DNA from: Leucoraja ocellata
Lineage: Eukaryota
Assembly: GCA_036785375.1 (NCBI GenBank)
Contig: JAWMAR010001278.1
Coordinates: 186,001 to 250,000, forward strand
Length of the DNA stretch: 64,000 nt
Direction of reading: 5' to 3'
Shown: positions 1 to 64,000 of the stretch, in pieces
Layout of the letters: each line of letters starts with the position of its first letter
Numbering within the stretch: position 1 is the stretch's first letter
Program-made: the position numbers and the translations under genes
The notes under the pieces: generated by a model
What the model was told of the DNA's origin: nothing
Database searches by the model: none
What the model saw: the letters and a program-made list of their open reading frames with translations, nothing else

Positions 1-238
1 CCCCTTCCTCCAGCAGGGTCAGCAGAGAGAATGGTGATTAAAAAAAAAATTAATATATCTCTGATTTGTCATCGATGGTACAAATCCTCCGCACCCCATA
101 AGGCGGGGGGCGGGGGGGGGGGGGGGGCTCTGAGTGAGGTGGCCAAAAATGACGTCCGTAGGTGGCGGCGTTCTGTCGGAAATCGCAGCACAGTGGGCCA
201 AACGCGGTCAAGATCAGAGATTTAGTAATATAGATAGA
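1..238 (-). mobile_element. 5' end of a non-autonomous Helitron-like element (runs off the window)
   Basis: Minus strand begins A|TCTATCTATATTACTAAATCTCTGATCTTG, similar to the 5' ends at 39659 and 29012. Confidence 0.55.
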
Positions 239-1039
239 TGCAGCACGCAAACAGCATCTGCACTCATCGAGACCGTGCCGAGCATCAACCTGCTACTTAC
301 ACTAATCTGACATCTGTTGCATTCTCCATATATGCTATTATCCCCATATCCCACCACTCCCTCGATTCAAAATTCAGCAGACTAGTCGGGGAAATGCGCT
401 CCACCTCATCATTGAAATTTGCAGGTTGCCGGAAACCGGGCTAAGCCTACGTGGTCAGCATGTGAAAGTGCAAATTCCGCAGTCAACAGGCAGAGGAGAG
501 GACCAAGTGCAAGATTAACTCGGGAACCTTCTGCTGACTGATTGTGGGGTGGGCTGCGCTGAAGGCAAGCAAAGACCAGGACAAACCAGCGCCAGTAACA
601 GGTTACCTCAATCAGGGTGTTTCTTTGAAAGGCCAAGGCAGGGCCGGAATTAGATGAACTAAGCTGTTCCACTTGTGAGGACCCTCTTAATCCCCCACCC
701 CCACGACTGGAGAAAGATTGGCCGCCAACGCTAGTGACTGTGTGATCCCAAGAGGAACACATCGTTGTGAGCTGCAAATTGGTTAACCCACTTTTAATGG
801 AGGAGGGGGGAATGTTTTACGGGTGGTTTGTGTTTAAACGAAATATGAGGTGCTGTTGCCGGCACTTGCGTGTGGCCTCACTCTGTTAATTGAGGAGTCT
901 CATGACAGAAATGAATGGCATGGTAATGGGAAGAGGAGTAAAAATGGTTCGCCACTGGAAGATCGAGTAAGCCTTGACAAGTCGAATGTATGAGCCCTCC
1001 AACAATGTGGTTCCTAATTGGATGATTATATCTTACTGT

Positions 1040-1800
1040 CCATGGTTAGAGTCGGTCCAACAGTCTTTCAATTCTTCCAAGTGCTTCAGTATGAGATTCA
1101 CCCACAGGAGGAAACCGGTTACCATAAAGTACAAGATGGGGCACTCCACCCAGGAAGAGGTGAAACATCATCCCTACATGGGAGTGGAACTTAGCAGTGA
1201 TTTTAAATGGTCTATTCACATCAACCAAAGGATCACCAAGGCTAACAGAATGCTGGGATTGCAGAAGAAAAATATTTATTGTTGTTATAATTAGAATTAG
1301 ATCCTTTATATGTCATTTAACAGAACCAAGTGTATAGCCTGCAAGACTCTGATGAGACCCAAACGTTCAGTATTGCTCTGCGGTCTGGGATCCACAAAAC
1401 AAAACAGATGGGGACAAGTTAGAAAGAATTCAAAATAGAGTTGCAAGGTTTATCGTTGATGATTACAGCAGGGAGTCCAGTATCACTGAAATCCTTGCTG
1501 ATCTAGAGTGGGGAAACTCCTCAAGACCGTAGGACCAAATTACATCTGACGACCATCTATAATGAAATGCATGGGTTTATTCCAAGCAACATCAAGAGTC
1601 ATCATCAATCGACAAATTCATCCAGTGAACCAAAGAGCTGGTAATCGGGGGTTATCAAATAAAACATCATCCCAACAAATAAAGACTGTTATAGGTATTA
1701 ACTGCACCCAAAGACAATTCACAAATATAATCATCTCCACCATGACATTCGCACTGCACCCGACATCAAGACTTTCAAGACCATGCTAGAAACAATCAAT
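1040..1800 (+). mobile_element. Degenerate 3' RT region of a CR1-group LINE distinct from the dominant local CR1s
   Basis: HPYMGVELSSDFKWSIHINQRITKANRMLG, followed by frameshifted YCSAVWDP..LERIQNRVARFIVDDYSRESS. Confidence 0.7.
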
Positions 1801-2051
1801 ATTAAGATGCTGACTTCCAAGGCCCACTTCAATATTTAATTGCGACTTTGCACATGACCCACCTCATATATGCGACAACCCGTGACGTCAAGATACAGAC
1901 ACAGAAACAGACTGCATCTTCTGACTGGGATAAACTGCCCCCACTTGGATATTCTGACTGTGCGGGATCGGTCCTGTTGTGATGCAGACTGGTTGTCGCA
2001 CTGAGTTCATCAACAAGACGATTGATAAATCAACTTTTTTGTTGTCACAAG

Positions 2052-2440
2052 TCAGGAATGACCCAAGGAGACTGTCATCCCTGCCCTCAGTGCACTGTTG
2101 CATTTACCACGGCAGAGTTCCTTACACGGCATTTAAAAAGGCATCCTAAAGCACCCAGACCAATGTCAGCTGGATAACCCAGATTCACAATGTAAACGTG
2201 GGCAGAGTCCGTTCACACCATCTGAAGGAAGGAGTGGAATTGGAAAATCTGGTGATCAACAAGAACGAGAAAGGGGAGATGGCATGAATGTGTCGAATGT
2301 GGGAAGTGTTTCACGTGGGCAGGGAGCCTTCACCGACACCTGTCGATCCAAACCGGAGAGGCCACACAAATGTTCGGACTGTGGGAAGAGCTTCACATAT
2401 TCAGGGGTCCTCCAGAAATACTATTGGATACACACTAGTT
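2052..2440 (+). pseudogene. PRDM9: PRDM9-like terminal zinc-finger exon, decayed
   Basis: After a pyrimidine tract and AG: HPCPQCTVAFTTAEFLTRHLKRH (2076-2144), resembling the PRDM9 post-SET finger (human [24 protein letters not shown]). Stops follow, then two broken C2H2 fingers, HECVECGKCFTWAGSLHRHLSIQTGE / frameshift / RPHKCSDCGKSFTYSGVLQKYYWIHT, each missing one His ligand. Confidence 0.65.
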
Positions 2441-2544
2441 CTCACAGTGCACACATACTCATAAATCTGGTGCACTTGGGAATTTGTTACTGAATGGCAG
2501 ATTTTCCAGGCTATTGCATATTAAAATATTACTTCATCTGCATT

Positions 2545-2832
2545 GTTTAGTTTAGTTTAGAGATACAGCGCGGAAACAGGCAGTTGGCCTATCGAGTCCG
2601 CTGCGACCAATAATTCCCGCACATTAACACTATCCTACACACACTAGGGACAATTTACAGTAAACCTGTACGTCTTTGGTGTGTGGGAGGAAACCAAAGA
2701 CCTCGGAGAAAATCCATGCAGGTCACGGGGAGAACGTACAAGCTCCGTACAGATAGAACCTGTAGTCATGATCAAACCAGGTCTCTGGCGCTGTAAGGCA
2801 GCAACTCTACAGCTGCGCCATCTTGCCGCCCC
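2545..2832 (-). mobile_element. tRNA-derived HE1/V-SINE-like element
   Basis: Reverse strand has a TGGCGCAGC.GTAGAGTTGCTGCC head, a GGAG.TTGTACGTTCTCCCCGTGACC core and a (CTAAA)n tail. Similar copies lie near 7855-8140, 8565-8765 and 34555-34855. Confidence 0.75.
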
Positions 2833-3483
2833 CAAATGTAACCATTCTCATTGTTCCAACGAAGTCGACAAAATCTTGTGGAGCAGCACCACGTCTGGGT
2901 GTGGTGCAATCCTTGAGGTCGTCATCAATATGGGCAATTTCAGATAACTAGCCTTTGCAGTTTGTATCAGAACTGGCCACATCATGTGACTGCAGCCAGT
3001 TCTGATGAAGGTCATTGATCTGAAAATACATTTTTCCGAAGACATTTGTACATGGATAAGAAAGGTCAGAGGGCTATGGGTGAAATATGGGCAATTAGGA
3101 TCAGCTTAGAGGAGGCATCTTGGTTAGCATGGACAAGTTGGGTCGAAGGGTCTGTTTCTACATGAGCGTGAAACATGAACTGTTTCTTTCTCCACAAGAT
3201 GCTGCCCGACTGGATGAGTATTTCAAGCATTTTCTGTCATTATTTCTTTGTTGTATTCTACTTAATGGCTGTCCAGACCCCGAGGTGTAGGTCATCCCCA
3301 GCTTACGGACACATTAAAGTACACATGAGCGAGTGTCTGGCAGATGTGGGATGGATTTACCGGCTGCTGCGGGGCGTCAGGCATCTTCTGCCGTGTGAGA
3401 ACTCTGTTCACGGCTGCATGTTCCGTTTGGGAACGGTTCCCAGGAAGGGAACCCTGCCGTAGCCGGGGGGAATGTCCTGCACC

Positions 3484-3497
3484 GTCTCCATAGCAAC
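3484..3497. promoter_or_regulatory. Candidate RFX X-box
   Basis: GTCTCCATAGCAAC matches the RFX palindromic consensus and lies in non-repetitive DNA about 1 kb upstream of the CpG island. Confidence 0.35.
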
Positions 3498-4466
3498 TTC
3501 TTTATGCATCTAATGCAAGTGTTCTGTCCCAGGCCATCTGTGTGCTTCCAACACAACACCATGCCTCAAAGTCACAACTAGTGCTCTGACTTCCACAGTC
3601 TGCAAGTTTTAAACATCACAGTTTCAGCACAATCTCCCCGTACACCCAATTAACACATGTTGTATGTGGGAAGGAACTGCAGATGCTGGTTTAAACCGAA
3701 GATTGACACAAAAAGCTGGAGTAACTCAGCGGGTCAGACAGCATCTCTGGAGAAAAGGAATAGTTGACGTTTGGAGTCGAGTCAGGAAATTGGCACGAGC
3801 GATACAGATGGGTGTATGATACGATACAGTAGAACTTTATTTATCCCAGGAGGGAAATTGAATATATAGAGATATAGAATAAATGAATGAAAGAAATGTG
3901 AAAAAAAGTAACGATGATAAAGGAAATAGGATATTGTTAGCTGAAGGCTTGGTGAAAACGAGTTACAGACAATGAGACACAACAAGACAACTTTGAAACT
4001 TGTTCAATTACATGGGTAGGGAAGGGAGGGAGAGAGAGGGGATGAAAGCGTTACTTGAAGTTAGATAAATCAGTATTCTTCCCGAAGATAGACACAAAAT
4101 GCTGGAGTAACTCAGCGGGACATGCAGCATCTCTGGAGAGAGGTAATGGTGATGTTTCAGCTCGGAGGGTGGTGATTCTGTGGAATTATTTGCCACAGAA
4201 GGCAATGCAGGCCACGCCAATGGACATTTTGGGGTTATGGGGAGAAGGCAGGAGAATGGGGTTGGCAGGGAGCAATCAGCCATGATTAAATGGCGGAGTA
4301 GACTTGATGGGCCGAATGGCCTAATTCTGCTCCAATCACTTAATACCTGCGTGGGTTTTCGCCAAGATCTTCAGTTTCCCCCCACAGTCCAAAGACGTAA
4401 AGATTTGAATAATAATTGGTTTGGTATAAGTGTAATTTGTCCCTCGCGTGTATAGGATAGTGGTAG

Positions 4467-4875
4467 CGTGCGGGGCGGCTGCATTACTACTGGAGTTGCT
4501 CCACTGCAGCATCTGCCACTGGAGTCCATGACGTAGACAGCTCGCGCCCTCGGCGCACTGTCCGAGACCACCGGGGGGGGGGGGGGGGGGGCGCAGGCGC
4601 GCTGACGTTGACTGAGAGCCCCGCCCTCCGTCAACGTCAGCCAAAGCGAGGATGACGAGAGACTCGCGACGTCTTTTGACGCCTTTTCCCGCCGAGGGCT
4701 CGAGCTGCCCACGTGACCCGCGCTCTGGTTGGAGCCGCTCAGCTCACGTGAGTCGTCGCCAACGGCCGGGGGTGGGGAGGGGGCGGGGCTGTAAATGTAT
4801 AGAGGGCGGGAGAGAGAGAGAGAGAGAGAGAGACGGCGATTAGGCGGGAGGTGGAGTTTAGCTGAGGCGGGAGGT
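4467..4875 (+). promoter_or_regulatory. CpG-island promoter, likely of the PRDM9-like 5' remnant
   Basis: CpG-dense. E-boxes CACGTGA 4710-4716 and TCACGTGA 4744-4751; E2F6-type GGCGGGA/TCCCGCC at 4687, 4805, 4843 and 4866; MYB-type CAACGG 4760-4765; GC box at 4780; CRE-like TGACGT sites. Confidence 0.65.
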
Positions 4876-5346
4876 TTAGCTGAGGCGAGGTTTAGGTTTA
4901 GTTCAGGAGAAGTTATAGTTGAGGTGAAGTTTAGTTGTGAGGGATTAGGGTTAGTGAGGTCAAGTTTAGTTGGTTTAGGTGTGAGGTGAAATATAATAGT
5001 GAGGTGTGTTTAGTTGGGTGATGTTTAATGAGGAAAGTTTCAGCGAGGGGTGAAGTTTAGTTTATTTGAGGTTTATCTGGGGCGAGGTTTAGTCGAGGTG
5101 AGGTTTAGTCGAGGTGAGGTTTAGTCGAGGTGAGGTTTAGCTGAGGTGAGGTTCGAGGCGAGGAGTTTAGTTGTAGCGAGGTTTAGGTGTGAGGAGTAGT
5201 TTTGTGGCGAGGTGTGAGGTTTAGTCGACGTGAGGTTTAGTTGAAGCTAGGGGTTTAATCAAAGCAAGATTTAGCGAGGTGTGAAATTTAGCTGATGTGA
5301 GGTTTAGTTGAGGTGACGTTTGGTCGAGGTGGTTGACGGGTTTAGT
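4850..5346 (+). repeat. Degenerate (GAGGT/TTAGT)n tandem repeat, ~15-bp unit GAGGTGAGGTTTAGTC-like
   Basis: Directly visible, e.g. gaggtttagtcgaggt repeated at 5084-5140. Confidence 0.9.
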
Positions 5347-5620
5347 TCTTAAGCCCTTTGCTCCTCTAGGGAGTATCGGCCATTGACAAGTGTCCTCCAC
5401 CTCACTCGGTTGTTGGTAGTTCTTTCGAGATCTCCCCAGTTGAGCCCACTCTCAGACATTTGTCTGTTCCTGGGGCGACCGCTTTTCCTTTTTCCTTGGA
5501 GGTTCCATTTCAGGGCTTGCCGGGTGATGTTTGTGGCAGGTTTCCTGAGGGTGTGTCCAATCCAACTCCATTTTCTCCTTCAATGCTTCACTCCCTCCTC
5601 TTCCTGTCCAGAGTAGATAA
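5347..5620 (-). mobile_element. RTE-clade LINE 3' fragment
   Basis: Minus strand reads RRKWSWIGHTLRKPATNITRQALKWNLQGKRKSGRPRN, the typical RTE C-terminal motif. Confidence 0.75.
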
Positions 5621-5736
5621 GGTAGCGATGTTACAAAACCTACCTTCAGCAGCGATAGTGGATGACCAGCCATGATCACAATGAATGGCAGTGTTGGGTC
5701 GAAGGGCCGAATGGCCTCCTGCGCCTATTTTCTAAG

Positions 5737-6933
5737 ATGCCGGATAAATGTCCTCTCGGGCCTGGGAATGGGGAAAATGCTGCTGCTCCTTCTCAGACCA
5801 TCACAATCCCAGGAACTGCTGTCAGTGAGGAGTGGATGAGTTCCCTGGGCTCTGGAGTGGATCACTGACATTAATATTGAACCGGGAGGCCATTCAGATC
5901 ATCTCCCTCATCCCCCTAGATGTCTTTCTCTTATCTGACAACTTTCCCCAGCTGTGAGGAAAGAATATCAACCTGAAACATTCACTCAATTTCTACCTCC
6001 ACAGATGCTGCCTGGCTTGCTGATTATCTCCTATTCTATCTCCGACAACTTATTATTTTTTACAATAGTAGTTTTGCAGCAGCCCCTGGGTGCTTCAGTG
6101 TGGGGGAAGCCCATGATATTCACTGTATTCATTGCCAGAAATATAGACACTGATGTCTGTTGGCTGGAAGCTGCAATCTTGAATCTTGACAGGCAACATT
6201 TAGGGTCTGGACCTTTCCGGCAGATCAAGCCTGACCTGTACCCTAAATGCAGTTTCCTCTCTTACTGTCATACGGTTTATTACTTCATAGAATCAATAAT
6301 ATTTTGATATTGCTGGAATGCAATTAACAACTGATTTATTTGAACCCTAGAAAACAACTCCCTATATTCTTTGCGAAGAAATGTCTCATTTCTATCCTGA
6401 AGAAGTTACCCTTTATTTTAAGCTGTTGACACTTTATACTGGAATTGTCCTGTATTTAATAAACAAATGATATTTTAAAATCAGTTTTGGAATTAATATC
6501 TGATTATTTCAGATTATGCACCAAAGTACAATGTTTGTTTTTCCAGGATGTTGACGTTCAAAGACATTGCTGGCTATTTTTCCATGGAAAATTTGAAGAA
6601 ATAAGTGACTGGGTGAAGGTCCGTTATAAGAACATGAAGCAGAATTATGAAGCCGTGCTTGTCATTGGGGTTTGTGGAAAATATTACTTCCCTTTTATTT
6701 GCTTTTTTTTAATGATGCATGCTGATATGAGTTTTTTTCTCCTACATGATATCTAAATGCTTTCTGAGACCAGGTCCTTCCATTTCACTCCACTGGTTTA
6801 CTTTGAGAATGTGTCTGAGGCCGGCCGGCTTCACCCTCAGCAACGCTGCATTGATGCACACGCGGCTCATGCAAGCGGTTTCCCCAGTTTGTGTACGATG
6901 CGCTTGTGACGTGGACCCTGCTCCTCCATCCAC
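5737..6933 (+). pseudogene. PRDM9: PRDM9-like 5' remnant: start exon 5737-5820, ancestral KRAB exon 6547-6669, post-KRAB exon ~6828-6933
   Basis: After ttccag, the KRAB exon reconstructs as DVD[-]FKDIAGYFSME[-]FEEISDWVKVRYKNMKQNYEAVLVIG vs human [42 protein letters not shown]. The next segment GFTLSNAALMHTRLMQAV resembles GLRATRPAFMCHRRQAI, with its acceptor apparently mutated to ccg. A 28-codon phase-0 ATG exon ends at gtcagt. Confidence 0.7.
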
Positions 6934-7264
6934 TGTGAGGTTCCCACGGTAGGCGAGGAAACCGTGTGTGTGTGTGGGACCCCGGTGAGTGTGGGCGGAA
7001 GGGAGAGCGAGGTCAATGTCAGGAAATGGGGGCGAGACGGAAGGAACTGCTGATGCAGGATTACAAATCAACACAGCACTGGAGTAATTCAGTGGGTCAG
7101 GCAGCATTTGTGGAGGACATGGATAGGCCACGTTTCGAGTCGGGACTCTGTGAGGAGGGACTGTTGTGAGGGACAGAGGGTAGGAGGGTCTGAGTTGTGA
7201 TGGACGAGGGTTTGAGGGGAAGTCAGGAGGGACTGAGGGATGGTGAGACAGGGTAAGGAGTGAA

Positions 7265-7622
7265 CAAGTCAAGTCAAGTTTATTTGTCACATACACATGC
7301 TAGATGTGCAGTGAAATTAAAGTGGCAATGCTCGCGGAATTTTGTGCAAAAGACAAACAACCAAACCAACTATAAACACAATCATAACACACATATTCTT
7401 TTACATAATATATAATGGAAGGAAAAACGTTCAGTAGAGTTAGTTCCTGGTGAGATAGGCGTTTACAGTCCGAATGGCCTCTGGGAAGAAACTCCTTCTC
7501 AACCTCTCCGTTCTGACCGCATGGCAACGGAGGCATTTGCCTGAACGTAGCAGCTGGAACAGTCCGTTGCAGGGGTGGAAGGGGTCGCTCATGATATTGT
7601 TGGCTCTGGAGTTGCACCTCCT
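7265..7622 (-). mobile_element. Rex1/Babar-like LINE 3' fragment
   Basis: RCNSRANNIMSDPFHPCNGLFQLLRSGK..RLRRSFFPEAIR with a (CTTGA)n tail; near-identical to 22160-22525. Confidence 0.8.
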
Positions 7623-10600
7623 ATTCCTCTCACAGAACAGCGCTTCCTCATCATCCCTTCCGCAACACGGAACTCCTTCACCCCCTCCACCCACAGTGTA
7701 GCTCTCCCTCCTCACTCTCCCTAATACAATGCAGCATTCCCTCCTCACCACCTCTACCAAAGCACGGTTCTCCCTCCTCACCGCCCCAGGCGGGAACATA
7801 TGCATTCTCGCCCGATGGACAGACTGAGAGAGGACCAGAAAGAAGTCAGAGTTTTTGTTTTAGTTTAATCACAGATACAATGTGGAAACAGGAACCGTCC
7901 CCGCCGACCAGCGATCACCTTTACATTAGTTCTATCCTACACACTAGGGACAATTTACAGTGGCCAATTAATCTGTAAACCTGTCTGTCTATTGAATATG
8001 GGAGGAAACCAGAGCACCCGGAGAAAACACACACGGTCACAGGGAGAACGTGTCAACACAATACAGACAGCACCCATAGGCAGAATCTAACTTGGGTCCC
8101 TGGCGTTGTAAGGCAGCAACTCTACCGCTGTGCCACCATGCTGTCCTTGCGATCCCCCTGTCACAGGTTCAAGGAAGACTGAGCCACTAGGCCAAACCCG
8201 AGACCACCTGCAATGGTCAGGTCTGGACTGCTGGAAAGAAGCCTATACAAGGCTTCAACCTCAGGCTTATAGAGTGGCCTTGGCAAGCCTGAGGTGCCAG
8301 TGATTCTTCTGGCCCACAGACAACGACGGACTGTACCCACACACATACACACAGGCATAGACTGCCCGACAGGATAATCGAGAGACTGCAATCATCACTT
8401 CTTCAAGCCCAAAGGTTGAGCTGCCAGGAAGAAATCTGCACTGCCAGCACTGCTTATGGCAAAGGTGGACTGCAGAAAGAAGCCTGAGGTCGCCACAACT
8501 CCTCCTTTGAAGATCACAGAAATAAGATGTTGGGACAAGCCCGAGATCACCAGCATCTTGCCCAACAGCGCCAGAGACCCAGGTTCAATCCCGACTATAG
8601 GTGCTTGTCTGTACGGAGTTTGTACGTGTGTGTTTCCCCGAGATCTTATGTTTCCTCCCACACTCCAAAGAGGTACAGTTTGTTGGTTAATTGGCTTAGT
8701 ATAAATGTAAATTGTCCCCAGTGTGTGCTGCAAAGTTTCTGCGCTGTTTCTCTAAAGTAAACTAAAAACAATCAATGCTGTTAATGGTCTTGCCATTAAC
8801 TCTACACTCTCTCCTTGTGCCTTCATCCTCCCAAAGTGCGCACCTCACACTTGCTCGGATTAAACTCCGTCTGCCATTTCTCCGCCCATTTCTGCATCTG
8901 ATTTTCATCCCAACGTATCTTCCGACAGCTTACTCTCTGTCTGCAACGCCTCCACACTTGGTGTCGTCAGCAAACTCACTCAGCCACACAGTGGCGGACG
9001 GGGTCTAAAAATATTGGTTGTCAGGAGACAAAGGGGGCCCACCCACAACTACAATGCTATCATTTAATTTTCATAACGAATAAATAACATTTTCAAAAAA
9101 TACATATGGAAAAAAGGGTACAATTAAAATGTTTGTGGAAAAAATGTGTATTTCTTAGTAATTACAGTGTACATGTACTGTACATATTACTGGCAGTCGA
9201 TACCAAATGTCAATACAGAATGTTATAATTGAATTCTTTATTTACTTTTTTACATTAAGTAATTGGTTGATATTTTTAAATAGTTTACTGCACAATTTAC
9301 ACATTAACATAGTTCAAAAGCACAATAGAGCATTGCATGGTCCACTATATTAAGAGCAATTGTTTGTGTTCGCTGATGATTGTGCAAATCTGCCAATAAT
9401 TGCTTCTGCATCCAATTCATCTAACAATTCCTTTTCAATGGATAGCAACATGTATGATTCAAAATTCTCCTCAGACAGCAAATTTCTTAACCTTGTCTTT
9501 ATGATCTTTAGGTTTGAAAATGTCCTCTCACATTGGATTGAGTAACTGATAGTGTGCAGATGACTTTATAAAGTTCATAAAGGTTATCATATGCCTTGTT
9601 ATGAAGTCTGTTGGATGCCAGAATTGTTAGAACACCGATGGGCAAGTGCTGCAAATTTTACAATTGTTGCAACTGGAATCCATATTCTCACCATCATTAA
9701 GCAATAGTTTTTATACATCAAAGTTTGAAGCAAAAGAAAACAATTCCAATATTACTTGATCTTTGCTGATTTGTGGAAACAGCTTAATAATACCTTCCAA
9801 TGCTTCATCTTCAAGGCCCTTCTCTGCAATAGTTTTAAACTTTGCTGGGTCCAAGCAGGACAAATCTTTATACAACTGTTTGTATTGTAGAAAGCGTGAT
9901 TCTAGTGACTGGACAATGCGATCCATTATTGGGTTAAACACATTTACCCCAAAATCAGCGAGAGAATCTGAGGAATTTCTTTCATCATCAATAAGCTCAT
10001 CTGCCATTCTTTTCTTCTTCCTCTGCCTCTTAACTGGCAATGCTGTTTCCAATGCATCAATTTCCAATGTGTGATTTTCATCCATATTCATCTGTGAAAT
10101 TGTATTCAATTGTATTGTATTCAAATTTATTGTCATTGTCCCAATTTGGCATGTGTAATGACAGAATAAATCCTGTCATTACACATTTACAAATTCCAAA
10201 GCCTTGCTGTGAACATTATCAAATGTTCTTGTCTGTTCCTTCAAGTTTGTTGTAGCTGAATCTAGCAAACTCCATGCTGTAAAAATTTCTAAACCACTTG
10301 TCTGTAGATAACTTGACAACAGGGTTGTAGTTTCAAATATATACAAGTAAGTAAATGCTGTCAATATGGTTTCAAACTTTAGAAGACTTTGAAGTAAAAC
10401 ATTTGCTTCATGTTTTGTTTTTGCATCAAACTTTTCTGAATCTTGTATCATTGATAAGCATGTCAATAGATTTACGAAAGTACTGGCAGCGGCATCATCA
10501 AAACGTCCAAATATAGTTGTTGCTGCATTGGATTTTCCTGACCATCTGGTCTCACCAATTAGCTTTAATCGTTTCATTTTTTCTTGTCCTAGATGTTTTC

Positions 10601-10995
10601 CACCAACTTCTATCCATACAGCCATTCTCTTGTATGATGCTTTCATAAAAGTTGCTATATTCTGGAGCAAATTGAAAAAAGAAACTGCAGGCACACAACA
10701 TTTTGTTGTTTCAGTTATCACCAAATTCAAGACATGGGCATAGGACCACATATGAACATGTTGATCAGCCACATCAGCAATTTTACTTTGTAATCCATTA
10801 TACTGGCCATGGTAGCTTGCAGCGCCATCTGTGCTATCGGATAAACATTTTTGGGGGGCGATTTTAAGATGCTGTAATGTTTCAATCAATAGATCAAAAA
10901 GTCCCTGTCCTGTACCATCATTACTTGGCACAACTGAAGGTAGTCGCTCACAGATAATACCTTTAAGCACATACCGAATAATAATGCTACTGATC

Positions 10996-13900
10996 ACTGA
11001 TAATGTGTTCAGGAGCATCTATTGATGTATTTGTATCAATCACTGTGCTGGTGAAACCAGTGGCGACCAGGAATAGACTGGTTGACAACCAAGAATAGGG
11101 TGGTGACGACTGGAGAGACAGTGGACAGCTCGGAAAGACGGTAACCGGGGTGTTGCGGGTTGGCAGCCCAAACCGCATCCTCTGAGAGGAGGAGACCCAA
11201 ATCACGCTACAGAAAAACACATGGAAAAATACCCCCAGGGTGCCCGAAAGGGGGGGGAGGATGAGCACCTCTATTGGATGGATCAAAGGTTCACGACTAA
11301 TGGCAATGGACAACCGACTATGAGTATCAAATGCAGATGTGGTAAGGTTTGCAAGAACAGCCGAGGCCTGAAGATTCACCAGACCCGGATGAAGTGTTTG
11401 GATGGACAGGGAGTGTCACAACGCACAGGTATTTTACCTGGTGAGACGCAGGAGGAGCCAGGCCCGGAATCACCCCATAGAGCCCGAAGCCTCCAAGTGG
11501 CGCAACTAGTCGCTCGGAACTGTTCTCCGGAGAAGGTTCGAGTCAGATGGCCTCAGGCCTGCAAGACGGCAGTCTGGCATCAGTTCAACGAGGACGTCGA
11601 CAAGGTGCTGGAAGCGACTGCGAAGGGAGACGTGGACCAAAGGCTGCGGTCGATGACGACAATCATCATCAGCCTAGCTGTGGAAAGGTTTGGAGAAGTG
11701 GAGAAGAAGCCGTCCTGAACACCTTTCACCATGAACCAACGAGCAACGAAGATCCACAAGATCCGGCAGGAGCTGAAGTCCCTCAAGAAGCAATATGAAG
11801 GGGCCAGGGAAGAGCAACGTCCCCCCTTGGCTGAGCTGTGAACCATCCTGAGGAAGAAGCTGATGACCCTCCATAGGGCTGAGTGGCACCGAAGACGCCG
11901 AAGGAAAGAGCCGGGAAGCGAGCATCCTTCATAGCCAAGCCCTTCGGCTTCACCAAACAACTACTCGGGCAGAAGCGCAGTGGGAGTTTGGCTTGCCCTA
12001 AGGAGGAGATCGACCGGCACATCCAGACGACCTACAGTGACCCCATCAGGCAGCAGGAGCTGGGCCAATGTAACATCCTGATAAAACCACCTCCACCCAT
12101 CAAGGAGTTTGATAGTAGAGAGCCACTCCTGAAAGAGGTCCAGAACGTTGTGAAGAGAGCAAGAGCTGGCTCAGCCCGTGGCCCGAGCGGAGTCCCCTAC
12201 AAGGTCTACAATAACTGCCCCTTGTTACTGAAACTGCTGTGGAAGATCCTGAAAGACATCTGGAGGAGAGGAAAAGTGGCGCAGCAGTGGCGATTCGCTG
12301 AAGGAGTCTGGATCCCAAAGGAGGAAGATTCCTAAAAGATCGATCAGTTCAGAATCATCTCCTTGCTAAGTGTTGAAGGCAAGATTTTCTTCAGCATACA
12401 GCTCAGTGCAAAAGGGAGGCTTATCTGGAGTGCCGGGGTGTCTAGAGCACACGGGAGTGGTGACCCAGCTCATCAGAGAAGCCAGGGAGAACAAGGGTGA
12501 CCTGACAGTGCTCTGGCTTGACCTGGCCAACGCCTACGGCTCCATCCCGCACAAGCTGATCCAGACAGTCATGGCCAAGCATCATGTGCCGGGTTAAGTG
12601 GCAGATCTCATTCTGGACTATTACAACCAGTTCAGCATGAGAGTCTCATCAGGGTCAGTAACATCAGAGGGGCACAGATTGGAGGTTGGGATCATCACAG
12701 GCTGTACCATCTCTGTGATCCTTGTTGCCTTGGCGATGAACATGATCGTCAAGTCTGCTGAGACAGAGTGCCGGGGCCCTCGGACCAAGTCAGGAATGCG
12801 CCAACCACCAATCAGAGCCTTCATGGCCAACCACTGAGTCAGTGCCAGGAGGCAGGTGGATCCTGCAGGGGTTGGGGAAACTGATTGGATGGGCAAGGAT
12901 GAGGTTTAAGCCAGGAAAATCAAGGTCACTGGTGCTGAAGAAGGGCAAAGTCATGGACAGGTTCCGCTTCAACATCGAAGGGACACCAATCCCAACTGTC
13001 TCCGAAAGGCCCGTGAAGAGTCTTGGCAAGGTGTTTAACAGCAGCCTGAAGGATACAGCATCTGTCCAGGCAACCTGTCAGGAGCTGGAGAGCTGGTTGA
13101 GAGCAGTGGACCGGTCGGGGCTTCCCGGCAAGATCAAGGCATGGATTTACCAGCATGGTATCCTGCCAAGGATACTCTGGCCACTGCTTGTCTACGAATT
13201 CCCAATATCCATCGTAGAGAGATTGGAGAGGAAAGTCAGCAGCTTTCTCAGAAGGTGGCTGGGACTGCCCGGGAGCCTTAGCAACATCTCCCTTTACGGA
13301 AATAACACCAACCTCCAGCTGCCCCTGAAGTCCCTGGAGGAGGAGTTCAAGGTGACTCGGGCCAGAGAGGTGATGCTGTACAGGGACTCCAGCGACCCCA
13401 AGGTGGCTCAAGCAGGGGTGGAGATGAAAACTGGGAGGAAGTGGAGAGCCGGCGAAGTCGTGCTGCAAGCAGAGTCCCAAATACGCCACAGAGTTCTGGT
13501 GGGAGCAGTGACTCGGGGAAGAGCAGGCCTGGGAATCTTCCCATCTCCCCAGTTTGACAAGGCCAAGGGGAAGGAGAGGCGCAGGCTGGTCCAGGAGGAA
13601 GTGAGGGCAGTGGTGGAGGAGGAGAGGTGTACCAGAGCAGTAGGATTGAGGCAGCAGGGAGCCTGGACAAGGTGGGAGCAGGCCATGGACCGAAAAGTCA
13701 CATGGACTGAGCTCTGGCAGGCTGAACCACAGCGCATCAAGTTCCTGGTCCAGGCAGTGTATGATGTCCTGCCCAGCCCATCGAACCTCTTCATCTGGGG
13801 CAAAGCGGAATCTCCAGATTGCCCGCAATGCTCAGGCAAGGGGACGTTGGAACACATCTCGAGCTGTTGCCAAAGGCTGTTGCCCAATCGCTCTACAAAG

Positions 13901-14176
13901 CCTTGAGTGCACTGGGCATAAACGGAGTGGCAAGGAGAAGGGCCATCAAGAACACCACAGAGGCAGCGGAGAAGGCCTCGAGATGGCTCTGGATCAGGAG
14001 AGGAAGACAATGGGGAGGAGCGAATGCCACCTGAACACAAGTCGTGGTCTGATCAACCACGGCTGGGTCGCCTGGGTGAGGGTGTCTGATGTTGAAAGAC
14101 CTGAAACGCCCAATGACCCCAGGTTACATCACTGATGATGTGTTCAGGAGCATCTATCGATGTATTTGTATCAATC
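10996..14176 (+). mobile_element. Hero/R2-like RLE-class non-LTR retrotransposon, near full length, inactivated
   Basis: Single broken ORF from 11221: N-terminal CRCGKVCKNSRGLKIHQ finger; RT motifs GPSGVPY, WIPKEE, VQKGG..GCLEH, WLDLANAYGS, GIITGCTISV; CPQC..TLEH knuckle; ends AAEKASRWLWIRR. Stops and internal deletions are present. Confidence 0.8.
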
Positions 14177-14769
14177 GATGGATGAATTTTATCTTGTGTT
14201 GAATCAACCAATAGAATAATATTGTGCTTGAGAAACTTCATGACTAATTCTTTCTTGTATCATATTCTTCATAATTTTGATTAACATGTTTATAGTAGTT
14301 TTACTCAGGTATGTAACAAGTCCACCACGGCCTTTACTTTGACCCTTTCCTTGTTGCTCTAATCATTTGATTCTTTGTTTAGACTTGATTTGCACTGCAG
14401 AAACATGAGCTGCCATAATGGGGTTATATTTTACCATCAACTACACTGTAGCTAAAAAATTGCCTTGATTCTGAACCTCATTATCTAGAATGTAGGCCGA
14501 TTCATTTCTGTGACCTCGAAAAGGAAGTGCTTGCTTGCCTAACATCTTCATGATGTCTATAATCCTCATGACAATACTTCTCTGCTTCAATACTTCTTCT
14601 TTCCTTTTAATTAGTGATGCTGCTGCAAACAAATTATCTAAGGTGGCATCATTAACCACATTGATAGATTGCGGAGTATTTCTGACATAGGTTGTTGTCG
14701 ATTTATGTAAATGAGATCATTACCATGCATAACTAGTAATTTACGTTTGAATTCTCATGTAGTTGAACT

Positions 14770-17582
14770 TAGAAACATAGACAATGGGTGCAAGAGGCCA
14801 TGCGGCCCTTCGAGCCAGCACTGCCATCCATTGTGATCATGGCTAATCATCCCCTATCAATCACCCGTGCTTGCCTTCTCCCCATATTCCTTGACTCCAC
14901 TAGCCCCTAGAGCTCTATCTATTAAATCCATCCAGTGATTTGGCCTCCACTGCCCTCTGTGGCAGGGAATTCCATAAATTCACAACTCTTGGAGAAAAAG
15001 TTTTTTCTCACCTCACTCTTAAATGGCCGCCCCTTTATTCTAAGACTGTGCCCCTGGTTCTGGACTAGCCCAACATTGGGAACATTTTTCCTGCATTTAA
15101 CTTGTCCAGTCCTTTTATAATTTTATATGTTTCTATAAGATCCCCCTCAACCTTCTAAACTCCAGTTTAATACAAGCCTAGTCTTTTCAATCTTTTCTCA
15201 TATGACAGTCCCGCCATCCCAGGGATCAATCTCGTGAACCTACGCTGCACTGCCTCAATCACAAGGATGTTCTTCCTCAAATTAGGAGACCAAAACTGTA
15301 CACAATACTCCAGATGTGGTCTCACCAGAGCCCTATACAACTGCAGAAGAACTTCTCTACTCCTATACTGAAATCCCCTTGTTATGAAGGCCAACATTCC
15401 ATTAGCTTTCTTCACTGCCTGCTGTACCTGCACGCCAACTTTCAGTGACCGGTGTACAAGGACACCCAGGTCTCGCTGCACCTCCCCCTTACCTAACCTA
15501 ACCCCATTGAGATAATAATCTGCCCCCTTGTTTTTGCCGCTGAAGTGGATAACCTCACATTTATCTATATTATACTGCATGCCACGCATCTGCCCACTCA
15601 CTCAACCTGTGCAGGTCACCCTGCAACCTCCTAACATCCATTTCACTGTTCACACTGCCACCCAGCTTTGTGTCATCCGCAAACTTGCTAGTGTTGCTCC
15701 TAATTCCCTCTTCCAAATCATTAATGTATATGGTAAACAGTTGTGGCCCCAACACCGAGCCTTGCGGCACTCCACTCGCCACTGCCTGCCATTCTGAATA
15801 GGACCCGTTCACTCCTACTCTTTGCTTCCGGTCTGCCAAACAATTTTCTATCCATGTCAACACCCTACCCCCAATACCATGTGCTCTAATTTTAGTCACC
15901 AGTCTCCCGAGTGGGACCTTATCAAAGGCTTTCTGAAAGTCTAGATACACTACATCCACTGGCACCCCTTCAGCCATTTTACTTGACACATCCTCAGAAA
16001 ATTCCAGAAGATTAGTCAAGCATGATTTCCCTATCATAAATCCATGTTGACTTGGACTAATCCTTTTATTGCTACCCAAATGCCCCATTAGGCACAAGGC
16101 ATTGGGGGTTCAGTATTGATGTGGATAGAGAACTGGCTGGCAAACAGGAAGCAAAGAGTAGGAGTAAACGGGTCCTTTTCACAATGGCAGGCAGTGACCA
16201 GTGGGGTACCGCAAGGCTCAGTGCTGGGACCCCAGCTATTTACAATATATATTAATGATCCGGATGGGGGAATTGAAGGCAATATCTCCAAGTTTGCGGA
16301 TGACACTAAGCTGGGGGGCAGTGTTAGCTGTGAGGAGGATGCTAGGAGACTGCAAGGTGACTTGGGTAGGCTGGGTGAGTGGGCAAATGTTTGGCAGATG
16401 CAGTATAATGTGGATAAATGTGAGGTTATCCATTTTGGTGGCAAAAACGGGACAGCAGACTATTATCTAAATGGTGGCCGATTGGGAAAGGGGGAGATGC
16501 AGCGAGACCTGGGTGTCATGGTACACCAGTCATTGAAGGTAGGCATGCAGGTGCAGCAGGCAGTAAAGAAAGCGAATGGTATGTTAGCTTTCATTCCAAA
16601 AGGATTTGAGTATAGGAGCAGGGAGGTTCTACTGCAGTTGTACAGGGTCTTGGTGAGACCACACCTGGAGTGTTGCGTACAGTTTTGGTCTCCAAATCTG
16701 AGGAAGGACATTATTGCCATAGAGGGAGTGCAGAGACGGTTCACCAGACTGATTCCTGGGATCTCAGGACTGTCTTATGAAGAAAGACTGGATAGACTTG
16801 GTTTATACTCTCTAGAATTTAGGAGATTGAGAGGGGATCTTATAGAAACTTACAAAATTCTTAAGGGGTTGGACAGGCTAGATGCAGGAAGATTGTTCCC
16901 GATGTTAGGGAAGTCCAGGACAAGGGGTCACAGCTTAAGGATAAGGGGGAAATCCTTTAAAACCGAGATGAGAAGAACTTTTTTCACACAGAGAGTGGTG
17001 AATCTCTGGAACTCTCTGCCACAGAGGGTAGTTGAGGCCAGTTCATTGGCTATATTTAAGAAGGAGTTAGATGTGGCCCTTGTGACTAAGGGGATCAGGG
17101 GTTATGGAGAGAAGGCAGGTACGGGATACTGAGTTGGATGATCAGCCATGATCATATTGAATGGCGGTGCAGGCTCGAAGGGCCGAATGGCCTACTCCTG
17201 CACCTAATTTCTATGTTTCTATTATTACCTCTTTTTTAATAATTGACTCCAGCATCTTTCCCACCACCGACGTCAGGCTAACTGGTCTGTAATTCCCCGT
17301 TTTCTCTCTCACTCCTTTCTTGAAAAGTGGGATAACATTAGCTATCCTCCAATCCACAGGGACTGATCCTGAATTTATTGAACATTCGAAAAAGATCACC
17401 AATGCGTCCACTATTTCTAGAGCCACCTCCCTGAAGACCCTGGGATGCAGACTATCAGGCCCAGGGGATTTATCATCCTTCAGTCCCATTAGCCTACCCA
17501 ATACTGTTCCTCGCCTAATGAAAATTTCTTTCAGTTCCTCTACCCCCTTAGATCCTCTGTCCTCCAGTACTTCTGGGAGATG
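14770..17582 (-). mobile_element. CR1 LINE (RT plus 3' tail) inserted in the hAT, split by a second CR1
   Basis: KSPGPDSLHPR..NYRPVSLTS (17221-17501), QHGF..DFQKAFDKV..GVPQGSVLGP..FADDT (15570-16088), tail near 14770. Confidence 0.9.
16091..17220 (+). mobile_element. Young 5'-truncated CR1 LINE
   Basis: Uninterrupted 338-aa RT C-terminal ORF, TTTCTATG tail, flanked by ATTA (16087-16090 and 17221-17224). Confidence 0.92.
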
Positions 17583-19180
17583 GAACTTGGATATTGTTTA
17601 CCGATACTTTTTTTACGAAACTCGAAAAAATATATAAAAGGATAAAGGCCACGTGTAGCTGCCTGGTGAATGATGCAACATGAAATTATATGCAACAATG
17701 ATCTTTTATTGAAAACTTAACATTTCCCTCACTAGGTTAGCCTACATTATAATACATATACAAAAACTCAAAATTTCAAAATAATGTTCTTCAATAACCA
17801 AATTGGCCTCAGAATCGGTGGCATTGCTTTTTACATTCTTCAAAAGCCTGATCATTTCTGGATAGGTATGTAACTCTAATTGATCAGCAATTTTCTCAAT
17901 GACTGCAAACCCTTCTTTTGAATGTAATAACTCGCGTAACTTTCTCTTTTGGGGCTATTTCTATGCTCGGTTTTGATTAACTTCAGACTGCTTTAAAGAC
18001 TTTCAATCGGAGCATTTACAAATGGTAGGAAAACATACACCCAACAACTTTACGAAGATTTCCAATGTAGATACGTTTCATATGCCACATTAAACATATT
18101 ATGAATATTGATGATTGCAAGAATAACTTGAAAGAACGCCAGATAAACCCCTACTTGATAAAAAATATCAAATAACTTACTTACACTTCAATAGGCTATG
18201 TTCATTAGTCAATACTACTGTGGCCTATGCAGCTTCAGAAGAGGAGACAATCCACTTGTCCAGCGCTCACACCAGCAAGCAACTGTGACAACTGTTGAAA
18301 CTTAGAAGTTTGGTCCGACTATAGTAAGACATTAATAATGGTCCCACGACCAAAGTGAACATGTCCAGTTTGATACCAGTGTAGTGTTACAAGTCGCAAA
18401 CCTTTGAGTTTACCGTTCATGGCTTATCACTTCAATATCTTTGACCTCATAATTCACGGTCAAAGGTACCGCTTCTCCTTTTCGGTGACCTCACGACGCT
18501 ATGTACGGCTTGATATCCTTTCAAGTTGCCGACCATCTCAAATCACGAACTGTAACTTTATCTTTAAATTCACACACTCTTGCTGCAAACATCGAATTTC
18601 CTTAATTATGCCCGACCCGAGCCCCCCTATTCCACATCCTTCCACTACCTCTCCTGCTTTGTTCCTTTTCATGCACTGCTTATTTGTGTCCTGTTCTCTT
18701 TTTTTTCTTATTCCTTTTGATTACTAAAACAGTTGTCTGTGTTTGTTTCTTTATTGCATTTTTATTTGATATATGGGGCCCACTTCATCAGGGGCCCACT
18801 TGCCACTTGCAAGCTGACACCCTGGCCAGTCCGCCACTGTTCGTGTGTATCGAATGGTGTTACTGTGCAGGGATCGCTGGTTGGCACGGACTTGAAGGGC
18901 CGACGTACCTGTTTCCGCGCTGTATCTCTAAACTAAACATAGAACTAGTGTGTGAACGGGTGATCGATGGTCGGTGCGGACTCAATGGGCCGAGGGGCCT
19001 GTTTCCACGCTGTATCTCTAAACTTAACGAGATCTAAAATGTGTGGGGATTATTTTTTACCCAGAGAGTGGTGGTGCCTAGGGGTGATGGTCGACCCAGC
19101 GGTGATAGAGGTGTTTTGGTGGCCTTTAAATAGGCACATGGACATGCAGAGAATTCCAGATTATGTACAGGCAAAGAAGA

Positions 19181-20404
19181 TTCAATTCAATTCAATTCAA
19201 TTCAATTCAATTCAATTCAATTCAAAGCACTTTATTCGTCCCCGAGGGGCAATTTAAAAAGGCGCATTACAGTAGCTTTTTAAAAAGGGACACAATCAAC
19301 AAACATAAGCAGCACGCATACTGCACAATCAACCAGCACACGCATTTCACAGACACACTGCACAATCACACATCAACATTCAACACATAGCAATAGTTTT
19401 AAAATGCTATTAATTAAATATAATTAAAAAAGTGCATATAGAAGGTTATTTCATTTCATATGTTCATGAGTCAGTGATCAGCATTAAAAAGTTGGACAGC
19501 CCTGGGGATGAAGGTTGCCTTCCTCCTCTGTGTCCAGCAACCCGGACAGCGGAGTCTACGTCCTGAGGGGAGCCACTCAAACTCAGGAAACAGGATGTGA
19601 GAGGGGTCCTGAAGAATCCTGCGTGTTAACTTTAAAGACTGTTGGTCGCATAGGGCAGTGAGAGTTCGGACGGGCTGCTCAATTATTTTTGAGCAGACCT
19701 TGACCACATTCAACAGGCGGTTTCTGTTTTGCAGGGTGATGGAGTGGAACCAGCTAGTGAAAGAAGGTTATTACATTTTCAATGAATGCGTAGTAGAATG
19801 TAGTGAGAATGTCTTTGTTAATCCCAAATGACTTTAGCTTCCTGAGTAGGTACTGTCTCTGATGGCACTTTTTAAGGATTTCCTCTATGTTAGAGGAAAA
19901 CCTTAGCAGGTTGTCGAAGGCTGTTCCCAGGTATTTGTATACCTCCACTATCTCCACTGGCTCCTGCTGGATGATAGTGGTGGCTGCCTCAGCCATCTGT
20001 CTCTGTTGGGGGGAAAAAGTCACAATCATGTCCTTGGTTTTGCTTATATTTAGCTCAAGACAAGACTTTTCACACCATACTATAAAGTCCTGCAGGGCTG
20101 AGCTGTGATGTTGTGTGTGGCTGGGAAGAAGAGACAGGAGAACTGTGTCATCAGCAAAATTTACGAAGTGGCAGTTTGGCTGGGTGGATCTGCAGTCATC
20201 AGTGTAGAGAATGAAGAGAAGTGGGGAGAGGACACAGCCTTGTGGAGAGCCAGTGAAGGTGAAGAGGGTGTCGGACAAGGTGTGGTTCACCAACACCCTC
20301 TGTGATCTGTTGGTGAGGAAGTCTATAATCCACAGAGTGAGTTGGTGGTTGAGATGGAAGCGGGTGATGAGCTTCTCAGCCAAAATATGTGGCTGCATGG
20401 TGTG
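19181..20404 (-). mobile_element. Rex1/Babar LINE 3' part
   Basis: WIIDFLTNRSQRV..GSPQGCVLSPLLFILYTDDC..FADDT; (TTCAA)n tail at 19181-19224. Confidence 0.85.
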
Positions 20405-20519
20405 ATTAATTTGATTAATTAATCACTGATTAATTTGGCATTATGTTCGGCATTATGTTCATTATTTGGCATTATGTTCGGCATTATGTTCGGCACGGAC
20501 ATTGTAGGTCGAAGGGGCT

Positions 20520-21027
20520 GTTCCTCTATATCGGTGAGACCAAGCGGAGGTTGGGCGATCGTTTCGCCGAACACCTCCGCTCGGTCCGCAATAACCTAGC
20601 TGACCTCCCGGTGGCTCAGCACTTCAACTCCCCCTCCCACTCCGCCTCCGACCTCTCTGTCCTGGGTCTCCTCCATGGCCACAGCGAGCAGCACCGGAAA
20701 TTGGAGGAACAGCACCTCATATTCCGTTTGGGGAGTCTGCACCCCGGGGGCATGAACATCGACTTCTCCCAATTCTGTTAGTCCTTGCTGTCTCCTCCCC
20801 TTCCTCAGCTCCCCTGCTGTCTCCTCCCACCCTCCAGCCTTCCGGCTACTCCTCCTTTTCCCTTTCTTGTCCCCACCCACCCCCACCCCTGATCAGTCTG
20901 AAGAAGGGTTTCGGCCCGAAACGTTGCCTATTTCCTTCGCTCCATAGATGCTGCTGCACCCGCTGAGTTTCTCCAGCTTTTCTGTGTAACCTTCGATTCT
21001 CCAGCATCTGCAGTTCCCTCTTAAACA
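20520..21027 (+). mobile_element. Penelope-like element 3' fragment (GIY-YIG endonuclease plus terminal repeat)
   Basis: LYIGETKRRLGDRFAEHLRSV..HFN..H..E..GMN, followed by the terminal repeat that contains the hammerhead-like core. Confidence 0.85.
20893..20929 (+). ncRNA. Minimal hammerhead-ribozyme-like motif in the Penelope terminal repeat
   Basis: CUGAAGA-A-GGG(UUUCGG)CCC-GAAA-CGUU: catalytic boxes, stem II and palindromic AACGUU stem III; stem I is weak. Confidence 0.5.
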
Positions 21028-21526
21028 AAGGGCTGTTCCTGTGCTGTTCTCTGTTCTTGGTTCTGACCCTCTGCTAATTCATTATAAAACTTTGCATAGT
21101 TAGTTGAGCAAACTTGCCTTGCACAATTCCAGACATTCTTGAATCAGTAACTCAGCGGGTCAGGCAGCATCTCTGGAGAGAAGGTATGGGTGATGTTTCG
21201 GGTGGAGACCCTTCTTCTATCCAGAGATGCTGCCTGTCCAAACCAGTATCTGCAGTTCTTTCCTAAACAATTCTTGAATCAGTACAGTCTTATCCAAATC
21301 AGCAACCTAACCATGGCACTGTGGAACAGGAAGCTGGCACACCCGTTAGATTAAATACCTCCAATTTGACAGGGAGGGGTGTAGGGGCTGGTGGGGAGAG
21401 GGTTGTAGAGACCAAAAATAGGGTCACAGCCAGAATAGGGTTGCAGAGATAGTGAGGGACTCTTCCCACAGTACAGCACTCCCTCCAATAAGTCAAAGTC
21501 ATGTCCCATCTGGGGTTAAATGGGTT

Positions 21527-21675
21527 AGCTTGCTTGCAGTGTAGCTGCTTACAGTGTAGCTGCTTGCAGTGTAGCTGCTTACAGTGTAGCTGCTTGCAGT
21601 GTAGCTTGCTTGCAGTGTAGCTGCTTACAGTGTAGCTGCTTGCAGTGTAGCTTGCTTGCAGTGTAGCTTGCTTGC
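21527..21675 (+). repeat. 15-bp tandem repeat GCTTRCAGTGTAGCT
   Basis: About 9 visible copies. Confidence 0.9.
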
Positions 21676-21884
21676 GACGATGGTGGCCACGGTGTACTGC
21701 TCCTTGCTGTTTTGTATGTGTTTGTTCGTTTGTGTCGTCTGTGAAAACCCTACACAGATTACTTTTATGAGAGATGTATTCATAAACATCGGACATACGA
21801 TATCTGCAAATATTGTTGCGGATTTCTCTCACTCGCTGGATTATTTGGACGTACTCGTCGGCGGGGCTGTGACTGGCCTCAGCC

Positions 21885-22525
21885 CCGCCGAGGATATGAC
21901 ATGGGCATCACACGCCTCAGCACTCGTGAGTAAGGCAAGGCAGCGCCTTTAACACCTCAGGCAATTGAGGAAATTCAGAGTGTCTCCGAGGATCCTCCAG
22001 TGCTTCTACGCAGCGGCGGTGGAAAGCATATTGTCCGGGAACATTACCATCTGGTTTGGGAATTGCTCTGCCAAGGACAAGAAGGCTCTGCAGAGAATAG
22101 TGCGTTCGGCCGAACGCACTATGGGAACTTCACTCACCCCCCTGCAGGAACTATACAACAGGAGGTGCAACTCCAGAGCAAACAAAATCATGGGAGACCC
22201 CTTCCACCCCTGCAACGGACTGTTCCAGCTGCTACGGTTAGTCAAACGCCTCCGTTGCCATGCGGTGAGAACGGAGAGGTTGAGAAGGAGTTTCTTCCCA
22301 GAGGCAATTCGGACTGTAAACGCCTATCTCACCAGGGACTAACTACAGAACGTTTTTCCTTCCATTATTTATTATGTAAAAGAATATGTGTGTTATGATT
22401 GTGTTTATAATTTGTATGGTTGTTTTGTTGTTTGTCTTTTGCACAAAAGTCCGCGAGCATTGCCACTTTCATTTCACTGCACATCTCGTATGTGTATGTG
22501 ACAAATAAACTTGACTTGACTTGAC
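21885..22525 (+). mobile_element. Rex1/Babar LINE 3' fragment
   Basis: KARQRL..ESILSGNITIWFGN..DPFHP..SFFPEAIR; (CTTGA)n tail. Confidence 0.85.
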
Positions 22526-23445
22526 TGCGTTCAAGGTCTTGAGACGGAGGAGGACCCGTGGGAAATGCTCTGGAGCACTCACCCGACGAGGATCACGCAC
22601 ACCACTCCCGAGCATATTCCTGGCAAACATACATTCTCTCAAGAACAAAGTGGACGAACTGCAACTCCTGCATCCGACATACAAGGACTTCTCTTGAGCT
22701 GCTGCCCTGTGTTTCACCGAGACCTGGCTTTGTATCACACTGTATCATCATATGTCAGCTTTTGCGAGGACAGTTGCATTCCAACTAACACCCGGACATG
22801 GTCCAACAGCAACAAGCCCTGGTTCACTGCAGAACTCAGACAGCTCCGGCGGTCTAAAGAGGAGGCCTACAGGAGCGGGGATGCAGACCTCTACAGGCAG
22901 GCCAAGTACAAGCTGACAAGAGGAATCAGAGCTGCCAAGGAAAGGTACTCTGAGAAATAGCGGAGCAAGTTCTCAGCTAGTGACTCTTCTTCAGTTGGGA
23001 GGGGCATGAAATTACCAGCTACAAGAGGGAGGTCCCTGCTCTTTGACCAACGACCTGAATGAGTTTTACTGCAGGTTTGAAAATCGGAAACGTAACCCCA
23101 ACCAACACAGCCAGACCCCAGTCTGCAAAGAATCGACCCTGCACCCTCTCCTTCCCATTCACCACTTCACACCTACTTAAGGCAAGACTGCAGTCTGAAA
23201 AGACTGGACCATTTCCCACTCCAACCAACACTTCACACCCACTCACAGTCTGACCTCAGTCTGCAAAGACTGGGCCCTTCTACACCCACAACAAAGGTCT
23301 ATACAGACATTTTTAACCAGTCCCTGCAAACATGTACTGTTCCTGCCTGCTTCAAAGTCTCCACTATTCTCCCTGTACCCAAAAAGGCAAGGACTACTTG
23401 TCTTAATGACTACAGGCCTGTCGCACTGACCTCTGTAGTCATGAA

Positions 23446-24843
23446 CAAAGATCCTATAGATAGATATTAGATATGCCATTTATTGTCACTATACATGTAC
23501 AGTGAAATTGAAAGCTGCTCGTACTCAGTGCATACATATAATTTAGTACAAAAAACAAGAAACAGAAAAACAAAAAACAGAAGGGAGAAGGGGGGGGGGG
23601 GGATAGGTGCACAAATCGCCCTATATGATTGCACTATAGCAAAGCAAGATGGATTACTCTCACGCAAACGTGAGGTACGCTCATGGGCGGATTCATGGGT
23701 GATTATAGGACACATTTTAGCAACCTGACTCCGCCATCTTGTTCCGCCATCTTGCTCCGCTTTCTTGCTCCCGCCTTCTTGCTTCCAGCCAAAGATTGGA
23801 TCCGCAGCGAGGAGAAGGAGTGCGGGGCCCGGGGCAGCGGGGAGAGAGAGTGCGGGGCAGCGGGGAGAGAGAGTGCGGGGCCCGGGGCAGCGGGGAGAAG
23901 GAGTGCGGGGTCCGGGGCAGCGAGGAGAGAGAGTGCGGGGCAGCGGGGAGAGAGAGTGTGGGGCCCGGGGCGGCGAGGAGAGAGAGTGCGGGGTCCGGGG
24001 CAGTGAGGAGAGAGAGTGCGGGGCAGCGGGGAGAGAGAGTTCGGGGCCCGGGGCGGCGAGGAGAGAGAGTGCGGGGTCCGGGGCAGCGAGGAGAGAGAGT
24101 GCGGGGCAGCGGGGAGAGAGAGTTCGGGGCCCGGGGCGGCGAGGAGAGAGAGTGCGGGGTCCGGGGCAGCGGGGAGAGAGGCATAGGAGGGGGGACATTG
24201 TAGTAAGGGGGCAGGCGAGAGAGTGCCGGGGGGGATAAGGCCTAGGTGTGTGTGAAGTTGCAGGGAGTTTTACAATGTTTCTTATTTACAATGTTTCTTA
24301 TTTAATGTCCCTTGTCTAGTCTGAAATAAAGTTCATTATTGGATTAGAAGAAATATAATTGTGTGTGTGTTATATACATTTATATAATTTTCATGTATGT
24401 GTGTTTATAAACATTTTATTCTTTAACAAGAATCAACAGAATTATGAACCAACAGAATTATGAACCTAACCCTATATCACGCACAAAAAGTCCCCCCCTG
24501 TCAATCACCCTGCGAGTCGGGTCGGTTCCGGTTACTACAAAATCAACTCAAACACTGCTTGTGAGCCATTTAAAAAGAAATGATTTAAAAAACATTAAAA
24601 AAGACAATTACCAGAATCAAATTTTATTCTTGACAAGAAGTTGAACTGACAGATTTATGAATCTGACCCACACAAACTGTTGCCCCGCAACATTGATTAC
24701 AGTGCGAGTCGGGTCGGGTCAGGTAGGCTCAGGTTGCTAAAATGGGCGTGGAAAAATGCCCATGATCCCCTCCATAGCGTACTACACGTCAGTCCATTGC
24801 ACTTAGCAGGAGTAGTCTATCTTGCTTTGCTATAGGAACTTTG
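23446..24843. mobile_element. Non-autonomous TIR element (P- or hAT-type) carrying a GC-rich minisatellite (23803-24180)
   Basis: 8-bp TSD GTCATGAA (23438-23445, 24844-24851). TIR CAAAGATCCTATAGCAAAGCAAGAT, with the left copy split by a LINE-tail insert at 23460-23633. 16-bp subterminal inverted repeats at 23713-23728 and 24729-24744. Confidence 0.85.
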
Positions 24844-25314
24844 GTCATGAAGACACTTGAAAGGCTTATGCTGGCCAAGTTCAAAAATATCACGATCCCC
24901 CTGCTGGACCCTGTGCAGTTTGCATATCGGGCCAATAGATCTGTGGATGATGCAGTCAGCCTGGGCCTGTATTTCATCCTACAGCTCCTAGACCGCCATG
25001 GGACCTATGCGAGGATCTTATTTGTTTATTTTAGCTCTGCATTCAACACCATTGTGCCAGCGCTATTACACTCCAAACTTTCATAGTTGACTGTGCGTGA
25101 ACCCTTCTGTGGGTGGATCACCAGCTTCCTGACAGACAGGAAGCAGCATGTGTGGCTGGGAAAGCACATCTCGGACCCGCAAACGCTCAGCATAGGAGCA
25201 CCGCAAAGCGCTCTCCTCTGCTCTCTCTACACCAACGACTGCACCTCCACTGACTCCTCTATCAAGCGTCTCAAGTTTGCATATGACACAACCCTGATTG
25301 GACTGATTCAAAAT

Positions 25315-25953
25315 AGAAACATAGAAACATAGAAATTAGGTGCAGGAGTAGGCCATTCGGCCCTTCGAGCCTGCACCGCCATTCAATATGATCATGGCTG
25401 ATCATCCAACTCAGTATCCCGTACCTGCCTTCTCTCCATACCCCCTGATCCCCTTAGCCACAAGGGCCACATCTAACTCCCTCTTAAATATAGCCAATGA
25501 ACTGGCCTCAACTACCCTCTGTGGCAGAGAGTTCCAGAGATTCACCACTCTCTGCGTGAAAAAAGTTCTTCTCATCTCAGTTTTAAAGGATTTCCCCTTT
25601 ATCCTTAAGCTGTGACCCCTTGTCCTGGACTTCCCTAACATCGGGAACAATCTTCCTGCATCTAGCCTGTCCAACCCCTTAAGAATTTTGTAAGTTTCTA
25701 TGAGATCCCCTCTCAATCTTCTAAATTCTAGAGAGTATAAACCAAGTCTATCCAGTCTTTCTTTATAAGACAGTCCTGACATCCCAGGAATCAGTCTGGT
25801 GAACCGTCTCTGCACTCCCTCTATGGCAATAATGTCCTTCCTCAGATTTGGAGACCAAAACTGTACGCAATACTCCGGGTGTGGTCTCACCAAGACCCTG
25901 TACAACTGCAGTAGAACCTCTCTGCTCCTATACTCAAATCCTTTTGCAATGAA
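25315..25953 (-). mobile_element. Young 5'-truncated CR1, same subfamily as 16091-17220
   Basis: Near-identical C-terminal ORF ending GYGEKAGTGY; (CATAGAAA)n tail. A shorter copy lies at ~28667-28961. Confidence 0.9.
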
Positions 25954-26812
25954 GGATGGGGAGGAATCTGCCTGCAGACAGGAAGTGTCACAGCTGGTGT
26001 CCTGGTGCCATCGCAACAACCTGGAGCTCAATGCTCTTAAGACAGTGCAATTGATTGTAGACTTTAGGAGAGCTCCCCCTCCCCTCACCCCACTCGCCAT
26101 CAACAACACCACAGTCACATCTGTGGAGTCTTTTAAGTTCCTGAGAACCATCATCTCCAAGGACCTTAAGTGGGGGGCTACCATCGACCCCACAGTCAAA
26201 AAGGTACAACAGAGGATGTACTTCCTACGGCAGCTGAGGAAGCACAATCTGCCACTGGCAATAATGGTCCAATTCTACACGGACGTCGTAGATTTTGTTC
26301 TCACCTTCTCCATCATGGTCTGGTTTGGCTCAGCCACCAAGCACCACACCTGGAGGCCGCAGCGAATCGTCCGATCAGCTGAGAAGGTTATTGGCTGCAA
26401 CCTTCCCTCCATTGATGAACTGTACACTGCAAGGGCCAGGAAGCGAGCGGGCAAGATCACCTCTGACCCCTCTCACCCTGGCCACATACTCTTTGAATCA
26501 CTTCCCAAAAATCTGTAGCCTCCCTTTGATCTGGTATTTTGTTGGCTCACATGCTTGATCAATGGTGTTTTATCATTAATGTTTTATTATTATTAATGTT
26601 TAGTGTTTTCTGAGTTATTCGTAACTGTCACTGTATGTCATGTTGTTACTTGTGGGCAGAGCACCAAGGCAAATTCCTTGTATATGGAAACATGACCAAT
26701 AAACTTATTTACTTACTTACTTAACCGTTTGCTGATAAAAGAATACTTCCTTATTTTACTTCCGTTTTCAGATGCTAATCTACCGTTCTACACATTTGTG
26801 TTCTCCACACAG

Positions 26813-26888
26813 TGACGGCCGCTGAGGATGAGGACACTGGCTCCCTGAGTGTTTGTCAGTCGATACTCGACCAGCGGACAGAACCCAG
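26813..26888 (+). other. Candidate 5' non-coding exon of the Siglec-like gene
   Basis: Unique island bounded by ttctccacacag and gtacgt. Upstream motifs: TGATAA 26733 and ETS ACTTCC(G) at 26745 and 26758. The ATG exon has its own acceptor at 30988, implying an upstream exon. Confidence 0.45.
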
Positions 26889-29011
26889 GTACGTAATTCC
26901 GTGTCTGTCGCTCGTTCCCACGAACAACCACCAGTTCAGCTGAGTTGCGACTTTGTGCAGAGTCTGATCACTGAAATACTTTGTGTATTAAGGTAACTGC
27001 AGATGCTGGTTCACACCAAAGATAGACACAAAGCGCTGGAGTAACTCAGCGGGACAAGCAGCATCTCTGGAGAATTTAGTTTAGTTTATTGTCACGTGCA
27101 CTGAGTTACAGGGAAACGCCTTTGTTCCAAGCTAACCAGTCATAGAGGGAAGACAACACATGTTTACAATCAAAGATAGACACAAAATGCTGGAGTAACT
27201 CAGCGGGACAAGCAGTATCTCGTCTTGACCTGAAGTGTCACCCATTTCTTCTATCCAGAGTCTATAGATATGGAAGGGTAAGGTGTGAAAACCCATTCCT
27301 TCTCTCAGGAGATGCTGCCTATCCCGTTGAGTTAAGCCAGCATTTTGTGTCTAACCGGTTTAAACCAGCATCTGCAGTTCCATCCGACACATGATTACAA
27401 TTGTTCCATTTACGGTGTACAGATAGGGGAATAGTGTTTAGTGCAAGATAAAACCAGAAAAGTCTGATCAAGGATAGTCCGAGGGTCATCAAAAAGGTAG
27501 ACAGTAGTTCAGTGCTGCTCTCTGGTTGTGGTTGGATGATTCAGTTGGGCAGAAACTGTCTCGGAATCTGAGAATCAGAGAGAAGGAATGGGTGATGTTT
27601 TGGGTTTGAGACCGTCTTTCAGACTGAAAGTCAGGTGAGGGGGAGGCACAGAGATAAGGAAGCGAAAGGTGTGAAAACAAGGCAAAGAGAATGAGGTTGA
27701 ATGAAAATGTAGAATAGATCATTGTTAGCTAGGAGAAGGTGACAACGAAGCAAACAGAGATAAGATTTAATCAAGGGGACGTCAGACTGGTTGTAGAATA
27801 GGAAAGGGGAGGGATGGAGAAAGAGGGAAAGCAAGGCTACGAAGTTAGAGAAGTAGATAATCGTACGGATGTAAGTTGCCCAAGCGTAAAATGAGGTGCT
27901 GTTCCCCAATTTGCGTTGGGCCTGACTCTAACAGTGAAGGTGGCCCAGGACAGAAAGGTATTTCTGTGTCTCCATCTCCCATGACTCTCACTATGTATTG
28001 TACTCAATATTGTGAGCAATTTGGGGCCCCATATCTGAGGAAGGATGTGCTGGCTCTGGAGAGGAGGTTTACATGAATGATCCCAGGAATGAGTGGGTTA
28101 ACATATAATGAGCGTTTGATAGCACTGGGCCTGTACTCGCTGGAGTTTAGAAGAATGAGGGGGGGACATGTAGAATAATGAAAGGCTTGGATAGAGTGAA
28201 CGTGGAGAGGATGTTTCCACTAGTGGGAGAGTCTAGGATTAGAGATTACAGCCTCAGAATTAAAGGATGTTCTTTTAGGAAGGAGATGAGGAAGGACATC
28301 TTCAGTCAGAGGGTGGTGAATCTGTGGAATTCTTTGCCACAGTAGACTGTAGAGGCTAAATCAGTGGATTATTTAAGGCAGAGATGGATAGATTCTTGAT
28401 TTGTACTGGTGTCAGAGGTTATGGGGAGAAGGCAGGAGAATGGGGTTAGGAGATAAAGATAGGTCTGCAATGATTGAATGGTGGAGCAGACTTGATGGGC
28501 CGAATGGCTTAATTCTGCTCCTATCACTTATGACCTTATACAGTACGACCAGCCTGGGTTGCGTGCAAACACTGAATTCTGGTACACATGGCAATTATAC
28601 AATCATACCAATAGATGGGCTGAAAAAAGGGCTGGCATGGACATGGTGGGCCAAAGGACCTGTTGCATAGAAACATAGAAACATAGAAATTAGGTGCAGG
28701 AGCCTGCACCGCCATTCAATATGATCATGGCTGATCATCCAACTCAGTATCCCGTACCTGCCTTCTCTCCATACCCCCTGATCCCCTTAGCCACAAGGGC
28801 CACATCTAACTCCCTCTTAAATATAGCCAATGAACTGGCCTCAACTACCCTCTGTGGCAGAGAGTTCCAGAGATTCACCGCTCTCTGTGTGAAAAAAGTT
28901 CTTCTCATCTCGGTTTTAAAGGATTTCCCCCTTATCCTTAAGCTGTGACCCCTTGTCCTGGATCTTGGATGGAGCTGTTCCCAAAGCAAGCTGCGATGCA
29001 TCCTGATACGA

Positions 29012-29810
29012 TCTATCTTCTGTCTACACTATTACTAAAACTCTCATCTTGACCACTTCCCCTCTGTGTTGTTTTTAAATTTGCTCAAAAACGGTTCAGA
29101 TGTCGCCCGTCCAGAAGCTGCCGAGAATAAAGCTGAAGCAGCAGAGTGTGGGCTGTTGACCCCCTCCCACACCCCCCCTCCCCTACACCCCCCTCCCCTA
29201 CACCCCCTCCCCTACACCCCCTCCCCCACACCCCCCTCCCCTACATCCCCCACTCCTACACCCCCTCCCCTACACCCCCATCCCCTACACCCCCTCCCCT
29301 ACACCCCCTCCCCCACACCCCCCTCCCCTACACCCCCTCCCCTACACCCCCCACTCCTACACCCCCTCCCCTACACCCCCCCTCCCCTACACCCCCCTCC
29401 CCTACACCCCCCTCCCCCACACCCCCCTCCCCCACACCCCCTCCCCTACACCCCCCTCCCCTACACCCCCCTCCCCCACACCCCCCTCCCCTACACCCCC
29501 TCCCCTACACCCCCCTCCCCTACACCCCCTCCCCTACACCCCCTCCCCTACACCCCCCTCCCCTACACCCCCTCCCCTACACCCCCTCCCCTACACCCCC
29601 CTCCCCTACATTCCCCCTCCCACACCCCCTCCCCTACACACCACCCTCCCCTACATTCCCCCTCCCACACCCCCTCCCCCACACACCACCCTCCCCTACA
29701 CCCCCCTCCCCTACACCCCACTCCCCTACACCCCCCTCCCCTACACCCCCCTCCCCTACACCCCCGCCCCCATAAACCCCCTCCCCACACACCCCTTCCC
29801 CCTTCATTCC
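29012..29810 (+). mobile_element. Helitron-family 5' segment with C-rich minisatellite, 3' end missing
   Basis: A|TC...CTATTACTAAAACTCTCATCTTG matches the 5' end of 38393-39659; (CCCCTACAC)n-type array at 29160-29800. Confidence 0.7.
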
Positions 29811-31030
29811 AATGACGTGCAGGTTTGTAGGCTAATTGGCTTGGCAACATTGTAAATTGTCCCTAGCGTGTGTAGGATGGTGTTAGTGTGCGGGAGATCG
29901 CTGGTCGGCACAGACTCGATGGGTCGAAGGGCCTGTTTCCACGTTGTATCTCTAGACTAAACACAGAACTAGTGTGTGAACGGGTGATCGATGGTCGATG
30001 CGGGCACGGTGGGGTAAAGGTCCAGTTTCCGTGTTGTATCTCAAAAAGTAAACATAGAACTAGTGTGTGAAGTGGTCGGCATGGTCTGTGGGCCGTGGGA
30101 GCCTGTTTCTGTGCTGTATCTCTAAACTAAACTAAGCTCTGAGCAATTTCTTGTGGTCTTGGGCAGAGCTGGTCCCAAACCAAAGTGTAATGCAACCTAA
30201 CCGTGTTCTTTCACAGTTCATGTGGAGAAGTTGGTGTGAGTCACTGGAGAAATGCTGAACTTCCTTCATCTTTTGAGCAAGATGAGACATCAGTTGCTTT
30301 ATTGACCACAGCTTCAATGTAGTTGGTGCAGCGTATGCTGTTGGTGATATTTACAGACATGTGATAGGAGCAGAATTAGGCCATTCAGCCCATCAAATCT
30401 ACTCCGTCTTTTAATCATGGCTGATCCATCTCTCCCTACTAATCCCATTCTCCTGCCTTCTCCCTATAACCCGTGACACCCGGACAAATTCACAATCTAT
30501 CATTCTCTGCCTCAACAATATCCACTGACTGGGCCGCCACAGCCTTCTGTGGCAAAGAATTCCACAGATTCACCACCCTCTCACTAAGGAAATTCCTCCT
30601 CATCTCCTTCCTAGAACAACGTTGAATTCTGAGCCTATGACCCTCCCAGTAGTGGAAAAGTCCTTTCCACATCCACTCTATCCAAGCCTTTCACTATTCG
30701 GTAAGTTTCAATGTGGTCCTCCCTCATTCTTCTAAACTCCAGCTAGTACAGACCCAGTGCTGACAAACACTCTCATATGTAAACACACTCATTCCTGGGA
30801 CCATTCCTGTAAACCTCCTCTGGACCCTCTCCAGAGCCAGCACATTCTTCATCAGGTGCGGGGCTCAAAAGTGCTCACAATATTCCAAATGCGGCCTCAC
30901 CAGCGCCTCATGGAGCCTCAGCATTGCATCCATGTTGCTTAATGTATATTGGTCGCTGGAGTTTTACTGCAATAACTTTCTCTTCCAGACCGGGAGATCG
31001 GGTAACTGACGGGATATCTGGGATCGGACA

Positions 31031-31070
31031 ATGATCGGGAGATCGTTCTTCCTCCTCTCCCTTCTCCAAG
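31031..31070 (+). CDS. Siglec-like exon: signal peptide MIGRSFFLLSLLQ
   Basis: Acceptor ttccag ends at 30988, ACAATG start, phase-1 donor gtacca. Confidence 0.75.
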
Positions 31071-34000
31071 GTACCATCAGCAGCAACTCAGAAGTGTTTA
31101 CGGGGAGTGATGCATTGGGGGAGGGGCGGTGCGGAGGGAGTGATGCCCTGGGGGAGGGGCGGTGAGGAGGGAGTGATGCACTGGGGGAGGGGCGGTGAGG
31201 AGGGAGTGATGCACTGGGGGAGGGGCGGTGAGGAGGGAGACTCTACCACTACGCCACCATGCTGCTCTTCTACGCTCTGTTCACACCGGGTCCACAGCGC
31301 AGGATAAACGGTGTGGGAAGTCCAGTGAACTGACAGGGTGTTCACTGCTAAAGATTGTTCCTTCTCTCCTCAGCCGTGATGTCGGGAGAGTGGAGTGCGT
31401 GGTATCCCGAAGCCGTGACAGCGCAGAATGGTTTGTGTGCACGGATTCCGTGTAACTACTCGTACCCGTCGAATCTGAACAGTAAACCACGGACTGGAAT
31501 CTGGTTTAACAGTGGGTCGCTCAATAATCCTGCAGACTTCCACTCCGGGAATCCCAGTCTAGAATCAACAAAGTTACAGCATCGGACCCGGCTGTCAGGA
31601 GACCTGATAGACAACGACTGTTCCCTGGTGATAGACAACGTCACGCCGCAAGATGAAGGTCGTTATTTTTTCAGAGTTGAATTCGGAGGGGAAAATAATT
31701 ACAGCTTCCACACTGTAACACAGCTCAGTGTTAGTGGTAAGTGCTCTGTATAATTCACTCATTCATTCAACAGTTTCTCCCAGCTGTTATCAGGCAACTG
31801 AACCAACCTACCACAACCAGAGAGCAGTGTTGAACTCCTGTTGACCTCACTGGTGACCCATCGGACTATCCTTGATTGGACTTTGCTGGCTTTACCTTGC
31901 ACTAAACGTTATTCCCTTATCATGTATCCATACACTGCAAATGGCTCGATTGCAATCATGTATAGTCTTTCTGCTGAGGCAGATTGTAGTTCAGGACCGC
32001 TCCCTGGTTGTGGTAGAATGATTCAGTTGCCTGATAACAGCTGGGAAGAAACTGTCCCTGAATCTGGAGGTGTGCGTTTTCACACTTCTATAACTAGTAA
32101 AAACATCTTTGCTCGTGTGGGACTGGGATTTCAATGTGAACCGATGTATCCAGTGATATTTAACTAACAGTATTTGTTTTTCTGTGTGTTAGATTTCACG
32201 GATAAACCCACGATATTCCCTGCTGAATTGGTGGCAGGAAAGCCTGTGGACATGACCTGCTTCTTCACCACCACGTGTGATGGACCGGCACCCACCTTAA
32301 CCTGGGTCACCCCCGCTGATGAACCACCGTCAACCTCACACAGCGTAACTCAGAAGGGTGACACTCTGACATATACTTCTGTTCTGTCCCTGACCCCAGC
32401 GCTCAAACATCACGGACAAAACCTCACGTGCAGAGTCACATACCCAACTGTGTCATCGGAGCAGACCCTCACACTGACTGTGGAATGTAAGTACGGAGAT
32501 CGTTTATTGTGCAGGAACATCAATAATCTATTAGCAGTGCTGGTATATAAGGTCATAGACGATAGGTGCAGAATTAGGCCATTCAGCCCATCAACTCTAC
32601 TCTGCCATTCAATCATGGCTGATCAATCTCTCTCTCCTAACCCCTTTCGTCTGCCTTCTCCCCATATCTTCTGACCCCTGCATTAATCAAATCAAAAGCT
32701 GGAGAAACTCAGCAGCATATCAGGAGAGAAGGAATGGGTGATGTTTCGGGTCGAGAGCCTTCTTCAGACTGAAAGTTACAGGAAAGGGAAACAAGAGATA
32801 TAGACGATGATGTGGAGTGATGTATGACCTACCTGATCTCCTGGTTGCTAAACACATTAATTCTCCATTCCCATTCCCACACTGAACTTTCTGTCCTCGG
32901 ACACCACTATTGTCAGAGTGAGGTTAAATGCAAATTGGAGGATCAGCATCTCATATTTTGCTTGGGCAGTTTACAGCCCAGTGGTATGTATATTGATTTC
33001 TCTAACTTCAGGTAGCCCCGGCATTCCCTCTCTCTCCATCCCTCCCCCACCCAAGTCTCATCAGCTTCTTGTTCTCACCCAACAAACAGCTAACAACGGC
33101 CTGTTCCCTTTATCATCGTTAACTTTTTGCATATCTTTCATTCTTTGTTCTATATGTCCCTACACCATCGTCTATATCTCTCATTTCCCTAAACATAGAA
33201 CTAGTGTGTGAATGTGTGATCGATGGTTGGCGCGGACTCCGTGGGCTGAAGGGCCTATTTCCACAGTGTATCTCTACAGTCTGAAGACTAAAGTCTTTTA
33301 CAAGGATCAACGAAAGTGCCGCAAAACTGGTTGCTGAATGTTATCTGTTTGCAGACGCCCCCCAGAATCTCTCAATCACTTCCCCCGACAATGTGAACAA
33401 TTCCTGGGTCAGTATAAAGGAAGGAAACTCTGCAGCGATCCTCAGCTCCCTCCAGAGTTTCCCAGCGTCTAACCTGATGTGGAGACATCGGTGTCACACT
33501 GAACACAACATGTTCCAGCAACGAGCTGTGGATGGACATAGACATAACCATAGAAAATAGGTGCAGGAGGAGGCCATTCGCCCCTTCGAGCCAGCACCAC
33601 CATTCATTGTGATCATGGCTGATCGTCCCCCATCAATAACCCGTGCCTGTCTTCACCCCATATCCCTTGATTCCACTAGCCCCAAGAGCTCTATCTAACT
33701 CTCTTAAATCCATCCAGTGACTTGGCCTCCACTTCCCTCTGTGGCAGGGAATTCCACAAATTCACAACTCTCTGGGTGAAAACGTTTTTTCTCACCTCAG
33801 TCTTAAATGGCTTCCCCTTTGTTCTAAGACTATGGCCCCTGGTTCTGGACTCGCCCAACATTGGGAATATTTTTCGTACATCTACCTTGTCCAGTCCTTT
33901 TATGATTTTATACGTTTCTATAACATATCCCCTCATCCTTCTAAACTCCGGTAAATACAAGCCTAGTCTTTTCAATTCCCTCAGCTGACAGGGAAGGACG

Positions 34001-37000
34001 CTGGGGTCTATCAGTGCGTGGCAGAGAATGAACACGGGACAGCAGAGAGGGATGTGACCCTCACTGTAGAATGTGTGTAGACACGCACTGTCATGTCTAT
34101 GTAAAGGCAGATGGTTTATTGGCCCATGAGAGATGCTGGAATTCACTAACACACACACTTGAACCTATGTCCTCTGGTCCTCGATTCACCTACTCTGGGC
34201 AAGAGACTCAGTGAATCTACCCGATCTATTCCTCTCATGATTTTAAACACCTCTATAAGATCACCGCTCATCCTCCTGCGCTCCAAGGAATAGAGTCCCA
34301 GCCTGCTCAACCTTTCCCTATAGCTCAGGCCCTCTAGTCCTGTCCACATCATCATGAATCTTCTCTGCACCCTTTCCTGCTTGACAACATACTTCCTATA
34401 TTTCCTCTCTCCTCTTCTAAGATAAGGAAGATTAGATAAAATTATTTGAAGCATTGTGTGCAGTTCTGGTCACCCCATTACAGGAAGGATGTGGTCAGGG
34501 TGCACAACGCTGCCTAGTTTAGAGAGTATTACCAATAAGGAGTTTTAAGGAGGGCACACATTGGTTCAACGGTAGAGTTGCTGCCTCACAGCACCAGAGA
34601 GCCAGGTTGAATCCTCACTACGGGTGCTTGTCGGTACGGAGTTGGCAAGTTCATCCCATAACCTACGTGGGTTTTCTTCGGGTGCTCCGGTTTCCTCCCA
34701 CACTCCAAAGATATACAGGTGTGCAGGTTAATTGGCTTGGTATATTTGTAAATTGTCCCTAGTGTGTGCAGGATAGTATATGTGTCGGGATCGCTGGTCA
34801 GCGTGGACACGGTGGGCCGAAGGGCCTGTTTCCATACTGTATCTCTAAACTAAACTATAAAAGTGGTTGGTACACAAAATTGCTGGAGAAACTCAGCGGG
34901 TGCAGCACCATCTATGGAGCGAAGGAAATAGGCAACGTTTCAGGCCGAAACCCTTCTTCAGACTGATGGGGGGTGGGGGGGAGAAGGAAGGAAAAAGGGA
35001 GGAGGAGTTGCCCGAGGGCGGGGGGGATGGGAGGAGACAGCTCGAGGGTTAAGGAAGGGGAGGAGACAGCAAGGGCTAGCAAAATTGGGAGAATTCAGCG
35101 CGTTCATGCTATCCGGACGCAAGCAACCCAGGCGGAATATGAGATGCTGTTCCTCCAATTTCCGGTGTTGCCCACTCTGGCAATGGAGGAGACCCAGGGC
35201 AGAGAGGTCGGAATGGGAGGGGGAGTTGAAGTGCTGAGCCACCGGGAGTTCAGGTAGGTTATTGCGGACTGAGCGGAGGCGTTCGGCGAAACGATCGCCC
35301 AACCTCCGCTTAGTCTCCCCGATGTAAATCAGCTGACATCTAGAGCAGCGGATGCAGTAGATGAGGTTGGAGCAGATAAAGGTGAACCTTTGTCGCACCT
35401 GGAACGACTGCTTGGGTCCTTGAATGGAGTCGAGGGTGGGAGGTGAAGGGACAGGTGTTGCATTTCTTGCGGTTGCAACGGAAAGTGCCAGGGAAGGGGG
35501 TGGTACGGGAGGGAAGGGAAGAATTGACAAGGGAGTTGCGGAGGGAGCGGTCTTTGCGGAAGGCAGACATAGGGGGAGATGGGAAGATGTGGCGAGTGGT
35601 GGGGTCACGTTGGAGGTGGAGGAAATGGCGGAGGATTATGTGTTGTATTTGCCGGCTGGTGGGGTGAAAGGTGAGGACCAGGGGGACTTTGCCCTTGTTG
35701 CGAGTGCGGGGATCGGGAGAGAGAGCAGTGTTGCGGGGTATGGATGAGACCCTGGTGCGAGCCTCATCTATGGTGGCGGAGGGTTCATGTTCACAAGTGA
35801 TGGGAGCACAATAAGGCCATTTGACCCATCAAGTCTACTGCCATTCGATCATGGCTGATCTATTTCTCCCTCCCCTGCCCCATTCTCCTGCCTTCACCCC
35901 ATAACCTCTGACACCCGTACTAATCAATAATCTATCTGTTGCCCCGGCACACGGCATCGAAGAAGATGGCACTGGCCACCACCGATTAGTAGAACATCTG
36001 CAGCTTCTTGCTGCAGATGTTGTAGGAGCGGAGCCTTCTCAGAAAGCTCTGTCCCTTCTTGTGCAGGGCCTCAGAGTTCTTGGATCAGTCCTATTTACTG
36101 AAGATATAACACTAAATGCTGGAGCAGACTAAAATGCTGGAGAAACTCCGTGGGTGAGACAGCATCTATGGAGCGAATGAAATGGGCAACCTTTCGGGTC
36201 GAGGCCCTTCAGACTGATGTGAGGGTGGGGGGGGGGGGGGGGGGGAGAATGAAAGAGGCGGAGACAGTGGGCTGAAGGAGAGCTGGGAAGGCGAGGAGAA
36301 AGCCGGGACTACCTGATATTAGAGAAGTCAATGTTCATACCGCTGGGGTGTAAACTGCCAAAGTGAAATATGAGGTGCTGCTCCTCCAATTTACGGTGGG
36401 CCTCACTCTGGCCATGGAGGAGGCCCAGGACAGAGAGGTCGGATTTGGAATGTGAGGATGAGTTGAAGTGCTGAGCCACTGGGAGATCAGGTTGGTTATT
36501 GCAATGCTGGAGTAACTCAACGGGCCAGGCAGCATCTCTGGATGGAAGGAATAGGTGACATTTTGGGTCAAGACCTTTCTTCAGACTGGTGATATTTGCA
36601 TAAGGTACTTGTACTCCCTGGTAAACTGTTTAACCATGGAGAGCATCCACAACACACTGCCAAGGGCAGTGATGGAGGCAGATAGGACAGATCCTTCTCT
36701 CCAGAGATGCAGCCTGTCCCGCTGAGTTTACTCCAGCATTTTGCGTTTGATCTGGAAACATAGAAAAATAGGTGCAGGAGTAGGCCATTTGGCCCTTCAA
36801 GCCAGCACCACCATTCAATATGATCGTGGCTGATCTACTAAAATCAGTATCCCCGAGTCCTGATTTTTCCCCATCCCTTGATTCCTTTAGCCCTAAGTGC
36901 TAAATCTAACTCTCTCTTGAAAAAAATCCAGTGAATTGGACTCCACTGCCTTCTGCGGCAGATAATTGCACAGATTCACAACTCTCTCGTGTCTTGTTCC

Positions 37001-40000
37001 TCCCTCTCCAGATGCGCCAGTGATTTCCCGGGATTCGGGATGCACTCACACACCTGAGAGTGTCACCTGTGTGTGTGCGGCCAGGTGCAACCCACCCGGA
37101 GAGCTCACCTGGCACCTCCCCCTCGCCAACTTCAGCGGAAATCAAACCCAGGGACGTCTCCACATCTGGCAGGTGGCAAGCGGGCATCTGGTGAATGGCT
37201 CCCTCACTCTGAGAGGGGGTGGGGGAGGGGAGAACGTTACTGCCGTGTGCTCAGTCCGAAACCGGCACGGGGAAGCCATGTTCATGGTGTATCTGTGGAC
37301 GGAAGGTGAGGACATTTATGGGCGAGGGAAGTCAGAGAGCCAGAGGGTCATACTGTAATGGCCATTTCTACCTTTTACAATGTCCAACTTTCCATTGCCA
37401 TTACTACACAGGTAAGTAGGAGTGATCTTACACAGACCAAAACAGAACAGATCTTCCAGTCATTCTTTATTGAAGTAGTTGTACAAACAAAGTGATGAAT
37501 GTACCAGGTTCCCTTTATTCTCATACAAGTTGTAACTTCCTGTCCTCCCGATCTGTGTGAACTGTGTACCCTCCACCTCCTGTAGCTGGTCTGAATCACT
37601 CCCTGTCCACTAAGCCCATGTGTTACACCCCTCCATTCATCAAATGACCGCCACCAAGTGTCCAAAATAATAGTGCTAGAAATATCTAGACAAACTAATA
37701 TAATATGCCAACAGTAGCTGGCCGAAACATAAATGACTCCTACACATACCGTGTGGAAACAGGCCCTTCAGCCCAACTTGCCCACACCAACCACCATGTC
37801 ATACCTACACGAGTCCCACCTGCCTGCATTTGGCCCATACCCCTGCAAACCTGACCTCATCATGTACCTGTCTAATTCTCGAGTGATGGCAACATGGCCA
37901 GAGGATCTTGGATGACGGAGGAACTGAAGGAAATTCACATTAGGCAGGAAATGGTGTTGGGTAGACAGATGGGACTGAAGCTGATAAATCCCCAGGGCCT
38001 GATGACCTGCATCCCAGGGTACTTATGGAAGTGGCTCAAGAAATTGTGGATACATTGGTGATCAATTTCCAATGTTATATAGATTCAGGATCAGTTCTTG
38101 TGGATTGGAAGGTAGATAATGTTTTTCCACTTTTTAAGCATGGTTTAAGAGAGAAAACAAGGAATTATAGACCAGTTAGCATGACATAGGTGGTGGGGAA
38201 GGTGCTGGAGTCAATTATAAAAGATGAAATAGCGGCATATTTGGATAGCAGTAACAGGATCAGTCGGAGTCACATTGATTTATGAAGGGGAAATCATGCT
38301 TGATTAATCTTCTGGAATTTTTTGAGGATGTAACTGGGAAAATGGACAAGGGAGAGCCAGTGGATGTAGTGTACCTAGACTTTCAATAAGTACTAGACTA
38401 AGTGGGACCCATTGGGTCCCAAACACCACGGGGAGTGTGTGTTGGGGAGGGGTGGGTGAGAAAGTGTGTATGTGTGCTGGAGGGGTTTCCAAGGGGGGAG
38501 GAGGAGGGATGTGGGGGAGGAGGGGGGTGTTGTGTGCGTGGGGTGAGGGAGGGAGGATGTGGGAGGGGGAGGGAGTGGTTTGGGGGAGGGTTGTGTGTGG
38601 GCAGGGCGTGTTGTGGATGAGGGGTTTTCAGGTGGGGGAGGGTGTGTGTGGGGTGGGGATTGTGTGGGGGGGGGGGAGTTTGTGTGTGTGTGGGGAGAAG
38701 CGGGGGTTGTGGGAGGAGGGGGGGTTGTGTGGGGGAGGGGGGGTTGTGTTTGGGGAGGGGGGTTGTGTGGGGAGGGGGGATTGTGTGGGGGAGGGGGGGT
38801 TGTGTGGGGGAGGGGGGGTTGTGTGGGGGAGCGGGGGTTGTGTGGGGGAGGGGGGTTGTGTGGGGGAGGGGGGGGTTGTAGGGGAGAGGGGTGTGTGGGC
38901 AGGGGGTGTGGTGTGGGGTGCATTGTGGGGGTGTGTCGTCAGGGAGGTTGTGAGGGGTGTGTGGGAGGTAAGGGGGTGTGGGGGGAATGGTTGTGGGGTG
39001 GTGAGGGGTGTGTGGGGTGGTGAGGGGTATGTGGGGTGGTGAGGGGTATGTGGGGGGGTTTGGGGAGAGAGGTCTGTGGGCAGGGGGTGTGGGAGGGAGG
39101 GGTGTGGGGGGAGGGGTGTGGCGGGAGGCGTGTGTGGCAGGGGAGGGGTATGGAGCAGGGGGGGAGAGAGAGCTCAGAGAAAAGACGGGGAAGAGCCATG
39201 GGGAAGTGTGCGGCATTACGGGGAGGGGGTGCGGCAGCCAGCGAGGAGGACCAGAGGGGAAGGGGTTGGGGGTGCGATGGGGACTCACAGCGGGCGCTGG
39301 TCACTTCGCTGGTCTCCCTCCTCCGCAAGGCTCGAGGACTCAATCAGCACGACTTGAGGACTCAGTCCCGCCTCCGGGGCTTTATTCTCCTCACCCCACC
39401 CGATGATTAACAGCGGGTGCCAGAAGGGGCGTAACCTTCATGGTGACTGACAGGCGAGAAGACCGATCTACTGATCTCACGATTTTTTAAACCTTCATAA
39501 CTTTTGTAATCAGAACAAAATTTGGTGTACTTGGAGCAGAGGACGGTGAGTAAGGTGGCGATATATCCTAGCGATATTGGGTACCGTTTTTACGCAAATT
39601 TAAAAACAACGCAAACGGGAAGAGGACAAGATGAGAGTTTTAGTAATAGTGTTGATAGATTTGACAAGGTCCCACATAGGAGATTAGTGGCAACATTAGA
39701 GCACATGGTATTGGGGGTAGGGTACTGACATGGATATAAAATTGGTTGGCAGACAGGAAACAAAGAGTAGGGATTAACGGGTCCCTTTCAGAATGGCAGG
39801 CAGTGACTAGTGGGGTACCGCAGGGCTCAGTGCTGGGAATGCATCAATTTACAATATATATCAATGATTTAGATGAAGGGATTCAAAGAACCATCAGCAA
39901 ATATGCAGATGACACAAAGCTGGGTGGCAGTGTGAACTGTGAGGAGGATGCTATGAGGATGCTGAGTGACCTCAGCAGGTTGGATGAGTGGGCGGGTGCA

Positions 40001-43000
40001 TGGCAGATGCAATTTAATGTGGATAAATATGAGGTTATCCTCTTTGGTGGCAAAAACAGGAAGGCAGATTATTATCTGAATGGTGTCAAGTTGGGAAAAG
40101 GGGAAGTACAAAGAGATCTTGTTCATCAGTCACTGAAAGTAAGCATGCAGGTACAACAAGCAGCAAAGAAAGGCAATGGCATGCTGGTCTTCATTACAGC
40201 AGGAGTTGAATATAGGAGCAAAGAGGTCCTTCTGCAGATGTACAGGGCCCTGGAGAGACCACACCTGAAGTATTGTGTGCAGTTTTGTTCTCCAAATTTG
40301 AGGAAAGATATTCTTGCTATTGAGGGAGTGCAGTGTAGGTTCATGAGGTTAATTCCCGGGATGGCGGGACTGTCATATGTTGATAGAATGGAGCGGCTGG
40401 GCTTGTATACACTGGAATTTTGAAGGATGAGAAGGAATCTTATTGAAACATATAAGATTATGAAGGGATTGAACACGCTAAAGGCAGGAAAAATGTTCCT
40501 GTTGTGGGAGTCCAGAACCAGGGGCCACAGTTTAAGAATAAGGGGTAGGCCATTTAAAATGGAAATGAGGAAAAACTTTTTTACCCGGAGAATTGTGAAT
40601 CTGTAGAATTCTCTGCCTCAGAAAGCAGTGGAGGCCAATTCTCTGGATGCTTTCAAGAGAGAGTTAGATAGAGCTCTTAGAGATAGCGGAGTCAAGGGAT
40701 ATGGTGAGAAGGCAGGAACGGTGTACTGAATGTGGATGATCAGCCATGATCACATTGAATGGCCTTGCTGGCTCGAAGGGCCGAATGGCCTACTCCTGCA
40801 CCTATTGTCTATTGTCATGAATCTTCTCTGCACTCTTTCCAGCTTCCTTCCTAGAGCAGTGTGACTAAAACTGGACGCAATACCTCAAATGCGGTCTCAT
40901 CAACGTCTTGCACAACAACTAGACTCTAACATCTGCGGCAGGCAAGATATCATTGAGTCATAGCGACATTGCATGAAAACAGGCCCATATCCATCTAAAC
41001 ATCCTCTCACAGAGTTATAGTGATACATTATGGAAACAGGTCCTTTGGCCCAACTTGCCCTCACCAGCCAACATACCCCAGCTACACTAGACCCACCTGC
41101 CTGTGCTTGGTCCATATCCCTGCAAACCAGTCCTATCCATGTACCTTTAAAACTGTTTTGTAAATGTTGGGATAGTCTCTGCCTCAACGGCCTCCTCTGG
41201 CAGCACATTCCATACACCCACCACCCACTGTGTGGAAAAGTTACCCCTTAGATTCCTATTAAATCTTTTTCCCCTCACCTTGAACCTATGTTTTCTGATG
41301 TTCGATTCCCCTACTCTGGGCAAGAGACTCTGCGCATCTACCCGATCTAATCCTCTCATGATTTATACACTACTATAAGACTACGTTACAGTTTAGTTTA
41401 TTGTCATGTGTGCGCCGAGCTACGGTGAAAAGCTTTTGTTGTGTGCTAACCAGTCAGTGTACAGACAAAACATGATTACAATCAAGCTGTTTGCAGTGTT
41501 TACATATATGATAAGGGAATAATGTTTAGTGCAAGGTAAAGGCAGTAAATTCCGATTAAGGATAGACCGAGGGTCACCAATGAGGTAGATAGTAGTTCAG
41601 CACTGCTCTCTGGTTGTGGTGGGATGGTTCAAGGTGTATCTGTGGTTAGTTTAGTACAGTTTAGCTTATTGCCACGTGTACCGAGGTACAGTGAAAAGCT
41701 TTAGTTGTGTGCTAACCGCAAGAAATAGCATAAAGTTGTGGACACAGCCCAGACCATCGCACAATCCAACCTCCCTATCATCGACTCCATCTACACCTGT
41801 GGGAGATTTCAACTTTCCACACATAGACTGGGAAACACATTCTGTAAATGGGCTGGATGGGTTGGAGTTTGTAAAATGTGCGCAGGATAGTTTTTTGCAG
41901 CAATACATAGAGGTACCTACTAGAGGAGGGGCAGTGCTGGACCTCCTGTTAGGAAATGAGATGGGACAGGTGGCGGAGGTATGCGTTGGGGAGCACTTCG
42001 GGTCCAGTGATCACAATACCATTAGTTTCAATATAATTATGGAGAGGGTCAGAACTGGACCTAGGGTTGAGATTTTTGATTGGAGAAAGGCTAACTTTGA
42101 TGCGATGCGAGATGATTTAAAAGGAGTGAACTGGGACATTTTGTTTTATGGGAAAGATGTAGAAGAGAAATGGAGGACATTTAAAGTGGAAATTTTAAGA
42201 GTACAGAATCTTTATGTTCCTGTTCGGTTGAAAGGAAACAGTAAAAATTGGAAAGAGCCCTGGTTTTCAAGGGAAATTGGACATCTTGTTCGGAAAAAGA
42301 GGGAGATCTACAATAATTATAGGCAGCATGAAGTAAATGAGGTGCTTGAGGAGTATAAGGAATGTAAAAATAATCTTAAGAAAGAAATTTGAAAAGCTAA
42401 AAGAAGATATGAGGTTGCTTTGGCAAGTAAGGTGAAAGTCAATCCAAAGGGTTTCTACAGCTATATTAATAGCAAAAGGATAACGAGGGATAAAATTGGT
42501 TCATTGGAGAGACAGAGTGGACAGCTATCTGCAGAGCCAAAAGAGATGGGGGAGATATTGAACAATTTTTTTTCTTCGGTATTCACCAAGGAGAAGGATA
42601 TTGAATTATGTGAGGTAAGGGAAACTAGTAGAGTAGCTATGGATACTATGAGGTTCAAAGTAAAAGTACTGACACTTTTGAAAAATATAAAAGTGGATAA
42701 GTCTCCAGGTCCTCACAGGATATTCCCTAGGACACTGAGGGAAGTTAGTGTAGAAATAGCCGGGGCTATGACAGAAATATTTCAAATGTCATTAGAAACG
42801 TGAATAGTCCCCGAGGATTGGCGTACTGCGTATGTTGTTCCATTGTTTAAAAAGGGTTCTAAGAGTAAACCTAGCAATTATAGACCTGTTAGTTTGACTT
42901 CAGTGGTGGGCAAATTAATGGAAAAGATACGTAGAGATAATATATATAAGCATCTAGATAAACAGGGTCTGATTAGGAACAGTCAACATGGATTTGTGCC

Positions 43001-46000
43001 TGGAAGGTCATGTTTGACTAATCTTCTTGAATTTTTTGAAGAGGTTACTAGGGAAATTGACGAGGGTAAAGCAGTGGATGTTGTCTATATGGACTTTAGT
43101 AAGGCCTTTGACAACGTTCCTCATGGAAGGTTGGTTAAGAAGGTTCAACTGTTGGGTATAAATGCAGGAATAGCAAGGTGGATTCAACAGTGGCTGAATG
43201 GGAAAAGCCAGAGGGTAATGGTGGATGGCTGTTTATCGGGTTGGAGGCAGGTGACTAGTGGGGTGCCTCAAGGATCTGTGTTGGGTCCTTTGTTGTTTGT
43301 CATGTACATCAATGATCTGGATGAAGGTGTGGTAAATTGGATTAGTAAGTATGCAGATGATACCAAGATAGGGGGTGTTGTGGATAATGAAGAGGATTTC
43401 CAAAGTCTACAGAGTGATTTAGGCCATTTGGAAAAATGGGCTGAGAGATGGCAGATGGAGTTTAATGCTGATAAATGTGAGGTGTTACACCTTGGCAGAA
43501 CAAATCAAAATAGGACGTACATGGTGAAATCATTGGACAAAGTCAGCATGGATTTACGAAAGGTAAATCATGTCTGACGAATCTTATAGAATTTTTCGAG
43601 GATGTAACTAGTAGCGTGGATAGGGGAGAACCAGTGGATGTGGTGTATCTGGACTTCCAGAAGGCTTTCGACAAGGTCCCACATAAGAGATTAGTATACA
43701 AACTTAAAGCACACGGCATTGGGGGTTCAGTATTGATGTGGATAGAGAACTGGCTGGCAAACAGGAAGCAAAGAGTAGGAGTAAACGGGTCCTTTTCACA
43801 ATGGCAGGCAGTGACTAGTGGGGTACCGCAAGGCTCAGTGCTGGGACCCCCAGCTATTTACAATATATATTAATGGTAATATATAATTATTGTATTAATA
43901 TATTAATACAATATATATGGCAGATGGAGTTTTAATGCTGATAAATGTGAGGTGCTACACCTTGGCAGGACAAATCAAAATAGGACGTACATGGTAAATG
44001 GTAGGGAATTGAAGAATACAGTTGAACAGAGGGATCTGGGTATAACCGTGCATAGTTCCTTGAAGGTGGAATCTCATATAGATAGGGTGGTAAAGAAAGC
44101 TTTTGGTATGCTAGCCTTTATAAATCAGAGCATTGAGTATAGAAGCTGGGATGTAATGTTAAAATTGTACAAGGCATTGGTGAGACCAAATCTGGAGTAT
44201 GGTGTACAATTTTGGTCGCCCAATTATAGGAAGGATGTCAACAAAATATAGAGTACAGAGGAGATTTACTAGAATGTTGCCTGGGTTTCAACAACTAAGT
44301 TACAGAGATAGGTTGAATAAGTTAGGTCTTTATTCTCTGGAGCGCAGAAGGTTAAGGGGGGACTTGATAGAGGTCTTTAAAATGATGAGAGGGGTAGACA
44401 GAGTTGATGTGGACAAGCTTTTCCCTTTGAGAATAGGGAAGATTCAAACAAGAGGACATGACTTCAGAATTAAGGGACAGAAATTTAGGGGTAATATGAG
44501 GGGGAACTTCTTTACTCAGAGAGTGGTAGCGGTGTGGAATGAGCTTCCAGTGGAAGTGGTGGAGGCAGGTTCATTGGTATCATTTAAAAATAAGTTGGAT
44601 AGGCATATGGATGAGAAGGGAATGGAGGGTTATGGTATGAGTGCAGGCAGGTGGGACTAAGGGGAAAAAACATTTGTTCGGCACGGACTTGTAGGGCCGA
44701 GATGGCCTGTTTCCGTGCTGTAATTGTTATATGGTTATATGGTTACACCTCACGCTGCCGCGACAAGGCCAGCAGCATTATCAAGGGCCAGTCTCACCCC
44801 GGCCACTCCCTCTTCTCAAGGGCGGAAGTCAATTTTGATACATGGGGAGGGGGGGGGGGGGACACAATTTCCTGGCGGCCCAAAGACAACACAATGTCTA
44901 CGACAAGCTGCACCTAGTTGACGATTAATATGTTTTAATCTACAATTTGAGAGGGAGAAGGGAAAATCAGAAATGTCAGTATTACAGTTGAACAAAGGGG
45001 ACTATGGAGACATGAGGGAGGAGCTGGCCAAAGTTGACTGGAAAAATACCCTGGCAGGGATGACATTGGAACAACAATGGCAGGTATTTCTGGGAATAAT
45101 ACAGAAGGGGCAGGGTCAGTTCATTCCAAAGAGGGAGAAAGATTCCAAGGGGAGTAAGGGGCGGCCGTGGCTGACAAGGGAAGTCAAGGACAGTATACAA
45201 TTAAAGAGAAGAAGTATAACATTGCAAGATGAGTGGGAAGCCAGAGGATTGGGCAACTTTTAAAGAGCAACAGAAGATTACTAAGAAGGTAATGCAGGGA
45301 TAAAAGATGAGGTACGAAGGTAAGCCAGCCAAGAATATAAAGGAGGATAGTAAAAGCTTTAGGTATGTGAAGAGGAAAAAATTAGTTCAGACCGAAGTTA
45401 GAATCTTGAAGACGACAACGGGTGAATTTATTATGGGGAACAAGGAAATAGCAGACGAGTTGAATGGGTACTTTGACAATAGACAGTGGGAGCAGAGTAG
45501 GCCATTTGGCCCTTCGAGCCAGCACCTCCATTCAATTTGATCATGGCTGATCATCCACATTCAGACACCCGTTCCTGCTTCTCACCGTATGCCTTGACTC
45601 CACTATCTTTAAGGGCTCTATCTAGCTCTCTTGAAAGTATCCGATCAGTCTTCAGTATTGTGTGTAGTTTTGATCTCCATATTTGAGGAAGAACATTCTT
45701 GCTATTGAGGGAGTGCAGCGTAGGTTCACCAAGTTAATTCCCGGGATAGCGGGACTGTCATATCTTGATAGAATGGAGCGGCTGGGCTTGTATACTCTGG
45801 CATTTAGAAGGATGAGAGGGATCTTATTGAAACATGGAAGATTGTGAAGGGATTGGACACTAGGGGCAGGAAACATGTTCCCGATTGTATTCTTGTATTC
45901 TTGTATTCAAATTTTATTGTCATTGCCTCACTTTGAGACAACAAAATAAATTTCCCGTACAGGCAGTATCATTAAAAAAAATCACAAGAAAAATAATAAA

Positions 46001-49000
46001 AATAAATAATAAATAAATAATAAAACATATTAAAAATAAAATTGAAATTGAATTAAAAATTTAACAAAAGCACAAACACAGAAAATCCACAACACAACAT
46101 AACATAAATGGCACCCAGGTGAGGAAGGCACCATAGTCCAGCCAGCCTCCCCTCCGTGTCCATCCGTGGTCGGGGCCTTCCAAGCACCCGCAGTCGCCGC
46201 CCCGGGTGGCCCGATGTTCAGGCCCTCACGCCGGGCTGGTGGAACGCCGATGCTGAACCCCGACGGTGAGCATCTTCCTCCTCAGCGGCCCGGACCTCCT
46301 GATCAGCCGTCTCCCGCTGCCGGAGTCTGCAGCTCCTGAGTCCACAGGCCGAGCTGGGCAGAGTCGCAGGACCCCGCGTTGTAGTCAGCGCCGCCCGCGT
46401 TGGGAGCTCTGCAAACCGCAGCTCCATGATGTTGGTGCAGCAAGTCCAGCACTCCGGGCTCCAGATGGCGACCCCCGGTAAGGCATCGCCAGCCCTGCGA
46501 TGTTCCAGCGCTGTCCCGCCGCTGCTGGAGCTCCAGTCGATCCCGGCAGGAAAGGCCGCGACAATCCAGGTAGGTAGGCCGCTGTGGGGGGAGGGGGGGG
46601 GGGGGGAGGACGCGACTCGAATAATAGTCACGTCCTCACCAGGAAGCGGCTGAAGTACGGTATCCCCCGCACCGTGCCCTCTTCCCCCACATAAAAACAC
46701 CAAAAAAAACCACAAAAAAATACACTTTAACATAACTAAATAAACAAAAAAACAAAAAGATACCGGGCTGTAGGTGGAGGCTGCTGGCACCAGCGCCACC
46801 GGAAGTACAAGAGTTGTTGGGGGAGTCCAGAACCAGGGGCCACAGTTTAAGAATAAGGGGTAGGCCATTTAAAACGGAGACGAGGAGAAACGTTTTTACC
46901 CAGAGAATTGTGAATCTGTGGAATTCTCTGCCTCAGAAAGCAGTGGAGGCCAATTCAATGGATGCTTTCAAGAGACAGTTAGATAGCGCTCTTAAAGATA
47001 GCAGAGTCAAGGGATATGGTGAGAAGACAGGAACGGGGTACTGAATGTGGATGATCAACCATGATCACATTGAATGGCGGTGCTGGCTCGAAGGGCCGAA
47101 TGGCCTACTCCAGTACCTATTGTCTATTGTCTTGAATCTTCTCTGCACTCTTTCCAGCTTTCTTCCTAGAGCAGTGTGACTAAAACTGGACGCAATACCT
47201 CAAATGCGGTCTCACTAACGTCTTGCACAACAACTAGAAACTAACATCTGCGGCAGGCAAGATATCATTGAGTCATAGTGACATTGCATGAAAACAGGCC
47301 CATATCCGTGTGAACATCCTCTCACAGAGTTATAGTGATACATTGTGGAAACAGGCCCTTTGGCCCAACTTGTCCACACCAGCCAACATGCCCCAGCTAC
47401 ACTAGTCCCACCTGCCTGAATCTCTCCCTGCACTGGAGACCCGACCTTTTCTCGTCGGGTCTCAGTCGTCGTTGAGGCCGTAACGAGGAGCGGCCTCCAA
47501 CAGGAAGAGACCGGGGACTCAGGTGTCGACTCACCGTTGCCGTCGCGGAGCTGGCCGAGTCCGGAGCGGTGGAGGAGCGCTGCTGCTGCTGCTGCTGATG
47601 CTGTTGCTGCTGCTGCTGCTGCTGCCGGAGAGTCGGAGGCTCTCTACAGGTCTGTGGACGACGGCGCCGGGAGCCCACGGCTCCCTGGGGGGAGACCGCT
47701 TTTCGGGGCTTCTGCGGCGGCGACTTCTCCCGCCCGAGTTGCGGGGTCGAAGAGCTCCTGGAGCGGGGCCTGACACCACTGCCCCGCGCGGCTGGAATGG
47801 CCGCGGACTCTGCGAGCGCACACCGGGGGCTCCAACATCAAGACCCGGTGTGCGACCTCGCACCACCCGGCGTGGCTTTAATGGCCGCGGGACAATCGCC
47901 ATCGCCAGCCGGGGGCTTTGACTTTGACTCTGACATCGGGGGGGGGGGGGGGGAAGAGTGCAGTGGAGAGAGAAGTTTATTTGGCCTTCCATCACAGCTA
48001 TGTGATGGATGTTTATGTTAAATGTAATTATGTCGTGTCTGGGGTCTATTTGTGTGTAATGTCTGGCTGCAGAAACGGCATTTCGTTTGGACCTCCAGGG
48101 GTCCAAATGACAATTAAATTGACTCTTGACTCTTGACTCTTGACTGTGCTTGGTTCATATTCCTGCAAACCAGTCCTATCCATGCACCTGTATAACTGTT
48201 TTGTAAATGTTGGGATAGTCTCTGCCTCAACGACCTCCTCTGGCTGCACATTCCATACACCCACCACCCACTGTGTGGAAAAGTTACCCCTTAGATTCCT
48301 ATTAAATCTTTTTCCCCACACCTCAAACCTATTTTTTCTGATGTTCGATTCCCCTACTCTGGGCAAGAGACTCTGTGCATCTACCCGATCTAATCCACTC
48401 ATGATATATACACTACTATAAGACTACGTTACAGTTTAGTTTAATGTCATGTTTACCCAGCCACAGTGAAAAGCTTTTGTTGTGTGCTAACCAGTCAGTG
48501 TACAGACCATACATGATTACAATCAAGCTGTTTACAGTATTTAGATACATGATAAGGGATCTGGTGTGAAAACGCACATCTCCAGATTCAGGGACAGTTT
48601 CTTCCCAGCTGTTAACAGGCCATTCTACCACAATTAGGGAGCAGTCCTGAACTACTATCTACCTCATTGGTGACCCTCGGACTATTTTTGATCAGACTTT
48701 GCTGGCTTTACCTTGCACTAAACCTTATTCCCTTTGTTCTGTATCTGTACACTGTGGACAGCTCGATTGTAATCATGTATTGCCTTTCCGCTGACTGGAT
48801 AGCACGACACAAAAGCATTTCACTGTACCTCGTTACACCTGACAATAAATTAAACTGTAAAAACTGAAAACACACCTCTTGTTTTTACAGATAAAGGCTT
48901 CAGTATTTGGAAGGCAGTTTTGCTTACAGCAGGGATAATACTGATGGCTGTGCTAGCTGGATTCATCATCTACAAGTATATACTGCGGTAAGTTTAAATA

Positions 49001-51461
49001 AATCCACATTTTTACTTCCAAATCCATCTCTTTGTCATCTGCTTATGACTGCTTCTGCCAGGCTAACTCCTGTTCACAGACACAAAGTGCTGGAGTAACT
49101 CAGCGGGTCAGGCAGCATCTCTGGAGAACATGGACAGGTACAAAGTGCTGGAGTAACTCAGCAGGTCAGGCAGCAACTCTGGGGATTCAGGAATAGGTGA
49201 CATTTCGGGTTGGGACCTTCTTCAGACTGAAAGGTTGAGAAAGTTAGAACAAATCAGACCCAGCGACAGATGGCCTTTTGACTGTTGTGAGCCGTTTTGG
49301 GCCCCATATCTGAGGGAGAATGTGTTGTCTCGGGAGAGGGTCCAAAGGATGTTTACGAGAATTATTAACATATGATGAGTGTTTGACACTTACTGGGCCT
49401 GTACTCACTGGAGTTTAGAAGGATGAGGGGGGGACCTCATTGATATTTAATGAATAGTGAATGGCCTGGATAGAGTGGATGTGGAGAGGATGTTTCCACT
49501 AGTGGGAGAGTGAGTTTAGGACCAGAGGCCACAGCCTTAGAATTAAAGGACTACCTTTAGGAAGCATAGTAGGAGTTTCTTCAGTCATAGGGTGGTGAAT
49601 CTGTGTAATTCTTTGCCACAGAAGGCTGTGGAGGCCAAGCCAATCAATATGTTTAAGGCAGAGATAAATAAGTTATTCATCAGTACGGGTGTCAGGGGTT
49701 ATGGGGAAAAAGGCAGGAGAATGGGATTAGGAGGAAGAGTTAGATCAGTCATGATTGAATGGCAGAGTAAACTTGATGGGCCGAATGACTTCATTCTGCT
49801 CCTATCATTAATAACCTCACGACTTTATGACCAACGTCTAATACAACTGCAACTTTATACTTGGACTTTGCTGATGTGCTGTAAACTTGGTTTGATCTTC
49901 TGTTGCTGCAGGAGGGAAGATGCTTCAGGAAACCAAGACACCAATGTGATCTACTGCCCACAATCTGCCACCAATCAGGTAGTGGAACTTTGTATTTAAT
50001 CTCAACTACAGATGATACAAACGTGGGTACAAAAAGCTGGAGTAACTCAGTGGAACAGGCAGAATCTCTGACGAGAAGGAACAGGTGATGTTTCGGTCGA
50101 GACTCGAGGGGCCTGAGCTACAGGGAGAGGTTGAGGAGGCTGGGACTCTATTCCTTGGAGTGCAGGGGGATGAGGGGTGATCTTATAGAGGTGTATAAAA
50201 TCATGAGAGGAATAGATCGGGTAGATGCACAGAGTCTCTTGCCCAGAGTAGGGGAATCGAGGACCAGAGGACATAGGTTCAAGGTGAAGGGGAAAAAAAC
50301 CTGCGGGGTTACTTTTTCACACAAAGGGTGGTGCGTGTATGGAACGAGCTGCTGGAGGAGGTAGTTGAGGCTGGGACTATCCCAACGTTTAAGAAACAGT
50401 TAGAAAGGTACATGGACCAAGCGCAGGCAGGTGGGACTAGTGTAGCTGGACATGTTGGCCGGTGTGGGCAAGTTGGGCAGAAGGGCCTTTTTCCACAATG
50501 GATGACTCTATATAGATGATGATGTAGAGAGAGATAAAGAACAATGAATGAAAGATAGATGTAAACAAAGTAACGATGATAAAGGAAACAGGCCACTGTT
50601 AGTGGTTTGTTGGGTGAAAACGAGAAGCTGGTGCGACTTGGGTGGGGGAGGGATGGAGAGAGAGGGAACACAGGGCTACCTCAAGTGAGGGAAATCAATG
50701 TTCATATCACTGGGCTGTAAGCTGCCCAAACGGAATATGTGATGCTGGTCCTCCAATTTGTGTTTAGCCTCACTCTGTCAATGGAGGCGACCGAGGACAG
50801 AAAGGTCAGTGTGGGAAGGGGAATTAAAGTATTTAGCAACCGGGGGTATGAATATTGATTTATCTAACTATGTGAGAGTGTGTGAGTGTGGGAGTGGGTG
50901 TGAGAGAGAGAGAAAGTTGGAGAGAGGGGGAGACGGGGCGAGAGAGGGAGAGAGAGAGAGTGGGTGAAACTGCGAGTGTGAGAGACACAGTGCCTGAGTG
51001 TGAGCGAGTGAGAGAAAGAGGAGAGGGAGAAAGGGGGAGAGAGAAAGTGTGAAACTGCAAGTGAGAGGAGAGGGAGAGGGAGATAGAGTGAGAGAGGGGG
51101 AGAGAGAAGGAGAGCGAGTGTGTGTGAGAGGAGAACATCAACAACATGGCTGAACCTGGGTCTGTGGGAGTACAGGAGTTGTGAACCTTCTCACTGATGG
51201 TATTAAATGCCGGGCCACACTGCTCTGTACTAAACCCACAACTGCCCGTCTGCTTCCCTTTCCTTCCAGGACGCGGGGAGTGGAGAGAACGGGCCGGCCC
51301 CAGTGGAGCGGAAAGAAGGGGGGGAATCGGGAGAGGGGGAAGAGCAAGCGGTCGTGTACGCCAAACTGCAGGAGGTGCTGAGCAGCGGAGACACCGGGCA
51401 CAGTGGCGAGGGGGTGGAATACGCGGAGCTCTGGTTCCAGTCCAAGCAGGGGAAGGGGTAG
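31031..51461 (+). CDS. Siglec-family (MAG/CD33-related-like) inhibitory receptor; join(31031..31070,31374..31736,32193..32486,37012..37305,48891..48987,49912..49978,51270..51461), 448 aa if the dead exon 33355-34072 is skipped
   Basis: All listed exons have AG/GT boundaries and compatible phases, and the 1347-nt join is open. Architecture: SP-V-C2-(dead C2)-C2-TM-ITIM-ITIM. Confidence 0.8.
31104..31238 (+). repeat. 33-bp G-rich VNTR (4 copies) in the intron after the signal-peptide exon
   Basis: TGATGCACTGGGGGAGGGGCGGTGAGGAGGGAG at 31108, 31141, 31174 and 31207. Confidence 0.9.
31374..31736 (+). CDS. Siglec V-set (sialic-acid-binding) exon
   Basis: EWSA..GLCARIPCNYSYP..GIWF..RTRLSGDL..NDCSLVI..DEGRYFFRVE..YSF: Siglec Cys pattern, essential F-strand Arg and G-strand aromatic. 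Confidence 0.93.
32193..32486 (+). CDS. Siglec C2-set domain 2 exon
   Basis: DFTDKPTIF..GKPVDMTCFFTTTCDGPAPTLTW..SVLSLTPALKHHGQNLTCRV; carries the extra Cys for the interdomain disulfide. Confidence 0.92.
33355..34072 (+). pseudogene. Disabled Ig C2/I-set exon (domain 3) of the Siglec-like gene
   Basis: YAPQNLSI..IKEGNSAAILS(S)LQSFPASNLMWRH / frameshift / GVTLNTTCSSNELWMDI [CR1 33540-33977] PQLTGKDAGVYQCVAENEHGTAERDVTLTVE. The B-strand Cys codon is AGC. Confidence 0.85.
33540..33977 (-). mobile_element. 5'-truncated CR1 inserted inside the Siglec Ig exon
   Basis: RLGLYLPEFRRMRG..FTQRVVNLWNSLP plus CATAGAAA-type tail; same family as 14770-15200. Confidence 0.9.
34868..35783 (-). mobile_element. 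Penelope-like (Neptune-type) element 3' portion
   Basis: Cys-rich linker CNRKKCNTCP, then NLIYCIRCSRCQLIYIGETKRRL (GIY-YIG), and a terminal repeat with a hammerhead-like core near 34933-34961. Confidence 0.85.
37012..37305 (+). CDS. Siglec membrane-proximal Ig exon (MAG domain-5-like)
   Basis: YAPVISRDSGCTHTPESVTCVCAARCNPPGELTW..GSLTLRG..AVCSVRNRHG; ctccag and gtgag boundaries. Confidence 0.9.
37885..40817 (+). mobile_element. CR1 LINE split by a Helitron
   Basis: Degenerate RT at 37960-38392 resumes at 39660 (FDKVPH) and runs through the 3' tail. Confidence 0.85.
38393..39659 (-). mobile_element. Complete non-autonomous Helitron with internal minisatellite
   Basis: Minus strand: A|TC start; 3' hairpin GGGACCC-AAT-GGGTCCC, then ACTTAGT-CTAG|T; no TSD; the host CR1 rejoins across the site. 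Confidence 0.85.
41797..44745 (+). mobile_element. CR1 LINE (end of APE through RT and tail) with an internal insertion
   Basis: GDFNFPHIDW..LDLLL..SSDH (APE); KSPGP, NYRPVSLTS, GVPQGSVLGP, YADDT; C-terminal FFTQRVV. Confidence 0.9.
45886..46814 (-). mobile_element. Non-coding GC-rich retroposon (SINE-like or deleted LINE)
   Basis: Interrupts a CR1; (GAATACAA)n tail preceded by AATAAA on the minus strand; no RT ORF. Confidence 0.6.
47419..48143 (+). mobile_element. Non-coding GC-rich retroposon with a (CTG)n tract
   Basis: (CTCTTGA)n tail, 3-bp CTG duplication; absent from the paralogous segment at ~41100. Confidence 0.65.
48891..48987 (+). CDS. Siglec-like transmembrane exon
   Basis: DKGFSIWKAVLLTAGIILMAVLAGFIIYKYILR; tttttacag and gtaagt boundaries; no charged residue mid-TM. 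Confidence 0.85.
49912..49978 (+). CDS. Siglec-like cytoplasmic exon 1
   Basis: REDASGNQDTNVIYCPQSATNQ; phase 2 to phase 0 fits both neighbours. Confidence 0.75.
51270..51461 (+). CDS. Siglec-like terminal exon with two ITIMs
   Basis: DAGSGEN..EQAVVYAKLQEV..EGVEYAELWFQSKQGKG*; ccttccag acceptor. This frame is absent from the ORF track. Confidence 0.88.
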   Translation, partial: DAGSGENGPAPVERKEGGESGEGEEQAVVYAKLQEVLSSGDTGHSGEGVEYAELWFQSKQGKG

Positions 51462-51972
51462 GTGGGAGGATGGAGGGAGGGGCGGTGAGGAGGGAGGGGC
51501 GATGGGGAGAGAGCGCTGCACCAGCCTTAACTACCTTGGGTTTCATAGATTAATTAACCCTCTGTAGATGAAATAGTGGGATAACATAGAACTAGTGTGT
51601 GAACGGATGACCAATGGTCGGTGCGGACTCGGTGGGCTGAAGGGCCTGTTTCCCCGCTGTATCTCTTTAAAAAAGCCTTTGTTTCTTTAGAACAGACTGT
51701 TCCGCGGGTAACTATTAACATTGACAATAATTGCTTCTATCAAATGGTAGTCTGTTAAACACAGTCTTTACCTGCAGTTACAAAATCCACTCGTAGCTAT
51801 TAAATGAAGACCTTTATTTTTTGACAATCTTGTGGGATTGTTGCTAATGCTATTCTGAAGCTCTTGCTCTTGTAGCACCATGTTCTATAACAAGTTTCAT
51901 AGCAAGCAGCTCTCTGTGTGGCATTGGTGAGTAATAATAATAATGAAATGCAGACGCTGGAAATCTGACAAA

Positions 51973-52655
51973 GGGTGGCACGGTGGCGCAGCGGTAGAGT
52001 TGCTGCCTCACAGCGCCAGAGACCCGGGTTCGATCCTAACTACAGGTGCTGTCTGTGCGGAGTTTGTACGTTCTCCCCGTGACCTGTGAGGGTTTTCTCC
52101 GGGATCTTCGGTTTCCTCCCACACCCCACAGATGGGCTGGTTTGTAGGTTAATTGGCTTGCTGTAAATGTACATTGTCCATCCTTACCCACCACACCACC
52201 TCCAGGTCCCACAGATCGGCAGACTTGGGGTTACTGAACATCCCGCGGTCTAGGCATAAGCTCAGGGGCCACCGTGCCTTTGCGGTTGCAGCCCCTAGAC
52301 TGTGGAACAGCATCCCTCTTCCCATCAGAACTGCCTCCTCCATCGACTCTTTTGAGTCGAGACTTAAAACTCATCTTTACTCTCAAGCCTTTCTTGACAT
52401 CCCCTGAGGGAGGGCTATATGTATGTATTTATGTATGTACTTAATCTATGAACCACCGTTGTATAACGTTAGTACCTCCACCAATGTAAAGCACTTTGGT
52501 CAACGAGAGATGTTTTTTAAATGTGCTATAGAAATAAAAGTGACTTGACTTGACTTGACTGGGTGTGTGTAGTGTGCGGGGATCGCTGGTCGGCGCTGAC
52601 TCGATGGGCCGAAGGTCCTGTTTCCGCGCTGTGTCTCTAAACTACACTAAACTGA
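51973..52655 (+). mobile_element. HE1/V-SINE split by an L2-like 3' fragment (~52172-52560)
   Basis: A box TGGCGCAGCGG and B box GGTTCGATCC; insert reads GHRAFAVAAPRLWNSIP..LKTHL with a (GACTT)n tail. Confidence 0.8.
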
Positions 52656-53946
52656 AACTAATCAGTCATGGTCATCTAATAGTGGAGCAGGTGCAAGATT
52701 AATCCTGATACTATTTTTATATCATTACATGTTTTCTGCAGAGGATTTGGATTTGTTGCATTTGTAAACAAAGAGATTAAAATGCTGAACCATTACAGTC
52801 ACACGTCTCAGAATTATGTTTTACACATCTCTTTTATTTGATTTTTGTTTCCTAATTTGAGGAAGGACATTCTTGCTATTGAGGGAGTGCAGCGTAGGTT
52901 CACCAGGTTAATTCCCGTGATGGCGGGACTGACATATGTTGAAAGAATGGATCGACTGGGCTTGGATTCACTGGAATTTAGAAGGATGAGAGGGAACCTT
53001 ATAGAAACATATACATCCTTAAGGGATTGGACAGGGATGCAGGGAAAATGTTCCCGATATTGGGGGGAGTCCAGAACCAGGGGTCACAGTTTAAGAATAT
53101 GGGGTCAGCCATTTAGGACTGAGATGAGGAAAATCGTTTTCACCTAGAGAGTTGTGAATCCGGGAATTCTCTGCCACAGAAGGCAGTGGAGGCCAATTCA
53201 CCTGATGTTTTCAAGAGTTAGATTTAGCTCTTTGGGCTAACGGAATTAAGGGATATGGGGAGAAAGCAGGAACGGGGTACTGATTTTGGATAGTCAGCCA
53301 TGATCATATTGAGTGGCGGTGCTGGCACGAATGGCCGAATGACCTACTCCTGCACGTATGTTCTGTGTCTTCGCTGTGTCTCTAAACTAAACTAAAGCTT
53401 TACGATTACATTCCCGTCTGAATATCTTGTAAAAGTCGCGATTGTGTCCTTTCGAAAGATTCAATTTTTTAAATTTCAAAATATACTTTATTTGAGAAAT
53501 AAATCTATCCAATAGTTGGTCGTTACAAGACTCCATCAAACATTCTTGATGGCTATACATACTTTCAATAATGTTTACACAAATTACACAAATTTATCCC
53601 CCACCCTTGCCACTCATGTGGCCCACTGGCATGGAATCCCTTCCCATATTTTTGAGGGGCGTCTCCACCACACCCTGCCCCCCATGTCCAGCAGCGGAAG
53701 GACCCTAGACTGTGGTCCTCCATCACTGAGAATTTTTTTAATATCAAAAAATGTAATTAATTATTAAAAATAATATTTACAATACAATGAAACAAACCAG
53801 ATCCCACCCCCATAATGCAAGACCAACAAATATACTAAATAAACGACTATACAACTATGTTACAATCCTTGTCAAGGATGCATTCCACCCCCCGCCGTGC
53901 CCAACGGTGCGGCAAATCCCCCAGGTTGCCCGTAGACAGTGTGTAG

Positions 53947-54342
53947 CAAAGATCCTACAGCGAGCAAGATCGTCCACTCGACCAAAAGACATAGTACGGT
54001 CATGGGCAGATTCATGGGTAATTTAAGGCCCCATTCCTGTAACCGGCTTCCGTCTCCGCACCACAGATCCCATAGGATAATAGTGCGATGACGGAAGCCG
54101 GTTACGGAAACATCCTCGTAAAAATAAAAGTTAGTTGGTAAAAATCTTCTCATTTTCAGAATTTTAATGTATTAACACAAACTGATCCCCCGCAGCGTTG
54201 ATTACACTGCGAGTCGGGTCGGGTCCGGTTACGGAAATGGATGAAAAAAAGGCCCACGTTCCGTTCCGTTCCGTTGCGTATTACACGTCAGCCCATTGCA
54301 TTTAGCAGGAGTGGTTTATCTTGTTCCGCCATAGGATCTTTG
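53947..54342. mobile_element. 396-bp MITE, same family as 23446-24843
   Basis: Ends CAAAGATCCTA...TAGGATCTTTG; 8-bp TSD GTGTGTAG; subterminal inverted repeats at 54032-54046 and 54225-54239. Confidence 0.88.
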
Positions 54343-55396
54343 GTGTGTAGTCCCTCTCTAACACCACCCGGGCACGGACGTAACCCCGGAAAAGGGGCAG
54401 GCAGCTGGCTCGGGCAGAGCCCTCTTCTGCCTGACCCAGTGACTTGAGGATGGCCAGCATGGTCAGGCCCAGGAGCAACTCAACCAGGACATCTTCAGCC
54501 CTACCCTCTCCCCCATGCACAGGGTGTCCAAAGCTGAGGATGGTGGGGGAGAAATGCAGCCAGAAGGCAAGTAGCAGCAGCTTTAGATATTGGAACAGGG
54601 GATGCAGCCTCACATACACACACGTGGTTCACAGATTCTTCCAGCCCACAAAAGTGGCAGGCGGCTGGTGAGTCTGTGAACCGCGAGAGAAACAGGTTGC
54701 AGGGGACTCCGGTGCAATACCCTGCACCCCAGGTCCCCGATGTAGAGGGGAGAATCCCTGCGTAGAGGGACCCCCCCCCCCCCCACCGAGCCTTGGCGTT
54801 GGCTACACCAAGCTTCAGTAGGTCCCTTCAGCACGTACTCCTGCAGTCTGCAGCGGGCCAGTCAGCAACATTCTCCGACAGACATCCCGCTCCGCTGGGT
54901 GGTCAACAAAGCTCGTGCAGACCAAAGGGCGTCTTTCACCGAGTTGATGACCTTCCAGCAGCACTCGATGTCAGTCTCTGAATGTGTCCCTGGGAACAGT
55001 CCGTAAATCACAGAGTCCTCTATGACAGAGCTGTTCAGAATAAATCGTGACAGGGACCCTTGCAAACCTCTCCAGACTGTCTTTGCAAATCCACACTCTG
55101 CAACGAGGTGGGCAACCGTCTCCTCTCCATAGCAGCCGTCCCAAGGGCAGCGTGCGCTGGTAGTGAGGTTCCGACGGTGCAGGAAGGATCTGACTAGGAG
55201 GGCTCCCCTCACCGCCAGCCAAGCCAGGTATTGGTGCTTGTTGGTGAGTACTGGCGATGAAGCATTTCGCCAGACAAGCTGGGCATTCTGCTCTGGGAAC
55301 CACACCACAGGATCCATGGAGTCATTTCGCTGCAGTGCCTGCAGGTCGTTCTGTGCTGACCACTGCCCGATGGACTTGTAGTCAAAGGTGTTGGTC

Positions 55397-56636
55397 AACG
55401 GCAATAGTGAATAATCCTTCATTTAAACCATCTCTTATCAATAAAACATAACCAATGGGAAAGAATGGGAATTAAAAGGATCAGCGATATGTATGAAATG
55501 GGAACTCTGTTATCATTCCAACAATTACAATTAAAATTTGTTGAAAAATAGCCAATATTTTAAATATCTTCAGATCTGCGATTTCATGAACAAATATATA
55601 CAAAGACATCAAACTATAATTTTAGACCCACTGGAAGAAGCAATGAATATTAAGGTTGACTCACAGAAATTAATATCATATTTATATAATTGTATTTTAA
55701 GTATAGAACTACCATCGACAGAGAGAAGATTGAGAACGAGAATTATTGATAAAAATCATGAAAAAAACGGTATTTGATATATATATACATGAATGTTCGA
55801 TGAATGCAAGACATAACTTAATTCAATTCAAAATTTTACATAGATTATATTATTCAAAAACTAGACTGAATACATTTTATCCAAATACTTCTCCTATTTG
55901 TTACAAATGTTTATCTCAAAATGCCACTATAACACCTTCTTTTGTTTCCTGCATAAATCTCCATAAATTCTGGAGCGATATTTTTGATATATTTACAAAA
56001 TTATTCAAGATAAATATGGAGCCTAACACTGAAATGATTATACTTGTAGTAATGGGAGACTGGAATAAATTGAACACATTTCAAAACTCATTTTTTAATT
56101 ATGGGTTAAAAATAGCAAAAAAACCTATACTTAAATTTTGGAAAAATACACCCATACCAACGCTTAAAATGTGGATTATAAACATGTTGGACACAGCACA
56201 TCTTGAAGAAATGCGATTCCTCCTAACAGATAAACCAGACCAATTCATAACGAGTTGGCCTCCATTTATCGACTTCTTGGAAGCATATGGTGCAACACAA
56301 TCGTAAAAACCAATAGTTTCAGGACTGGGTGAAGGATGGTAAAGAATATAAATACCTATCTCCTATCTTCTACTTTCTACTCTTTCGCTCTCTTTTTTTT
56401 AATTTTATTTATTTATTTATCTTTTTTTTCCCTCCTCACTTTCTCTCTCTTCCTTTTTCTTTTTCACACACCATACATCACATGTTTTTCTATTTCCTAT
56501 TATCTACTCTCTCTTTCTCTTTTATTATTATAAACAAAATGAAGCTGTACATAAAATTTAACATGCAAATATATATTTGGCACCTTAAGGTGCCACATTA
56601 CTGTACTTACTTCAAATAAATATATTTAAAAAAAAA
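55397..56636 (+). mobile_element. 5'-truncated L1-clade LINE with poly(A), nested in Tx1
   Basis: LIQFKILHRLYYS..CYKC; AATAAA plus A-tail; TSD GTGTTGGTC (55388-55396, 56637-56645). Confidence 0.85.
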
Positions 56637-58496
56637 GTGTTGGTCTGGAAGAACCTTTCCACAAACGACAGATGGTGCACAATGTCCAGCTGACTGGCTT
56701 ATTTCATGGCATCTGCCCCAGGCCCATCCTTCGCAACACCGGGGACAGGTAGAACCTCAACAGGTAGTGAAACCTGGTGCCCACGTGCCTTGGCTCTACG
56801 CTCCGCCTGATGCAGCCACACACGAAGGTGGCCATCATGGTGAGGGCGACGTTGGGCACGCTTTTACCCCCTTTGTCTGCCAACTTGTATATTGTGGCCC
56901 GTCGCACCCGGTCAATCCTCGAGCCCCAGATGAAGTGGAAGACGGCCCGGGTGCTCCCTGTGGCGTAGGAGGGAGGGACAGGCCACACTTGCGCCAAGTA
57001 CAGCAGCCCCGAGAGCACCTCACACCTGATGACCAAGTTCTTTCCCGTTATAGAGAGTGCGCGTTGTTTCCACAGCTTCAGTTTCTTCCCAACCTTGGCT
57101 ATCACTCCAGCAAAATCTTGTCACATGCCTCAGCCCCCACGAACCAGATCCCCAGCACCTTCAGGCTTGATGGTGAAGGGGACGGAAGATCGGTCGGGCC
57201 AGTTGCCAAAGAGCAAGGCCTCGCTCTCCTTGCGGTTCACCCTGGCTCCCGTGGCCGACTCAAACTGGTCGCAGATGCTGATCAATCTGCGGACCGACCC
57301 TGGATCCGAGCAGAAGATGGTGACATCGTCCATGTACAGGGAGGTTTTGACCCGAGTGCCCCCACTGCCTGGCAATGTCACTCCTCTTATGCTCGCATCC
57401 TTGCTGATGGACTGGGCAAAACCGTCAATACAACAGACGAACAAGACAGGGGAGAGAGGGCAACCTTGCCTGACTCCAGACCTGACGGGGAAACTGTCTG
57501 ATTCCCACCCATTGATTTGGACAGCACTACAGATATCGGTGTAGAGCAGTTAGATCCAATTCCTGATTCTCTTCCCAAAGCCCATTTTGGAGAGCACGTC
57601 CCTCATGTACATGTGCGATGTCCTGTCGAAGGCCTTCTCCTGGTCCAAGCTGACTAGGCAGGCATCCACCCGTCTGTACTGCATGTAGGCGATGGTATCT
57701 CTCAGCAGCGCCAGGCTCTCTGAGATTTTCCTGCCAGGTACAGCATAGGTTTGGTCCGGGTGGATCACCCATCCCAGGGCAGTCTTGACCCGGTTGGCGA
57801 TGGCCTAAGACAGGATCTTGTAATCAACATTCAATAATGTGATGGGTCTCCAATTCCTTATATCATTCATCTCCTCCTTCTGCTGTAGATTAGGGTGATG
57901 CTGCCCTTCCTCATAGAGTCTGACATGCTGCCGGCTAGAAGCATGTGGTTGTACACTTCCAGCAGGTCCGGGCCCACCCAGTCCCACAGAGCCCAATACA
58001 ACTCGGCTGGTAAGCCATCGCTTCTGGGAGTTTTATTAGATTAAATGGAACGGATGGATCCAGTCAGCTCCTCTATGGTCAGTGATTGTTCCAGACTCTC
58101 CCGCTTACTGTCCTCCAAGACCTCCGTGATGGAGGACAGGAAGTTCTGGGAGTCGGTGCTGTCTGTGGCCTTTCTGTCGCACAAATCCGTGTAAAAGGAT
58201 GTGCAGATCCTCAGCATGTCCGTCTGTGAGGATGTTACCGAGCCGTCCTCCTCCCTAAGGCTGTTGATCACAGAGCTCCCCCTGTGAACCTTACGGAAGA
58301 AGAAACGTGAGCACGTCTCATCCTGCTCCACATGGCGGACCCTGGATCAGAAGATGATCGTGGGGGATTCACAGGTAAAGAGACAAGTTTGCCGGACCTT
58401 CAACTCTCTAAGTTCCTCCCTCACATCCCCCCCTCTCGACTGCAGAAGGAGCAGTTGCTACAAATCTGTCTGGAGTTGACACAATTCCCTCTGACA

Positions 58497-59425
58497 GAAT
58501 ATAGAATACATTTATTGTCATTACACAATATTGTGCAACAAAATCCATTGCATCTCCTTCGGTTTAAAAAGAACAAAACACAACAGCCATTGACTCACAT
58601 ATACACAAATCAGTAAATAAATAGGTATTAAAAATATTTTAAAGGTTATTTCGCATTATCTTGCACCACAAATTACATTGTGCTTCCCCCAGTGTTCTCT
58701 GTTAGAGTTAAGTTCTTTTATCACACATGGGTAGAAACTATTTTTTAGTCTACAGAGACCTGTATCACCTCCCAGAGGGTAGCAGAGTGAAAAGGTGATT
58801 GGCAGGGTGTGATGTGCCCTGTTTGATGTTTGTGGCCTGGCGCAAGCATCGGGCCGTGTATATGTCATCCAGGGAGGGTAGTTGAGCGTTTGTGATGCTC
58901 TGTGCAGTTTTTATAACTCTCTGCAGCACCCTCCTCTCAGCCACAGTGCAGCTAGCAAACCACACCAGGATGCCATAGGAGAGGATACTTTCCACTGCCC
59001 ACCGGTAGAAGGACAGCAGCAGCGGATGTGAAACGTTTGTTCCCCGCAGAGACCTCAGGAAATACAGCCGCTGCTGTGACTTCTTCACCAGAGTGACAGT
59101 GTTCATTTGCCATTTGAGGTCCTGGGAGATGTATATTCCCAGAAACTTAAAGTCAGTGACTCTCTCCACCATGTCTCCTTTGATGCAGAGAGGAGCAGGT
59201 TCCACTCTCCTCCTGCTGAAGTCAACAACCAGTTCTTTTGTTTTGGTTGGGTTGAGTACCAGATTATTTTTAGTGCACCAGACAGTCAGTTTTTGGACTT
59301 CATCTCTGTAGGCAGACTAGTCGTTGTTATTTATCAGCCCCACCACAGTCGTGTCATCCGCAAACTTGATGATCCGGTTTGTGCTGTGTGTTGGTGTGCA
59401 GTCATAGGTGTATATTGTGTATAAG
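58497..59425 (-). mobile_element. Rex1/Babar LINE 3' fragment nested in Tx1
   Basis: FADDT..FKFLGIYISQDLKW..QQRLYFLRSL..SHPANHLF. Confidence 0.8.
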
Positions 59426-62190
59426 ATGGGACTCAGCACTGTCTTGCTCTCTGAACCCCTTTAAATATGAAGAACCTCTTGATGTTTTCCTGGGTTGCTT
59501 CCCACCAGTGTGTCGGGGAGTCAAAGAGGGGCCTCACCGTTGTCCAACATGCATAGTCCCTCTTTAGCTCCTCAATGTACTCTGGGGTTAACAGCTTCAC
59601 ATTTAACTTCCACGTCCCTCTGCCTTCCGATACACATTAGTCAGCTGGAGCGGAGAGCCACGGTACATTACATCCACCACCAGGAGAAGCCCCCTCCCCC
59701 CTCCAACCACCTCCATGACCTCAGTGATGGTGAATCTCCCTCCCCGCAGCAAGATCCCCGGACCGGAAGCGCGGAAATCATTGCCTCCCCCGACCGTACC
59801 GACAATCCGTGTGGCCCAGATACTGTGAGGCGTTTACACATCGCACAGCGTTCTTCACACTGCGCACGTTTAGCGAGGCCAGTTTTAGCTCCATTGCCCT
59901 TAAATTGTCACTGACCATGATCTTGTCCTCTCATGCCCACCGCTTTGGTGAATTGCAGCACCGTTTCTGGGCTCAGGTACTGGGTGCTGGCATCCTCAAG
60001 GAGGGGGGTCTCCTCTGGCGTAGCTGAAGTTGTTGGAGGGACCCTCCTTGTTCCACCCACTTCTGGGCGCAGCGCCCCCTCCGTCTCCTGTAGCTGGCGT
60101 ACGGTGGCTGATTCAGTGTTCCCGGACTCCTGGAGCTGGAGCCCATTGGCTGCTGCACTGTTCCCGGTCTCCCGGAGCTGGGGCCCATTGGCTGCTGCAC
60201 TGTTCCCGGTCTCCCGGAGCTGGAGCCCATTGGCCGCTGCACTGTTCCCGGTCCTGCAGGACAACAAGCGAGTCCTTTCCCTTTCCGATCTCCTCTCCCG
60301 TTTTCTTCCTCTGCCTCCGTCGCCGGGTCCACGATGTCGCCTCCTCCTCCTCCGAGGGGAGGTTTCTGCCTACACTGCACTCCCTCAATAGCAAGAATGT
60401 CCCTCAAATTAGGAGATCAAACTGCAAGTTAGGAGACCAAAACTATGTCCCCTGGCCCTCGATTCCCCTACTCTGGGCAAGAGATTCTGTGCGTTTACCA
60501 GATCTATTCCTCTTGATTTTGTACACCTCTATAAGGCCCTCATCCTCATGCGCTCCAAGGAATAGAGTCCCAGACTACTAAACCTTTCCCCGTAGCTCAG
60601 ACCCTCGAGTCCTGGCAACATCCTCGTAAACATTTGGCATTTTCCCAATGACTCTACTGAACTACTGTATACTTCCTATCGGGATGCATCACAGCTTGGT
60701 TTGGGAACAGCTCTGCCCAAGACCGTAAAAAAATACACAGAGAGTTGTGGACGTAGCCCGGTCCCTGTCACACAAACCAACCTCGCCCCTCGCCTATCGC
60801 CCCATATCTGAGGAAGGAGGTGCTGGTTCTTGAGAGGGTCCAGAGTAGGTTTACAAGAATGATTCCAGGACTTAGTGGGTTAGCGTCTGATGAGCGATTG
60901 ACGGCACTGGGCCCGTACTCGCTGGCGTTTAGAAGATTGAGGGGGGAACCTCATTTAAATGTATAGAATAGTGAAAGGCCTGCATACAGTGGATGTGGGA
61001 AGGATGTTTCCATTGGTGAGAGAGTCTAGGACCAGAGATAGCCTCAGAATTAAAGGGCGCTCTTTTAGAAAGGAGGTAAGGAGCAATTTCATTAGTCAGT
61101 TGTGGAGAAAATTGAATTATTTGCCACAGAGGGCAAGTCAATGGATATTTTTAAGGCAGATATGGACACATTCCTGATTGGAACGGATGTCAAGGGTTAT
61201 GGGGAGAAGGCAGGAAAATGGGATTGGGAGGCTGAGATCAGGCATGATTGAATGGGGGAATAGGCTTGATGGGCCGAATGGCCTAATTCTACTCCGATAA
61301 CTTGTGAACTTGCAACTCCATCTACACCACGCTGCCTCGGGAAAACTACCAACATAATCAAGGGCCACTCACACCGCAGCCATTCCCTCTTCTCCCCTCT
61401 CCCATCGGGAGGCACGGTGGCACAGCGGTAGAGCTGCTGCCTTACAGCTAATACTGCACTGAAGACCCAGGTTCGATATCTTCTCATCCCTCAACATATA
61501 GAATTATAAAATGGCTGGACAAGCTAGATGCAGGAAAAATTTTCCCAATGTTGGGCGAGTCCAGAAGCAGAAGACAGTGGAGGCCAAGTCACTGGATGGA
61601 TTTAAGAGCGAGTTAGATAGAGCTCTAGGGGCTTGTGGAATCAAGTGATGTAGGGAGAAGGCAGGCACGGGTTATTGATTGGGGACGATCAGCCATGATC
61701 ACAATGAATGGCGATGCTGGCTCAAAGGGCCGAATGGCCTCCTCCTGCGTCTATTTTCTATGTTTCTCCCTCTTTCCCTCCTTGTTTCTCTCCCTGCTTC
61801 CCTCCCCCTCCATCCTCTCCCTCCCTTCCTCTCACCTCCCCTCCTTTCCCCGGTCCCTCTCCCCTTCCTCCCACCCTCATCCCTCTCCCTATCCGTGTTC
61901 TCCAGAAGGGTTTCGGCCCGAAACGTCGCCTATTTCCTTCGCTCCATAGATGCTGCTGCACCCGCTGAGTTTCTCCAGCAATTTTGTGTACCTTCGATCT
62001 TCCAGCATCTGCAGTTCCTTCTTGAAAACCATAGTCTCTGTTTAGGCTAATGGAAGGGAGGAAGAGAGAGAGAGAGAGACAATGCTGATAAAGACGGGAG
62101 CCGAGAGCTTATTTGAACACAATTAGCTGCTTCCTCACTAAAGCCAAACACGTCCACTCTCTCCAACACATCCTGACTATTCCCAGGTAC

Positions 62191-63540
62191 AATTGTCTGT
62201 TTAATAACCCGATGCCCCCCTCCTCCATCGCCCCTCCCCCCCCCCCCCTCTCCCATCCTCCTTCCCCTTCCCCCTCCCTCCCTCTCACCACCCCCCTCCC
62301 CCCCGACTCGCCCCTCCCCTCCTTTCCTCGGTCCCTCCCTCCTTCATTCCTTCCTTCCTCCCCCTCCCTTCCCTCCCCCCTCTCTCACTCCCTTCCTTCC
62401 CCTCTCCCATCCTCCTCTCTCCCTCCCTCATCCCTCTCCCTATCCGTGTGCTCCAGAGATGCTGCCTGTCCCGCTGAGTTACTCCAGCACTCTGTGTGTC
62501 CAATGCCTGTGTCGGGGTCTGGGTTGGTCTCTGTGTCGGGACATCCTGGAGACAGTTGTTGAGCGTCGGGGAGGTTCCCGGACGATGCCGCCCACAAGGC
62601 GAGAAGGTTTTTCATCCATCGCCGAGGTCAAGATGTCCCAGAATAATCTGGCTGCTGTGTTTCTCCTCCTCGCCACGTTGGCTCACAGGGGCTGCGCTTG
62701 TATGAACTGTGACCGCCGGCTCTGCTCCACGTTCCTGGACCTGATCAACCGCTGTCTGATGTTTCAGAAACAACTGCAGATGCTGGAAAAATCGAAGGTA
62801 AACAAAAATGCTCGAGAAACTCAGCGGGTGAGGCAGCGTCTGTGGAACAGAGGAGTAGGCGACGTCACATATTCTTTCGTTCCATAGACGCTGCCTCACC
62901 CGCTGAGTTTCTCCAGCATTTTTGTTTATCTTCGATTTTTCCAGCATCTGCAGTTGTCCCGACACAGAGACCAACCCAGGCCCCGACACAAACATTGGCA
63001 GAGTGTTGGAGTAACTCAGCGGGACAGGCAGCATCTCTGGAGAACACGGATAGGGAGAGGGATGAGGAAGGGTGGGAGGGAGTGAAGGAGAGGGGGGGGG
63101 GGGGGGGGAGGGAGGGAGGGAGGTGAAGGAGGGGGAGGGAAGCAGAGAGAGAAAGAAGGAGGGGGGAGGGAGAGAGGTAGGAGGGAGGGGGGGAGGGACA
63201 GATGAATAAATATATGGTGAGTGGGAGGATGGGAGAGGGGGAAGGAAGGGAGTGAGAGAGAGGAAGGGAGGAGTGGGAGAGAAGAAGGGAGGAACCGGGG
63301 AAGGAGGAGAGGGAGGGTGGGGGTGGGGGGGGGAGGGTGGGGAAGAGGGAGGGTGAGGGGAGAGGGTGGGATGGAGGTAAAGGAGGAGGGAGGGAGGAGA
63401 GAGGGAGGGAAGGGAGATGGGGAGGGAGGGACAGAGGAAGAGAGGTATGGTGAGTGGGAGGTTAGGTCAGGAAGGGGAGGAGGAGCAGGGAAGGAGGGGC
63501 GGGGAGGGAGTGGGAGAATCGGGTTATTAAACAGACAATT
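62191..63540. repeat. Imperfect inverted duplication (arms ~62191-62543 and ~62955-63540)
   Basis: AATTGTCTGTTTAATAACCCGAT at 62191 is the reverse complement of 63518-63540; TGTGTCGGGG.CTGGGTTGGTCTCTGTGTCGGGACA is mirrored at 62955. Confidence 0.8.
62633..62761 (+). CDS. Possible IZUMO-family first coding exon (signal peptide plus CxxCD), truncated
   Basis: MSQNNLAAVFLLLATLAHRGCA|CMNCDRRLCSTFLDLINRCLM in a unique island, running into a Penelope-derived repeat. Confidence 0.4.
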
Positions 63541-63740
63541 NNNNNNNNNNNNNNNNNNNNNNNNNNNNNNNNNNNNNNNNNNNNNNNNNNNNNNNNNNNN
63601 NNNNNNNNNNNNNNNNNNNNNNNNNNNNNNNNNNNNNNNNNNNNNNNNNNNNNNNNNNNNNNNNNNNNNNNNNNNNNNNNNNNNNNNNNNNNNNNNNNNN
63701 NNNNNNNNNNNNNNNNNNNNNNNNNNNNNNNNNNNNNNNN
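63541..63740. other. Assembly gap (200 N)
   Basis: Run of N. Confidence 1.
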
Positions 63741-64000
63741 TCGGGCCCTTCGAGCCAGCACCGCCATTCATTGTGATGATGGCTGATCGTCCCCAATCAA
63801 TAACCCGTGCCTGCCTTCTCCCCATATCCCTTGATACCATTTGCCCCGGGAGCTCTATCTAACTCTCTCTTAAATCCATCCGTGACTTGGCCTCCACATC
63901 CCTCTGTGGCAGGGAATTACACAAATTCACAACTCTCTGGGTGAAAACGTTTTTTCTCACCTCAGTCTTAAATGGCTTCCCCTTTATTCTAAGACTGTGG

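Follow-up and report, generated by a model that had tools for sequence, protein, structure and literature searches.

Anatomy of the insertion

The window, a 64,000-nt stretch of Leucoraja ocellata DNA (contig JAWMAR010001278.1), contains a decayed HERO-clade retrotransposon inserted into a hAT-like transposase remnant, with the following features:

9711–10995, minus strand: interrupted hAT-like transposase remnant, 3′ part (ORFs; contiguous with 14174 onward in the uninterrupted locus L173)
10993–11041, plus strand: 5′ tag, a copy of the element's last 49 nt (47/49 match; missing at empty sites)
11042–14176, plus strand: body of the decayed HERO-clade RLE non-LTR retrotransposon (RVT_1 in the related copy L124; R2 proteins are the best solved relatives)
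11057–11150, plus strand: 5′ UTR motif in which hairpin-like units, TGAC..GAA(T)AG, recur; seen by sequence and recognisable in distant relatives
11107–14034, plus strand: single-ORF remnant with an N-terminal zinc-finger-like motif, RT and CCHC knuckle, broken by stops and frameshifts
13882–13885, plus strand: site of a 455-nt deletion private to the window copy, in which the PD-(D/E)xK endonuclease core present in siblings is lost
14030–14148, plus strand: putative hammerhead-like RNA (core letters, stems, covariation in relatives)
14128–14176, plus strand: 3′ terminal 49 nt of the element, the template of the tag (47/49 match)
14174–14716, minus strand: interrupted hAT-like transposase remnant, 5′ part (ORFs; weak DUF4371 match; L173)

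From its motifs we take the interrupted host transposon to be a hAT element; its Pfam match, to DUF4371, is weak (E 0.042). The intact unit is 3,639 nt long, as measured in a sibling of the insertion (L158). The window copy, with its stops, its frameshifts and its loss of the endonuclease core, is dead. In copy L124 a frame of 948 aa includes an RT domain (RVT_1, E 4.5e-17) whose best match among solved structures is to R2 proteins. Downstream of the RT, this frame carries a CCHC knuckle followed by an intact PD-(D/E)xK motif (RPDI..ELTVPWE..K..KY). The 5′ UTR motif had no match in Rfam.

In the passages of PMC3636483 and PMC4640811 that bear on it, the HERO clade is defined by a single ORF with RT, CCHC and PD-(D/E)xK endonuclease and by the absence of a specific target. 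The L124 frame has this architecture, with the RT followed by the CCHC knuckle and the endonuclease in one ORF, and the flanks of 100 listed 3′ ends and of 42 insertions were unrelated beyond 0–6 letters, independent 3′ ends consisting of GTATCA plus 0–6 letters of microhomology. The element thus shares with the HERO clade of the R2 group its single ORF, its RT-CCHC-PD-(D/E)xK order and its lack of a specific target. The RT region is 72% and the endonuclease 57% identical to Tetraodon AAN12398.1, which clusters with BAC82599.1, and identity to Takifugu BAC82598.1 is 64%. We take AAN12398.1 and BAC82599.1 to be Zebulon/HEROTn and BAC82598.1 to be HEROFr.

Empty sites and the flanking repeats

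The segments 10993–11041 and 14128–14176 are direct repeats that bracket the insertion, and pairwise comparison reproduced the 47/49 identity given for them in the preliminary description. The two ATCACTG junctions reported there were also found: both 49-mers start with ATCACTG, and ACTG comes after the left copy. Of the two mismatches, the one at 11002 occurs in no other of the 27 sibling loci than the window copy, and all 27 have the one at 11023.

A pattern search for empty sites returned three loci that read ...GCTAAACTGATC-GATGGATG, and a control pattern returned none. At one of these sites, in L173, the transposon runs uninterrupted across the insertion point, the left flank leading straight into the right flank. 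The check on uninterrupted hAT-like copies that had been proposed thus gave a clear answer: 46 bp of the 49-mer are missing from all three empty transposon copies, so the repeat belongs to the element, as its 3′ end, and does not come from the host. Only the first three letters of the tag, ATC, are shared with the target, again in agreement with the earlier reading of the junction. The restored transposase frame, which had been obtained by joining the flanks at ATC alone, is borne out by the empty sites as far as the join is concerned; the window additionally lacks AA, 6 bp to the left of the junction, and the frame break that had been placed at "Q.S" arises because these 2 bp are absent relative to the empty sites.

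Of 30 loci fetched with a 5′ query, 27 carry the same flank as the window insertion. A stretch about 85 kb upstream on the same contig aligns collinearly to roughly 38 kb of the window. The window insertion is one event, multiplied later inside an approximately 80-kb repeat, and its siblings were entered as one.

The tag rule across the family

Independent insertions were collected with an anchor internal to the 5′ UTR and blind to the sequence upstream of it. It had 81 exact matches, of which 24 were set aside by contig and place as siblings of the window event; the 57 other loci were fetched and reduced by shared flanks to 39 insertions, four of which lack the first 14–27 nt, leaving 35 with an intact start. 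A pattern spanning the head-to-tail joint had 59 matches (control, 0), and 10 loci from these were added, giving a final set of 42 independent insertions, 35 anchor-selected and seven joint-selected.

Own 3′-end sequence of 29–1,915 nt stands upstream of the element in 33 of the 35 anchor-selected insertions; one of the other two has 3 nt there and one has none. The question raised earlier, whether 5′ ends are regularly preceded by 3′-end sequence, can thus be answered in the affirmative. Over the full set, 40 of 42 insertions are tagged, with tags of 16–1,915 nt (median 90 nt) whose starts are scattered; 21 tags exceed 90 nt and 18 are at least 147 nt long, and none of the 42 insertions comprises two full laps. 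Eleven tags are 44–59 nt long, a range that includes the 49-nt tag of the window and coincides with the CUGAUGA block and stem I of the RNA described below; they make up 11 of the 21 tags of 21–146 nt (p 1.4e-5, for a range picked post hoc). The joints are exact: none of 40 tagged joints has added letters, 37 are in register and three have deletions of 1–4 nt. Insertions are more than one unit long, head to tail, and each consists of a variable 3′ piece followed by a full unit at one fixed joint.

The terminal repeats, at 0–1,915 nt with scattered starts, lack the fixed extent of an LTR. The LTR-like terminal redundancy remarked on in the preliminary description is real, but it is a partial tandem of variable length in which 49 bp is nothing special. 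The statement that such redundancy is not expected of an RLE element was too strong, Zebulon of Tetraodon having reportedly been described by Bouneau et al. in 2003 as a partial tandem, and we treat the partial-tandem anatomy as already known from that element.

Tags are far shorter than solo copies, with medians of 90 and 700 nt (26 independent solo copies from 30 loci, for which the fetched flank shows lengths only to about 1,500 nt; Mann-Whitney p 1.5e-6). In 27 loci with both ends available, non-CpG tag variants recurred in the 3′ end of the same insertion in 31 of 107 cases, compared with 240 of 3,532 in other insertions; the remaining 76 of the 107 are absent from the insertion's own 3′ end. 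Such linkage is also expected from a young linear parent. A 6–9-bp duplication surrounds tag and element together in three of 22 insertions, the rest showing none clearly. Tag and element arrive together, since, among other counts, none of 30 unselected 3′ ends runs into element-internal sequence.

The joint is also present in contigs of runs from four other organisms. Metagenome relatives were taken as the best 80 of 269 loci, at 40–65% identity in the endonuclease. Short-read assemblies collapse repeats, and these contigs show the joint, not the copy structure: 11 of the 49 loci with the 3′ UTR motif and enough downstream DNA run into the conserved 5′ UTR motif, which begins 73–106 nt past CUGAnGA. 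Where that motif lies upstream of an ORF, tail sequence precedes it in all four cases (by a few letters only in L274). A search of viral contigs for relatives found none. Among prokaryote genomes two short contigs matched and were left out of the analysis.

A hammerhead-like RNA in the 3′ UTR

The 3′ UTR of the window copy can be laid out on the plus strand as follows:

14030–14039, plus strand: P0 5′ strand
14040–14064, plus strand: hairpin
14065–14069, plus strand: stem II 5′ strand
14070–14076, plus strand: helix X
14080–14092, plus strand: site block; cleavage is predicted to follow C14086, 90 nt short of the element's 3′ end
14098–14111, plus strand: GAAA block
14118–14124, plus strand: X′
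14126–14138, plus strand: CUGAUGA block
14139–14148, plus strand: P0 3′ strand

The order is P0 5′, hairpin, stem II 5′, helix X, stem III-NUH-stem I and a short linker, followed by stem II 3′ strand-GAAA-stem III, X′, stem I′-CUGAnGA and P0 3′. This is a whole hammerhead core in site-GAAA-CUGAnGA order, with the stem II partner relocated upstream and two helices after A9. A kink-turn consensus lies between stem III and X in the window motif; it occurs after stem III in 11 of 25 representatives and in none when slid. The preliminary description did not mention the hammerhead-like fold of the repeated tail. Of this motif, the 49-nt tag of the window includes the CUGAUGA block and the 3′ strand of P0 and nothing else.

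A descriptor that required the hammerhead core letters together with stems I and III matched 55 of 81 sequences; among the 70 that extend 150 nt or more past the ORF match, it matched 51. Controls gave one match in 1,500 shuffles and none in 81 reverse strands or in 80 stretches of upstream ORF. The 19 of 70 informative metagenome relatives that fail it do so in some cases by single decayed letters and in others wholly. From the matches we drew 25 representatives with core identity below 80% between them. All have CUGAnGA, GAAA and NUH with A15.1-U16.1, letters that the descriptor demanded. Their catalytic letters are invariant, N7 and the stems vary (N7 is T in 18, C in 4, G in 2 and A in 1), and all stems covary. 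The triplet is GTC in 10, GTT in 9, GTA in 3 and ATA in 3, with a matching change in GAAAY.

In a structure-blind MAFFT alignment of the 25 representatives, 87.7% of 351 cells pair, compared with 67.8% when shuffled, a comparison in which kinship is only partly controlled. In this alignment 13 of 15 pairs are altered on both sides and slid partners pair at 30–46%; the covariation score, which covers stems I–III beside the core, was reached in 0 of 500 shuffles. Stem II and P0 were located by optimisation, which was repeated between families as a control: 17 of 25 own pairs score at least 15/16 compared with 20 of 600 cross-family pairs. Helix X has 4–9 bp in all 25. A9 is not linked directly to stem II, because two helices intervene: a partner contiguous with CUGAnGA pairs at the first position in five of 25 representatives, and in 24 the stem II 5′ strand lies upstream of the site block. 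The minimum-energy fold of the window motif is a different, unknotted structure, the folding program being unable to handle pseudoknots. An Rfam search over the whole unit gave seven chance matches and no ribozyme. A type-I hammerhead spanning the head-to-tail joint was considered and rejected, as by eye its stem I fails to form. The 3′ UTR fold may be a self-cleaving hammerhead, a prediction from conserved letters and pairing, and it is possibly inactive given its split core.

Sequence traces at the predicted cut

Copies starting at the predicted cut showed no pile-up among 59 rows, and among 52 rows none clearly ended there. Indel scars, scored by eye, were in no excess at the cut (about 15 of 52 rows, compared with about 25 of 72 at a control site), and just one internal deletion, in L103, has an endpoint no more than two bases away. 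Two small duplications touch the site and are too few to use. Linear RNA cut at this position would give insertions that end at the cut or tags that stop at 90 nt, and neither was seen; no tag of the 42 insertions starts at 88–92 nt. The 3′ ends fall about 90 nt past the predicted cut. Because tags cross the cut freely and 3′ ends lie beyond it, a working ribozyme fits only if the cut ends are rejoined. Read-through priming beyond ATC was dropped as a candidate, since the A that follows ATC in 10 of 12 loci is equally predicted by a poly(A) tail. By eye, the letters beyond ATCA in the listed 3′ ends resemble background.

Origin of the tags

The anatomy, a tag and a full unit at a fixed joint, and the conservation of the core are observed, and it is a real property of the whole family that insertions are partial tandems whose hammerhead-like tail is conserved and rearranged. 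As to how it comes about, we lean towards partial head-to-tail insertion through laps of a ribozyme-made circular unit RNA. A parent with a tag of at least 147 nt would carry two ribozymes, and cleavage of a read-through RNA by each of them, 90 nt ahead of the respective 3′ end, would yield a permuted unit-length RNA that contains the joint. Its ends would be ligated, or the RT would bridge them. Target-primed reverse transcription would then start internally at the GTATCA(ATC) end, copy 3,639 nt, cross the joint and stall soon afterwards while displacing its own first-lap cDNA. The 49-mer of the window would be a short second lap; with this tag the copy, dead in any case, would be unable to form a new circle. 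The circular template would account together for the fixed joint, for the regeneration of the tag, and for why the second lap is short and the core conserved. The wider proposition, that HERO LINEs breed by way of such a circle and that only second laps restoring the whole ribozyme reproduce, we hold to be evenly balanced.

Among the causes first suggested for the window's repeat, a tandem or circular template is the one that the exact joint and the family-wide tags point to, and a linear form of it deserves the most attention as an alternative. Here the template would be an uncut transcript of a parent that is partially or fully tandem, with transcription starting in the upstream tail or in the flank, as in HeT-A/TART, and the hammerhead-like fold would bind a protein or cut only RNAs that are left unused. 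Such read-through gives the exact joint and the variable tags by no unobserved chemistry, and it agrees with the absence of ends and scars at the cut. It would also account for three independent tags that begin at reference positions 3257–3258, as a fixed start would produce; these tags have differing flanks with no carried-over flank, however, and five tags are longer. A daughter could moreover never have a longer tag than its parent, and without long tandem masters the tags would shrink from one generation to the next; no such master is present among the 42 insertions, whose longest tag is 1,915 nt. Catalytic letters that are invariant while N7 and the stems vary are what catalysis predicts. 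We regard linear read-through, with either role of the fold, as possible but clearly the less probable account.

It is unlikely that the tags stem from an end-to-end template jump, in which the RT, on reaching the 5′ terminus of a linear unit RNA, would jump to the 3′ terminus of that molecule or of a second one. The passages of PMC8857657 on this subject report that R2 RT does jump templates and that jumping requires non-templated addition. A jump would regenerate the tag every cycle, and one in cis fits the linkage of tag variants to the insertion's own 3′ end. This part of the preliminary description is nonetheless disfavoured, as added letters are absent from all 40 joints while the first-strand 3′ junctions vary by 0–6; letters pairing with the acceptor could still give a seamless joint. 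Tags on 33 of 35 completed copies would also demand near-perfect efficiency, and the conserved hammerhead core would be left unexplained.

The earlier suggestion that the element targets its own 3′ end, so that new copies land at the 3′ junction of older 5′-truncated ones, we consider very improbable. It would yield a truncated piece followed by an element, and a 22-nt terminal duplication is seen by eye at two of 100 listed 3′ ends. Most new copies are 5′-truncated, yet the 30 unselected 3′ ends never lead into element-internal sequence, and in the four of 100 listed 3′ ends with element sequence after them (by eye) it starts at position 1 every time. The variants that tags share with their own 3′ end and the shortness of tags relative to solo copies speak against it as well. 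Finally, two near-identical direct repeats around an insertion might bring to mind a plain target-site duplication of 49 bp or an isolated accident. Both readings are almost certainly wrong: the duplication is ruled out by empty sites that lack the 46 bp, and against both stand the identical terminal letters of every copy of the family and the frequency of tagging.

The usual assumption for LINEs is a linear RNA template, with copying that ends at or before the 5′ end. If the circular template is correct, this view would be overturned for an ancient R2-group branch and a widespread clade, RLE LINEs spread across animals would have converged with Penelope elements on a Penelope-like life cycle, and the known range of hammerhead folds would gain a new architecture in which helices are inserted between A9 and stem II. 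The idea becomes testable in a one-ORF element with a 120-nt RNA and a single predicted bond. The findings also bear on HERO annotation, both for where elements truly end and for LTR or TSD calls made in error, as well as on those R2-group proteins that are under screening as gene-insertion tools.

Comparison with known systems

Relative to what is known of Zebulon and HERO, the present analysis puts a count on the tag rule, over 42 insertions, and links it to a fold conserved in the 3′ UTR. A literature search that left subscription papers and Repbase Reports outside its range found nothing linking HERO to a hammerhead, a ribozyme or circular RNA. Passages of PMC2861651, PMC2684134, PMC7650587 and PMC3088659 contain nothing on the mechanism, and those of PMC3088659 describe no helix inserted after A9.

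The closest likeness of the RNA is to the type-SGC/CSG motifs, non-circularly permuted hammerheads whose same block order self-cleaves in vitro according to the main text of Eckert et al. 2023 (PMC10085705). The present motif shares with type SGC the site-GAAA-CUGAnGA order, the short stem I-to-II linker, the invariant core and an extra helix, represented here by helix X, that connects stems I and II at their far sides. It differs in that block C is interrupted, the stem II 5′ strand lying upstream of the site block and two helices standing between A9 and G10.1, an interruption of the A9-G10.1 link that the main text of PMC10085705 assumed to be impossible. We therefore liken the motif to type SGC and do not file it there. 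The host differs too, being an autonomous animal retrotransposon, and "reverse transcriptase" has no match in that main text. The separation from SGC is drawn on the main text, and the supplements list further SGC variants that may include this motif.

Circular RNA templates have been proposed for Penelope elements (passages of PMC4209133) and likewise for retrozymes (passages of PMC7761336). The present element resembles both in having a hammerhead in the repeated end and partial head-to-tail insertions, with a circular template proposed that the RT travels round more than once. In the passages seen, those systems have a GIY-YIG Penelope RT or are non-coding and carry type I or III hammerheads, whereas here an RLE LINE with an R2-like RT carries a doubly pseudoknotted motif. 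With R2 itself the element shares a related RT and endonuclease and, by prediction here, a ribozyme that processes a read-through transcript. In R2, as described in passages of PMC7761336 and PMC13580325, an HDV-like ribozyme at the 5′ end frees a linear RNA from rRNA; the predicted ribozyme of the present element is instead hammerhead-like and lies in the 3′ UTR, where cutting would sever the priming end unless the RNA were rejoined.

Repeated unit and the hAT-HERO insertion

Two immunoglobulin (Ig)-domain exons of the window fall within a unit of ~80–85 kb.

31352–31750 and 32168–32671, + strand: V-set and C2-set immunoglobulin-domain exons

A few contigs carry this unit, repeated at least 27 times. 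These repeats likely represent a recently expanded Ig-superfamily receptor cluster, in which the insertion of HERO, an RLE non-LTR retrotransposon, into a hAT-like transposase remnant was co-multiplied as a passenger. Siblings are the loci sharing the flank of the window insertion. In some of them (L002, L008, L009, L012, L013 and L025), the HERO 5′ region has gained, at about 11257–11261, a 65-bp segment of the hAT flank (from window 10711–10775) in inverted orientation, an insertion that marks the sequence in which the duplications took place. In the hAT remnant, a 67-bp insertion (window 10101–10167) is private to the window copy (1 of 27 siblings).

Variant HERO copies

Nine HERO loci (L094, L098, L099, L101, L108, L111, L128, L193 and L195) carry an internal deletion, retaining about 500–580 nt of the 5′ end and 380–760 nt of the 3′ end. 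Several breakpoints lie at positions 3238–3264 of the reference HERO unit, and three tags, the copies of the element's 3′ end that precede its 5′ end, begin inside this zone, at 3257–3258. The recurrent breakpoints possibly mark a reverse transcriptase pause site, or the deleted copies may be non-autonomous derivatives.

This genome also contains a second HERO subfamily, with CUGAGGA (N7 = G) in the predicted hammerhead-like RNA and an altered base preceding stem I. At C23:1937809 and C52:8407765, the extreme HERO 3′ end is duplicated (22 nt), as if by re-priming at an internal ATC.

Two short contigs of bacterial genome records (L284 and L285) code for HERO-like endonuclease pieces and probably stem from animal contamination.

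HERO 5′ UTR motif

The 5′ UTR of the window copy contains a motif composed of repeats.

11057–11150: 5′ UTR motif of HERO, repeated TGAC-NN-stem-GAA(T)AG-stem units

Rfam gave no match to this motif. Its repeat units are still recognisable in relatives at 40–55% protein identity (L208, L221, L226, L227, L229 and others). The motif may act as an internal promoter or as an RNA element bound by protein.

What the first reader, a model, noticed from the sequence alone, without database searches (positions are those of the whole stretch)
33355..34072. Single-exon death: three lesions in one Ig exon while all other exons stay open
Seen: Cys-to-Ser, a frameshift near 33489, a 438-bp CR1 insertion and a weak donor (gtgtgt) all lie in this phase 1-1 exon. 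The other seven coding exons have no disabling change and join into 448 aa. Inference: the exon is constitutively skipped and the receptor shortened from four to three Ig domains under continued selection, rather than the whole gene being a pseudogene.
Basis: partly seen in the sequence, partly recalled or inferred. Interest (0 to 1): 0.7.

Follow-up and report, generated by a model that had tools for sequence, protein, structure and literature searches.

The report
Inherited dead exon in skate Siglecs
A jumping-element insertion wrecked one immunoglobulin-domain exon of a skate immune-receptor gene, and nearly every close copy of that gene in the genome carries the same scar; the exon is likely spliced out, which would leave shorter receptors whose predicted sugar-binding tip has kept diversifying.

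Summary
All four lesions are real, and the other seven exons join into 448 aa. But this is not one gene's accident. The 438-bp antisense LINE fragment sits at one identical point in 37 of 38 closely related Siglec-like genes. The 2-bp deletion is in 32 of 45 dead copies, the GTGTGT donor in 21 of 45; only Cys-to-Ser is private. Amblyraja radiata models carry the same scar. The window copy also lost the next Ig exon by deletion, so it went five to four to three domains, not four to three. After the insertion the V exon diversified (dN/dS 3.1, in-frame loop indels), so the family likely stayed in use. Against: other exons give dN/dS near 1, like the dead exon (0.78); 17 of 34 complete copies are broken; this copy's open frame alone is not significant (P 0.13); no RNA showed the skip. 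Closest parallel: KIR lineage III pseudoexon 3. The scan had notes on this family, none on this exon.

The parts
31031..31070 (+). Signal-peptide exon
   Evidence: ATG to GT donor; 40 nt and open in the 19 of 37 paralogue loci where it fell inside the fetched stretch; matches the N-termini of P0003-P0006
31374..31736 (+). V-set exon with Siglec-type Arg114, Trp20, Tyr123, Cys35/40/96; hypervariable across paralogues
   Evidence: Pfam V-set E 9e-12; best PDB hit MAG E 1e-21; dN/dS 3.13
32193..32486 (+). C2-set exon (C2a), no indel in 38 copies
   Evidence: Pfam C2-set_2 E 2e-10
33355..34072 (+). Dead I-set exon (I3a), phase 1-1, 718 nt
33444..33444 (+). Cys-to-Ser change, private to this copy (1 of 44)
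33487..33488 (+). Site of the 2-nt deletion, shared by 32 of 45 dead copies and by A. radiata models P0004 and P0121
33536..33973 (-). 438-nt antisense LINE (CR1-like) 3' fragment; same right junction in 47 of 47 copies examined
34073..34078 (+). Donor GTGTGT (21 of 45 dead copies; 16 keep GTGAGT, 8 have lost GT or moved it)
34158..34159 (+). Junction of a deletion (1.7 kb against L003, 2.7 kb against L026) that removed the second I-set exon I3b; shared by 10 of 38 genes
37012..37305 (+). Membrane-proximal Ig exon (I4)
   Evidence: weak Pfam C2-set_2 E 0.013
48891..48987 (+). Transmembrane exon
49912..49978 (+). First cytoplasmic exon
51270..51461 (+). Last coding exon with two ITIM-type motifs (VVYAKL, VEYAEL) and stop

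Best explanation
The stretch is a dead Ig exon broken by one LINE insertion that 37 of 38 close paralogues share, and it is likely skipped so that this copy would make a three-Ig inhibitory Siglec-like receptor. Steps: (1, shown by shared junctions) one antisense LINE end inserted into the first of two I-set exons of a five-Ig gene (V-C2-I-I-C2). (2, inferred) The exon grew from 282 to about 720 nt, is poorly recognised, and since it is phase 1-1 its loss keeps the frame. (3, shown) The gene was then duplicated to at least 38 copies; the dead exon picked up further lesions on different branches, while the V exon gained amino-acid changes and in-frame indels in loops that match the ligand face of MAG. 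(4, shown) In 10 copies, this one included, a deletion removed the second I-set exon. (5, inferred) The window copy is an expressed, sialic-acid-binding, ITIM-signalling receptor. The I-set and last Ig exons behave as loose spacer cassettes, so open copies have 2 to 5 Ig domains.
For: Same right junction in 47 of 47 dead copies; 42 exact junction matches genome-wide on 12 contigs, control 0. No subfamily gene has an uninterrupted I3a: 36 of 38 have the broken exon right after C2a, L022 and L027 have deleted it there. Five-Ig layout also in stingray models P0045 and P0048. V dN/dS 3.13, 2dL 74 against 1; tree-free piN/piS 2.2, CI 1.5-3.4. V length variants 13 in-frame to 6 frameshifting, dead exon 0 to 10, p 4e-4. 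Frameshift variants: 0 in 38 C2a, 0 in 28 TM, 1 in 34 first cytoplasmic exons against 10 in 45 dead exons, p 0.002. 17 of 34 completely fetched genes are open from V to a Tyr motif if broken symmetric exons are skipped. Donor destroyed in 8 of 45 dead copies. An unnamed Logan protein P0011 joins leader, V and C2a without introns, with V 93% identical to L027, so the subfamily is likely transcribed. A. radiata models P0060 and P0122 join C2a straight to I4 (models only). Exons over 300 nt splice less well in most tests (PMC3467050 passages).
Against: No RNA junction for this subfamily was seen. dN/dS does not separate live from dead exons outside V: C2a 1.26, I3b 1.05, I4 0.87, tail 1.05, dead exon 0.78; pairwise the dead exon has the lowest ratio, 0.50, CI 0.28-0.89, which I cannot explain. 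The acceptor AG is intact in 45 of 45 dead copies and the donor is wild type in 16 of 45. PMC3467050 also found 42% of human exons over 1000 nt well included. A. radiata model P0004 (two accessions) includes the exon and stops in the insert. V exons are broken in 8 of 38 genes, so pseudogenes are common. On this copy's private branch only about 2 lesions were expected, P(0) 0.13, and its C2a has 3 private amino-acid changes to 1 silent. Gene conversion among copies can bias all tree-based figures.
Confidence: 0.63

Rival explanations
1. The exon is often included. The message then stops at 33558-33560 and is either destroyed by nonsense-mediated decay or makes a 300-aa secreted V-C2 decoy; full-length receptor comes only from leaky skipping.
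For: Acceptor intact in 45 of 45 and donor wild type in 16 of 45 copies. A. radiata model P0004 has this truncated form under two accessions, which may reflect RNA support (my inference). Related models end by reading through an I-set donor (P0010, P0012, P0037).
Against: No AATAAA or ATTAAA between the stop and 37011 in this copy. The reading frame into the insert differs among copies (13 of 45 lack the 2-nt deletion; further frameshifts near the exon start). TM and first cytoplasmic exons stay nearly free of frameshifts.
Confidence: 0.2
2. The window copy is a young pseudogene or unused copy of a birth-and-death family, open only because too little time has passed.
For: 0.9% private divergence, 2.0 expected lesions, P(0) 0.13; 17 of 34 complete copies fail the open-frame test; dN/dS near 1 outside V; private C2a changes 3 replacement to 1 silent.
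Against: All 12 splice ends, Arg114, the Ig cysteines and both Tyr motifs are kept. Family-level V diversification must have happened in genes that already carried the dead exon, unless imported by conversion; V silent diversity (0.053) is like that of other exons (0.039-0.063), which argues against import from older genes.
Confidence: 0.12
3. The insert is removed as a new intron through cryptic sites (for example donor after 33407, acceptor before 33985), leaving a 141-nt in-frame stalk exon.
For: Such open routes exist, and the 33985 acceptor has a pyrimidine fraction of 0.76 partly supplied by the insert. A. radiata model P0121 uses another cryptic route out of the exon. It would fit the low dN/dS of the dead exon.
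Against: The parts that would be kept carry their own frameshifts and stops in several copies; the donors are weak by a crude consensus count (6 of 9 or less); the product is half a domain with one free Cys.
Confidence: 0.05

Closest known systems
KIR lineage III pseudoexon 3 (human KIR2D, macaque KIR1D; PMC6288254 and PMC2973822, passages read)
   Same: A whole expanding lineage of paired-type Ig receptors carries an Ig exon in DNA that is constitutively skipped despite intact splice sites, collects frameshifts, and shortens the ectodomain while ligand-binding parts are positively selected.
   Different: There the skip is shown in transcripts, the lost domain is the N-terminal D0, and the proposed cause is a 33-bp intron deletion. 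Here the exon is an internal spacer, the cause is a LINE insertion inside the exon, and the skip is inferred.
CD33-related Siglecs of mammals (PMC6288428, passages read)
   Same: V-set domain with essential Arg, two Tyr motifs, tandem copies, rapid change concentrated in Ig1, frequent pseudogenes.
   Different: Orthology was not tested; the ectodomain is closer in sequence to MAG. At least 38 close copies here, within 122 matches to the C2 exon.
MAG / Siglec-4 (PDB 5lf5; PMC5150538, passages read)
   Same: Best solved-structure match of the V exon (E 1e-21); R118, W22 WxxW, Y127 and C37 have aligned counterparts; five-Ig ancestral layout.
   Different: MAG is described as non-immune and confined to the nervous system; this is a hypervariable multigene family with ITIM-type tails and 2-5 Ig domains.
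Amblyraja radiata and Leucoraja erinacea predicted proteins P0003-P0006, P0037, P0060, P0121, P0122
   Same: Same subfamily (C2a 91-94% identical); P0004 and P0121 show the same 2-nt frameshift, P0004 also the read-through into the insert.
   Different: They are automatic models that treat the dead exon in four different ways; their V domains are at most 84% identical to any copy here, so they are likely from another species than the window.

Membership tests
Siglec | N-terminal V-set domain followed by C2-type Ig domains, single TM | tested here: met
   Pfam V-set and C2-set_2; TM exon; the top 18 of 26 PDB hits are Siglecs
Siglec | Conserved Arg on the F strand (MAG R118) with aromatic partners (W22, Y127) | tested here: met
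   R114, W20, Y123 align to MAG R118, W22, Y127; a few paralogues have Lys there
Siglec | Extra Cys pair linking Ig1 and Ig2 (MAG C37-C165) | tested here: met
   C35 aligns to MAG C37; C163 matches by spacing from C157; the bond itself is not shown
Siglec | Arg-dependent binding of sialylated glycans | not testable with these tools
   needs a glycan-binding assay
CD33-related Siglecs | Cytoplasmic ITIM plus distal Tyr motif | tested here: met
   VVYAKL and VEYAEL; the motif consensus is recalled
CD33-related Siglecs | Common descent with the mammalian CD33-related cluster | not tested
   no tree with mammalian Siglecs was built; best sequence hit is MAG
KIR-type lineage-wide pseudoexon (works-like) | Dead symmetric Ig exon inherited by a whole lineage of receptor genes | tested here: met
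   37 of 38 genes, one junction
KIR-type lineage-wide pseudoexon (works-like) | Constitutive skipping in transcripts | tested here: inconclusive
   8 runs laid, no junction from this subfamily
CR1 LINE | 5'-truncated 3' end of a reverse-transcriptase element with a short-repeat tail | tested here: met
   homology to the frame downstream of RVT_1; short-repeat tail at the left junction
CR1 LINE | Assignment to the CR1 clade by repeat library or RT tree | not tested
   no repeat library on hand; the name is recalled

The most novel reading that the evidence does not exclude
One LINE insertion founded a skate lineage of about 40 Siglec-like receptors, and the family now sets receptor height (2 to 5 Ig domains) by killing, deleting and re-duplicating symmetric spacer exons while only the V tip is under positive selection: a KIR-like system built independently in cartilaginous fish, with a retrotransposon scar that dates and marks the lineage across skate species.
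Probability: 0.4. Interest if true: 0.6.

Novelty: new variant of a known kind. Interest (0 to 1): 0.42.

Why it matters
It gives a second, independent case of a KIR-style inherited pseudoexon, with a visible cause and a built-in lineage marker. It also points to a large, positively selected Siglec-like family in skates for which my searches found no description. The scar explains why automatic annotation of these genes yields truncated or chimeric models. The principle itself, loss of a symmetric Ig exon in an immune receptor family, is known, which caps the surprise.

Tried and rejected
RNA: no RNA holder was listed for the stretch. The first lay-on (4 runs) was swamped by repeats, with no depth on C2a in the two raw RNA runs: no test. 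The second (4 runs, C2a only) laid one read and two contigs; both contigs run from C2 into an I-set exon, but their alleles match the outgroup subfamily (L038/L039 type), so they do not test the skip. P0011 ends before the C2a donor. dN/dS as the test of a dead exon: no separation outside V. Independent insertions at one site: rejected, one junction. I3b as a later gain: rejected, the window junction cuts through a microsatellite and a repeat fragment that are whole in L003. A strong inverted repeat looping out the exon in this copy: only 71-80% arms, not relied on. Use of the 33985 acceptor alone: frameshift and stop. Assembly duplicates as the source of the copy number: 32 of 36 extracted V exons are distinct, though L007/L008, L004/L013 and L017-L019 may be haplotype or very recent copies; some 1-nt indels in homopolymers may be sequencing errors. 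PMC516556 was not held. No structure or complex prediction was run.
Full report
Observation. The window holds one gene on the + strand: leader 31031-31070, V 31374-31736, C2a 32193-32486, the exon in question 33355-34072, I4 37012-37305, TM 48891-48987, and two cytoplasmic exons 49912-49978 and 51270-51461. Without the exon in question they join to 448 aa with one stop; with it, translation stops after 300 aa. Against an intact 282-nt paralogous exon (L040) the exon has a Cys-to-Ser change at 33444, a 2-nt deletion at 33487/33488, a 438-nt insertion at 33536-33973 and the donor GTGTGT for GTGAGT. The insert is an antisense LINE end (79.6% nt match to the end of the RT element at 40397-40819). 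The name CR1 is recalled.

What the gene is. The V exon matches Pfam V-set and MAG, Siglec-8, -5, CD33 and sialoadhesin structures. Arg114, Trp20, Tyr123 and Cys35 align with MAG R118, W22, Y127 and C37. The tail has two ITIM-type motifs. The nearest named proteins are skate models (Leucoraja erinacea, Amblyraja radiata; 91-94% in C2a). It is a Siglec-like receptor by sequence; binding is untested.

The family. C2a has 122 matches in the own genome. I fetched all 37 other full-length matches at 90% identity or more, and 11 of the 84 weaker or partial ones as outgroups. Of the 38 close genes, 37 carry at least one copy of the interrupted exon; 36 have it right after C2a, and none has it intact. 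The right junction is the same in 47 of 47 copies examined (45 in these genes, 2 in L100). A pattern search finds 42 exact junctions on 12 contigs, control 0, and 49 uninterrupted sites in I3b or outgroup exons. So one insertion preceded the expansion. The other lesions are nested: the 2-nt deletion in 32 of 45 left halves, donor GTGTGT in 21, GTGAGT in 16, TTGAGT in 7, GAGTGT in 1 of 45, and Cys-to-Ser in 1 of 44. A. radiata model P0004 reads the same frameshift into the same insert tail, and P0121 shows the same frameshift. Their V domains are at most 84% identical to any copy here, so the scar is likely older than the split between that species and this one.

Domain count. Most copies have a second I-set exon (I3b) between the dead exon and I4. 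The window copy lacks it through a deletion at 34158/34159, shared by 10 of 38 genes, which cuts a microsatellite and a repeat fragment that are whole in L003. Stingray models P0045 and P0048 have V-C2-I-I-C2. The path for this copy is therefore five, four, three. A four-Ig relative with an intact I3a-like exon before I4 exists in A. radiata (P0126), outside this subfamily by its C2 exon. Other copies duplicated an internal block (I3b, truncated C2a, dead I3a) up to three times, or have broken I3b (8 of 34) or I4 (9 of 26) exons. Of 34 genes fetched to the tail (4 cut by contig ends were left out), 17 are open from V to a Tyr motif if broken symmetric exons are skipped: five with 2 Ig, five with 3, five with 4, two with 5. 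The leader was seen in only 19 of the 37 paralogue loci, as it often lay outside the fetched stretch.

Selection. Codon models give dN/dS 3.13 for V (2dL 74), and 1.26 for C2a, 1.05 for I3b, 0.87 for I4, 1.05 for the tail and 0.78 for the dead exon, none of these different from 1. Pairwise ratios are 2.20 for V (CI 1.5-3.4), 0.65-1.00 for the live exons (CIs include 1) and 0.50 for the dead exon (CI 0.28-0.89); without CpG sites, distinct variants give 1.70 for V and 0.70-1.03 for the rest. Indels do mark it: 10-11 frameshift variants and no in-frame one in 45 dead exons, none in 38 C2a (p 0.003), and 13 in-frame to 6 frameshifting in V (p 4e-4). These are alignment variants, not proven independent events. 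I3b is no better protected than the dead exon (p 0.6). Variable V positions (63-65, 112-124) and the indel hot spot fall on the counterparts of the CC' loop and F-G strands, the ligand face of MAG. V silent diversity is like that of other exons, so the excess is in replacements. For the window copy alone, private divergence is 0.9%, about 2 lesions were expected and none is seen, P 0.13: not significant.

Splicing. Skipping is inferred, not shown. For it: symmetric phase, a length of about 720 nt where expansion past 300 nt reduces splicing in most tests (PMC3467050), lost donors in 8 copies, and conserved TM and tail frames. Against it: intact acceptor in all copies, wild-type donor in 16 of 45, good inclusion of many long human exons (same paper), and model P0004. 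A. radiata models treat the exon in different ways: included to the stop (P0004), cryptic exit (P0005 entry, P0121 exit), or absent with C2a joined to I3b, I4 or TM (P0037, P0060, P0122, P0006); I could not see their DNA or RNA support. P0011, from a 994-nt Logan contig, joins leader, V and C2a and has V 93% identical to L027. It suggests transcription of the subfamily but ends before the junction. Eight runs were laid and none tested the junction.

Comparison. It works like KIR lineage III pseudoexon 3, which is constitutively skipped despite intact splice sites and carries a 5-bp deletion in macaque KIR1D (PMC6288254), in a lineage that expanded under positive selection (PMC2973822). Fast change of Ig1 is known for CD33-related Siglecs (PMC6288428). 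It is not a KIR, and descent from the CD33-related cluster was not tested. What differs is the cause (a LINE inside the exon), the position (internal spacer) and the animal group.

Literature seen. Passages only, by term search: PMC6288428, PMC6288254, PMC3467050, PMC5150538, PMC2973822. Search listings only for the rest. PMC516556 was not held; I saw only its title in a reference list. No supplements were read, and they, or subscription papers on Siglec evolution, may describe this family. Searches that found no description of skate Siglec expansions or of this exon: (0 papers). Earlier scan notes concern other copies of what seems to be this family; none concerns this exon.

Verdict. Observation confirmed; interpretation partly supported and widened from one gene to a lineage. 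New variant of a known kind; interest 0.42; best explanation 0.63.

Noticed in passing
   Followed up: partly
L003, L006, L015, L030, L031 last exon: A shared 45-nt insertion with a stop cuts off the distal Tyr motif; these copies also share a 3-nt longer TM exon.
   Followed up: no
L009, L017-L021: Six copies have no TM exon in the fetched DNA but keep tail exons; they could encode secreted forms or be pseudogenes.
   Followed up: no
L007 with L048: The last cytoplasmic exon lies on the opposite strand together with a second inverted TM and cytoplasmic set: a tail-to-tail rearrangement.
   Followed up: no
L010, L020, L024, L031, L032, L037: An internal block of about 4.9 kb (I3b, 5'-truncated C2a, dead I3a) is tandemly repeated, three extra times in L020, adding live I3b exons along with dead ones.
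   Followed up: partly
L001, L003, L026 and other I3b-bearing copies, about 1 kb after the dead exon: An inverted copy of the same LINE end (91-93% identical to the window insert) could pair with the insert in pre-mRNA and hide the donor; the window copy lost it in the deletion.
   Followed up: no
window 33536-33973 against 31737-33535: Diversity among copies is about twice as high in the insert (0.066) as in the introns and exon part upstream (0.03), which suggests homogenisation of the 5' part by gene conversion or conversion of the insert by other LINE copies.
   Followed up: no
window 34033-34085: In run X21, 17 reads from related genes cross the I-set donor with the GTGAGT allele; read-through of that donor gives an immediate stop, as in models ending in TVECE, so secreted isoforms may exist.
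   Followed up: no
G000 C478, C1051, C2094, C2500 and others: Many tail-exon matches (72 in all) have no close C2a match beside them, so the same tail may serve other ectodomains or orphan fragments.
   Followed up: no
window 36756-36987: An older antisense LINE fragment ends about 25 nt upstream of the I4 exon; the I4 acceptor is mutated in 5 of 26 copies.
   Followed up: no
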